Shown here: positions 1 to 64,000 of the stretch, piece by piece | Layout of the letters: each line of letters begins with the position of its first letter | Position numbering within the stretch: the first letter of the stretch is position 1 | Source of the DNA: Squalus acanthias | Taxonomy: Eukaryota | Reading direction: 5' to 3' | DNA length: 64,000 nucleotides | Assembly (NCBI GenBank): GCA_030390025.1 | Contig: JASTWF010000338.1 | Location: 1-64,000 of the forward strand | Notes under the pieces: model-generated | Database searches by the model: none | What the model saw: only the letters and a program-made list of their open reading frames with translations | What the model was told of the DNA's origin: nothing | Position numbers and translations under genes: made by a program

Positions 1-507
1 TACACTAGATCCTGTCTCTGTGTATATTATTCTAGACCCTGTCTCTGTTTATATTACACTAGACCATGTCTCTGTTCTATATTATTCAGACCCTGTCTCT
101 GTTTATATTACACATGACCGTGTCTCTGTTTATATTACACTAGACCCTGTCTCAATTTATATTACACTAGACACTGTCTCTGTTTGTATAACACTAGACC
201 GTGTCTCTGTTTATATTACACGAGGCCCTGTCTCTGTTTATATTACACAAGACCCTGTCTCTGTTTATATTACACAAGACCCTGTCTCTGTTTATATTAC
301 ACTAGACCCTGTCTCTGTTTATATTACACTAGACCCTGTCTCTGTTTATATTACACTAGACCCTGTCTCTGTTTATATTACACTAGGCCCTGTCTCTGTT
401 TATATTACACTGGACCCTGTCTCTGTTTATATTACACTAGACCCTGTCACTGTTTATATTACACTAGACCCTGCCTCTGTTTATATTACACTAGTCCCTG
501 TCTCTGT
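1..507. repeat. 27-bp minisatellite (tagaccctgtctctgtttatattacac)n, truncated by window start
   Basis: Direct tandem periodicity; the 9-aa repeat ORFs are a by-product. Confidence 0.95.
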
Positions 508-921
508 TCGATAGCTGGACTTTCATGTAAATAAAGATACATATTTGCTTTGGTGGGAGGATGCAATCATCTTTTGCTTTGAAGCATCGGTCTAGTCTTG
601 TTAATAACTGTCAGAAGCTGTGTGCAATGTTTAATTGACGTGGGATTATGTGGGTAATATCTGTGTTGAAAGGACGGGGTGAACCTTGTAACAATCCCCC
701 AGAGATGAGCTGGGATTGAGGGACAGGACTAAAGGTGAGCAATAGTGCTCTGCAATTTGTACTAATTAGTGACAGTCTCTGTGTGTTAAAGTTTACTAAT
801 TCACACTAGTGTTGTGCTGTGCCGATTGCTCCCAGTTTGTGAATGTTCAGGATTGTTTTTGCTGCAGTATTTTCTATTGAGCTTTGGCGGACCCACTGAT
901 TGGGTGAGACAGAGCCTGGAA

Positions 922-1680
922 CCAGAGGGCTGTGAATGTTCAGTCTTTGAGTGTATTCAAGGCTGAGATAGATAGATTTTTGGACTTGAGGGGAATCAAG
1001 GGATATGGAGATCGGGTGGGAAAGTGGAGTTGAGGTCGATGATCAGCCATGATCTTATTGAATTGCGGAGCAGGCTCGAGGGGCTGTATGGCCTGCTCCT
1101 GCTCTTATTTCTTATGTTCTTATGACCTCAATTGGAGTATTGTGTCCAATTCTGGGCACCACACTTTAGGAAGGATATGAAGGCCTTCAAGATGGTGAGG
1201 AAAAGATTTTTTCCAGAAAAAATGGTTCCAGGAACGAGGGACTTCAGTTATGTGGATAGACTAGAGAAGCTGGGGTTGTTCTCCTTGGAGCAGAAAAGGT
1301 TGAGAGTTGATTTGCTGGAGGTGTTCAACATCATCAGGGGTCCAGACAGAGTAGATAGAGAGAAACTGTTCCCATTGGTGGAAGGGTTGAGACCAGAGGA
1401 CACAGATTTAAGGTGATTGGCAGACGAACCAAAGGTGACATGAGGAAAAACTTTTTTATGCAGCGAATGGTTCGGATCTGGAATTCACTGCCTGAAAGGG
1501 TGGTGGAGGCAGATTCAACTGTGGCTTTCAAAAGGGAATTGGATAAGTACCTGAAGGAAAAATGTTGGCAGGGCTATGAGGAAAGGGCGGGGGGAGTGGG
1601 ACTAGCTGAAGTGCTCTTGCAGAGAGCCGGCACGGGCTCGATGGGCCTCCTGCTGTGCTCTAACGAGTCTATGATTCTAG
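922..1680 (+). mobile_element. Two adjacent CR1/HER1 LINE 3' fragments
   Basis: LEYCVQFWAPH... RT C-terminus; 3' tail ggagcaggctcgagggg...cttatgttcttatg. Confidence 0.85.
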
Positions 1681-1689
1681 AGCCTCATC

Positions 1690-3069
1690 ATCAGCCGACT
1701 CAGTGAGTGTCAGCAGTGACAGCAGTCCAATCCTGCCCTCAATCCTGGCAATAGATTGGGAGAAGGGGAAGTGCAACGAGACCTTGGAGTCCTTGTGCAC
1801 CAGTCGCTGAAGGTAAGCATGCAGGTGCAGCAGGCGGTGAAGAAGGCAAATGGTATGTTGGCCTTCATAGCGAAAGGGTTTGAGTATAGGAACAGGGATG
1901 TCCTGCTGCAGTTGTACAGGGCATTGGTGAGACCACACCTTGAGTACTGTGTGCAGTTTTGGTCGCCTTATCTGAGGAAGGATGTTCTTGCCATGGAAGG
2001 AGTTCAGCGAAGATTCACAAGGCTGATACCTGGGATGGCAGGAATGACATATGAGGAGAGATTGGGTCGATTGAGCTTATACTCGCTGGAGTATAGAAGA
2101 ATGAGAGGGGATCTCATCGAAACATATAAAATTCTGACAGGTCTGGACAAACTAGATGCAGGAAGAATGTTCCCGATGGTCGGAGAGTCCAGAACCAGGG
2201 GTCACAGTCTAAAGATAAGGGGTAAGCCATTTCGGACAGAAATGAGGAAGAATTTCTTCACCCAGAGAGTGGTGAACCTGTGGAATTCTCTACCACAGAA
2301 GGTAGTTGAGGCCAAGTCATTAAATATATTCAAGAAGGAGTTAGATATATTTCTTAAAGCGAAAGGGATCAAGGGATATGGGGAGAAGGCAGGTACAGGG
2401 TACTGAGTTTGGATGATCAGCCATGATCTCATTGAATGGCGGAGCAGGCTCGAGGGGCTGAATGGCCTACTCCTATCTTCTATGTTTCAATTGACATCCA
2501 TACACTTCCCAGTTGATGTCACTGGATCTCCATCAAGAGCAGGGGCAGTGGCTGATTCTTACTCTTAGTTAGCCTAGTGGTACTGAGGATAATTATAGCC
2601 CCTGAACTGCTGCCTTGTCAGAGATCAACTAACAGCCCAGATCAAGGATTGAACTTGGTACCTTCCTAGTCAGTAGCTCAGAGTGTTTTAAAGTGGAAGG
2701 GGGAGGGGGAGACCAGAATATTTAGAAAGAAATATCACTCCACCTTTAAACGAAACCTTCGTCACACTGCAAAACTCTGAAGTCTTTCCAAATTAAACAA
2801 GCAAGTCAAATGGATCGTCAAAAACAGTGAGACATTTTAGAAAGGCTCAAGTCACTGAAACAGACAGGTTTACAATCACTGCACAGTACAGAAGGGAGCG
2901 ACTGTTAATGGGAGCTCTGTTAGTGAAGTCCGCCGACACTCCAAGATAAACGGGTCTGTCCCTTTAACTATAAATAGACAGAGAAAGGGGAGTCCCTGTC
3001 CCTTTAAATATCTGGCCCATTCCCCCAGGCAGTGGGAGGAGGAACAGCGCGCGGTCTCTTTATATCCTG
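1690..3069. repeat. Segmental duplication unit, paralog of ~19654-20378
   Basis: Near-identical blocks, e.g. 2750-3069 vs 20050-20368. Confidence 0.9.
1744..2486 (+). mobile_element. 5'-truncated CR1 LINE with 5-bp TSD (tcaat)
   Basis: ORF 1756-2406 is a CR1 ORF2 C-terminus; paralogous empty site ccctcaattgac at ~19722. Confidence 0.9.
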
Positions 3070-3100
3070 TGAAGTCGCACAACACCAGGTTATAGTCCAA

Positions 3101-3874
3101 GGGCTAAAAATTCAGTATTGCCCCATTTGGGGTGCGAACCTCGCCGGGGCGCTACGTTTAGCGCCCCGAAAAAAATTAGCGCCCCCGCGCCGGAACTTCA
3201 GTGGTTGCGCCCCAAGAGGGAAGCGGGGTGCTACTGGAAGCACCCCGCATCCCTCTTGGGGCGCTGCGAGGGAATATCCTGGCGCTACGTGCCGCAGCGC
3301 CAGGCGCTGCGGCACATCGCACCGCGGTACTGCAGGCCTTCCTCCCCTTCTTAAAGGGGAGGGGCCCTGCGCAGCGCGAACCGGGGCCCAGCTGGGCCCC
3401 CAGGGATCGGGAGTGCCGGCAAAAGAGCCCGGCACTCAAGAGAAGTGCCGGGCTCTTGGGGCGCAGCCGACACTTCACGGTGGGGGGGCTTCACGGGGGC
3501 CGGGGACAGCAACGGGGGCAGGTGCTGGCAGGCGGCCAGCAACAAAAATGGCCGCCTGCCACCTCCCCTTTAAATATCGCCGCCCCGGCCGCACGTACGC
3601 CCCCCTGAACCCGTCGCACATAGCGTCTGGCGGTAAATCAGGGGGCGCGTCTAAAGATCGCGGCTGGAGCGCGAGCGGGGTGCTGCGCACGGCGATGACG
3701 TCATTGCCGGCAGCGCAGCGGCGTGGGGCGCTACCGGCTGGCGCCGCCGCTAACCTCCCGCTGAATTTTGCGGGAGTCGTGGGTGGCGCTGCGCCCGGGC
3801 GTTAGCTGCTTTGCGCCCCATTAGCGCCCTCTTAAGGCGCTAACGGGAGGCGCAAGCAGCCGAATTTTTAGCCC
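3101..3874. mobile_element. GC-rich non-autonomous DNA transposon (MITE), PIF/Harbinger-like
   Basis: TIR gggctaaaaattc (3101) / gaatttttagccc (3862-3874); 3-bp TSD caa; interrupts the Penelope arm. Confidence 0.8.
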
Positions 3875-3892
3875 CAACAGTTTTATTTGAAA

Positions 3893-3929
3893 TCACAAGC
3901 TTTCGGAGCGCTGCTCCTTCATCAGGTGA
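3893..3929 (-). ncRNA. Minimal type I hammerhead ribozyme (Penelope pLTR)
   Basis: ucac-CUGAUGA-a-GGAGC agc GCUCC-GAAA-GCUU-guga. Confidence 0.8.
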
Positions 3930-4069
3930 AGTAAAGGAATACGAATCGACAAAGCATATATAGATAGAGAACAATGCATGTGTAACGTACAATGGCAGAC
4001 GACTACATTTAATCCTCCTGACTGCCTTTTGTCACACCTCGGCAGAGAAACAATCAGGTCAGCCAGGAA

Positions 4070-4497
4070 AAACATAGAATCTAGGAGCAGGAGTAGGCCA
4101 TTCGGCCCGTCGAGCCTGCTCCACCATTCAATACAATCATGGCTGATCATCCAAATCCAGTACCCTGTCCCTGCTTTAATCCCCACAGTACACATATCCC
4201 ACCCTACCCCCGTAACCCCACGTATTTAATTCCCCCTAACATATCCCATCCTATCCCCATAACCCCACATATTTAATCCCCCCTAACACGAAGGGTCAAT
4301 TTATCATAGCCAAATCAACCTAACCCACACATTTTTGGACTGTGGGAGGAAACCGGAGCACCCGGAGGAAACCCACGCAGACACGGGGAGAATGTGCAAA
4401 CTCCACACAGACAGTCACCCGAGGTCAGATTCGAACCCGGGTCTCTGGCGCTGTGAGGCACCAGTGCTAACCACTATGCCACCGTGTTGCCCACGGA
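4070..4497 (-). mobile_element. tRNA-derived SINE (HE1/V-SINE-like) with CR1-derived 3' tail
   Basis: Pol III A box tggcatagtgg and B box ggttcgaatc; core ggttttcctccgggtgctccggtttcctccc; CR1-like tail; TSD aggaa. Confidence 0.85.
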
Positions 4498-5016
4498 AGG
4501 AAGGCACCACATCAAAGACATAGCAAGATACAACTGAGACAATGAGGTGGGGTCACAGGGGGTCTAATGTGTCAAATGCTGCAGTCTGGATGGAAAACCA
4601 TAAACTTTAAAATTTTTACTTTTTTTTACTGGAAATCAGTAATTTCCGTAAGGAAATTCAGCCGGGATCTTGGGTTCATGTCACGATACATGACGTAGAA
4701 TCATCCAGACTCAAGTCGTCATTGGCTTCTTCACAGATGTGATTTCCAGTAAAAAAAAAGTAAAAATTTTAAAGTTTATGGTTTTCCATCCAGACTGCAG
4801 CATTTGACACATTAGACCCCCTGTGACCCCACCTCATTGTCTCAGTTGTATTTTGCTATGTCTTTGATGTGGTGCCTTCCTGGCTGACCTGATTGTTTAT
4901 CTGCCGAGGTGTGACAAAAGGCAGTCAGGAGGATTAAATGTAGTCGTCTGCCATTGTACGCTACACATGCATTGTTCTCTATCTATATATGCTTTGTCGA
5001 TTCGTATTCCTTTACT

Positions 5017-5054
5017 TCACCTGACGAAGGAGCAGCAGCTCCGAAAGCTTGTGA
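5017..5054 (+). ncRNA. Minimal type I hammerhead ribozyme (Penelope pLTR)
   Basis: ucac-CUGACGA-a-GGAGC agca GCUCC-GAAA-GCUU-guga. Confidence 0.8.
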
Positions 5055-6580
5055 TTTCAAATAAAACTGTTGGACTATAACCTGGTGTTGTGCGACTTCT
5101 CACTTTTGTCAACCCCAGTCCAACACCGGCATCTCCACATCTTTATATCCTGATCCAGCGGGCCCCGCCGGATGGGCTGCCGCAGGGTCCTAAAGGCCAC
5201 AGAATGTTAATTCTACAGGTTGAAAGAGCAACTGAAAAGAGCTCACACAAAGTGTTTGTTGTATGTGTGAGTGTGTAAACAAAACTCATCATTCTTAATG
5301 TTTGCTAGTGCATTCCACAGAGATAAGTTATTATCTTCACCAATTATTTTTCAGCATTTTATTCCCTTTATTCACAGTGTAACTTCAGAGCGTTGAATCC
5401 CTTTAACATTTATTGAGAACCCATTGTCTTGTGGGCTCTTGTTTAGAAAGTGATGTCACACTGACCATTCCGTTCCCAAGGTGATCCTGTCTGTCCACAG
5501 TATTCAGTGGGAAAGGGGATTAAATCACACCGAGGATAATGAGCAGCCACCCACCAGTCTCTGCACTTTATTGTCCAGTGATCACCTCACCATCACACAG
5601 AAGCTCCTGATATAAACCTCCAGTGGGTGATGATTAGTGCAGGGTCAGTAGTGGAGTTCCGCAGCGGGAGTGATCCTGGAGTAACCCCGTGGATGTTCCA
5701 GGTCGTGTATTTTTAGTTATCCTGGTGTCTAACACGCACACATCAATAAAACAGGGAATTCCTGGAAACACGCTGCAGGTCCTTCTTTATCTGGAGATCA
5801 AATGTCTGTTGTATAATTGTACCAGCAGTTAACAGGCTCCTGTGAACTCCTCCCTCTGCTATTTTAATGCAGACTTCAACCAATTTATTTTAAACGGGTT
5901 TATTTTAAATGAGCTAACACCTGCCTTAAAATGGTAGACTCAGGACTGTCTCACACACACATATTAAATCTTCGTGGAATAAATACCAGTCATTTTTAGA
6001 CTGGAAACTTAACCCTGCCGTTTCACTTTCAGTCAGGAACAGATCGCAGTTTGACACCAATCTCTGATTTGACAACACGTTTCCAGCATTCCCCGTTGTT
6101 CTTCCTGACTCTAAACACAGTTGTAAAGGAGCCTTCTGTTCCGTGCCCAGGAGCTCTGACCCATGGAAGAGAGTGGCTGGGACACATTCCTTACAGGCCT
6201 CAAGATTAACCTGCACGGGGACATTGCTGTCAGTAAAGAGAGGTGAGACAGACCAAAGTGCCGTTTGCCCCTCTCAGTGTGGCCCTGAAGGACTGTGTCC
6301 AGGCTGTAGTTCTGTTCCCGCCGTACGATCCTCCCCCCAGATTGTCCTTTCTGAGCTCCAGCCAGGTGATGCTAAACACTCAGGTGGGAACGACAAAAAT
6401 CCACAACAATGTGTTTAAAGCTAAGCTGATTTATTTGACATATATCCAGAATATTAAACTCCAGCCCAGTTACAGGGGTTATTAACATCAGCAGAAACAA
6501 ACCCCACCTGTCAGAATGAACACGATTCAGTCCGGGATGTAATTAACAGCAGAAATAACATCAGAATCCAACTCCTGCTG

Positions 6581-7777
6581 TCACTTGTGAGATCGCTGGT
6601 GTGTCAGCAGGTGGGAAGCCTGAGTGAAGCCCTTCCCACACTCAGAGCAGAGGAACGGTCTCTCTCCGGTGTGAACTCGCTGGTGTCTCAGCAGGTGGGA
6701 TGAACAAGTGAATCCCTTCCCACACTCGGAGCAGGTGAACGGCCTCTCCCCGGTGTGAACTCGCTGGTGTTTCAGCAGATCCTTTATGCTTTTAAATTTC
6801 TTCTCACAGTCAGGACATTTAAAAGGTCTATCAGTGTGAACTCGCTGGTGTGTCAGCAGGTTTGATGACTGAGTGAATCCCTTCCCACACTCAGAGCAGG
6901 TGAAATGCCTCTCCCCAGTGTGAACTCGCTGGTGTCTCAGCAGATCCTTTTTGCTTTTAAATTTCTTCTCACAGTCAGAACATTTAAAAGGTCTATTAGT
7001 GTGAACTCGCTGGTGTGTCAGCAGGTTTGATGTCTGAGTGAATCCCTTCCCACACACGGAGCAGGTGAACGGCCTCTCCCCAGTGTGAACTCGCTGGTGT
7101 GTGAGCAGGTTGGATAAACACCTGAATCTCTTCCCACACTCAGAGCAGGAGAACGGTCTCTCCCCAGTGTGAACTCGCTGGTGTTTCAGAAGGTCGGATG
7201 AACACGTGAATCCCTTCCCACACTCAGAGCAGGTGAACGGCCTCTCCCCAGTGTGAACTCGCTGATGTGTCAGCAGGTGCTGTTTGCTTTTAAATCTCTT
7301 CTCACAGTCAGAACATTTAAAAGGTCTATCATCAGTGTGAACTCGCTGGTGTGTCAGCAGGTTGGATGACTGAGTGAATCCCTTCCCACACTCAGAGCAG
7401 GTGAATGGTCTCTCTCCAGTGTGAACTCGCTGGTGTTTCAGCAGGTGGGATGACTGAGTGAATCCCTTCCCACACTCGGAGCAGGTGAATGGCCTCTCCC
7501 CAGTGTGAACTCGCTGGTGTGTCAGCAGGTGATGTTTGCTTTTAAATCTCTTCTCACAGTCAGAACATTTAAAAGGTCTATCAGTATGAACTCGCTGGTG
7601 TGTCAGCAGGTGGGATGACTGAGTGAAACTCTTCCCACACTCGGAGCAGGTGAATGGCCTCTTCCTGGTGTGACTGCGCTTGTGTCTTGACAGGCCAGAG
7701 GATCGGCTGAAGCCTCGTCCACACACAGAACACATGTACGGTTTCTCCCCGCTCTGAATGGTGCTTTCTGCTTCCAT
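6581..7777 (-). CDS. C2H2 zinc-finger protein, 14 tandem fingers, no KRAB/SCAN (ZNF unit A, intact, ~398 aa)
   Basis: 14 CxxC-x12-HxxxH repeats with TGERPF linkers; splice acceptor ttttgcAG at 7872-7873; first in-exon ATG (MEAES) at 7777. Confidence 0.9.
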   Translation of the reverse strand: MEAESTIQSGEKPYMCSVCGRGFSRSSGLSRHKRSHTRKRPFTCSECGKSFTQSSHLLTHQRVHTDRPFKCSDCEKRFKSKHHLLTHQRVHTGERPFTCSECGKGFTQSSHLLKHQRVHTGERPFTCSECGKGFTQSSNLLTHQRVHTDDRPFKCSDCEKRFKSKQHLLTHQRVHTGERPFTCSECGKGFTCSSDLLKHQRVHTGERPFSCSECGKRFRCLSNLLTHQRVHTGERPFTCSVCGKGFTQTSNLLTHQRVHTNRPFKCSDCEKKFKSKKDLLRHQRVHTGERHFTCSECGKGFTQSSNLLTHQRVHTDRPFKCPDCEKKFKSIKDLLKHQRVHTGERPFTCSECGKGFTCSSHLLRHQRVHTGERPFLCSECGKGFTQASHLLTHQRSHK

Positions 7778-7959
7778 ACTCAAAGGTCCTGATGAATCGA
7801 GCGACTCTGTCAGATCCTGAAGTGATGTTTGGTTTGAGTTTCCCGTCTGCAAAACCTCCCCTTCGAACACCCTGCAAAATAAATTTACAACAGGAAAAAG
7901 GGAGGGTGAGAGAGAACCCACAAAAACACAAAGGCAGGTTGTGAAATTGAGCTGAATTA

Positions 7960-8315
7960 ATCTGGGAATTTGTGGGACCGGCACTAGAAAAAAGTGACCA
8001 TGAAAGCTGCCAGATTGTCGTAAAAACCCAACTGGTTCACTAATGTCCTTCAGGGAAGGGAACACGCCACCCAGTCTGGGCCTACACAAGACTCTGGTCT
8101 CTATGGGAGGAGAGAGAGCGAGGTGGGAGGGGGAGGGGTGAAGGAGAGCGACTTTATACATCTGCAACTCGACTAGAACTTTGACAGCACCTCCCAAACA
8201 CGCGACCTCCACCACCTAGAAGGACAAGGGCAGCAGGTGCATGGGAACACCATCACCTCCCAGTTCTCCTCCAAGTCACACACTATCCTGACTTGGACAT
8301 ATATCACCGTTCCTA
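7960..8315 (+). mobile_element. SINE/LINE fragments in ZNF-A intron
   Basis: Recognisable interspersed-repeat sequence (aaaacccaactggttcactaatgtcc; cacctcccaaac...gggaacaccatcacc); family not assigned with certainty. Confidence 0.5.
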
Positions 8316-8359
8316 CTCGGTGTTGCCCCAGGCCCGGCGGCTCTGACTCGGTGTTGCTG

Positions 8360-8467
8360 AGGGTTCCAACCCTGGGACTGTACATGGGGATTCCAACCCT
8401 GGGACTGTACATGGGGATTCTAACCCTGGGACTGTACATGGGGATCCTAACCCTGGGACTGTACAGG
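8360..8467. repeat. 27-bp minisatellite (aaccctgggactgtacatggggattcc), ~4 copies
   Basis: Direct periodicity. Confidence 0.9.
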
Positions 8468-8639
8468 GGGGCCCAGCTCTGGGGCTCTTCTGTTACAATT
8501 GTGTGGGATGTTAACCGTATGCTCTGCTTTTACCAGCATCTTCAGGGGAGATGGTGAGAAATCCGAAGTGTGGAGAGTCTGAATCAAATAACTGAGTCAA
8601 TTATTAAAATTCCCGGGCACTCGGACCCGGTTGGGAACA

Positions 8640-9050
8640 GACACTGAAGCCCCGCCCACTCTTTGTTCCTGCCCAAGTAGGTCGCGCATGCGCTTTGCTA
8701 CTCACTGAATCAAGATGGCGGCCGTTATCCTGGGCTTGTGACCGGGAGAAGCCCCGAAGCTGCAAACGCGGGACCTTCAGGTTATTATTCGGGGCTTCCG
8801 GCCTACACTAGTTGTTTATGAAGCCGCCCCGCCCACCTGCCGGTCCATTACTCCGCTCCGTCGGGCCGCATCTCACTAATTAACCAGAGCTGATCCGCAG
8901 TGTCCATCTCGCTAATTCCACGCACCGCGCATGCTCCAAACTAGGCAGTCCCGCGCCTGCGCACTGGGCTCCTGTAGTCTGGGTGCGGCACATTCTCCCC
9001 GCGGGGAATGCTGGGGAAAAGCCCCGCCATTGAAAGGCCCCATTAGTGAT
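8640..9050 (-). promoter_or_regulatory. CpG promoter / non-coding exon 1 of ZNF-A
   Basis: YY1-type aagatggcggc (~8713); NRF1-type gcgcatgcgc and gcgcctgcgca; ZNF143-like gaatgctgggga; minus-strand donor cag|gtgggc ~8836; homologous to 19010-19450 and 40630-41090. Confidence 0.7.
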
Positions 9051-9189
9051 TGGAACCGCATTTACTAGAATGCATTGAGCACTGAACCATGTTCATTCTA
9101 GCAGTTAGAGTGTGTTTCTGCTGATCTTAATAACCCCTATACCTGGGCTGGAGATTAATATTCTGTACAAATATTGAATACATCAGCTT

Positions 9190-10450
9190 TGTTTCAAACT
9201 GACAGTCGGTCGAATAGTTGATCAGAGGAGACGAATTGATATTTTTCTATTTTTGGGCACATTCTTACTCTAACTTATATCACTTCTCACCTCGTTCATC
9301 CTCTACCACATCAAATCCCAAGCTTGTTCCGTTTGAGTACATGGCTTGTGGGTGTCAGAGACTGAACTGCAGTGTCTCACTGTACACTCATCTGACTCAC
9401 TCGGTGCGGAGGGGAGCAGGCAGATCGGAGGACCTCTTCGTAGGACTGCTCCTGGGCCTGGCCAAAAAAGCCATCAACTGGTCCAGGCAGCGAGCGGTCG
9501 AGGGGGTCATTCGGCCCAATTGCCTGCCTCTCTTCCGCGGCCATGTTCGCGCCCGGGTGGCCCTGGAGATGGAGCACGCGGTGTCGGCCGGCACCCTTGA
9601 GGCCTTCCGCGACCGGTGGGCGCCGCGGGGACTGGAGTGCATCATCACCCCGGCCAACCAAATTTTAATTTAATTTGTTCAGGTTCCTTTAAAGTTTTAT
9701 TAATTTACAGTCAATTTTGTTTAATCACCCCAATAAAAGAGTACACGCATCTGACTCACTTGGTGCGGAGGGGAGCAGGCAGATTGGAGGACCTCCTCAT
9801 AGGACTGCTCCTGGGCCTGGCCAAAAAGGCCATTAACTGGTCCAGGCAGCAGGCGGTCGAGGGGGTTGTTCGGACACATTTGTGCCCGGGTGGCCCTGGA
9901 GATGGAGCACGCGGTGTCCGCGACTGGTGGGCACCGCAGGGACTAAAGTGCATCATCACCCCCGGCAACCAAATTTTAATTTAATTTATTAAGTTTAATT
10001 TCATGTATTTTTGTTAAGTTACAGTTTATTTGTTTATGGGTTGCTTAAAAAGAGTACACTCATCTGAAATTCCTTTGAACCACCCTTTATAGAACTATCT
10101 TGTATAAGATTTGCAATCCGTTATTTTCTGTATCATTTAACCCTTTTTGGATCCGATTTAGTAAAAACTCCTTCACACATACTGCATGTGATCGCCTTTG
10201 AAATGTTCTGATCTTTGTAATTGTCATTGCTGATTTTGATGGTCTCTTTGATTCAATCTCTTGTTATTAACATACCTTGCACTATTTCTTAATTGAGATA
10301 ATTTTTTCTAATACTTCCTTTATCAGGTCTTTAGCTCCTCCATTGAACCCTGTCAATAATCCTTCATTTGGGTTTAGGGGCTGGGGTTCAGGTTAGGATG
10401 TTAGGCTTATGAGATAGTGATTAGGGATAGAAACCACTATTGACAACGCC
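9190..10450 (-). pseudogene. Degenerate env-like glycoprotein remnant (retroelement/ERV), split by Tx1 fragments
   Basis: Frameshifted translation ...NISKAITCSMC.KEFLLNRIQKGLND...KGWFKGISDEC matches 16666-16880 (...GLTRGIVCSLCVTFVMNVVQKGLDN...KWFKG). Confidence 0.45.
9396..10053 (+). mobile_element. Two tandem Tx1 3' fragments separated and flanked by the 14-bp repeat gtacac(t/g)catctga
   Basis: Both encode the Tx1 ORF2 C-terminus seen at 33571-33850; repeats at 9382, 9741, 10054. Confidence 0.9.
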
Positions 10451-10906
10451 AGTGTCACTAGACATGTTCTCTTTCATTTCATGGTGTTTTAACCTCACGC
10501 AGATGAGTCAGAAAACAGCCTCATGAATTGTTCATTCAAGGAACCTTCTTTCTGGCCCGAGCCTGATTTCCTCTCTTCTTTCACAACTCTACATTTGACA
10601 CAGAAAAAGACATCAGGGTCATTAGACTTTGGGACAAGAACAGGCGGATCCAGGTGTTGTGCTGCTTACATCCAATCTTTGGCCTGCCTGAAAAGGGCTT
10701 CTGACAATAACCTGTCACCAGGCCCCACCAGTCGCCATCTGATTCCACCATCACATCTTCAACCATTACCTGCCCTCACTAGAGATAGTTTCACCACCAT
10801 GACCAGTCCCCATACAGAGGCTCTCTGATTCCCATTTATAGACTCAGTGTAAATGATCCCTGGATTCGGTATCGCAGTGTAAGTGGTCCCTGGATTTGGG
10901 AGTAAA

Positions 10907-13900
10907 TTAAGGGTAGGACATGGCAGGGCAGCTCGGCAGCGTGGAGTGCTCCTCCTGTGCTATGTTGGAAGTCAGGGACACTTTAGGTGTCTGGGGCGAA
11001 CACATGTGCAGGAAGTGTCTCCAGCTACAGCTACTCGAAATCCGCCTTTCGGAGCTGGAGCTGCGACTGGAGTCACTGTGGAGCATCCGCGAAGCTGAGA
11101 TCTTCGTGGATAGCACGTTTAACAAGGTGGTCACACCGCAGGTAAAGAGTGCACAGGCAGACAGGGAATGGGTGACCACCAGACAGAGTAAAAGAACTAG
11201 GAAGATAGTGCCGAAGTCCCCTGGGTCAATCTCCCTCTCTGACAGATTTTCCGTTTTGGATACTGATGGGGGAGATGGTTTCGCAGGGGAATGCAGCAAG
11301 AGCGAAGTCCATGGCACTACGAGTGGCTCAGGTGCACAGGAGGGGAGGAAAAAGAGTGGGAGAGCAATAGTGATAGGGGATTCTATCGTAAGGGGAACAG
11401 ATAGACGTTTCTGTGGCCGCAGATGTGCCTCCAGGATGGTATGTTGCCTCCCTGGTGCCAGGGTCAAGGATGTCACTAAACGGCTGCAGGGCATTCTGAA
11501 GGGGGAGGGCGAACAGTCAGAGGTCATGGTTCACATTGGTACCAACGACATGGGTAGAAAGAGGGATGAGGTCCTGCAACAAGAATTTAGGGAGCTAGGT
11601 AGCAGATTAAAAAGCAGGACCTCAAAGGTTGTAATCTCTGGATTACTCCCAGTGCCACGTGCTAGTGAGTATAGGAATAGGAGGATAGAGCAGATGAATG
11701 CGTGGCTAAAGCGTTGGTGCAGGAGGGAGGGCTTTAGTTTCCTGGATCACTGGGTCTGCTTCTGGGGAAGGTGGGACCTGTACAAGTCGGACGGGTTGCA
11801 CCTGAACCGGAATGGGACCAACATCTTTGCGGGGAGGTTTGCTAGTACTGTTGGGGGGGGGGGGGGGTTTGAACTATCTTGGCAGGGGGATGGGATACGG
11901 AGTGGAGCTATAGTAGGGGGTGATGCACAGCCAAATATAGAGGAAAAAACAAGTCAGCCTGGAAGGCAGTGCAAATATGTAACGGCACAAGGGAGTATGG
12001 CAAGGCTGGATGGCATTTATTTTAATGCAAGGAGTCTTGCGAGTAAGGCAGATGAATTGAAGGTATTGATGAACACATGGGAGTATGATATTGTTGCTGT
12101 CACAGAGACATGGTTGTGGGAGGGGCAGGACTGGCAGCTCAATATTCCGGGGTATAGAATCTTCAGGCGAGACAGAGGGGGGTGTAAGAGGAGGGGGTGT
12201 CGCAATATTAATCAAGGAGTCAATTACTGCTGTAAGGAGGGATGATATCTTAGCAGGTTCCTCTAATGAGGCCATATGGGTAGAACTTAAAAACAAAAAA
12301 GGGGCAAGCACTTTGCTGGGAGTGTACTATAGGCCCCCAAACAGTCAGGGGGAGATAGAGGAACAGATATGTAGGCAAATCTCAGAGAAGTGTAGAAATA
12401 ATAGGGTAATAATAGTAGGGGATTTCAACTTCCCCAATATTAACTGGGATAGTCAGAGTGTGAAAGGCTTAGAGGGTGCGGAATTCTTAAAGTGCATCCA
12501 GGAGAGCTTTTTGAGCCAGCATGTAGAAAGTCCTACAAGAGAGGGGGCGGTACTGGACCTAATTCTAGGGAATGTAGCCGGGCAAGTGGCAGAAGTGTTA
12601 GTAGGAGATCATTTTGGTGACAGTGACCATAATTCGGTGAGATTTAAGGTAGTCATGGAAAAGGACAAAGATGGACCGGAAATAAAGGTTCTAAATTGGG
12701 GGAAGGCCGATTTTAATATGATAAGGCAGGATCTGGCCAAAGTGGACTGGGATCAGCTACTTGTAGGAAAATCCACATCAGAGCAATGGGAGTCTTTCAG
12801 AAAGGAAATAGAGAGAGTACAACGGCAACATGTTCCCGTAAAGGTCAAGGGTGGGACCAACAAGTCCAGGGAACCCTGGATGTCAAGGGATATATAGAGT
12901 GGATTAGGAAAAAAAGGGAGGCTTTTGGCAGATACAAAGGACTAAAAACAGTGGAAGCCCTAGAGGAGTATAGAAAGTGCAGGGGGGTACTTAAAAATGA
13001 AATTAGGAGAGCGAAGAGGGGGCATGAAATAACACTGGTGGGAAAATAAAGGAAAATCCCAAGGTGTTTTATAAGTATATTGAGGGCAAGAGGATAACCA
13101 GGGAAAGAGTAGGGCCCATTAGGGACCAAAGTGGCAATCTGTGTGTAGAGCCGAAAGATGTGGGTGAGGTTTTAAATGAATATTTTGCATCTGTGTTCAC
13201 TATGGAGAAGGACGATGTCAGCATAGAAATCAGGCAGGGGGATTGTGATATACTTGAACAAATTAACATTGCGAGGGAGGAGGTACTAGCGGTTTTAGCG
13301 GGCTTAAAAGTGGATAAATCCCCAGGCCCAGACGAGATGTATCCCAGGCTGCTGTGTGAGGCAAGGGAGGAGATTGCAGGGACTCTGACACAAATTTTCA
13401 GAACCTCTCTGGCCACAGGGGAGGTGCCAGAGGACTGGAGGACAGATAACGTAGTACCATTATTCAAGAAGGGTAGTAGGGATAAACCAGGGAATTACAG
13501 GCCAGTGAGCCTAACATCAGTGGTAGGGAAATTATTGGAAAAAATTCTGAGGGACAGAATTAGTCTCCACTTGGAGAGGCAAGGATTAATCAAGGATAGT
13601 CAGCATGGCTTTGTCAGGGGGAGATCATGTCTAACCAAATTGATTGATTTTTTTGAGGGGGTGACTAGGTGTGTGGATGAGGGTAGTGCAGTTGATGTAG
13701 TCTACATGGACTTCAGTAAGGCTTTTGACGAAGTCCCGCATGGGAGACTGATCAAGAAGGTAAGAGCCCATGGGATCCAGGGCAATTTGGCACATTGGAT
13801 CCAAAATTGGCTTCGTGGCAGGAGGCAGAGGGTGATGGTCGAAGGTTGTTTTTGCGACTGGAAGCCTGTGTCCAGTGGTTACCGCAGAGATCAATGCTGG

Positions 13901-14885
13901 GTCCCTTGCTGTTTGTAGTGTACATTAATGATTTAGATATGAATGTAGGAGCTATGATCAGTCAGTTCGCAGATGACACGAAAATTGGTGGAGTGGTAAA
14001 TAGCGAGGAGGGAAGCCTCAGGCTACAGGACGATATAGACGGGTTGGTCAGATGGGCAGAACAGTGGCAAATGGAATTTAACCCTGAAAAGTGTGAGGTG
14101 ATGCATTTTGGGAGGACTAATAAGGCAAGGGAATACACAATGAATGGTAGGACCCTACGAAGGACAGAGGATCAGAGGGACCTTGGTGTGCATGTACATA
14201 GATCCCTGAAGGCAGCAGGACAGGTAGATAAGGTGGTTAAGAAGGCATATGGGATACTTGCCTTCATTAGCCGAGGCATAGAATATAAGAGCAGGGAGGT
14301 TATGATGGAGCTGTACAAAACGCTAGTTAGGCCACAGCTGGAATACTGTGTGCAGTTCTGGTCGCCACACTATAGGAGTGATGTGATTGCATTGGAGAGG
14401 GTGCAGAGGAGATTCACCAGGATGTTATCTGGGCTGCAGTGCTTCAGCTATGAAGAGAGACTGGACAGGCTGGGGTTGTTTTCCTTAGAGCAGAGAAGGC
14501 TGAGGGGGGAACCTGATTGAGGTGTACAAAATTATGAGGGGCATAGATAGGATAGATAGAAAGGAACTTTTCCCCTTAGTAGAGGGGTCAATAACCAGGG
14601 GGCATAGTTTCAAGGTAAGGGGCAGGAGGTTTAGAGGGGGTTTGAGGAAAAACTTTTTCACCCAGAGGGTGGTTGGAATCTGGAACTCACTGCCTGAAAG
14701 GGTGGTAGAGGCAGGAACCCTCAACATTCAAGAAGCATTTAGATGAGCACTTGAAACGCCATAGCATACAAGGCTAGGGACCAAGTGCTGGAAACTGGGA
14801 TTAGAATAGACAGGGCTTGATGGTCGGCGCGGACACGATGGGCTGAAGGGCCTCTTTCTGTGCTGTATAACTCTGTGACTCTATA
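10907..14885 (+). mobile_element. Near full-length CR1 LINE: ORF1 (Zn/leucine zipper + SGNH esterase), ORF2 (APE + RT), frameshifted
   Basis: GDSIVR/HIGTND/DGLH esterase motifs; VGDFN and SDH APE motifs; FADD RT; (ataactct)-type tail. Confidence 0.95.
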
Positions 14886-14944
14886 AGGAGAATCAGTTTA
14901 AATCACAAAGAAAGCGAGAGCTGACAGGATATCTGGGAATAGGA

Positions 14945-16606
14945 GCATTGGTAATAATTTTTCAAAACTCCCTGGATTCCGCTAAGGTCCCGGCAGACTG
15001 GAAAACTGCTAATGTAACACCCTTATTTAAAAAGGGCAGTAGACAGAAGGCTGGTAACTATAGACCGGTTAGCCTAACATCTGTGGTAGGTAAAATTTTG
15101 GAGTCCATTATTAAGGAAACAGTAACAGGACATTTGGATAATCATAATTTAATAGGACAAAGTCAGCATGGTTTTACGAAGGGGAAGTCATGTTTGACAA
15201 ATTTGCTGGAGTTCTTTGAGGAAGTAACATATAGAGTGGATAAAGGGGAACCAGTGGACGTAGTGTATTTAGACTTCCAAAAGGCATTTGACAAGGTGCC
15301 ACACAAAAGATTATTGCTTAAGGTAAAAAATCACGGGATTGGGGGTAATATTCTGGCATGGATAGAGGATTGGCTATCTAACAGAAAGCAAAGAGTTGGG
15401 ATAAATGGTTCATTCTCAGACTGGCAATCAGTAACTAGTGGTGTTCCACAGGGGTCAGTGCTGGGTCCCCAACTCTTCACAATGTATATTAACGATTTGG
15501 AGGAAGGGACCAAGTGTAACATATCAAAATTTGCAGATGATACAAAGATGGGAGGGAAAGTAGTGAGTGAGGAGGACATAAAAAACCTGCAAGGGGACAT
15601 AGACAGGCTAAGTAAGTGGGCAGAGATTTGGCAGATGGAATACAACACTGGAAAGTGTGAGGTGATGCACTTTGGCAGGAAAAATCCTAGAGCAATTTAT
15701 TATCTTAATGGCAAGAAACTGGAGAGTACTGAAGTGCAAAGGGATCTGGGGGTCCTGGTGCACGAAACTCAAAAGGTTAGTATGCAGGTGCAGCAAGTGA
15801 TTAAGAAGGCAAATGGAATGTTGGCTTTCATTGCTAGGGGGATAGAATATAAAAATAGGGAGGTATTGCTTCAGTTGTACAAGGTATTGGTGAGACCGCA
15901 CCTGGAATACTGCATACAGTTTTGGTGTCCTTACTTAAGGAAAGACATCCTTGCTCTCGAGGCAGTGCAAAAAAGGTTCACTCGGTTAATCCCGGGGATG
16001 AGGGGGTGGTCATATGAGGAGAGGTTGGGTAGATTGGGACTCTACTCATTGGAGTTCAGAAGAATGAGAGGCGATCTTATTGAAACATATAAGATTGTGA
16101 AGGGGTTGGATCGGGTGGATGCGGGGAGGATGTTCCCGATGACGGGTGAGACGAGAACTAGGGGACATAGTCTTAGAATAAGGGGCTGCTCTTTCAAAAC
16201 TGAGATGAGGAGGAACTACTTCACTCAGAGGGTGGTAGGTCCATGGAATATGCTGCCACAAAAAGCTGTAGAAGCTACAACATTAATTAAATTTAAAACA
16301 GAAATAGACAGTTTCCTAGAAGTAAAGGCCATTAAGGGTTATGGGGAGCGGGCAGGAATTTGGACATGAGTCTAGGTTCGGATCGGTCATGGCCCTGTGG
16401 GTAGTGGAGCGGGCCCAGGGACTGTGTAGCCTGATTCTGCTCCTATTTCGTGTGTGCAATTCTGTTAGATGCAGGAGATGGTTCTGTGATAGATAGTAGA
16501 TTGGCGGTTAGGATCAGATCAGCCATGATCTTATTGAATGGCGGAGCAGGCTTGAGGGGCCGATTGGCCTACTCCTGCTCCTATTTCTTATGTTCTTATG
16601 TTCTTA
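14945..16606 (+). mobile_element. 5'-truncated CR1 LINE (open RT ORF 14948-16369) plus an extra CR1 tail
   Basis: [14 protein letters not shown]; tails at ~16450 and ~16600. Confidence 0.95.
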
Positions 16607-16609
16607 CGG

Positions 16610-17450
16610 CAAGGTTAGCAGGAGTAAACAGAATAGATAAAGTATGTGGGAAGACGATGGGGTAATGAAGAGGCAATTAAACAGATTATTGTCAAACAAT
16701 GAGGCTAACCAGAATCAAGGCCTTACTCGAGGCATCGTGTGCAGCCTCTGTGTGACATTTGTGATGAATGTGGTCCAGAAGGGACTGGACAACATCGAGG
16801 GTCATCAAATCCCTTTGTTTATTCATGAAGAACAACAGAGAAAATGGTTTAAAGGAACCAAGACAGAGACTATGATGTGAGGCAGCAAATGGGAATGGTG
16901 TTATTGGCCCCGAGGGAAGGGGATTGAAATGAAGATATTAGACCAGTGGGATTGGTCTTGTCTTTGTGAAGGAGAAATGGAAATGAAACGAAACCTTGGA
17001 AGGTGTATCGGGTAGAATGGGTTGGAATGGTGGAAGACTCTGAGTTTGGTCCGATCCATAAACAGAATGAGGAATAGCCAAGATATCTGATTAAGAAGGG
17101 GGGAACTTGGATAGCACCAGATCTGCAGTGTTGAACTCTGAAAGGGACAACATGGGTTTGTAGATGTGACGTAGTCCATCAACAGACTGTTCCAGCTTGT
17201 GGGTTCACCCTCGACAAAGAATCACCAAAATGCCAGATTGGAATAAGTAAATGGGGCGAAGACCAAACTAATAGCGTGTATAAAGGAAAAGGACAGGATT
17301 GTGTGACTACTACTGCCACTTATATGACTGTGGGTTCACCCCGATGCCCCACACTAGAACATCACTTTTGTTTGATTCCAGCGAGAAACAGGCGTATCGG
17401 TGCTAAAACAAGAGGTAACAGAACACATAAAAAGCAAAACCAGTGGGACA
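16610..17450 (+). pseudogene. Degenerate Cys-rich env-like glycoprotein remnant
   Basis: Fragments ...IVCSLCVTFVMNVVQKGL... and TWVCRCDVVHQQTVPACGF...CQIGI...VYKGKGQDCVTTT...C...FCLIP; homologous to 9190-10450; no flanking LTR seen. Confidence 0.45.
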
Positions 17451-17790
17451 TGTTGGCATATGGACCCCGGTTAATTCAGCTTCTGAAAGGGGTTCATGTT
17501 TAATTCATTCGATATCGGGGAAAATGTGGTTCGTATCATTAGAGAGTGAGAGAGATTTCACTGAGCAACAGCTGGTGTTTTGTGACCAACCAGCCTTCGA
17601 CATTCACAATAGAATGTTTGGATTAGAAATCTGATGTTAGGATAAGGAAAGTCCAGAACTAGTGGTTTATGCTCACCGTACCAAGACCACGATGTTTATC
17701 TGTGTGTTGTTGATGTGGATGTGTGTCTCTGGACTATGCAGGAGCCAGAGACGACCATATTAGGCAATGCCTGCTCCAGTTTGATCAGAA
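17451..17790 (-). pseudogene. Candidate endogenous bornavirus-like glycoprotein element (EBLG), copy 1
   Basis: Reverse-complement homolog of 63440-63800; GAGIA*YGRLWLLHSPE and FPYPNIRFLIQTFY/VNVEGWLVT/KTPAV (frameshifted). Confidence 0.7.
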
Positions 17791-17805
17791 AACAGTCTAT
17801 AAATG

Positions 17806-18501
17806 TCAACTTTTGTGAACTCGCTGGTGTGTCAGCAGGCTGGATGAACGAGAGAATCGCTTCCCACACTCGGAGCAGGTGAACAGCCTCTCCCCAGTGT
17901 GAACTCGCTGGTGTGTCAGCAGGTGGGATGAACGAGAGAATCGCTTCCCACACTCGGAGCAGGTGAACAGCCTCTCCCCAGTGTGAACTCGCTGGTGTGT
18001 CAGCAGGTGGGATGAATGAGAGAATCCCTTCCCGCACTCAGAGCAGGTGAATGGCCTCTCCCCAGTGTGAGTGCGATGATGAATTTCCAGCTCAGACGGG
18101 TAACTGAATCCCTTCCCACAGTCCCCACATTTCCACGGTTTCTCCATGGTGCGGGTGTCCTCGTGTCTCTCCAGGTTGGATGATCAGTTGAAACCTCGTC
18201 CACACACAGAACACGTGTACGGTTTCTCCCCGCTGTGAACGGTGCGATGTTTTTCAGGCTGTGTAACTGGTTGAAGCTCTTTCCACAGTCAGTGCACTGG
18301 AACACTCTCACTCGGGTGTGTGTGTCTCGGTGCTTTTCCAGTCACACTTATGTTTGAAATCTTTTCCCACAGACAAACATTTCTCCTTCCACATTCAAAG
18401 GCTGATGATATTCAGGTCCTGATGAATCGAGTGACGCTGTCAGATCTTGACGCGATGTTTGGTTTGAGTTTCCCTTCTTCAAATTCTCCCCTTCTAAAAC
18501 C
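17806..18501 (-). pseudogene. ZNF unit B: C2H2 exon, frameshifted upstream; open 4-finger ORF 17806-18147
   Basis: 1-nt deletion in A-run at ~18250 relative to unit C; normal 3' UTR replaced by EBLG-adjacent sequence. Confidence 0.8.
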
Positions 18502-18702
18502 CTGTAAAGAAGTTTACAAAACTCATCACTGTAAGTACAGGATAGAAATTCAGAACAGACAATTCTAGTTTCTATGTAACATTCTTTCCTCTCTTGTGAC
18601 TCCAAATCCCCGTCCCACACATTGTCCCTCCTCCCTGTGCTGAAATCCAAACACATCGCACGTCTCAAGACAGTTTGTTCTCCGCTCCCAGTTTTCACCA
18701 CC

Positions 18703-18985
18703 AACTCTGGCTGGGTTCAGTTCTACACTCACTGGTTCCCCTCCCTCTCCTCCCCTGAAGGTGCTGACTCTGGCTGGGTTCAGTTCTACACTCACTGGTT
18801 CCCCTCCCTCTCCTCCCCTGAAGGTGCTGACTCTGGCTGGGTTCAGTTCTACACTCACTGGTTCCCCTCCCTCTCCTCCCCTGAAGGTGCTGACTCTGGC
18901 TGGGTTCAGTTCTACACTCACTGGTTCCCCTCCCTCTCCTCCCCTGAAGGTGCTGACTCTGGCTGGGTTCAGTTCTGCACTCACT
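18703..18985. repeat. 63-bp minisatellite in ZNF-B intron 1 (~4.5 copies)
   Basis: Unit ctgaaggtgctgactctggctgggttcagttctacactcactggttcccctccctctcctccc. Confidence 0.95.
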
Positions 18986-19009
18986 GGGACCCTGAAGCGC
19001 TGCCCACTA

Positions 19010-19450
19010 TTGCTTCCTTTACAAAGATGGCTGCACATGCGCTGTACACCTCGCTGAAGTAGTATTGTGACGCACAAATCCACAGCTTTTCTTTACAAAG
19101 ATGGCCGCCGTTAACCTGGGCCTATTACCGGGAAAAAGCCTCCGAGCATCAAACGGGGAACCTATCGGTTCTTATTCGGGGCTTGCGGCCTACACCAGGT
19201 GTTTATGAAGCCCACCCACCGGGTACGTTACCTCCCTGCGCCCCGCTGATTCGTAATCGGCGCAAAAATCGCGACTCCGACCTTTCAGCGCTTCCGCACT
19301 CGCCTGGCTCTGATCACAATGACACTGCGCATGCTCCAACTACTGGCTTGCACTGCGCCTGCGCACTGGGCTCCTCCAGTGTGAATGGGGCACATTCTGC
19401 CCCGTGGGGCATGCTGGGGAAAATTGAAAGCCCCAATTAGTGAATGGAGA
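19010..19450 (-). promoter_or_regulatory. CpG promoter / exon 1 of ZNF-B
   Basis: Two aagatggc motifs; gcgcatgc and gcgcctgcgca; ggcatgctgggga; donor gag|gtaacg at 19231. Confidence 0.7.
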
Positions 19451-20419
19451 ATGATTCCTATAGAACGTTCTGTCCTCTCCTGCCCCTCCTAAGCTGTAAA
19501 TTCCCCATTCTACAAACTCTGCCTCCATCCTTACTGTCTAAAATCAACATTCATTGCACTGGCTGGGATTTTGTTTTCCCCCTTCTCTGCAGAAGGTGCT
19601 GAATCCGGCTGGGTGCAATTCCACAGACATTAGTTAACCTCTCGTGCCTCACCGTCAGCCGACTCAGTGAGAGTCAGCAGCATTTCCCCTGTGGTAGGCA
19701 TCACAGCCGAGTCCAATCCTGCCCTCAATTGACATCCATACACTTCCCAGTTGATGTGACTGGATCTCCATCAAGAGCAGGGGCAGGGGCTGATTTTTAC
19801 TCTTATTTAGCCCAGTGGTGCTGAGGCCAATTCTGGCCCCTGAACTGTTGCAGTGTCACTGTGATCAGAGCCGGCGAGTGCGGAAGCGCTGAGATCAACT
19901 AACAGCCCAGATCAAGGACTGCACTTTGGACCTTCCCAGTCAGTAGTGCCGAGTGTTTGACAGTCGGGGTGGTGGTGGGGCGGGGCCAATGTGGAGGTGG
20001 GAAGGGTTAGAAGAGAACATTCTGAAAGAAATGTTACTCCACCTTTCAAGGAAACCTTCGTCACTCTGCAAAATTCTGAAGTCTTTCCAAATTAAACAAG
20101 CAAGTCAAATGGATCATCAAAAACAGCGAGACATTTTAGAAAGGCTCAAGTCACTGAAACAGACAGGTTTACAATCACTGCACAGTACAGAAGGGAGCGA
20201 CTGTTAATGGGAGCTCTGTTAGTGAAGTCCGCCGACACTCCAAGATAAACGGGTCTGTCCCTTTAAATATAAATATGCAGAGAAAGGGGAGTCCCTGTCC
20301 CTTTAAATATCTGGCCCATTCCCCCAGGCAGTGGGAGGAGGAACAGCGCGCGGCCTCTTTATATCCTGAACCAGCGGGTCTCGCCAAATGTGCTGCCACA
20401 TGTAGGAACCCCCTCTGTG

Positions 20420-20704
20420 TGGGGGTCACTTACATTGAGACACTAAATCCAGGGATCACTTACACTGTGGCTCCAAATCCAAACACCACTGACAATGAGA
20501 CACGAAATCCAGGGACCACTAACACTGAGACACCAAATCCAGGGACCACTTACAGTGTGACACAAAATCCAGGGACCACTTACACCCAGACACCAAATCC
20601 AAGGACCACTTACGCTGTTACACCAATTCCAGGGAGCACTTACACTATGACACTAGATCCAGGGACCACTTACTGTGTGACACCAAATCTAAAGACCACT
20701 TACA
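20420..20704. repeat. 30-bp minisatellite (ccagggaccacttacactgagacaccaaat); two inverted units also at ~10842-10900
   Basis: Direct periodicity. Confidence 0.9.
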
Positions 20705-23690
20705 TAGAAACATAGAAGATAGGAGCAGGAGTAGGACATTCGGCCCCTCGAGCCTGTTCCGCCATTTAATGAGATCATGGCTGATCATCCAAATTCAGTA
20801 CCCTGTCCCTGCTTTCTCCCCATATCCCTTGATCCCTTTAGCCTTAAGAAATATATTTAACTCCTTCTTGAATATATTTGATGAATTAGCCTCAACTGCC
20901 TTGTGTGGTAGAGAATTCCACAGGTTCACCACTCTCTGGGTGAAGTAATTCCTCCTCATCTCAGTCCTAAATGGCTTACCCCTTATCCTTAGACTGTGAC
21001 CCCTGGTTCTGGACTCCCCCGCCATCGAGAACATCCTTCCTGCATCTAGTCTGTCTAGTCCTGTTAGAATTTTATAAGTTTCAATGAGATCCCCTCTCAT
21101 TCTTCTAAACTCTAGCGAATACAAGCCCAATCGACCCAATCTCTCTTCATACGTCATTCCTGCCATCCCAGGTATCAGTCTGGTGAATCTTCGCTGCACT
21201 CCCTCCATGGCAAGAACATCCTTCCTCAGATAAGGCGACCAAAACTGCACACAATACTCAAGGTGTGGTCTCACCAAGGCCCTGTACAACTGCAGCAAGA
21301 CATCTTTGCTCCTGTACTCGAATCCTCTCGCTATGAAGGCCAACATACCATTTGCCTTCTGAACCGCCTGCTGCACCTGCATGCTTACCTTCAATGACTG
21401 GTGCCCAAGGACACCCAGGTCTCGTTGCACTTCCCCTTTTCCCAATCTATTGCCGTTCAGATAATAATCTGCCTTCCTGTTTTTGCCACCAAAGTGGATA
21501 ACCTCGCATTTATCCACATTATACTGCATCTGCCATGCATCTGCCCAATCACCCAACCTGTCCAAATCATACTGGAGTTTCTCTGCATCCTCCTCACAGC
21601 ACACACGCCAACCCAGCTTTGTGTCGTCTGCAAACTTGGAGATATTACATCTAGTTCCCTCGTCTAGATCATTAATATATATTGTGAATAACTGGGGTCC
21701 TAGCACCGATCCCTGCGGTACCCCACTAGTCACTGCCTGCCACTCGGAAAAAGACCCGTTTATTCCAACTCTTTGCTTCCTGTCTGCCAACCAGTTCTCT
21801 ATCCAAGTCAGTACCTTACCCTCAATCCCATGTGCTTTAACTTTGCACGCTAATCTCTTATGCGGGACCTTATCAAAAGTCTTCTGAAAGTCCAAATATG
21901 CCACATCCACTGGTTCTCCCTTATCTTTTCTACCAGTCACATCCTCAAAAAATTCCAGTAGATTACTCAAGCATGATTTACCTTTTGTAAATCCATGTTG
22001 ACTTTGTCCGATCCTGTCACTGTTTTCCAAGTGCTCAGCTATTACATCTTTTATAATGGACTCTAACATTTTCCCTACTACCGATGTCAGGTCTATTATT
22101 CCCCGTTTTCTCTCTACCACCTTTTTTAAATAGTGGAGTTACATTAGCTACCCTCCAATCCATGGGAACTGTTCCAGAGTCTATAGAATTTTGGAAGATG
22201 ACCAGCAATGCATCTACTATTTCTAGGGCCACTCCCTTAAGTACCCTAGGATGTAGATTATCAGACCCTGGGGATTTATCGGTCTTCAATCCCATCAATT
22301 TGCCTAACACCATTTCCCTACAAATACTGATTTAATTCAGTTCCTCCCTCTCATTAGATCCTATGTTCCCCGACATCTCTGGGAGGTTATTTGTGTCCTC
22401 CTTTGTGAAGACAGAACCAAAGTATGTATTTAATTGGTCTGCCATTTCTTTGTTCCCCATTATAAATTCCCCTGATTCTGACTGCAAGGGACCTACGCTT
22501 GACTTCACCAATCTTTTTCTCTTCACATATCTTTAGAAGCTTTTACAGTCAGTTTTTATGTTCCCTGAAAGCTTACTCTCATACTCTATTTTCCCCCTCT
22601 TAATTAATCTCTTTGTCCTCCTTTGCTGAATCCTAAACTGCTCCCAGTCCTCAGGTTTGCTGCTTTTTCTGGCCAATTTATATGTCCTCTCCTTGGATCT
22701 TATGCTATCCCTAATTTCCCTTGTTAGCCATGGTTGAGTAACCTTTTTTGTTTTATTTTTATGCCAAACAGGGATGAACAAATTCTGTAGTTCATCCATG
22801 CGATCTTTAAATGTTTGCCATTGCCTATCCACCATCAACCCTTTAAGTAACGTTCCCCAATCCATCCTAGCCAACTCACGCCTCATACCATCGTAGTTTC
22901 CTATATTTAAATTCAGGACCCTAGTCTCTGAGTCAACTACTTCACTCTCCATCTTAATGAAGAATTTTATGATATTATGATCGCTCCTCCCCAAGGGGCC
23001 TCGCACAACAAGATTGCTAATTAATCCTTTCTCATTACATAATAACCAGTCTAAGATGGCCTGATCTCTAGTTGGTTCCTTGTCATATTGGTCCAGGAAA
23101 CCATCCCGTATACACTCTAGGAATTCCTCCTCCACAGTATTGTTACTAATTTGGTTAGCCCAATCTATATGTAAAGTCACCCATGATAACTGCTGTGCCC
23201 TTATTGCACGCATCTCTAATTTCCCATTTAATGCCATCCCCAACCTCAGCATTTCTGTTTTGGGGTCTGTATACAACTCCCACTAACGTTTTCTGCCCCT
23301 TGGTATTTCTCAGCTCTACCCATACAGATTCCACATCATCAGAGCTAATATCCTTCCTTACTATTGTGTTAATCTCCTCTTTAACCAGCAATGCTACCCC
23401 ACCTCCTTTTCCTTTTTGCCTGTCTTTCCTGAATATTGAATACCCCTGGATGTTGAATTCCCAGCCTTGGTCACCCTGGAGCCACGTCTCCGTAATCCCA
23501 ATTATATCATATCCGTTTACATCTATTTGTGCAGCTAATTCATCCACCTTATTACGAATGTTCCTCGCATTAAGACACAAAGCCTTCAGGCTTTTTTTAA
23601 ACACTCTTAGACCTTTTAGAATTATTATTTACTGTGATCATGTTTGATTTACACCCTTGATTTCTCTGACTGCCACTTTTGCTTTTCATA
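20705..23690 (-). mobile_element. CR1 LINE, ORF2 (APE + RT), frameshifted
   Basis: ORFs 23155-23604, 22533-23276, 20795-22120; 3' tail at 20705. Confidence 0.95.
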
Positions 23691-24095
23691 GCTATTTCAT
23701 AGTTAGGTTTCTAAATTTCCAAACCCAGTTTGTCATGTTTTAATAAGGCCAGAATTCTTTCATAAGATAGTGTATTTTTCTGAATAGATTATAGGGCTTT
23801 TTCCGTCACACCCCACTCTTGACCAAAAAATGAGCTCGAGCATCAGGCCAGAGTTTGGTCAATGTTACAAATAAGGTTACAATAGTACATTAATTTCACG
23901 AGATTCATAAGAGCCCAATCACGTGCTACATGAAAATTCCTTTAAGTCATCCCAGGACAATGTTTTGCCTTATTTGAAATTGAACACAAATTAAAAGATT
24001 GATAGGTACATTGTCATGCAATTAGCGAAACAACATGTACTTAGAATGTCCAATTGACAGATGTACGTTCTGTAGAGGTGAATTATTCATACGAG

Positions 24096-24443
24096 TCAAG
24101 GAGACATCATTTGGAACTGGCTGAAGCTTGACACGCTGTTCCATTGATCCAGCGTGAGGACAGGTTCTTGTTTTCGTAAAGGCCTTGCCAGAAGCTCAGT
24201 TGATTCCTTCTCCATCCGCAGTGTTTTCCTCCTTCGTTGAAGTAACTCATTGATCTTTACTTGGTTTGGTTGTGGCTTTTTGCGAATCCAATTCCTGAGG
24301 CGTTGCCAAGCATCGTGTGGAGGAGTCGGCGACACTGTCTGGCTGACCGTCGTCAGTAGTTCGATCGCATCCATTTCCTGTGTCGTGCTCCAAGCTGGGT
24401 CTTGGAAAACAGTGTATGACTGCACCTTGTATTGTTCCTCCAT
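24096..24443 (-). pseudogene. env: Truncated env N-terminus overlapping the pol end
   Basis: PVLTLDQW resembles the foamy Env leader PMTLQQW; position overlapping the pol 3' end. Confidence 0.55.
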
Positions 24444-26215
24444 TTCGGTATCCCACAGGACATCTTTTTAGATTGTCTATGGAGACAGTTTTAAGAATGT
24501 GCTTCCCATTCGGCTGATTAATATGTATTTCAACAGTTCTTTCGTTAATAACGGAACGTATTTGAACAGGTTTTTTCCACTTAGGTCTTAACCCAGGTTT
24601 TTGCTCGAACTTCTTTTCCTGTACCCATTCTCCTGCTGGGGGTTGCTATGCTTTGTTTGTCATTTTTTTCTGCCGATTTGTCTCCCTTATCCTCTGATCA
24701 ATTTGATGAATCTCCTCTGTTACTTCTTTTTAAAAATCTAACTGTTGCTGTTGGGTCAAGGAATCAGAGAGTGTCGAGGCAATAAAAGAACCATGGGTAA
24801 GCGGTGTATGCATCTCAACCCCATACATCAGATAATATGGAGTTTTAGGAGACAGTGTCCCTGATGCAGATGCGGGCACATTATTATGTGATAGCTGCAC
24901 CTCCGGAATGACGGTGGTCCATTTATTTCCCCTGATTCTCAACAGTTTGACCAATAGCTTTTTCACTTCCTGGTTTTTACGTTCCACCAGCCCCGCTGAT
25001 TGCGGATGACGTGGCGTGCTGTGCTATAACCCAATCCCCCTTTGTTCGCAGTAGTCTTTGAAGACCTTGGAGACAAAGGCTCCGCCTTTAACGGAGTGTA
25101 AGATTTTGGGTGCACCAGCTACAGTAATTATGTCAGTAATAGCATTGGCGAGTGCGTTTTCTGAAACAGTTTTTGTGGGGACCAGCCAGCAGAAGGAAGT
25201 GCATCCATCTACACAAACGAGAACATGTCTGTATCCCAAAGATGGGGGAAGTGGTCCAATGAAGTCAATAAAGAATTTTCCCATTGGCTCATCAGCTTTC
25301 AGAGGAGCCAATGCTGGTGGCTTAATTAGTGATGACTTATTGGTTAAATTGAATGGCTCACAATTTGCCACATATGTTTTACAGGCCTTAAGCATGCCTG
25401 GCCACCAATATAAGGGAGTCAATTTGCAGAATGTTGTTCTGGCACCACAATGTGCTTGACCTATGCCCTATTGAGCTTCTTTTACAAGCTGTTCTCGTTT
25501 GTGTCTCGGGGGTACCTCTCGGTTTCCCTTGGGCAACTTAACTAGCACAATACCAGTAGGGGTTTCCGAGTAAAAGTACTTTGATGGATATCCTGGTGGA
25601 TTCTCTTTTGTTGGGTCCAATAGCTGAATCAGTTCCTCATCCTGATTAGCTGCCCGTTCTGCCCTAGTGATAACACTAATATTGGCAGGCCCCTCTCAAG
25701 TTTCGCTTGTTCGTCTGGAAGACTGTTTCCTTTTGAGTGCACTGTCCCAGTGGTATGCTCGTTTACATGAATCACCTGACAATTCTGTTTCTCCATCCTC
25801 GAACGGAGAATGTCTTCCCACTATGACTTATGTTTTATGGGTTTACCCTTATGATTGGTAAAGTTTGTTTGTTCCCAGAAAACTAGATCTTGGTTATATC
25901 CACTTTTACAATAGTCACTATCCGTACAGATTAGTGTGGGTTAATAGGGTCTGCCTTTTCTAAAGCATACCGTAATGCTGCGGCTTCAGCATATCGCACT
26001 GTCTTATGGCCAAGGGGTATGGACAGTAATTCTTCTGGATAAAAAGAATAGGAATCTGGAAAAGTCCCTACTACTATCCCCATCCCAGCTGAGGATTGTT
26101 GGAATGTCCCTTTTTTAATCGTCATTGACGATCCATCAAAAATTATTACTTGGTGGTAGCAACCGTTTGAATTTCCCAATAAAAAGACTTGGCCAATTTC
26201 GACAGGGTTTGCCAT
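24247..26215 (-). pseudogene. pol: Foamy-like pol remnant (RNase H + integrase), with stops and frameshifts
   Basis: DGS..AGMGIV..SIPLG..AE..ICTDS..KPIKH (RNase H); GYPSKY, YWWP, KFFIDFIGPLPPS.GY, STP.HPQSAG.VERKN, LRPKW.KP, TVSIDNLK (IN); the second catalytic Asp is Val. Confidence 0.92.
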
Positions 26216-26459
26216 TTCGTCAGGATCTAACCTCGGTTAGGATTTAATATGAACTTTATAAGAAATTTCTAGACCTCAATGGTATATTGAGGGAGTTCTG
26301 ATTTAAGTTCTACAAGGCCTGATCAGGGACTTGTCGGCTCTAGAAACTTAAATCTGGGTCTTAGTACCACTGTCAGTAAAACACTCCTTCTATACTTAAC
26401 AATCTATGAGATGGATATAGATATAAATTTAAGTATAGGGTTCTGTATCAACTCGTTAA

Positions 26460-26477
26460 CACATACATTGGGCACCA
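26460..26477 (-). promoter_or_regulatory. Primer-binding site, tRNA-Lys1,2 type
   Basis: TGGTGCCCAATGT vs canonical TGGCGCCCAACGT, 2 nt after the LTR-terminal CA as in foamy viruses. Confidence 0.8.
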
Positions 26478-26479
26478 AC

Positions 26480-27597
26480 TGAAGGGATTTTTACTAGTCC
26501 TAGCCCCTTTAGGGCTACCCCAGATCAGGCATATTTCTCAGACGTTCACTTTCAACTAAAGTTTGAGGTAGCCGAATCCTAAAGACGCTTAATTGGGTCT
26601 AAAGGTCCGAACTATCTCTCCCTAAAGGAAAGGAACAACCTGAAAATGTTACCGTCCTCCAGATAGCACTTTTAATAAGTTTAGCTAGACTGTAACGTCC
26701 CGGATATTATGAGGGTGCGGAAAACTCCCCCAGAATTCTGTAACTCTCCACCAAAGAGTGTACAGAGATTGAGTTCGCGAGTTTTTGATACGGAAGTCTT
26801 ATGTGAGACAATTCTAAAAATATATAGATTTATTAAAGAACCGACATGCAATTTACAGTTGGTGAGTCAATTGCAACATTAACAGTTCCAAAAAGAGAAA
26901 ACATTCGATCTTTTTAACAGAGAATCTTACTTTCAAATCTTAACTTCGCTACAGTATTACAGTTCTTGAAGTTCGACAGGATATCCGCCAATATCAAATA
27001 CCTTTGATCCCCGAGGTACAAAGAGTTGGAGACTACAGAGCCACCTCTGAAGCCGAGAATCGCTTTGCCCAATTAAAGCGAGTCTGTTATCCCATTTGAG
27101 AGTTCAATATTTATACCTTTTCCAGTGGTATTTCCTTTAAGGTTTTCTACTGATGCAAGCTAATTATCTCGTCATGTTTCTGCCGACCTCTGCAACTCTT
27201 ACTGCCACCTCAGCCAGATTCGTGTCTCATCTCTAGGTGTTCTAAGTTTACCATTTAAAAAACGGTGTGACGGCAGGTGTTCCTTACTTTATGTCATCTT
27301 TACGAAGGCAGATGTTCCTTATCTTATGTGCTTCTTTACGAAGTGTAAATTAGAACACCTTATTCAGGGGGAACCATTGTTTTGTTCACAAAAGTTCAGC
27401 CTGTCGGAGCCCTTCACCTTCTGTTTCAATAAGGTTATTTATTCAGGGTCAACAACTGTCTTATCTCAATAGCCAGAATGCTTTCATAGTTAGATTTCTA
27501 AATTTCCAAACCCAGTTTGTCATGTTTTAATGAGGCCAGAATTCTTTCATAAGATAGTGTATTTTTCTGAAAAGGTTATAGGGCTTATTCCTTCACA
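26480..27597 (-). repeat. 5' LTR (1118 bp) of the foamy-like provirus
   Basis: Starts TGTGA, ends TTCA; TATAAA 27115-27110; AATAAA 26834-26829; first 116 nt repeated at 23695-23810 with 6 mismatches. Confidence 0.85.
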
Positions 27598-28822
27598 GTA
27601 AGATATCCTTGCTCCTATACTCAAATCCTCTTGCAATGAAGGCCAACATACCATTTGCCTTCCTAACTGCTTGCTGCACCTGCATGTTTGCTTTCAGTGA
27701 CTGGTGTACAAGGACACCCAGGTCCCTTTGTACATCAACATTTCCCAATCTATCACCATTTAAATAATACTCTGCCTTTCTGTTTTTCCTACCGAAGTGG
27801 ATAACTTCACATTTATCCACGTTATACTGCATCTGCCATGTATTTGCCCACTCACTCAACTTGTTCAAATCGCCTTGAAGCCTCTTTGCATCCTCCTCAC
27901 AACTCACAATCCCACCTAGTTTCGTGTCGTCAGCAAACTTGGAAATATTACATTTGGTTCCCTCATCCAAATCATTGATATATATTGTGAATAGCTGGGG
28001 CCCAAGCACTGATCCCTGTGGTACCCCACTAGTCTCCACCTGCCACCCCGAAAAAGACCCATTTATTCCTACTCTCTGTTTCCTGTCTGTTAACCAATTT
28101 TCAATCCATGCCAGTATATTACCCCCAATCCCATGTGCTTTAATTTTGCACACTAACCTCTTATGTGGGACTTTATCAAAGGCCTTCTGAAAATCCAAAT
28201 ACACCACATCCACTGGTTCTCCCTTATCTATTCTACCAGTTACATTCTCAAAAAACTCCAGTAGGTTTGTCAAACACGATTTCCCTTTCATAAATCCATG
28301 TTGACTTTGTCTAATCCCGTTGATATTTTCTAAGTGTCCTGTTATCACATCCTTTATAATGGACTCTTGCATTTTCCCTACTACTGATGTTAGGCTAAAC
28401 AGTCTGTAGTTCCCGGTTTTCTCTCTCCCTCCTTTTTTAAATAGTGGGGTTACATTTGCCACCCTCCAATCTGCAGGAACTGTTCCATAATCTATAGAAT
28501 TTTGGAAGATGACAACCAATGCATCCACTATTTCCATGGTTTCCTCTTTTAGTACTCTGGGATGCAGATTATCAGGCCCTGGGGATTTATCAGCTTTCAG
28601 TCCCATTAATTTCTCCAGCACTATTTTTTTACTAACACTAATTTCCTTTAATTCCTCCTTCTCACTAGACCCTTGGTTCCCTAGCATTTTTGGGAAGTTA
28701 TTTGTGTCCTCTTCCGTGAAGACAGAACCAAAGTATTTATTTAATTGCTCTGCCATTTCCTTGTTCCCCATTATAAATTCTCCCGTTTCTGACTGTAAGG
28801 GACCTACATTTGTCTTCACTAA
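27598..28822 (-). mobile_element. CR1 RT fragment (host of the provirus insertion; 3' part missing)
   Basis: RT motifs stop abruptly at the LTR boundary. Confidence 0.9.
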
Positions 28823-29640
28823 TATTTCTGATCGAAACATTCTATGATGAAAATATCCAAGGCCAGTTGGTTGCAAACACCAGCTGTTGCTCAGTGAAAT
28901 CTCTCTCTCTCTAATGATACCAACCACATTTTCCCCGATATCGAATGAACTAAACATGAACATCTTACAGAAGCTGAATTAACCGAGGTCCATATGCCAA
29001 CACCCCTCTCATCTTCCATTCACTTCAATTGAAAGGAAACCAACAGATTGGACCAGTCAGGATTTGAAAGATATTTACAACAGATTCTAGATGTTCTCAG
29101 AGTTGGGATCTTTCTCTATTCTGTCCACTCGAGGAGTTGGATAACAGACTTTCTCCTGTGAATATAGAGCCGGGGTATTGGGCCGTGATGTGTTCACTTG
29201 TTCATCTTGTTGACTCTAAACCTTGGCCAATTATTTGATGTGATCTGTTTACTTGTACGTATTTTTTTTAAATACACTTGCTGAGTGGATTCAAATTTAA
29301 ATTGAAAGCAGGTTTGCAGGCGTGATGCTCTATTCACACATCGAAGGTGAGAGAGATGCTGTGGGACACACGCTAAGTCCAGTAGCTGAAAGTGATTAAC
29401 AGACTGGGTTTTGTGTTTAGTGATCCCGGGCGTGTTACCGAGACCTTCCCTGGATACCAAGGCTAGGAGAGGCACTCTGGAAGGTATGGGGAGCTGGGAC
29501 TTGTCCATGAGAGTAACCGAAGGTACGAGAACTGAAATAATCTCGAGTTAGAAAGGAGAAAAGGCCCAAAAATGGAGCAGTCGGTAACAGGACATCAATT
29601 AGTCTCCACTTACCTCGGAGACTTCAAATATCGACACTGT
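28823..29640 (+). pseudogene. Candidate EBLG copy 2 (G C-terminus/TM to ~29285, plus unassigned downstream sequence)
   Basis: Near-identical to 63620-64000; RSWITDFLL at 29132-29158 followed by hydrophobic GYWAVMCSL/FILLTL. Confidence 0.7.
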
Positions 29641-29788
29641 GTTATTTCAAATATCAAAATACTAAACTCCAGCCCATTTATAGGGGTTATTAACATCAGC
29701 AGAAACAAACCCCAGCTGTCAGAATGAACACGATTCAGTTCAGGATGTAATTAACAGCAGCAATAACAGCAGAATCCAACCCCTGCAG

Positions 29789-30508
29789 TCATTTGTGAAC
29801 TCGCTGGTGTCTCAGCAGGTGGGATGACTGAGTGAATCCCTTCCCACAGTCAGACTGAGTGAATCCCTTCCCACACTCAGAGCAGGTGAATGGCCTCTCC
29901 CCGGTGTGAACTCGCTGGTGTGTCAGCTGGTCGAATGACTGAGTGAATCCCTTCCCACAGTCAGAGCAGTTGAACGGCCTCTCCCCAGTGTGAACTCGCT
30001 GGTGTCTCAGGAGGTAGGATGACCGAGTGAATCCCTTCCCACACTCAGAGCAGGTGAACGGTCTCTCCCCAGTGTGAGTGCGATGATGAATTTCCAGCTC
30101 AGACGGGGAACTGAATCCCTTCCCACAGTCCCCACATTTCCACGGTTTCTCCGTGGTGCAGGTGTCCTCGTGTCTCTCCAGGTTGGATGATCAGTTGAAG
30201 CCTCGTCCACACACAGAACACGTGTACGGTTTCTCCCCGCTGTGAATGGTGCGATGTTTTTTCAGGCTGTGTAACTATTAAAGCTCTTTCCACAGTCAGT
30301 GCACTGGAACACTCTCACTCGGGTGTGTGTGTCTCGGTGCTTTTCCAGTCACACTGATGTTGGAAATCTTTTCCCAGAGACAAGCATTTCTCCTTCCACA
30401 TTCAAAGGCCGATGATATTCAGTTCCTGATGAATCGAGTGACGCTGTCAGATCTTGATGTGATGTTTGGTTTGAGTTTCCCGTCTGCAAATCCTCCCCTT
30501 CTAATACC
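29789..30508 (-). pseudogene. ZNF unit C: C2H2 exon, probably a pseudogene
   Basis: Paralog of unit B; frameshift ~30278, MEKP ATG changed to ACG, finger deletion ~29853; 3' UTR matches unit A. Confidence 0.8.
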
Positions 30509-30710
30509 CTGTAAAAGGAGTTTACAAAATCAACACATTGATGGACAGGACAGAAATTCAGAACAGACAATTCTAGTTTTGATGGAACATTCTTTCCTCT
30601 CTTGTGCCTCCAAATCCCCGTCCCACACATTGTCCCTCTTCCCTGTGCTAAAATCCAAACACATCGCATGGCTCAAGACAGTCTGTTCTCCGCTCCCAGT
30701 TTTCACCACC

Positions 30711-33428
30711 AACTCTGGCTGGGTTCAGTTCTACACTCACTGGTTCCCCTCCCTCTCCTCCCCTGAAGGTGCTGACTCTGGCTGGGTTCAGTTCCACACT
30801 CACTGGTTCCCCTCCCTCTCCTCCCCTGAAGGTGCTGACTCTGGCTGGGTTCAGTTCTACACTCACTGGTTCCCCTCCCTCTCCTCCCTGAAGGTGCTGA
30901 CTCTGGCTGGGTTCAGTTCTACACTCACTGGTTCCACTCCCTCTCCTCCCCTGAAGGTGCTGACTCTGGCTGGGTTGAGTTCCACACTCACTGGTTCCTC
31001 TCCTCCCCTGAAGGTGCTGACTCTGGCTGGGTTCAGTTCTACACTCACTGGTTCCCCTCCCTCTCCTCCCCTGAAGGTACTAACTATGGCTGGGTTCAGT
31101 TCTACACTCACTGGTTCCCCTCCCTCTCCTCCCCTGAAGGTACTAACTCTGGCTGGGTTCAGTTCTACACTCACTGGTTCCTCTCCCTCTCCTCCCCTGA
31201 AGGTGCTGACTCTGGCTGGGTTCAGTTCTACACTCACTGGTTCCCCTCCCTCTCCTCCCCTGAAGGTGCTGACTCTGGCTGGGTTCAGTTCTACACTCAC
31301 TGGTTCCCGTCCCTCTCCTCCCCTGAAGGTGCTGACTCTGGCTGGGTTCAGTTCTACACTCACTGGTTCCCCTCCCTCTCCTCCCCTGAAGGTGCTGACT
31401 CTGGCTGGGTTCAGTTCTACACTCACTGGTTCCCCTCCCTCTCCTCCCCTGAAGGTGCTGACTCTGGGGAAATGGCAGACACCCTGAACAAATATTTTGT
31501 ATCTGTCTTCACGGTAGAAGACACTAACAATATCCCAATAATGGATAATCAAGGGGCCACAGGGAGGGGGGATCTAAAGACAATCACTATCACTGAGGAA
31601 ATAGTACTTGGTAAAATAATGGGACTAAAAGACGACAAGTCCCTTGGAGCAGATGGCCTACATCCCAGGGTCTTAAAAGAAGTGGCTGCAGAGATAGTGG
31701 ATGCATTGGTTGCAATATACCAAAATTCCCTGGACTTTGGAGAGGTCCCAGCGGATTGCAAAACCGCAAATGTAACACCCCTATTTAAGAAAGGAGGGAG
31801 ACAGACAGCAGGAAACTATAGACCAGTTAGCCTAACATCTGTTGTTGGGAAAATGCTGGAGTCCTCCATTAGGGAAGCAGTAGCAGGGCATTTGGAAAAT
31901 CATAATGCAGTCAAGCAGAGTCAGCATGGTTTTATGAAAGGGAAATCATGTTTAACAAACTTGCTGGAGTTCTTTGAGGATGTAACGAGCAGGGTGGACA
32001 AAGGTGAGCCAGTGGATGTGGTGTATTTGGATTTCCAGAAGGTATTCGATAAGGTGCCACATAAAAGGTTACTGCATAAGATAAGAGCTCACGGAACTGG
32101 GGGTAATATATTAGCATGGATAGAGAATTGGCTAACTAACAGAAAGCAGAGAGTCAGGATAAATGGATCATTTTCCGGTTGGCAAACGGTAACTAGTGGG
32201 GTGCCACAGGGATTGGTGCTGGTACCTCAACTATTTATAATCTACATTAATGACTTGGATGAAGGGACCGAGTGTAATGTAGTCAAGTTTGCAGATGATA
32301 CAAAGATGGGCGGGAAAGCAAGTTGTGCAGAGGACTCAAAGAATCTGCAGAGGGATATAGACAGGCTAAATGAGTGGGCAAACATTTGGCAGATGGAGTA
32401 TAATGTGGGGAAGTGCGAGGTTATACACTTTGGCAGGAAAATTGGAAAAGCAAACTATTATTTAAATGGAGATTACAAAATGCTACAGTTCAGAGGGACC
32501 TGGGGGTCCTTGTGCATGAAGCACAAAAAGTTAGCATGCAGGTAAAGCAAGAAATCAAAAAGGCAAATGGAATGTTGGCCTTTATTCAAGGGGGTTGGTG
32601 TATAAAAGCAGGGAAGTCCTGCTACAACTGTACAGGGTATTGGTGAGACCACACCTTGAGCACTGTGTACAGTTTTGGTCTCCTTATTTAAGGAAGGATA
32701 TACTTGCATTGGAGGCAGTTCAGAGACGATTCACTAGGTTAATTCCAGAGATGAGGGGTTTGACTTATGAGGAAAGGTTGAGCAGTCTGGGCCTATACTC
32801 ATTGGAATTTAGAAGAATGAGAGGTGATCTTATTGAAACAAAAAAGGTACTGAGGGGGCTCGACAGGTTAGATGCAGAGAAGATGTTTCCCCTCATGGGG
32901 AAATCTAGAACTCGGGGGCACAGTCTCAGAATAAAGGGTCGCCCTTTTAGAACTGAGATGAAGAGGAATTTCTTCTCTCAGAGCGTCGTAAATCTGTGGA
33001 ATTCTCTGCCCCAGAGAGCTGTGGAGGCTGGGTCATTAAATACATTTAAGGTGGAGATAGACAGATTTTTACAAGATAAGGGAGTGAAGGGTTATGACTG
33101 CCTGGGTTCAGTTCCACACTCACTGGTTCCCCTCCCTCTCCTCCCCTGAAGGTGCTGACTCTGGCTGGGGTCAGTTCTACACTCACTGGTTCCCCTCCCT
33201 CTCCTCCCCTGAAGGTGCTGACTCTGGCTGGGGTCAGTTCTACACGCACTGGTTCCCCTCCCTCTCCTCCCCTGAAGGTGCTGACTCTGGCTAATTCAGT
33301 TCACTCACTGGTTCCCCTCCCTCTCCTCCCCTGAAGGTGCTGACTCTGGCTGGGTTCAGTTCTACACTCACTGGTTCCCCTCCCTCTCCTCCCCTGAAGG
33401 TGCTGACTCTGGCTAATTCAGTTCTACA
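30711..33428. repeat. Expanded 63-bp minisatellite (30711-31467 and 33097-33428), split by a CR1
   Basis: Same unit as 18703-18985, ~17 copies. Confidence 0.95.
31468..33096 (+). mobile_element. CR1 RT fragment lacking its 3' tail
   Basis: ORFs 31472-32545 and 32595-33096; ends at aagggttatg. Confidence 0.9.
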
Positions 33429-36400
33429 TTCACTTGACGAAGGAGCAGCGCTCCGAAACCTTGTGATTTCAAATAAAGCTGTTGGACTATAACCTGGTGT
33501 TCCTCTTTTTGGTTGGACAGAACCCAAATTAACTGTAAATCAATTAAAACTTTAAATGAAACTTAATAAATCAAACTAAAGTTTGGAAGTCCGGGGTGAC
33601 GATGCACTCCAGTCCCCGCGGCGCCCACCGGTCGCGGAAAAACTCAAGCGTGCCGGCGGACACCGCGTGCTCCATCTCCAGGGCCACCCGGGCGCGAACA
33701 TGGCCGCGGAAGAGAGGCAGGCAATCGGGCCGAACGACCCCCTCGACCGCCCGCTGCCTGGACCAATTAATGGCTTTCTTGGCCAGGCCCAGGAGCAGTC
33801 CTACGAGGAGGTCCTCCGACCTACCCGCTCCCCTCCGCACCGGGTGACCGTAGACCAGGAGCGTGGGGCTGAAGTGCAACCAGAAATTGAGGAGCAGCCC
33901 CTTCAAATAATGAAAGAGGGGCTGCAACCTCTCACATTCAATATAAATGTGAAAGACGGACTCCTCCAGGCCGCAGAAATGGCAAGCAGCCTGGGAGTCC
34001 GTAAACCTATTTAAGATCCTATTGCACGGGACTGCTCCGTGCAACACCCTCCAGGCCAAGTCCCCAATAGAACAAGGGAAGACTCCCGCGTAGAGAGCCT
34101 TCCAATGGGGACCTTCGCCTCCGCCGGATGGCAGGATGGTACGCCAAGGCGTGTCCGGACGGCAGACGAAGATGGCAAAGTGGAGAGTGTGCAGGAGCAG
34201 CCCATACAGGAAACGCCTCCGTGCGGATTGAAAGGGCACGGAGGGCATTTCTCCGAGAAGGCTCAAGTGGTGAGGCGGCGACTCCCGAGGGAGGATTCGG
34301 GGCCAGGCGCCGATAAGGAATTCCGTCCGAACGGGGGTCAGTTCGGACGGCATCGCCCCACGTGCCTGAGCCTCCTCGACACACCTAGTGGAGACGGGGC
34401 CCAGTGCCACTTTTAGCGACTCGATGGCTTTGACCGCGAGCCGGACGTTGACCCAGGACATGCGCCTCGCCAACTCCTCCGGCGCCATCCAGCCCGCTCC
34501 TCCGCCATCGAGCAGGTCCCCGACTCTGGTCACCTTACCGGGCACAGCCCTGCCCTCCGCCAGCCAGCCGAACCCGCGGTCGTGGAGGTGCGGATTCCTG
34601 AACAGCGGCTCCCGAAGGACGGCCGCCGCTCCTGACGGGGGAGAACTGCGCTCGGAGGCGACGCTGTTCCAAACCCATAGCAGTTCCTGGTAGAAGACAG
34701 GCAGCTCCCGCAGGCTGGCACGCGTGCCACCCACTCTCACAAACAGGAGCTGCGTGTCGTAATTGAGGCCGTGCAGCTGGCGGAAGAAATACGTCGCCAG
34801 CGCACGCCACCTAGGAGGATTCTCCACGTACAGGTATCTCTGCAGCGTCTGAAGACGGAAAGTCGCCGCCTGGGTGCGAAGGCACACCAGCGCCTGACCG
34901 CCCTCCCCAAGCGGGAGACTCAAAACCGCGGCAGAGACCCAGTGCTTCCTTTTGTCCCAGAAGAAGTCGACGAGCTTCTTCTGCATCTTGGCGACAAACG
35001 CAGGGGGAGGGATCAAAGTGAGCAACCGGTACCACAACATGGCGGCCACCAGCTGGTTTATGACCAGCGCTCGACCCCTGTAGGACAACACTCGGAGCAA
35101 TCCTGTCCAGCGCCCTAGGCGAGCGGTGACTTTGGCCTCCAGCTCTTGCCAGTTCGCCGGCCAGGCGTCCTCGGCCGGGCTGAGGTAGACTCCCAGGTAG
35201 AGGAGGTGCGTGGTGCTCCAGGCGAAAGGCCCGAACTCCTCCGGCAGGGAGTCCACCCGCCATGGGCCCACCAGGAGTCCAGAACATTTCTCCCAGTTGA
35301 TCTTGGCGGAGGATGCGTCCGAGTAAATCTGCTGGCATTCTCGCATCCTCCGCAAGTCGACGGGATCCGTGACCGCGAGGAGCACGTCATCGGCGTAAGC
35401 CGAGAGGACCACCTCCACGCCCGGCCCTTGCAGAGCCAGTCCCATCAACCTCTTCCGCAAGAGGCGCAGGAAAGGCTCCACGCAAACGGCGTATAACTGA
35501 CCGGACATGGGGCATCCCTGACGCACCCCCCTCCCGAAGCGAAGGGGCGCCGTCAAAGACCCGTTAACTTTAATCAGACACTCCGCGGCGGCGTACAGAA
35601 GTCGGATCCGGGCGACGAAATGCGTCCCGAACCCGAATGCGCGCAGAGTCCCGAAAAGATACTCGTGATCCACCCTGTCGAACGCCTTCTCCTGATCTAG
35701 GGAAAGGAAGGCGACCGACAGACCAGCCCTCTGGGAATGGTGGACCAGGTCCCGGACCAGATGGATGTTGTCGTGGATTGTCCGGCCCGGGACCGTGTAG
35801 GACTGGTCGGGGTGGATCATGCGGGCCAGCACGGTGCCAAGGCGAGCAGACATAGCCCTGGCGAAAATTTTGTAGTCCGTGCTGAGGAGGGAGACCGGGC
35901 GCCAGTTCTTAAGTAGGCGGAGATCGCCCTTCTTGGGCAGCAGGACGATGACCGCCCTGCGCCAAGAGAGGGGCATCTCCCCGGTCGCCAGACTTTCCCC
36001 CAGGACCCGCGCGTAGTCGTCCCCCAAAACGTCCCAGAACGCCCTGTGGAACTCCACGGTCAGCCCGTCCAGCCCCGGGCTTAGCGGAGCTTCTAAATTC
36101 TCGGCGCCCTCCGGGCCGACCTTCGGCAGGTCCTCCCACAAAACTCTGCGCGCATCCTCGCTGGACGGATCCGAAGAGAACAGAGCCCCGTAATAGGCCC
36201 GGGCCTCCGCGCTGATGCCCTCCGGATCCGAGACCAGAGATCCGTCGTCGGCCAGCAGCCCCAAGAGCTGCTTACGGACCCCCCGTCTTTTTTCCAGCGA
36301 GTAGAAGAAGGGGGAGCCGCGGTCCAGGTCCCGCAGGAACTGGATCCGCGACCTCACGTACGCGCCTCAGGACCCGACCAGCTGCAGGTCCTTCAGCGCG

Positions 36401-39400
36401 CCCTTCTTCTCTTTGTACACCTTCCGCAGGGCCGGGTCCTCGACGACTTGACCGAGACGGGACTCCAGGTCGAGCACTTCTTTCTCCAATCGCCCAACCC
36501 GGGCCTCCCGCCTCTTGGTCGACCCCTTCGCGTACTCCTGACAGAAGACGCGGACGTGAGCCTTGCCCACGTCCCACCATAGCCTCAAGGAGGGGAAGCC
36601 TCCCCGCTTCCTTCTCCAGTCGGCCCAGAACTGGCGAAACGAATCCCGGAACCGCGCGTCCTCCAGCAGCAGGTTGTTAAAATGCCAGTACGCGGACCCC
36701 CCCCTGCGCGCGCAGCGGAGCGAGCTCCGCCCACACCAGGTGGTGGTCCGTGCACGGCACCGGCCGCATGGAAGCCGCCGGAACGCAGGAGACGTACGCC
36801 CGGGAAATGTAAAGGCGGTCGATTCTGGACCTTCCTCCTCCAGACCTCACGCTCGTGAAGGCGCTGGAGTCGGGATGGAGATTTCGCCAGACGTCCACCA
36901 AGTCGAAGGACCCGACCAGGTCCCGCAACTTCTCCATCGCCGCCGGGCTTCGCGGGGGACCCGACCGGTCCCGCGCCTCGAGGGTACAATTGAAATCCCC
37001 CCCGAGGATGACGCACTCGCCCACGTCGATGGAGCCCAGAAGAGCGGACACTTCTCCGAAGAAGCGCACTTGCTGCCTCCCAGGCGAACAGTGACCTGGA
37101 GCAAGCGGCCCGGCACGTGCTCCTTGACCCTCAAGATCTCCGGCTGAAAATGCGGGGCCAGCAAGACAGCCACCCCGCAGGAATTGTTGGAGAGGTGACT
37201 CATGCTGACCCCTCCTTGCCACTCCAGGAGCCACGTGGCCTCGTCTCCCGGAACGGTGTGGGTTTCTTGCAGGAAGCACACCGCATATTTCCCGTCCCGA
37301 AGGACCGAGAAGTTATTGAATCTACGGCGCGCCTCCCTGCTGCCGTTGATGTTGAGGCTGGCTATGGTTATCTTCATCTCAGAAGCATAGTGCAACCTCT
37401 ACCTAACGGGGGGGAGGGAGCGCGGTCACTGACGACCGCCACTCCCTCAGCAGCCCAGTGTGGAATGTCTTGAGCCGACGCAGCTCGAGCCGGCCAACGT
37501 CCTTGTCCGCGCCCATGATTTTAATGGCGGCGCGGACGGACACGACGAGCAGCGCCAGCTCCGACCACTTGTCGAGGGCCAGCCGGATCTTCTTGTGACG
37601 ACCCTGGCTCGTGGCCATAAAATCCCGGAGTTCCCCTACGGGGATGAGGGGAGAGTCGGTGAAGGGCACGAGGGCGTCCATCGCCTCGCTGCCGATGGAC
37701 TCCAAATCGTCCTCGGTGCCCAACACCGAGTCCCCGTCCTCCTCCGGGAGGTCGTCACCGGCGGCCAACCCGTCCGTCGCACGGGGTGCAGCGAACGGCT
37801 CGGCCGCACCGGCCGGCCCCGCCTCCGTCACGATCCCACCCCCAGGATCGGTGGCAGAGGAGTCCACCCTGGGCTCCTTCAGGGGCGCCGGGCCGGGAGG
37901 CGGCGGCGGTTCGGGGCCCCCCCCCCGCCTCAGGCGCCGGGGCGACCGGAGAAACCGGGGAGAAAATAATCCCAAATTCCTCCAGCACGTCCGGCGCCAA
38001 CAACAGAGACGGAGTCAGGGGGCTTTCCGTCTCCCCGCCACCAACCTCCGACCCAGCGGGCTGGGGATTGCTACACTCCTCCACCAGGTCGAGCAGTCCC
38101 TGGGAGATATCTGGGTTATAAAAGGCGGGCTCGGCTTCAGCCTCTTTGGCCTCGCCCGCCCCAGTCCCCAGGACGCCCGACCCGGCGAGGAGCAACGGTT
38201 CTGGATTTTTATTAATATCCGCGGGTTGTTCCGCGCCCCCCCCCCACGGGCAGGGTCTCTTCCCCATCCCCGGGAGGCACAGGTCGGACAGACTCGGCTG
38301 TCTCACCCTCCCGAGGGACAGGCGACCCCCGCCGATCGCGCGCGACGATGACGGTGGTGGGGTGGGGCGCAGCACCCGCGGCGGGCGACTGCCCCCCTTT
38401 TGCGGAGGGACCTTCCTCCTCGCAGTCCTCCTGCTGGGGGTCGGAGCTTCCTTTTTAACAAGTTGGGGCCCGGAGAGGGGGAGGCCTCCATGTCTGCTGG
38501 GGCCTCCCTCTCTGCCCCCTTCCGACGACTGGGTTTCTTGGGCCCCTCGGGCCCGAGCCCGGCCGCAGGTCTTGATTTAGTTGCCTTGGCAGTTGCGGCC
38601 ACGGTCACGGGCCCGGGCACGAGGACCCCCCCAGTCTCACGCGGCCCGATCAACTCCGCGATGTACTCGGGCGTGAGTTCGGTCAACTCCGATGTTTCCT
38701 CCGCGAGGGGATCCGCCCTTAGATGTTTAGTTTTCCTACGCGCCTTCCTTCCCCCCGGACGCTCTCCCTCCCCCCCGCCGGAGGCCGTGGTGGTGTTGGC
38801 CTCCGATTTCGACCGCGCATCCGTCGCCGTCGATGCGCGGACAGTATCAGGGGGAGGGGGGGCGGCGGTGCCAACCCTGGCCGCGCCAGGTGTCGTGGCG
38901 GCCTTGGAGGCGGGGCAGTTTTTCCGGACGTGCCCCACCTCCTTACAGGCGTAGCACCGCACGCCGTCCGAGGTCCAGAAGACGCGGTGGGCGGTCCCCC
39001 CGTGGAGCACCGTGAACGCGCCGTCCGCGTCCTCCTCCCGCGCCAGCCGGACAAAAAGCTGGCGCCGGAAGGAGAAGACGTGCCGAAGGCTGGCTTCCCG
39101 GAAGCCGAGCGGGATGGGTGTGATCCCCGACCTCACCTCCCCCAGTTGACATAGGTGGGGGAGGAGGAGCTCACCCGGAACAAAGGGCGGGACGTTGGAA
39201 ACAACTATCCTTTGCGCGGTGGCCTCAAGGGGGTCCACCGGCAGGAAGGTCCCGCCCACGGTGAGCCCCTTCTCGATGGCCAGGGACACCGCCGCTCCGA
39301 CCCCAGGAAGAACACAGCCTTGCCGTACATTTTAGAGGCGGCGACAATGGCTGAAGGGCCGACAACCCCAGCCATGGCTTTCATGCACGCCTCTATTGTC

Positions 39401-40630
39401 ATATTGGGGTGAGTGTAGCTCTTGACCCCATTCTTCCTCGTAAGGAGGGTAAAAGGTGACGGGGTAACAGGAGGACTCGTGGCTGCGGCCGTGGCCGCGG
39501 CTGCCACGCTCGCATACGTCCTCGCTGCCCCCGCCACCGACGAAGATGTGCTCGCCATAATGGACGGGTCTTTAAGGGCTACACTCACCCCAAGTCACAG
39601 GCCTGAAGGTGTTAATGGCCTCGGTTTTGTATTTTTTTTTCCCCTGAGCAGAGGGAGCTCTGAAATTGAAGGCACACCTCTCCCTTTATTTGATTGAATT
39701 GGGAGAGGGGCCTTCTCCCCTCTGCTCAATAGGTACTTAATTAAAAGTTTAATGAGGTGCCTCTTAGAGAGAGAGGCAGAGAGAGACAAGAGACAAAGAG
39801 AGAGAGAGAGAGGGGGTGGGAAGGAGGGAAGCCGCAAGGGCAGGGTCGCCACTCAGGATGGTGGGTGGGTGGGTGTTGGCAGGGGGTGCACTCTCCGATG
39901 TAAATAAAAGTCTTTGGTGGTGGTCTTCTGGTGGGGGGAGAAGATGTCTTCACCTGGGAAAGCTGGAGATGCCCAGGCTCAGTCCTGCACCAGGTCTTAA
40001 CGATGCCCAATTAGATGAACTTAAATTGGGGAACTTCACCTAGGCAGCTCCAGCTGTCCCAGGCCAGGCAATGGGAAAGGGGTGTTTAATATGGTGTGTG
40101 CGGCCTAGTTTTTACAAAAGCCACACACACACACACACCCCTTGGATGTTCCGGCCCTCTTCTTTTCTTCTTTCCTCCCCCTACCTACAAAACAAAGTCT
40201 CTGGGAGAGTGCCCCAGAAATAACACCCACCTGTAGCTGATGTTCTTTCTTTCTTTCTTCCTCCTTCCAAACAGATGATGGTTGTTGGTGTTGTTTTCGC
40301 CCCTCTCTCCCTCTCTCCCTCTCCTAAAATGGAGGCCAATTGAGGAGGCAGTGATGGAAAGGCCTCTCCTCTGGTGTTGATGGCCTTGGCCTTCCTTTCT
40401 TCTCCCTCTCCTCTCCTGTCCTCTCTCTCCAGGCACCTCAGTTGTGGTTGTGGATGTGTTGGTGGTGGTCTGCTGTCTGGTCTCCTTCTCCTCTTCCTGG
40501 TCACAGAGACCACCACTCTGCTTCTGCTGCTGCTCCTCACTCTCCTTCTCCTGGCTGCTGAGGCTATAACCTGGTGTTGTGCGACTCCTCACTTTTGTCC
40601 ACCCCAGTCCAACACCGGCATCTCCGCATC
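33429..40630 (+). mobile_element. Short Penelope pLTR fragment (33429-33501 + 40564-40630) with degenerate hammerhead, split by Tx1
   Basis: Joined halves match 5016-5140. Confidence 0.85.
33502..40563 (-). mobile_element. Full-length Tx1-clade non-LTR retrotransposon (7.06 kb), 15-bp TSD
   Basis: ORF1 from ~39561 with CYACKEVGHVRKNC knuckle; ORF2 from ~37377 (ASLNING, LQETH, GGDFN, TDHH; QGCPMS, YADD; CxxC..H...C); few disablements; TSD ctataacctggtgtt at 33487-33501 / 40564-40578. Confidence 0.95.
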
Positions 40631-41090
40631 ACAGTTCTCCGAAGTGGCTCCTTTACAAAGATGGCGGCGCACGCGCTCTACTGCTTCATGAAGCAAGGAG
40701 GCAGCGCAAAAACCCTCAGAGCTCCTGTACAATGATGGCGGCCGTTAACCTGGGCCTGTTCCCGGGAAAAAGCCTCCGAGCTGCAAACGCGGAACCTATC
40801 GGTTCTCATTCGGGGCTTGCGGCCTACACCAGGTGTTTATGAAGTTCACCCATCGGGTGCGTTACCTCCCTGCGCCCCCTGATTCGTAATCGGCCTCAAA
40901 ACCGCGTCAGAAATCTTTCTGCGTGTGTCGCACGCTCACAGCCCTGATCACAGTGGCACTGCGCATGCTCCAAATATAGGCGGACACTGCGCCGGCGCAC
41001 TGGGCTCCTCCTGTGCAAATGGGGCACATTCTCCCCCGCGGGGCATGCTGGGGAACATTGAAAGCCCCAATTAGTGAATGGAGAATGAGT
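40630..41090 (-). promoter_or_regulatory. CpG promoter / exon 1 of ZNF-C
   Basis: Homologous to 19010-19450; donor gag|gtaacg at 40865. Confidence 0.7.
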
Positions 41091-41154
41091 TTCTGTGATC
41101 CCATTGAGAGAAAATTCATCAATAATTCGCACAGAAACCCAAGTGCACGGGCAC

Positions 41155-41335
41155 TCTGCCATGATTCTGTCCTGGATGTGATTAATAACAGAATCCAAAC
41201 CCCTGCAGACACATGTGAACTCACTGGAGTCTCAGCAGGTGGGGTGAATTTCTTCCCACACACAGGATATTGAAACAGCCTCTCTCCAGTATCAGTGCGC
41301 TGATCGTGCATCAGCTGCTTTGAACTTTGAAAGCT
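41155..41335 (-). pseudogene. Degenerate ZNF 3' remnant with 3' UTR
   Basis: HQRTDTGERLFQYPVCGKKF; UTR matches units A and C. Confidence 0.7.
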
Positions 41336-41804
41336 CTTAGAGTCATAGTGTTATACAGCACAGAAAGAGGCCCTTCAGCCCATCGTGTCCACGCCGGCCA
41401 TCAAGCCTTGTCTATTCTAATTCCATTTTCCAGCACTTGGTCCGTAGCCTTGAATACTATGGCGTTTCAAGTGCTCATCTAAATACTTCTTGAATGTTGT
41501 GAGGGTTCCTGCCTCTACCACCCTTTCAGGCAGTGAGTTCCAGATTCCAACCACCCTCTGGGTGAAAAAGTTTTTCCTCAAATCCCCTCTAAACCTCCTG
41601 CTCCTTACCTTGAACCTATGCCCCCTGGTTATTGACACCTCTACTAAGGGGAAAAGTTCCTTTCCATCTACCCTATCTATGCCCCTCATAATTTTGAACA
41701 CCTCAATCAGGTCCCCCCTCAGCCTTCTCTGCTCTAAGGATAACAACCCCAGCCTGTCCAGTCTCTCTTCATAGCTGAAGCACTCCAGCCCAGGTAACAT
41801 CCTG

Positions 41805-43039
41805 GTGGATAAAGGGGAACCAGTGGATGTCGTGTATTTAGACTTCCAGAAGGCATTCGACAAGGTGCCACATAAAAGATTATTACTCAAGATAAAAAAT
41901 CACTGGATTGGGGGTAATATTCTGGCATGGGTGGAGGATTGGTTATCTAACAGGAAGCAGAGAGTTGGGATAAATGGTTCATTCTCGGACTGGCAACCAG
42001 TAGCCAGTGGTGTTCCGCAGGGGTCGGTGCTGGGTCCCCAACTCTTTACAATCTATATTAACGATTTGGAGGAGGGGAACCGAGTGTAACATATCAAAGT
42101 TTGCAGATGATACAAAGATGGGAGGGAAAGTAGAGAGTGAGGAGGATATAAAAAACCTACAAGGGGATATAGACAGGCTGGGTGAGTGGGCAGAGATTTG
42201 GCAGATGCAATACAATATTGGAAAATGTGAGGTTATGCACTTTGGCAGGGAAAATCAGAGAGCAAGTTATTATCTTAATGGCGAGAAACTGGAAAGTACT
42301 GCAGTACAAAGGGATCTGGGGGTCTTGGTGCAAGAAAATCAAAAAGTTAGTATGCAGGTGCAGCAGGTGATCAAGAAAGCCAATGGAATGTTGGCTTTTA
42401 TTGCTAGGGGGATAGAATATAAAAACAGGGAGGTATTGCTGCAGTTGTACAAGGTATTGGTGAGACCGCACCTGGAGTACTGCATACAGTTTTGGTGTCC
42501 ATACTTAAGAAAAGACATACTTGCTCTCGAGGCAGTACAAAGAAGGTTCACTCGGTTAATTCCGGGGATGAGGGGGTGGACATACGAGGAGAGGTTGAGT
42601 AGATTGGGACTCTACTCATTGGAGTTCAGAAGAATGAGAGGCGATCTTATTGAAACATATAAGATTGTGAAGGGGCTTGATCGGGTGGACGCGGTGAGGA
42701 TGTTCCCAATGATGGGTGAAACTAGAACTAGGAGACATAATCTTAGAATAAGGGGCTCCTCTTTCAAAACTGAGATGAGGAGAAACTTTTTCACTCAGAG
42801 GGTAGTGGGTCTGTGGAATTTGCTACCCCAGGAAGCTGTGGAAGCTACTTCATTAAATAAATTTAAAACAGAAATAGACCGTTTCCTAGAAGTAAAGGGA
42901 ATCAGGGGTTACGGGGAGCGGGCTGGAAATTGGACATGAGTTTGAGTTCGGATCGGTCAAGGCCCTGTGGGTGGCGGAGCGGGCCCAGGGGCCGAGTGGC
43001 CTGGTCCTGCTCCTACTTCTTGTGTTCTTATGTTCTTAT
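41805..43039 (+). mobile_element. Nested 5'-truncated CR1
   Basis: RT C-terminus; tail tgttcttatgttcttatg. Confidence 0.9.
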
Positions 43040-44644
43040 GAATCTCCTCTGCACCCTCTCCAATACAATCACATCCTTCCTATAGTGTGGCGACCAGAAC
43101 TGCACACAGTATTCCAGCTGTGGCCTAACTAGCGTTTTGAACAGCTCCATCATAACCTCCCTGCTCTTATATTCGATGCCTTGGCTAATGAATGCAAGTA
43201 TCCCATATGCCTTTTTAACCACCTTATCTGCCTGTCCTGCTGCCTTCAGGGATCTATGTACATGCACACCAAGGTCCCTCTGATCCGTTGTCCTTCCTAG
43301 GGTCCTACCATTCATTGTGTATTCCCTTGCCTTGTTAGTCCTCCCAAAATGCATCACCTTACACTTTTCAGGGTTAAATTCCATTTGCCACTGTTCTGCC
43401 CATCTAACCAACCCGTCTATATCGTCCTGTAGCCTGAGGCTTCCCTCCTCGCTATTTACCACTCCACCAATTTTCGTGTTATCTGTGAACTTACTGATCA
43501 TACCTCCTACATTCATATCTAAATCATTAATGTACACTACAAACAGCAAAGGACCCAGCACCAATCCCTGCAGTACACCACTGGACACAGGCTTCCAGTC
43601 ACAAAAACAACCTTCGACCATCACCCTCTGCCTCCTGCCACTAAGCCAATTTTGGATCCAATGTGCCAAATTGCCCTGGATCCCATGGGCTCTTACCTTC
43701 TTGACCAGTCTCCCATGCGGGACTTTGTCAAAAGCCTTACTGAAGTCCATGTAGACTACATCAACTGCACTACCCTCATCCACGCACCTAGTCACCCCCT
43801 CGAAAAATTCAATCAAATTGGTTAGACACGATCTCCCCCTGACAAAGCCATGCTGACTATTCTTGATTAATCCTTGCCTCTCCAAGTGGAGACTAATTCT
43901 GTCCCTTAGAATTTTTTCCAATAATTTCCCTACCACTGATGTTAGGCTCACTGGCCTGTAATTCCCTGGTTTATCCCTACTACCCTTCTTGAATAATGGT
44001 ACTACGTTAGCTGTTCTCCAGTTCTCTGGCACCTCCCCTGTGGCCAGAGAGGATCTGAAAATTTGGGTCAGAGCCCCTGCAATCTCCTCCCTTGCCTCAC
44101 ACAGCAGCCTGGGATACATCTCGTCAGGGCCTGGGGATTTATCCACTTTTAAGCCCGCTAAAACCGCTAGTACCTCCTCCCTCGCAATGCTAATTTGTTC
44201 AAGTATATCACAATCCCCCTGCCTGATTTCTATGCCTACATCGTCCTTCTCCATAGTGAACACAGATGCAAAATATTCAATTAAAACCTCAGCCACATCT
44301 TCCGGCTCTACACACAGATTGCCACTTTGGTCCCTAATGGGCCCTCCTCTTTCCCTGGTTATCCTCTTGCCCTTAATATACTTATAAAACACCTTGGGAT
44401 TTTCCTTTATTTTGCCCGCCAGTGTTTTTTCACGCCCCCTCTTCGCTCTCCTGATTTTTTTTTATACTCCTGTCTATAATCCTCTAGGGCTTCCATTGTT
44501 TTTAGTCCTTTGTATCTGCCAAAAGCCTCCCTTTTTTCCCGAATCCATTCTCGTATATCTCTTGACATCCAGGGTTCCCTGGGCTTGTTGGTCGCACCCT
44601 TGACCTTTACGGGAACATGTTGCCGTTGTACTCTCTCTATTTCC

Positions 44645-44802
44645 AAGGAAAGATTTGAATAGATTTTTTCTGTGTTTATATTGTGAATTCTGGGAGATTC
44701 TCTCACAGCTACCTTACCTGAAGAAGGAGCGAACAGCTCCGAAAGCTTGTAAAATTAAATAAATCTGTTGGACTATAACCTGGTGTTGTGCGACTTCTGA
44801 TT
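44645..44802 (+). mobile_element. Penelope pLTR fragment, TSD tatttcc
   Basis: Shares ctgttggactataacctggtgttgtgcgacttc with 5067-5099. Confidence 0.85.
44714..44752 (+). ncRNA. Minimal hammerhead ribozyme
   Basis: uuac-CUGAAGA-a-GGAGC gaaca GCUCC-GAAA-GCUU-guaa. Confidence 0.8.
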
Positions 44803-45257
44803 TATTTCCTTTCTGAAAGACTCCCACTGCTCTGATGTGGATTTTCCTACAAGTCGCTGATCCCAGTCCACTTTGGCCAGATCCTGCCTTATCATATTAA
44901 AATCGGCCTTCCCCCAATTTAGAACCTTTATTTCCGTTCCAACTTTTTCCTTATCCATGACTACCTTAAATCTCACCGAATTATGGTCACTGTCACCAAA
45001 ATACTCTCCTACTGACACTTCTACCACTTGCCCGGCTACATTCCCTAGAATTAGGTCCAGTACCGCCCCCTCTCTTGTAGGGCTTTCTACATGCTGTCTC
45101 AAAAAGCTCTCCTGGATGCACTTTAAGAATTCTGCACCCTCCAAGTCTTTCACATTCTGACTATCCCAGTTAATATTGGGGCAGTTGAAATCCCCTACTA
45201 TTATTACCCTATTATTTCTACACTTCTCTGAGATTTGCCTACATATCTGTTCCTCTA

Positions 45258-46008
45258 CGATAGCAAAATACTGCAGATGCTGGAAATCCGAAATAACAAC
45301 AGAAAACGCTGGAAAAACTCAGCAGGCCAGGCAGCATCCGTAGAGAGAGAAAGAGAGTTGACGTTTCAGGTCGATGACCTTTCATCAGAACTGGGAAGAG
45401 CTGGAAATCAAATAGATTTAAGGCCAGGGTAAAGCTGGGAAAAGGGGGAGGGGATAAAGGAACAAAGGAGGAGATGAAGAGACATTAAGAGACATTAAGA
45501 GATATGCAAGGCTAGAGGTGGTGTTGATGTGACAGATTAAGGCTGAATGAAGTGTGAAATCCACTGGCAGAATGAAGGACAGCTGCCAGCTTCTAGGAGG
45601 AAAAAAAAGGTGGGGGGGACAAATAAAAGGGTGGATAAAATAAAATATAAATGTGATTGGAGCTGAGGTTATGATCTAAAATTGTTGAACTCGATATTGA
45701 GTCCAGAGGGCTGTAGCGTGCCTAAACGAAAGATGAGGTGCTGTTCCTCGAGCTTACGCTGAGCTTCCGTGGAACAGTGTAATAGGCCGAGGACGGTGAG
45801 GTCAGAGTGGGAGTGAAGCGGTGAATTAAAGTGACAGGCCACCGGGAGCTCGGGGTCCCCCTTACGGACTGAACGGAGGTGTTCCGCAAAGCGGTCACCC
45901 AATCTGCGTTTGGTCTCCCCAATGTAGAGGAGTCCACATCGTGAGCAGCGAATACAGTATACTAAATTGCAAGAAGTACAAGTAAATCGCTGTTTCACCT
46001 GGAAGGGG
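45258..46008 (-). mobile_element. 5'-truncated Penelope-like element (second family) with GIY-YIG endonuclease, 10-bp TSD tgttcctcta
   Basis: FTCTSCNLVYCIRCSRCGLLYIGETKRRLGDRFAEH...GLN; pLTR with hammerhead. Confidence 0.92.
45356..45392 (-). ncRNA. Minimal hammerhead ribozyme (second family)
   Basis: aguu-CUGAUGA-a-AGGUC auc GACCU-GAAA-CGUC-aacu. Confidence 0.85.
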
Positions 46009-46119
46009 TGTTCCTCTATCTCCCCCTGACTGTTTGGGGGCCTATAGTACACTCCCAGCAAAGTGCTTGTCCCCTTTTTGTTTTTAGATGGAAGCCATTT
46101 GGCCTGTCGAACCTGCTCC

Positions 46120-49100
46120 GAGGTAGATGCTGAGAGGATATTTCTCCTCATGGGGGAATCTAGAACTAGGGGGCACAGTCTCAGAATAAAGGGTCGCCCA
46201 TTTAAAACTGAGATGAGGAGGAATTTCTTCTCTCAGATGGTCGTGAATCTGCGGAATTCTCTACCCCAGAGAGCTGTGGAGGCTGGGTCATTGAATATAT
46301 TTGAGGTGGAGATCGACAGATTTCTGAATGGTAAGGGAGCCGAGGGTTATGGGGAGCGGGCAGGGAAATGGATTTGAGGTCAAGATCAGATCAGACATGA
46401 TCTTATTGAATGGTGGAGCAGGCTCGAGGGGCCGAATGGCCGACTCCAGCTCCTACGTCTTATGTTCAACCAACGTCCAGCCTGTGAGACTCGTGCACCC
46501 ACCTGAATCAACAGTGTAAATGTGGGGACTGTGGGAATGGATTCAGTTGCCCGTCTGAGGTAGAAACTCATGGATACAGTCACACCGGGGACAGGCCGTT
46601 CACTGGCTGTGTGTGGAAAGAGATGCACTCACTCATAAGAACAGCAGGGAGGTTGTGCTTAAACTATATTAAACACTAGTTAGGCCTCAGCTAGAGTACT
46701 GCGTGCAGTTCTGGTCACCACATTACAGGAAGGATGTGATTGCACTGGAGGGGGTACAGAGGAGATTTACAAGGATGTTGCCATGTCTGGGGAATTTTAG
46801 CTATGCGGAAAGATTGGATAGGCTGGGGTTGTTTCCTTTGGAACAGAGGAGGCTGAGGGGAGACCTTATTGAGGTGTATAAAATTATGAGGGGCCCAGAT
46901 AGAGTGGACAGGAAGGACTTATTTCCCTCAGCAGAGGGGTCAACAACCAGGGGCCACAGATTTAAAGTAATTGGTAGAAGGCTTAGAGGAGATTTGAGGA
47001 GAAATTTCTTCACACACAGGGTGGTGGGGGTCTGGAACTCACTGCCTGAAAGGGTGGTAGAGGCAGAAACCCTCGCCACATTTAAAAAGTGCTTGGTTGT
47101 ACACTTGAAGAGCCGTAACCCACAGGGCTACGGACCAAGAGCTGTGAAGTGGGACTAGGCTGGATGGCTCTTTGTCGGCCGGCGCGGACACGATAGGCTG
47201 GAATGGCCTCCTTCCGTGCTGTGAATTTCTCTGATTCTATGATCAGGATCAGGATCAGGAGTCGGCCATACGGCCCCTCGAGCCTGCCCCATCTCACCTA
47301 CTGACACACCAGCATGTTCGTAATGGGGAGAATCCGTTCACTGCTCTGTATGTGGAAAGGGATTCAATCGATCAGAGGCTGAGACAGGAGGAATTATTCT
47401 GGGGAATAAGGAAATGGCAGAAACGTTAAACAAATATTTTGTATCTCTTCACAGTAGAAGACACAAAAAGCACCAAAAATAGTGGGGAACCAAGGGTCTA
47501 ATGAGGGGGAGGAACTTAACGTCATTAATATCAGTAGAGAAAAAGTACTAGAGAAACTAATGGGACTAAAAGCCGACAAATCCCATGGACCTGACGGCCT
47601 ACATCCTAGGGTTCTAAAAGAGGTGGCTGCAGAGATAGTGGATGCATTGGTTTTGATCTTCCAAAATTCCCCAGATTCTGGAATGGTCCCAGCGGATTGG
47701 AAGGTAGCAAATGTAACACCGCTATTCAAGAAAGGAGGGAGAGAGAAAACAGGGAACTACAGGCCAGTTAACCTGACATCAGTCGTCGGGAAAATGCTGG
47801 AATCCACTGTTAAGGAAGTGGTAACAGGACACTGAGAAAATAATAACATTATTAGGCAGAGTCACATGGTTTTATATGGTAAATCGTGTTTGACAAATTT
47901 ATTAGAGCTTTTTGAGGATGTAACTAGCAGGGTAGATAAAGGGGTACCAGTGGATGTAGTATATTTGGATTTCCAAAAGGCATTCGATAAGGTGCCACAT
48001 AAAAGGTTATTACACAAGATTAGGGCTCATGGGGTTGGGTGTAATATAGTAGCATGGATAGAGGATTGGTTAACGGACAGAAATCAGAGAGTAGGGATAA
48101 ACGGATCTTTTTCAGGTTGGCAGGCTGTAACTAGTGGGGTGCCGCAAGGATCAGTGTTGGGCCTCAGCTATTTACAATCTATATTAATGAGCTAGATGAA
48201 GGGACCGAGTGTAATGTATCCAAGTTTGCTGATGATACAAAGCTAGGTGGGACAGTAAGCTGTGAGGAGAACACAAAGAGTCTGCAAAGGGATATAGATA
48301 GACTAAGTGAGTGGGCAGTAAGGTGGCAGATGGAGTATAATGTGAGGAAATGTGAGGTTATTCACTTTGGTAGGAAGAATAGAAAAACAGAATATTTTTT
48401 AAATGATGAGAAACTTTTAAATGTTGGTGTTCAGAGAGATTTGGGTGTCCTCGTGCAAGAAACACAGAAAGCTAGCATGCAGGTACAGCAAGCAATAAGG
48501 AAGGCAAATGGCATGTTGGCCTTTATTGCAAGGGGTTGGAGTATAAGAGTAAGGAAGTCTTGCTACAATTGTACAGGGCCTTGGTGAGACCACACCTGGA
48601 GTACTGTGCACAGTTTTGGTCTCCTTATCTAAGGAAGGATATACTTGCCTTGGAGGCGGTGCAATGAAGGTTGACGAGATTGATTCCTGGGATGAGAGGG
48701 CTGTCCTATGATGAGAGATTGTGTAGAATGGGCCGATACTCTCTGGAGTTTAGAAGAATGAGAGGTGATCTCATTGAAACATACAAGATTCTGAAGGGGA
48801 TTGACAGGGTAGATGCTGAGAGGTTGTTTCCCCCTGGCTGGAGTGTCTAGAACTAGGGGCATAGTCTCAGGATAAGGGGTCGGCCATTTAAGACTGAGAT
48901 GAGGAGGAATTTCTTCACTCAGAGGGTTGTGAATCTTTGGAATTCTCTGCCCCAGAGGGCTGTGAATGTTCAGTCTTTGAGTATATTCAAGGCTGAGATA
49001 GATAGATTTTTGGACTCTAGGGGAATCAAGGGATATGGAGATCGGGTGGGAAAGTGGAGTTGAGGTCGATGATCAGCCATGATCTTATTGAATGGCGGAG

Positions 49101-49158
49101 CAGGCTCGAGGGGCCGTATGGCCGACTCCTGCTCTTATTTCCTATGTTCTTATGTTCT
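46120..49158 (+). mobile_element. Three plus-strand CR1 pieces (46120-46465, 46640-47240, 47388-49158)
   Basis: RT C-termini and tails. Confidence 0.9.
46470..47375 (+). pseudogene. Plus-strand degenerate C2H2 ZNF remnant (46470-46635, 47292-47375), split by CR1
   Basis: aaatgtggggactgtgggaatggattcag...cacaccggggacaggccgttc; ctgacacaccagc...ggggagaatccgttc. Confidence 0.7.
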
Positions 49159-49242
49159 TCTCTGCTGGGTTTTGGCAGGAATCGAGGAAAAAACAGCTGG
49201 AAATTCCCTGATCTGTGATTTACAAGGACACTTTCCCTGGTG

Positions 49243-49820
49243 CATAAGAAATAGGAGCTGGAGTCGGCCATTCGGCCCCCCGAGCCTGCTCCACCATTCA
49301 ATAAGATCATGGTTGATCTGATCTTGGCCTCAACTCCACTTCCCTGCCCGCTCCCCATAACCCTTGACTCCACTGTTTTTCAAAAATCTGTCCATCTCCA
49401 CCTTAAATATATTCAATGACTCCGCCTCCACAGCTCTCTGGGGTAGAGAATTCCACAGATTCACGACCCTCTGAGAGAAGAAATTCCTCCTCATCTCCGT
49501 TTTAAATGGGTGACCCCTTATTCTGAAACTATGCCCCCTAGTTCTAGATTCCCCCATGAGGGGAAATATCTTCCCTGCATCGACCCTGTCAAGCCCCCTC
49601 AGAATCTTATGTTTCAATAAGATCACCTCATTCTTCTAAACTCCAATGAGTATCGGCCCAACCTGCTCAACCTTTCCTCATAAGACAACCCCTTCAACTG
49701 AAGAATCAACCTCGTGAAGCTTCTCTGAACTGCCTCCAATGCAAGTGTATCCCTCCTTCAATGAGGAGAGTGAAACTGTCCGCAGTACTCCAGGTGTGGT
49801 CTCACCAACGCCCTGTGCAG
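49243..49820 (-). mobile_element. CR1 3' fragment
   Basis: ORF2 C-terminus and tail. Confidence 0.85.
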
Positions 49821-49866
49821 TGGTTCCCAGCAGTTACTTTTCTTCAGTAATGTTCTCGATCACAAT

Positions 49867-49901
49867 GTTCTGACGAAGGGTCATCGACCTGAAACGTTAA
49901 C
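49867..49901 (+). ncRNA. Minimal hammerhead ribozyme in a Penelope pLTR fragment (49866-49968)
   Basis: guu-CUGACGA-a-GGGUC auc GACCU-GAAA-CGUU-aac. Confidence 0.8.
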
Positions 49902-50564
49902 TCTGTTTCTCTCTTCACAGATGCTGCCTGACCTGCTGAGTATCTCCAGCATTTTCTGTTTTTATTTCTCTATCACTAAACTGCCCTGCCTGCTGTTAAT
50001 GATGTTATCTCTTATAGTTTTGCAATTACACGTATAAACATCACACATTATAATCTGATCTATTCTATTACTCACTCTGGTTTAAGCTGATATTGTGGTT
50101 AGTAACAGACAGAACCTGTTTTTCCCCTGATCTGATCACAGACTCCAACATGTCGATTCAGAGAATGGAATGTCTTATCAGTGTTGCCATGGCGACCTGT
50201 CTGCAGTGAAAGGCCTGTTTGAGTTTCTAACTCAGACTAAACTTCTCTCTCCCACAATACACATTATATCAGACATTCAATGTCAATGTATTTTAACCAT
50301 GTTATGTTAATATCTTTAAAATCTACTGGGAGAAGAGATACACAAATCTTTAAAAGTTGGAGGACAAGTTTATAAAGTGGTTTAAAAATGTTACCCGAGG
50401 TTTTTTATAAATGGGGCGTAGAAAACAAAACCATCGGTTCGGCTGCAGTTAGAACAAGTTTTGGGCATCTTCCACTAGGAAGGATGTCGGGGCCACAGAG
50501 ATACTGCAGAATCGATTCACTGAGGTTATACCACGGATGAGAGGCTTTAGTTATCAGAGAATCA

Positions 50565-52472
50565 GAGAAGCATAGAAGATAGGAGCAGGAGTAGGCCATT
50601 CGGCCCCTCGAGCCTGTTCCGCCATTTAATGAGATCATGGCTGATCATCCAAATTCAGTACCCTGTCCCTGCTTTCTCCCCATATCTCTTGATCCCTTTC
50701 GCCTTAAGAAATATATCCAACTCCTTCTTGAATATATTTCATGAATTGGCCTCAACTGCCTTGTGTGGTAGAGAATTCCACAGGTTCACCACTCTCTGGG
50801 TGAAGAAATTCCTCCTCATCTCTGTCCTAAATGGCTTACCCCTTATCCTTAGACTGTGACCTCTGGTTCTGGACTCACCTGCCATCGGGAACATCCTTCC
50901 TGCATCTAGTCTGTCTAGTCCTGTTAGAATTTTATAAGTTTCAATGAGATCCCCTCTCATTCTTCTAAACTCCAGTGAGTATAAGCCCAATCGACCCAAT
51001 CTCTCTTCATACGTCATTCCTGCCATCCCAGGTATCAGCCTTGTGAATCTTCGCTGCACTCCCTCCATGGCAAGAACATCCTTCCTCAGATAAGGCGACC
51101 AAAACTGCACACAACACACAAGGTGTGGCCTCACCAAGGCCCTGTACAACTGCAGCAAGACATCCTTGCTCCTGTACTCGAATCCTCTCGCTATGAAGGC
51201 CAACATACCATTTGCCTTCTTCACCGCCTGCTGCACCTGCATGCTTACCTTCAGCGACTGGTGCACAAGGACACCCAGGTCTCGTTGCACCTCCCCTTTT
51301 CCCAATCTATTGCTGTTCAGATAATAATCTGCCTTCCTGTTTTTGCCACCAAAGTGGATAACCTCGCATTTATCCACATTATACTGCATCTGCCACGCTT
51401 CTGCCCAATCACCCAACCTCTCCAAATCATACTGGAGTTTCTCTGCATCCTCCTCACAGCACACACGCCCACCCAGCTTTGTGTCATCTGTAAACTTGGA
51501 AATATTACATCTAGTTCCCTCGTCTAGATCATTAATATATATTGTGAATAGCTGGGGTCCTAGCACCAATCCCTGCGGTACGCCACTAGTCACTGCCTGC
51601 CACTCGGAAAAAGACCCGTTTATTCCAACTCTTTGCTTCCTGTCTGCCAACCAGTTCTCTATCCAAGTCAATACCTTGCCCCCAATCCCATGTGCCTTAA
51701 CTTTACACGCTAATCTCTTATGCGGGACCTTATCGAAAGCCTTCTGAAAGTCCAAATACACCACATCCACTGGTTCTCCCTTATCTATTCTACCAGTTAC
51801 ATCCTCAAAAAATTCCAGTAGATTAGTCAAGCACAATTTACCTTTTGTAAATCCATGTTGACTTTGTCCGATCCTGTCACTGTTTTCCAAGTGCTCAGCT
51901 ATTACATCTTTTATAATGGACTCTAGCATTTTGCCCACTACCGATGTCAGGCTTACCGGTCTGTAATTCCCCGCTTTCTCTCTACCACCTTTTTTGAATA
52001 GTGGGGTAACATTGGCTACCCTCCAATCCATGGGTACAGTTCCAGATTCCATCGAGCGTTGGAAGATGATCAGCAATGCATCTACTATTTCTAGGGCCAT
52101 TTCCTTAAGTACCCTAGGATGTAGATTATCAGGCCCTGGGGATTTATCGGCCTTCAATCCCGCCAATTTTCCTGACACCATTTCCCTACAAATACTGATT
52201 TCATTCAGTTCCTCCCTCTCATTGGACCCTCTCATAGAATAAAACAGCACAAAAGGTGGCCATTCGGCCCATCATGCTTGTGCCAGCTGTTTGGGAGAGC
52301 GATCCAATTAGTCCCACTCCCCTGCTCTTTCCCCATATCCCGGCAAATGTTTTCCCTTCAAATATTTATCCAATTCTCTTTTGAAAGTTACTCTTGAATC
52401 TGCTTCCACCGCCCTTTCAGGCAGTGCATTTCAGATCATAATAACTCGCTGGGTAAAGAAATGTTTCCTCAT
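50565..52472 (-). mobile_element. CR1 RT fragment (50565-52232) and adjacent CR1 tail fragment
   Basis: ORF 50739-52250 RT motifs. Confidence 0.92.
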
Positions 52473-53080
52473 GATGACCTGTCTGCAGTGAAGCGCCTGT
52501 TTGAGTTTCGAACTGAGGCAAACTTCTCTTTCCCAGGAGGAGAGACGAGAGAAACTGGGGCACTTCTCACTGGAACAAAGCAGGGTAAGAGATGTGAGCG
52601 AGGTGTTTAAACTTGTTCAAGGACACCGACCAAAATATCAGAGACACTCCGTGTCGCTCAGGACCAGTGTCCAGGGGAGAAGCTGATGGGTTTATCAGAT
52701 CATCTTTGGGTTAAATGTGGTGCTCATGGAGCTGAGCCCCTAGTGTCAGCATCAAACACTCTCCAGTCGGGTACAGCACGGGTTAGATACAGAGTAAACC
52801 CATCAGCCGCTCCCCGACACAGATACCGAGGGACAGGGAGTGTCCGGGACAATGACATTTCTCACTCAACAAGGTATAAATTGATCCTGTACCTCTCCCC
52901 ATTAATCCTGGGCTCCACACGGGGCGAATCCTGCTCCTGTTTCCCTTCCTGGAACAGCACTGAGCTAAACACAGCCCATAATGAGCAGGGCTCAGGGAGG
53001 TTGGTTGCTAGGCACTGCAGTGATGTCATAAAGCAAGGCCATTCAGCCCAGCTGGTCGTCTCCTTGTCCCTTTAAAGGTG

Positions 53081-53610
53081 GAGAGCGGGGACACCCTGTC
53101 TCAAAACACACCCCACCTGTTCATACTGAGAATCCCCGGGCAAGGACCAAGGCCCAGAGTGTGGACACACCCCGGGGGAAAAGAGGAGGAGAGCGGAGAC
53201 ACCCTGTCTCAAAACACATCCCACCTGTTCATACTGAGAATCCCCGGGGAAGGCCCAAGGCCCAGAGTGTGGACACACCCCGGGGAAAAGAGGAGGAGAG
53301 CGGGGACACCCTGTCTCAAAACACACCCCACCTGTTCATACCGAGAATCCCCGGGCAAGGCCCAAGGCCCAGAGTGTGGACACACCCCGGGGAAAAGAGG
53401 AGGAGAGCGGGGACACCCTGTCTCAAAACACACCCCACCTGTTCATAGTGAGAATCCCCGGGCAAGGCCCAAGGCCCAGAGTGTGGAACACACCCCGGGG
53501 GAAAAGAGGAGGAGAGCGGGGACACCCTGTCTCAAAACACACCCCACCTGTTCATACTGAGAATCCCCGGGCAAGGCCCAAGGCCCAGAGTGTGGACACA
53601 CCCCGGGGAG
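53081..53610. repeat. 107-108 bp tandem repeat, ~5 copies
   Basis: Unit starts at 53081, 53189, 53296... Confidence 0.92.
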
Positions 53611-53799
53611 AGATGGTGCAGTGTGGGGGGTGAGGGAGGAGTCTGCTCATTCCCGGGGGAAGATCAGACAAAGTGCTTTGAGTGGTGGGTCCAGCAGTGA
53701 AACTGAAACCAAACCAAAAGGGAACAAATGAAGATCCAATCCAAGGGAACAAGCACCGGGACAATGGGGAGAAACCACAACCGGCCCAAAGTTATTCAG

Positions 53800-54270
53800 T
53801 GAGCGAGCATCGCCTGCTTATTGTGAGAGAGCTCCACACTTCCACCATCCTTTGTGTGGAGAAGAGTTTCCAGCTTCTCTCCTGAAGGGCCTGGCTCGGA
53901 TTTTAAGGTTCTGTCCCCTCGTCCCAGACTCCCCACCAGTGGAAAGAGTTTCTCTCTATCGACCCTCGCAATTGTTCCAAAATCCTCAAAACCTCAATCA
54001 AATCAGCCTCAACTTTCTATAATCCATGGAATACAAGCTTCATTTCTGTAAACTCTCAATAGTTTAACCCTTGGAGCCCTGGTAACATGCTGGTGAATCT
54101 GCACTGCACTCCTTCCAAGGCCAATCTATTCTTTCTAAGGTGCGGGGCCCAGAACGGTCCACAGTGCCCCAGATGTGGTCTAACCAGGGCTTTGTACAGC
54201 TGGAGCAAAACTTCCTCCCCTCTATATTCTAGACCTCTAGTCATAAGCATTAACATTTCAGGAGCCTTTT
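53800..54270 (-). mobile_element. Old CR1 fragment
   Basis: LYKALVRPHL...FWAPH. Confidence 0.75.
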
Positions 54271-54293
54271 AGTTTATATTTATTTTAAAGATT

Positions 54294-57200
54294 CCCAGGG
54301 CAGGTACAGCACGGGTTAGATACAGAGTAAAGCTCCCTCTACACTGTCCCATCAAACACTCCCAGGGCAGGTACAGCACGGGTTAGATACAGAGTAAAGC
54401 TCCCTCTACACTGTCCCATCAAACACTCCCAGGGCAGATACAGCACGGGTAGATACAGAGTAAAGCTCCCTCTACACTGTCCCATCAAACACTCCCAGGG
54501 CAGGTACAGCACGGGTTAGATACAGAGTAAAGCTCCCTCTGCACTGTCCCATCAAACACTCCCAGGGCAGGTACAGCACGGGTTAGATACAGAGTAAAGC
54601 TCCCTCTACACTGTCCCATCAAACACTCCCAGGGCAGGTACAGCACGGGTTAGATACAGAGTAAAGCTCCCTCTACACTGTCCCATCAAACACTCCCAGG
54701 CAGGTACAGCACTGGTTAGATACAGAGTAAAGCTCCCTCTACACTGTCCCATCAAACACTCCAAGGGCAGGTACAGCACGGGTTAGATACAGAGTAAAAC
54801 TCCCTCTAAACTGTCTCATCAAACACTCCCAGGGCAGGTACAGCACGCGACAGATACAGAGTAAAGCTCCCTCCACACTGTCCCATCAAACACTCCCAGG
54901 GCAGCTACAGCATGGGTTAGATGCAGAGTAAAGCTCCCTCTGCACTGTCCCATCAAACACTCCCAGGGCAGGTACAGCACGGGTTAGATACAGAGTAAAA
55001 CTCCCTCTACACTGTCCCATGAAACACACCCAGGGCAAGTACAGCACGGGTTAGATACAGAGTAAAGCTCCCTCGACACTGTCCCATCAAACACTCCAGG
55101 GCAGGTACAGCACGGGTTAGATACAGAGTAAAGTTCCCTCTACACTGTCCCATCAAACACTCCCAGAGCAGGTACAGCACTCGTCAGATACAGAGTAAAG
55201 CTCCCTCCACACTGTCCCATCAAACACTCCAAGGGCTGGTACAGCACGGGTTAGATACAGAGTAAAACTCCCTCTACACTGTCTCATCAAACACTCCCAG
55301 GGCAGGTACAGCACGCGACAGATACAGAGTAAAGCTCCCTCAACACTGTCCCATCAAACACTCCCAGGGCAGGTACAGCACGGCTTAGATACAGAGTAAA
55401 GCTCCCTCTACACTGTCCCATCAAACACTCCCAGGGCAGCTACAGCACGGGTTAGATACAGAGTAAAGCTCCCTCTACACTGTCCCATCAAACACTCCCA
55501 GGGCAGGTACAGCACGGGTTAGATGCAGAGTAAAGCTCCCTCTACACTGTCCCATCAAACACTCCCAGGGCAGGTACAGCACGAGTCAGATACAGAGTAA
55601 AGCTCCCTCTACACTGTCACAGCAAACACTCCCAGGGCAGGTACAGCACGGGTTAGATACAGAATAAAGCTCCCTCTACACTGTCACAGCAAACACTCCC
55701 AGGACAGGTACAGCACGGGTTAGATACAGTGTAAACTCCCTCTACACTGTCCCATCAAACACTCCCAGGGCAGGTACAGCACGGGTTAGATACAGAGTAA
55801 AGCTCCCTCTACACTGTCCCATCAAACACTCCCAGGGCAGGTACAGCACGGGTTAGATAAAGAGTAAAGTTCCCTCAACACTGTCCCATCAAACACTCCC
55901 AGGGCAGGTACAGCACGGGTTAGATACAGAGTAAAGCTCCCTCTACACTGTCCCATCAAACACTCCCAGGGCAGGAACAGCATGGATTAGATACAGAGTA
56001 AAGCTCCCTCTACAGTGTCCCATCAAACACTCCTGGGGCAGGTATAGCACGGGTTCGATACAGAGTATAGCTCGCTCTATACTGTCCTAACAAACAGTCC
56101 TAGAGCAGGTACAGAACGGGTTACATACAGAGTAAAGCTCGCTCTATAGTTTCCCATCAAACACTGCCAGGGCAGGAACAGCATGGGTTAGATACAGAGT
56201 AAAGCTCCCTCTACACTGTCCCATCAAACGCTCCCACTGCAGCAACAGCATGGGTTAGATACAGAGTAAAGCTCACTCTACGCTGTCCCATCAAACACTC
56301 CTTTGAGCAGGTACAGCACGGGTTACATACAGAGTAAAGCTCGCTCTATACTGTTCCATCAAACACTCCCAGGGCAGGAACAGCATGGGTTAGATACAGA
56401 GTAAAGCTCCCTCTGAACTGTCCCAGCAAACACTCCCAGGTAGGTACAGCAATGGTAACATACAGAGTAAAGCTCGTTCGATACTTTCCCATCAAACACT
56501 CCCAGGGCAGGTACAGAACGGGTTAGATACACAGTAAAGCTCCCTCTAAACTGTCCCATCAAACACTCCCAGGGCAGGTACAGCACGGGTTAGATACAGA
56601 GTAAAGCTCCCTCTACACTGTCCAATCAAACACTCCCAGGGCAGGTACAGCATGGGTGAGATATAGAGTAAAACTCCCTCTACACTGTCCCATCAAACAC
56701 TCCCAGGGCAGCTGCAGCATGGGTTAGATACAGAGTAAAGCCCCCTCGACACTGTCCCATCAAACACTCCCAGGGCAGGTACAGCATGGGTTAGATACAG
56801 AGTAAAGCTCCCTCGACACTGTCCCATCAAACACTCCCAGGGCAGGTACAGCACGGGTTAGATACAGAGTAAAGCTCCCTCGACACTGTCCCATCAAACA
56901 CTCCCAGGGCAGGTACAGCACGGGTTAGATACAGAGTAAAGCTCACTCTACACTGTCCCGTCAAACACACCCTGGGCAGGTACAACACGGGTTAGATACA
57001 GAGTAAAGTTCCCTCTACACTGTCCCATCAAACACTAACAGGGCAGTTACAGCACGGGTTAGATACAGAGTAAAGCTCCCTCTACACTGTCCCATCAATC
57101 ACTCCCAGGGCAGGAACAGCACGGGTTAGATACAGAGTAAAGCTCCCTCTACACTGTCCCATCAAACACTCCCAGGGCAGGAACAGCATGGGTTAGATAC

Positions 57201-60200
57201 AGAGTATAGCTCGCTCTATACTGTCCAATCAAACAGTCCTCGAGCAGGTACAGCACGGGTTTCATACAGAGTAAAGCTCCCTCTCCACTGTCCAATCAAA
57301 CACTCCCAGGGCAGGTACAGCATGGGTGAGATACAGAGTAAAGCTCCCTCTACACTGTCCCATCAAACACTCCCAGGTAGGTACAGCACGGGTTAGATAC
57401 AGAGTAAAGCTCCCTCTACACTGTCCCATCAAACACTCCCAGGGCAGGTACAGCACGGGTTAGATACAGAGTAAAGCTCCCTCTACACTGTCCCATCAAA
57501 CACTCCCAGGGCAGGTACAGCATGGGTTAGATACAGAGTAAAGCTCCCTCTACACTGTCCCATCAAACACTCCCAGGGCAGGTACAGCACGGGTTAGATA
57601 CAGAGTAAAGCCCCTCTACACTGTCCCATCAAACACTCCCAGGGCAGGTACAGCATGGGTTAGATACAGAGTAAAGCTCCCTCTACACTGTCCCATCAAA
57701 CACTCCCAGGGCAGGTACAGCACGGGTTAGATACAGAGTAAAGCTCCCTCGACACTGTCCCATCAAACACTCCCAGGGCAGGTACAGCACGGGTTAGATA
57801 CAGAGTAAAGCTCCCTCTACACTGTCCCATCAAACACTCCCAGGGCAGGTACAGCATGGGTTAGATACAGAGTAAAGCTCCCTCTACACTGTCCCATCAA
57901 ACACTCCCAGGGCAGGTACAGCACGGGTTAGATACAGAGTAAAGCTCCCTCTACACTGTCCCATCAAACACTTCCAGGGCAGGTACAGCACGGGTTAGAT
58001 ACAGAGTAAAGCTCCCTCTACACTGTCCCATCAAACACTCCCAGGGCAGGTACAGCACGGGTTAGATACAGAGTAAAGCTCCCTCTACACTGTCCCATCA
58101 AACACTCCCAGGGCAGGTACAGCACGGGTTAGATACAGAGTAAAGCTCCCTCTACACTGTCCCATCAAACACTCCCAGGGCAGCTGCAGCACGGGTTAGA
58201 TACAGAGTAAAGCTCCCTCTACACTGTCCCATCAAACACTCCCAGGGCAGGTACAGCATGGGTTAGATACAGAGTAAAGCTCCCTTGACACTGTCCCATC
58301 AAACACTCCCAGGGCAGGTACAGCACGGGTTAGATACAGAGTAAAGCTCCCTCTACACTGTCCCATCAAACACTCCCAGGGCAGGTACAGCACGGGTTAG
58401 ATACAGAGTAAAGCTCCCTCTACACTGTCCCATCAAACACTCCCAGGGCAGGTACAGCATGGGTTAGATACAGAGTAAAGCTCCCTCTACACTGTCCCAT
58501 CAAACACTCCCAGGGCAGGTACAGCACGGGTTAGATACAGAGTAAAGCTCCCTCTACACTGTCCCATCAAACACTCCCAGGGCAGGTACAGCACTGGGTT
58601 AGATACAGAGTAAAGCTCCCTCTACACTGTCCCATCAAACACTCCCAGGGCAGGTACAGCACGGGTTAGATACAGAGTAAAGCTCCCTCTACACTGTCCC
58701 ATCAAACACTCCCAGGGCAGGTACAGCACGGGTTAGATACAGAGTAAAGCTCCCTCTACACTGTCCCATCAAACACTCCCAGGGCAGGTACAGCACGGGT
58801 TAGATACAGAGTAAAGTTCCCTCTGCACTGTCCCATCAAACACTAACAGGGCAGGTACAGCACGGGTAACATACAGAGTAAAGCTCGTTCGATACTTTCC
58901 CATCAAACACTCCCAGGGCAGGTACAGAACGGGTTAGATACACAGTAAAGCCCCCTCTACACTGTCCCATCAAACACTCCCAGGGCAGGAACAGCATGGG
59001 TTAGATACAGAGTAAAGCTCGCTTTATACTGTCCGATCAAACAGTCCTCGAGCAGGTACAGCACGGGTTAGCTGCAGAGTAAAGCTCCCTCTATACTGTC
59101 CCATCCAACAGTCCCAGGGCAGGTACAGCACGGGTTAGATACAGAGCAAAGCTCCCTCGACACTGTCCCGTCAAACACTCCCAGGGCAGGTACAGCACGG
59201 GTTAAATACAGAGTAAAGCTGTCTCTGCACTGTACCATCAAACACTCCCAGGGCAGGTACAGCACGGGTTAGATACAGAGTAAAGCTCCCTCTACACTGT
59301 CCCGTCAAACACTCCCTGGGCAGGTACAGCACGGGTTAGATACAGAATAAAGTTCCCTCTACACTATCCCATCAATCACTCCCAGGGCAGGTACAGCATG
59401 GGTTAGATACAGAGTAAAGCTCCCTCTACAGTGTCCCATCAAACACTCCTGAGGCAGGTACAGCAAGGGTTAGATACAGAGTGTAGCTCGCTCTATACTG
59501 TCCTATCAAACAGTCCTAGAGCAGGTACAGCATGGGTTACATACAGAGTAAAGCTCGCTCTATACTGTCCCATCAAACACTCCCAGGGCAGGAACAGCAT
59601 GGGTTAGATACAGAGTAAAGTTCCCTCTACACTGTCCCATCAAACACTGCCAGGGCAGGTACAGCATGGGTTAGATACAGCGTAAAGCTCCCTCTACACT
59701 GTCCCATCAAACACTCGCAGGGCAGGAACAGCACGGGTTAGATACAGCGTAAAGCTCCCTCTACACTGTCCCATCAAACACTCCCAGGGCAGGAACAGCA
59801 CGGGTTAGATACAGAGTAAAGTTCCCTCTACACCGTCCCTTCAAACACTCCCAGGGCAGGTACAGCACGGGTTAGATACAGCGTAAAGCTCCCTCTACAC
59901 TGTCCCATCAAACACTCCCCGGGCGGGTACAGCACGGGTAACATACAGAGTAACGCTCGTTCGGTACTTTCCCATCAAACACTCCCAGGGCAGGTACAGC
60001 ATGGGTTAGATACACAGTAAAGCCCCCTCTACACTGTCCCATCAAACACTCCCAAGGCAGGTACAGCACGGGTTAGATACAGAGTAAAGCTCCCTGTACA
60101 TTGTTGCATCAAACACTCCCAGGGCAGGTACAGCACGGGTTAGATACAGAGTAAAGCTCCCTCTACACTGTCCCATCAAACACTCCCAGAGCAGGTACAG

Positions 60201-61930
60201 CACGGGTTAGATACAGAGTAAAGCTCCCTCGAAACTGTCCCATCAAACACACCCAGGGCAGGTACAGCATGGGTTAGATGCAGAGTAAAGCCCCCTCTGC
60301 ACTGTCCCATCAAACACTCCCAGTGCAGGTACAGCAGGTGTTAGATACAGAGTAAAGCTCCCTCTGCACTGTCCCATCAAACACTCCCAGAGCAGGTACA
60401 GCAGGGGTTAGATACAGAGTAAATTTCCCTCGACACTGTCCCATCAAACACTCCCAGGGCAGGTACAGCAGGGTTTAGATACAGAGTAAAGCTCCCTCTA
60501 CACTCTCCCATCAAACACTCCCAGGGCAGGTACAGCACGGGTCAGATGCAGAGTAAAGCTCCCACTACACTGTCCCATCAAACACTCCCAGGGCAGGTAC
60601 AGCACGGGTTAGATACAGAGTAAAGCTCCCTCTGCACTTTACCATCAAACACTCCGAGGGCAGGAACAGCATGGGTTAGATACAGAGTAAAGCTCCATCT
60701 ACACTTTCCCATCAAACACTCCCAGGGCAGGTACAGCACGGGTTAGATACAGAGTAAAGCTCCCTCCACATTGTCCCATCAAACACTCCCAGGGCAGCTA
60801 CAGCACGGTTTAATTACAGAGTAAAGCCCCCTCTACACTGTCCCATCAAACACTCCCAGGGCAGGAACAGCACAGGTTAGATACAGAGTAAAGTTCCCTC
60901 TGCACTGTTTCATCAAACACTCCCAGGGCAGGTACAGCACGGGTTAGATACAGAGTAAAGCTCCCTCTACACTATCCCATCAAACACTCCCAGGACAGGT
61001 ACATCACGGGTTAGATACAGTGTAAACTCCCTCTGCACTGTCCCATCAAACACTCCCAGGGCAGGTACAGCACGGGTTAGATACAGAGTAAAGCTCCCTC
61101 CACACTGTCCCATCAAACACTCCCAGGGCATGTACAGTACAGGTTAGATACAGACTAATGTTCCCTCTGCATTGTCCCAATCAAACACTGCCAGGCTATG
61201 CACAGCACGGGTTAGATGCAGAGTAAAGCTCCCTCTACACTGTCCCATCAAACACTCCCAGGGCAGGTACAGCACGGGTTAGATGCAGAGTAAAGCTCCC
61301 TCTACACTGTCCCATCAAACACTCCCAGGGCAGGTACAGCACGGGTTAGATGCAGAGTAAAGCTCCCTCTGTACTGTCCCATCAAACACTCCTAGGGCAG
61401 GAACAGCATGGGTTAGATATAGAGTAAAGCCCCTCTACACTGTCCCATCAAACACTCCCAGTGCAGGTACAGCAGGGGTTAGATACAGAGTAAATCTCCC
61501 TCTACACTGTCCCATCAAACACTCCCAGGGCAGGTACAGCACGGGTTAGATACAGAGTAAAGCTCCCTCTACACTTTCCCATCAAACACTCCCAGGGCAG
61601 GTACAGCATGGGTTAGATACAGAGTAAAGCTCCCTCTACAGTGTCCCATCAAACACTCCTGGGGCAGGTAAAGCACTGGTTAGATACAGAGTATAGCTCG
61701 CTCTATACTGTCCTATCAAACAGTCCTAGAGCAGGTACAGCACGGGTTACATACAGAGTAAAGTTCCCTCTACACTGTCCCATCAAACACTCCCAATGCA
61801 GGTGCAGCACGGGTTAGATACAGAGTAAAGTTCCCTCTACACTGTCCCATCAAACACTCCCAATGCAGGTGCAGCACGGGTTAGATACAGAGTAAAGCTC
61901 CCTCTACACTGTCCCATCAAACACTGCCAG
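54294..61930. repeat. 67-bp satellite array, ~114 copies
   Basis: Unit cccagggcaggtacagcacgggttagatacagagtaaagctccctctacactgtcccatcaaacact. Confidence 0.98.
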
Positions 61931-62035
61931 CCCATAATGAGCAGGACTGAGGGAGGTTGGTTGCTAGGCACTGCAGTGATGTCATAAAGCAGGGCCATTC
62001 AGCCCAGCTGGTTGTCTCCTTGTCCCTTTAAAGGT

Positions 62036-62345
62036 GGAGAGCGGAGACACCCTGTCTCAAAACACACCCCACCTGTTCATACTGAGAATCCCCGGGCAAG
62101 GCCCAAGGCCCATAGTGTGGACACACCCCGGGGGAAAAGAGGAGGAGAGCGGGGACACCCTGTCTCAAAACACACCCCACCTGTTCATACTGAGAATCCC
62201 CAGGCAAGGCCCAAGGCCCAGAGTGTGGACACACCCCGGGGGAAAGAGGAGGAGAGCGGGGACACCCTGTCTCAAAACACACCCCACCTGTTCCTACTGA
62301 GAATCCCCGGGCAAGGCCCAGAGTGTGGTCACAGCCCGGGGGAAA
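62036..62345. repeat. 107-108 bp tandem repeat, ~3 copies (paralog of 53081-53610)
   Basis: Same unit and same upstream 110-bp leader. Confidence 0.92.
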
Positions 62346-62664
62346 AGGGGAGGAGTAGGGACTGAGGGACACCAAGCTTCAGTTTTAGAGCCTGTAGACT
62401 TCAGGAGGGAAGACTGAGTTCAGTAGCTTTCGGATCCAGGGAGAGAACAAGGAGCAGATGGGGAGACTGGTGTGGATTCCAGCACAGTGAGGATGTAGCG
62501 GGAGGGAGATTGTGTCGGGCCGTGTATTAGGGGTGTAGGAGGGACAAGAGAGGAAAGGTCAGAGGAGCAATTACTGCAGCAGTGTCTATGAATAGTGTGA
62601 GAGAGAGAAGGTGGGGGTTAGAGTGGACCATGGGCAGTCTGTTAAACTGTCTGTTTGCTGTGAC

Positions 62665-63283
62665 TACACAGGATTACACAGGATATACGTCACAGAAACA
62701 GGCCATTCGGCCCAACCAGTCCATGCCGGCGTTTATGCTCCACTCGAGCCTCCTCCCGTCTTTCCCCATCTAACTCTATCAGCATAACCCTCTATTCCCT
62801 TCTCCCTCATATGCTTGTCTAGCCTCCCCTGAAATGCATCGATACTATTCGCTTCAACCACTCCCTGTGGGAGCGAGTTCCACATTCTCCCCACTCTCTG
62901 GGTAAAGAAGTTTCTCCTGAATTCCCTATTGGATTTCTTGGTGACTATCTTATATTGATGGCCTCTAATTATGCTCTTCCCCACAAGTGGAAACACTCTC
63001 TCTGTATCTACTCTATCAAAACCTTTCATCATTTTAAAGACCTCTATTAGGTCACCCCTCAGCCTTCTTTTTTCAAGAGAAAAGAGACCCAGCCTGTCCA
63101 TCCTTTCCTGACAGGTATACCCTCTCATTTCTGGTATCATCCTTGTAAATCTTCTCTGCACCCTCTCCAGTGCCTCTATATCCTTTTTATAATATGGTGA
63201 CCAGAATTGTACACAGTGCTCCAAATGTGGTCCAACCAAGGTTCGATACAAGTTTAGCATAACTTCACTACTTTTCCATTCTA
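62665..63283 (-). mobile_element. 5'-truncated CR1
   Basis: ORF 62733-63260. Confidence 0.9.
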
Positions 63284-64000
63284 TAACAATTCAATTCTAC
63301 AACAATCGATCCCAATAATTGAACCCAATAGGTTAAAGTCTTAAGTCCAATTTTGTCAGCACGCTGCGACATTCGATGTCTGCTGATAACGGGAGATAAA
63401 TTCTTAAAACTGCTGGATCTCTTGCTCTGCCATCAACCTCTTATCAAACTGGAGCTGGCATTGCCTAATATGGTCGTCTCTGGCTACTGCACAGTCCAGA
63501 GACACAAGTCTGCATTTTCTTCAACACACATCAACAATGTTAGAAGCAGGTAAAAACACTGTGGCCTTCCTGGGGCAGCACAAACCACTAGTCTCCAGAC
63601 TTTCCTTATCCCAACATCATATTTCTGATCGAAACATTCTATGATGAAAATATCCAAGGCCAGTTGGTTGCAAACACCAGCTGTTGCTCAGTGAAATCTC
63701 TCTCTCTCTCTAATGATACTGACCACATTTCCCCCGATATCGAATGAACTAAACATGAACACCTTTCAGAAGCTGAATTAACCGAGGTCCATATGCCAAC
63801 ACCCCTCTCATCTTCCATTCACTTCAATTGAAAGGAAACCGACAGATTGGACCAGTCAGGATTTGAAAGATATTTACAACAGATTCTAGATGTTCTTAGA
63901 GTTGGGATCTTTCTCTATTCTGTCCACTCGAGGAGTTAGATAACAGACTTTCTCCTGTGAATATAGAGCTGGGGTATTGGGCCGTGATGTGTTCACTTGT
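63284..64000 (+). pseudogene. Candidate EBLG copy 3 (runs off window end)
   Basis: Single frame from 63361, with stops, carries several motifs colinear with bornavirus G gp43. Confidence 0.75.

Follow-up and report, generated by a model that had tools for sequence, protein, structure and literature searches.

Our finding that the provirus on the minus strand of the 64-kb window (the whole stretch of Squalus acanthias DNA analyzed here) is a dead, twice-deleted derivative of an env-less foamy-type subfamily shifts attention from the locus, which on its own is an ordinary dead copy, to the family from which it descends. This family clearly illustrates how a foamy-type virus can turn into a retrotransposon that lacks env, reaches high copy number and is accompanied by non-autonomous riders. 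We consider it probable that the window holds a broken non-autonomous copy from an env-less spread through the germ line, during which deleted RNAs were copied by the Gag and Pol proteins of fuller copies by virtue of the RNA signals that they had kept.

The element comprises a 5' LTR, a primer binding site (PBS), an RNase H-integrase region, a polypurine tract (PPT) and a cut 3' LTR (Table 1). A genome search with the LTR, as the original prediction had proposed, returned 41 matches, solo LTRs among them; since most matches span LTR base 1 to 1118 (89–100% identity) and 4-bp target duplications flank two solo LTRs, the LTR boundaries are real, and the 5' LTR is complete as predicted. The TATA box and AATAAA signal were both located, and their retention compares with a median of 71% for the 6-mers of that LTR half. 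The Lys-type PBS of the form CA-2nt-TGG was likewise found; in most family copies it matches tRNA-Lys(CTT) at 13–15 of 18 bases, and in one env-bearing copy, judged by eye, at 17. The PPT with its GGGTG junction and every RNase H and integrase peptide motif quoted earlier are present. A deletion of ∼3.36 kb took gag, protease and reverse transcriptase (RT) from this copy, so that the gag start abuts RNase H; its integrase (IN) is interrupted by four stop codons in frame, one catalytic residue is substituted, and about 92 env codons are kept. A likeness of the open reading frame at 24096–24467 to a foamy Env N-terminal motif was rejected, the piece being from mid-env. Folding of the leader is no stronger than that of shuffled sequences (z −1.56), and an Rfam search of the window gave 0 matches. 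Of the sequencing runs with the sequence, none was listed as RNA; two that are presumed to be RNA contain contigs over the stretch, which carries no information on expression.

Table 1. Features of the provirus and its insertion target (window coordinates).
Feature	Position	Strand	Remarks
5' LTR	26480..27597	-	1118 nt, TGTG...TTCA
TATA box TATAAA	27110..27115	-	U3/R region; kept in 32/34 LTR copies; putative function
Polyadenylation signal AATAAA	26829..26834	-	kept in 32/34 LTR copies; putative function
PBS, tRNA-Lys(CTT)	26460..26477	-	CA-GT-TGG; two bases past LTR; 12/18 bases as in host tRNA genes
5' leader	26216..26459	-	retained by nearly all copies; CAS-I-like position
gag start, 19 codons	26158..26215	-	fused in frame to RNase H
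RNase H	25690..26157	-	frameshift and 22-nt deletion; PF00075 in matching region of copy L011
Foamy-type integrase	24247..25689	-	NED, H2C2, core, SH3
env start (leader peptide)	24169..24443	-	overlaps IN tail; truncated by ∼1.7-kb deletion
Mid-env piece, 35 nt	24134..24168	-	flanked by microhomology deletions of ∼1.7 and ∼1.4 kb
3' non-coding stretch	23821..24133	-	
PPT AAGAGTGGGG	23811..23820	-	GGGTG junction into 3' LTR
3' LTR stub	23684..23810	-	127 nt; abuts endonuclease part of second LINE
Host LINE reverse-transcriptase fragment	27598..28840	-	provirus insertion target (context)

Foamy-type identity, as originally proposed, was upheld by every protein test applied, that is, by the integrase search, by Pfam domains and by trees. 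The window integrase matches that of PFV with E=9e-77, versus 1e-14 for Ty3 and 1e-6 for HIV, and contains a PF18103 match. Within the family, Gag belongs to PF20672 (E=1e-14), protease to PF03539 and Env to PF03408, the latter matched 11 times across six loci whose LTR and pol are shared with the window copy, which has itself lost this domain by deletion; of eight Env pieces, seven match PF03408 only and one matches nothing. A Gag Cys-His box (CCHC) is absent from all five copies inspected, and the C-terminal tail, checked for a Gly-Arg box, is basic and Gln-rich with 8–10% each of G and R. Comparison of Gag with the N-terminus of P0075 was not significant (E=0.12), an ESM Atlas search with Gag gave one weak and uninformative match (0.75), and a scan of viral contigs yielded no relative. 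In the IN tree, from which 12 of the 40 references were left out for insufficient IN, the family, five mammalian foamy viruses and P0075 are united by a split of 99.7/100; in the RT tree the family falls within the foamy-like clade (99/100), apart from all non-foamy retroviral RTs used. Both trees place it outside Ty3/Gypsy (Metaviridae), and the teleost foamy-like ERV clades, for RT (97/98) as for IN, exclude it. The grouping with ERV-L, snakehead-like or Gypsy elements that would have contradicted the original prediction was thus not recovered, in trees built with no ERV-L, snakehead or loki reference of verified identity (and, among the non-foamy RTs, no named ERV-L or SnRV). That set of references, together with an in-frame gag-stop-pol and absent accessory ORFs that are atypical for modern foamy viruses, is what speaks for an ERV-L, snakehead-like, lokiretrovirus or Gypsy element that merely carries a foamy-like integrase. 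However, matches to foamy families extend from Gag, protease, RT and IN to Env, the tree splits are strong, and the Env of lokiretroviruses, defined by a PF00523-like Env and a Pol sister to other retroviruses (PMC7947760), differs from the PF03408 Env found here. We therefore regard such an origin as extremely improbable.

The present-day forms of the family suggest how it may have evolved. Env-bearing gag-pol-env copies, which have LTR and pol in common with the window copy, would represent the source. An env-less form, defined by two microhomology junctions common to its copies, outnumbers them by ∼14:1 (190 versus 14 exact env junctions in the genome). Gag, protease and RT, together with part of RNase H, were lost in further shared deletions: the gag-RT junctions number 50 and 40 deleted versus 84 undeleted, and doubly deleted copies like that of the window, the commonest of these further forms, make up 26 of 62 PBS-anchored copies (a sample drawn from 192 exact PBS sites). 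This mass-produced, doubly deleted nature of the window copy had been missed at the outset, and the rarity then assumed does not hold in this genome, where the family comprises several hundred proviruses as well as solo LTRs. The 4-bp target site duplication (TSD) is exact in nine of the 11 copies with both outer ends and has one mismatch in the other two. Since deleted forms occupy distinct sites and have paired LTRs and a 4-bp TSD, they underwent reverse transcription and integration though unable to encode RT; helper copies would have given the proteins in trans. The window copy itself entered a LINE and then decayed; most of its 3' LTR is gone, and either segmental duplication or redundant assembly has multiplied it.

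LTR pairs of two-LTR copies differ by 1.3–6%, and a tree of the copies is shaped like a star, its internal branches being short. For the window copy, the six differences in a 116-nt LTR overlap reported earlier were reproduced, but the 3' stub is really 127 nt long, because an 11-nt piece that other LTRs possess is missing from the 5' LTR of this copy. The usefulness of this overlap for a rough date was overstated, as its 116 nt yield 19–109 Myr at one borrowed rate.

What the deleted forms keep bears on how they spread. In the 36 copies reaching the 3' tail, on which this count rests (26 of the 62 were left out, the fetched DNA ending earlier), at least 90% of IN is kept in 36/36, versus 9/36 for the RT core and 12/36 for gag. 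The 36 copies are not independent and descend from about seven deletion events. Random placement of seven shared deletions spares IN with p=0.007; counting the two gag-RT deletions as one raises the value to 0.03, and the six gag-anchored deletions alone give p=0.07. That copies lose gag, protease, RT and env yet keep the integrase stretch argues that this stretch likely acts in cis. Judged from sequence, it is likely an RNA signal for copying by helpers, comparable to foamy CAS-II, and would thus be required as RNA; leader, integrase stretch, PPT and LTRs would then be the likely set of retained signals through which Gag and Pol copied deleted RNAs. Both the CAS-I/II/III layout of PFV and env-less intracellular retrotransposition are described in earlier work (PMC5035957, PMC3705302, PMC3185757). 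The kept stretch (∼1.67 kb plus the 3' tail) is not the exact equivalent of PFV CAS-II, because 14 copies share a 111-nt deletion that falls within the final 1.8 kb of pol.

Three other explanations of the deleted form were weighed against such a cis requirement. The same non-autonomous family might have kept its integrase stretch by chance, or through descent from few masters, with no need in cis. The small number of shared deletions (seven to eight), the p-values of 0.03–0.07 under cautious counting and the star-like tree favor this view, but the disparity between IN and the RT core, the clustering of deletion ends near the start of RNase H (at least four distinct shared deletions stop within ∼110 nt of it), and the occurrence of deletions into the 3' LTR in single copies, never as shared ones, make it rather unlikely. 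The form might instead have been retained for a useful fusion protein of Gag start, RNase H and integrase acting in cis, since both gag-RT junctions are in frame in 17/17 copies tested and in the window, and IN stops are mostly private. This reading is largely refuted, and we assign it a very low probability: the same catalytic-site substitution recurs in 18/58 independent loci (0/7 env-bearing ones), an out-of-frame deletion is shared by 11 copies and an RNase H deletion by 14, and third-position changes are not in excess among shared variants (19/45 versus 85/226, p=0.62). Purifying selection on IN among shared variants was detected in no group, the test being a weak one. Five of eight shared deletions leave IN in frame with gag and three do not, and this mild in-frame excess may stem from selection acting on translation or on how stable the RNA is. 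Finally, an acceptor-like pyrimidine tract with AG upstream of the 35-nt env piece might indicate that the deletions are introns, copied from spliced viral RNA; as all three junctions lack a GT donor in every longer copy in which they could be aligned, and 1–5 nt of microhomology are present there, a splice origin was rejected as having virtually no probability. Helper-driven copying through kept RNA signals remains the preferred explanation.

Modern foamy viruses make Pol separately and require a second RNA element inside pol, unlike other retroviruses. In the shark family, the gag-pol junction codon in 45 copies is TGA in 34, TGC in five, TGG in four and another in two, with pol in frame, and no Met lies upstream of the protease motif (the first Met follows the motif in three frames and is absent in the fourth); the sequence layout thus does not appear to provide the separate Pol start of modern Spumaretrovirinae, and helper Pol may have been made by readthrough of the single TGA. 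Between env and the 3' LTR, the position of tas/bet, no accessory ORF of any length to speak of was detected, since shared stops leave at most 228 nt uninterrupted; accessory genes may have been lost after endogenization. No second PPT match within two mismatches was found as a central copy, and a shorter conserved purine run sits in the IN core. As an early-branching relative with in-frame gag-stop-pol and strict retention of the integrase stretch, the family makes the order of the two traits testable. It is tempting to speculate, if only tentatively, that a basal foamy lineage with readthrough Gag-Pol and no tas/bet already depended on a CAS-II-like element, and that its env-less descendants represent a natural deletion scan. 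If so, natural deletions arrived at the same arrangement as engineered foamy vectors, and the central cis element predates separate Pol expression and did not arise to package free Pol. The family also supplies a lineage that likely belongs to cartilaginous fish with a defined LTR, PBS, PPT and TSD.

Env loss followed by copy-number gain and deleted riders is familiar from IAP, MusD/ETn and ERV-L. These belong, however, to other retroviral clades, and their riders keep leader and ends only, whereas those described here keep a central 3' pol stretch. Wang, Chen and Cui (2023, J Virol 97:e01816-22) reportedly found, in sharks and rays, true-foamy ERVs that branch close to the base of the vertebrate foamy viruses, and to call the present lineage undescribed was an overstatement, cartilaginous-fish endogenous foamy viruses having already been published; these would share the tree position and likely the host class of our family. 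The RT fragment P0077 from Scyliorhinus torazame (40%) falls in the same tree region but is not paired with the family, being nearer to the mammalian viruses (93.6/96). Teleost foamy-like ERVs and the catshark ERV-Spuma.0-Sca share the Lys PBS, GGGTG junction and 4-bp TSD, and their RTs fall in the wider foamy-like clade; the teleost elements are there described with gag and env lacking foamy homology and with extra ORFs between pol and env (PMC5210030, PMC10699275). CoeEFV and the amphibian ERV-Spuma/NviFLERV elements share foamy Env and Gag domains and SH3_11 with the family, and CoeEFV also the Lys PBS, but are described with one or two accessory ORFs (PMC3386198, PMC5512871, 10.1101/2020.12.18.423569), while none was found in the family, and the Pleurodeles RTs branch separately. 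The likeness to mammalian foamy viruses (PFV/SFV, BFV, FFV) comprises (i) an integrase with NED and SH3_11 and A9-type protease similarity, (ii) a YVDD RT with 35–40% identity, (iii) a PF20672 Gag without Cys-His box and a PF03408 Env overlapping the pol end, and (iv) a Lys1,2-type PBS, GGGTG PPT junction, 4-bp TSD and long LTR, of which the tRNA-Lys1,2 PBS, junction and TSD are named as foamy features in PMC5210030 and PMC3386198. In contrast to these viruses, the family has pol in frame behind one TGA and without its own start codon, lacks a long accessory ORF, a perfect central PPT and the WxxW of the Env leader, and has mass-amplified its env-less and non-autonomous forms.

The element in the window is a real, foamy-type provirus and a common derivative inside its family. 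Its integrase (IN), translated with X at four stops, aligns with PFV integrase over 410 residues (E=9e-77), compared with E=1e-14 for Ty3 and about 1e-6 for HIV-1, and contains domains PF17921, PF00665 and PF18103. Longer family copies (i) encode Gag (PF20672), protease (PF03539) and a reverse transcriptase (RT) with YVDD, and (ii) have mammalian foamy Pol as best matches (35–40% identity); foamy Env (PF03408) is matched at six loci whose LTRs and pol are, respectively, 71–91% and 86–95% identical to the window copy or its longer relatives. In trees of IN (29 sequences over 330 columns, after 12 of 40 references had been left out) and RT (41 sequences, 279 columns), both built without named ERV-L, snakehead or loki sequences, the window IN is split from all others together with five mammalian foamy viruses and database protein P0075 (99.7/100), and the family's RT falls inside the foamy-like clade (99/100) and outside a clade of teleost sequences (97/98), where it is placed with weak support (77/77) alongside P0075, a fragment from Scyliorhinus torazame and the mammalian viruses. 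The IN split and the Gag, protease and Env domains of the relatives uphold the foamy-type assignment of the original prediction. Two foamy-like RT fragments, P0024 and P0063, are filed under bacterial metagenome assemblies (Lactococcus, Cetobacterium), where they are likely host DNA contamination.

Features of the window copy
Feature	Position	Strand	Remarks
5' LTR	27597-26480	minus	TGTG...TTCA
TATAAA	27115-27110	minus	kept in 32/34 LTR copies
AATAAA	26834-26829	minus	kept in 32/34 LTR copies
PBS	26477-26460	minus	two bases beyond 5' LTR
Internal sequence		minus	2.67 kb, between PBS and PPT
PPT	23820-23811	minus	then beginning of second LTR

The predicted cis elements are likewise borne out. 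Searching the genome with the LTR, as had been proposed for finding full-length and solo copies, gave 41 matches, most spanning bases 1 to 1118, and two solo LTRs are flanked by 4-bp target duplications; the LTR length of 1118 nt is thus fixed. The expected TATA box and AATAAA are present; U3 has another AATAAA, which just 7 of 34 LTR copies retain. A PBS-derived pattern occurs at 240 genomic sites, all six examined being tRNA-Lys(CTT) genes, and the window PBS matches this tRNA at 12 of 18 bases, in agreement with the proposed Lys primer. Most family copies match over the first 14 bases only and then share a fixed, different tail; the PBS of L061, an env-bearing copy, matches at 17 of 18. In all four sequencing runs, contig depth over the R-U5 half of the LTR (26524-26955) greatly exceeds that over U3 and over the internal region, which suggests further LTR subfamilies with a common R-U5; search candidates numbered 5116 for the LTR versus 813 for the internal part. 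The leader holds a long hairpin at 26438-26390 (10-bp outer and 6-bp inner stem), and the whole leader folds no better than shuffled sequences. Directly before the gag start, a piece of ~35 nt is duplicated in one sublineage (L075, L087, L091, L094, L097, L102, L103, L105, L113 and others) and repeated up to several times in L113.

The provirus lies in a LINE RT fragment, and at its 3' end it is joined to a different LINE's endonuclease part. Five further stretches carry the identical insertion and flank (~99% identity); rather than insertions of their own, these are segmental duplicates or products of redundant assembly. Elsewhere in the window, C2H2 zinc-finger arrays with 84-nt repeats (minus strand; 6586-7732, 17814-18129, 29853-30136) make the region look like a duplicated zinc-finger gene cluster; a 67-bp satellite (114 copies) with 107/108-bp repeats on its flanks occupies 54293-61930, and 63-bp arrays are found at 18704, 30712 and 33098.

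The six LTR differences over 116 bases are confirmed, but the 3' stub truly measures 127 nt, since the 5' LTR is without 11 nt kept in other LTRs. The rough date they were expected to yield can be computed, albeit with a wide interval: divergence (95% interval 1.9–10.9%) corresponds to 52 Myr (19–109) at 0.5e-9 per site per year, an assumption of PMC10699275, or 118 Myr (44–248) at 2.2e-10, taken from PMC4422223. In twelve doubly deleted copies that have both LTRs, the LTRs differ by 2.2–6.0% (22–60 or 50–137 Myr at the two rates), and in five other two-LTR copies by 1.3–3.6%. Sequencing runs labelled with six organism codes contain 0.28–0.52 of the words, and four runs, from four of these organisms, cover all 30 bins of the stretch; hence, the family is common to related species.

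Four forms exist in the genome: env-bearing, env-less gag-pol, doubly deleted, and solo LTRs. Env loss came about by a pair of deletions (~1.7 and ~1.4 kb), between which 35 nt of env persist; their junctions show short microhomology and lack a GT donor, from which we infer template switching. Exact 19-nt junction patterns, which give lower bounds, mark at least 190 env-less and 14 env-bearing sites. The gag start is linked to RNase H by two different deletions, found at 50 and 40 sites (84 sites are undeleted), and the junction in the window copy combines the two as a mosaic. Of 192 exact LTR-PBS sites, the first 62 include 26 with either deletion and none with a substantial env. Because an exact 4-bp target site duplication flanks 9 of the 11 copies in which both outer ends are present, the deleted forms were reverse-transcribed and integrated despite lacking RT. 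Helper copies would have supplied proteins in trans. The window copy probably works in the manner of a foamy vector genome that is carried by helpers; PFV deficient in env retrotransposes within cells, according to PMC3185757.

Pol follows gag in the same frame, and the junction codon in 45 copies is TGA (34), TGC (5; L078, L079, L095, L098, L110), TGG (4; L059, L074, L096, L106) or other (2). A hairpin is predicted behind this codon, and Met is absent ahead of the protease motif. The likely expression route, on sequence grounds, is readthrough that yields a Gag-Pol fusion, and the shared sense codons suggest lineages with constitutive fusion. P0075 (1687 aa) joins a 530-residue N-terminal part to a foamy-type Pol with SH3_11 in a single open frame, possibly representing a natural fusion among basal foamy-like elements. 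Modern foamy viruses translate pol from an mRNA formed by splicing, and PFV tolerates a Gag-Pol fusion (PMC3196705). The region from env to the TATA box shows no long accessory ORF, its longest stretch free of shared stops being 228 nt; one may have been lost later. An open frame of ~150 codons overlaps 3' gag in another frame (L011:5553-6008; also L009, L015, L017, L019, L025) and has no Pfam match. The element is a relative of Spumaretrovirinae and, judged by sequence, lacks three features of their modern members.

Shark foamy-like ERVs have been published, among them CmiFLERV (PMC5512871; pol only) and ERV-Spuma.0-Sca (PMC10699275). Our literature search, which took in few subscription papers, found no paper on endogenous foamy viruses with amplification without env, readthrough from gag into pol or CAS-II-like retention. 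Wang, Chen and Cui reportedly described a cartilaginous fish endogenous foamy virus in 2023, and may already cover features found here.

What the deleted forms retain is the IN stretch. At least 90% of IN is present in all 36 of the 62 PBS-anchored copies that reach the 3' tail inside the DNA examined, the RT core in 9 and mid-gag in 12; the 21 complete copies of a gag-anchored sample (n=40) have an identical profile. Seven shared deletions affect gag, protease, RT and RNase H, and none affects IN (random placement, p=0.007; p=0.03 with the two gag-RT deletions counted once; p=0.07 when just the six in the gag-anchored sample are used). The IN protein is an unlikely reason for this retention, since one catalytic-site substitution is common to 18 of 58 independent loci (0 of 7 env-bearing), three of eight shared deletions disrupt the reading frame leading into IN, and third-position changes are not in excess among the shared variants. 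PFV requires three cis-acting RNA sequences, CAS-I, CAS-II and CAS-III; as outlined in PMC5035957, PMC3705302 and PMC3185757, CAS-I extends from R-U5 into gag (first 200 nt), and CAS-II takes up some 1.8 kb in 3' pol, which can be shortened to 1.2 kb. Although a 111-nt RNase H deletion (14 copies) within the last 1.8 kb of pol, the other five shared deletions being in frame, and the failure to find a perfect central PPT count against a strict match, the window copy shows a putative CAS-I/II/III layout like that of PFV.
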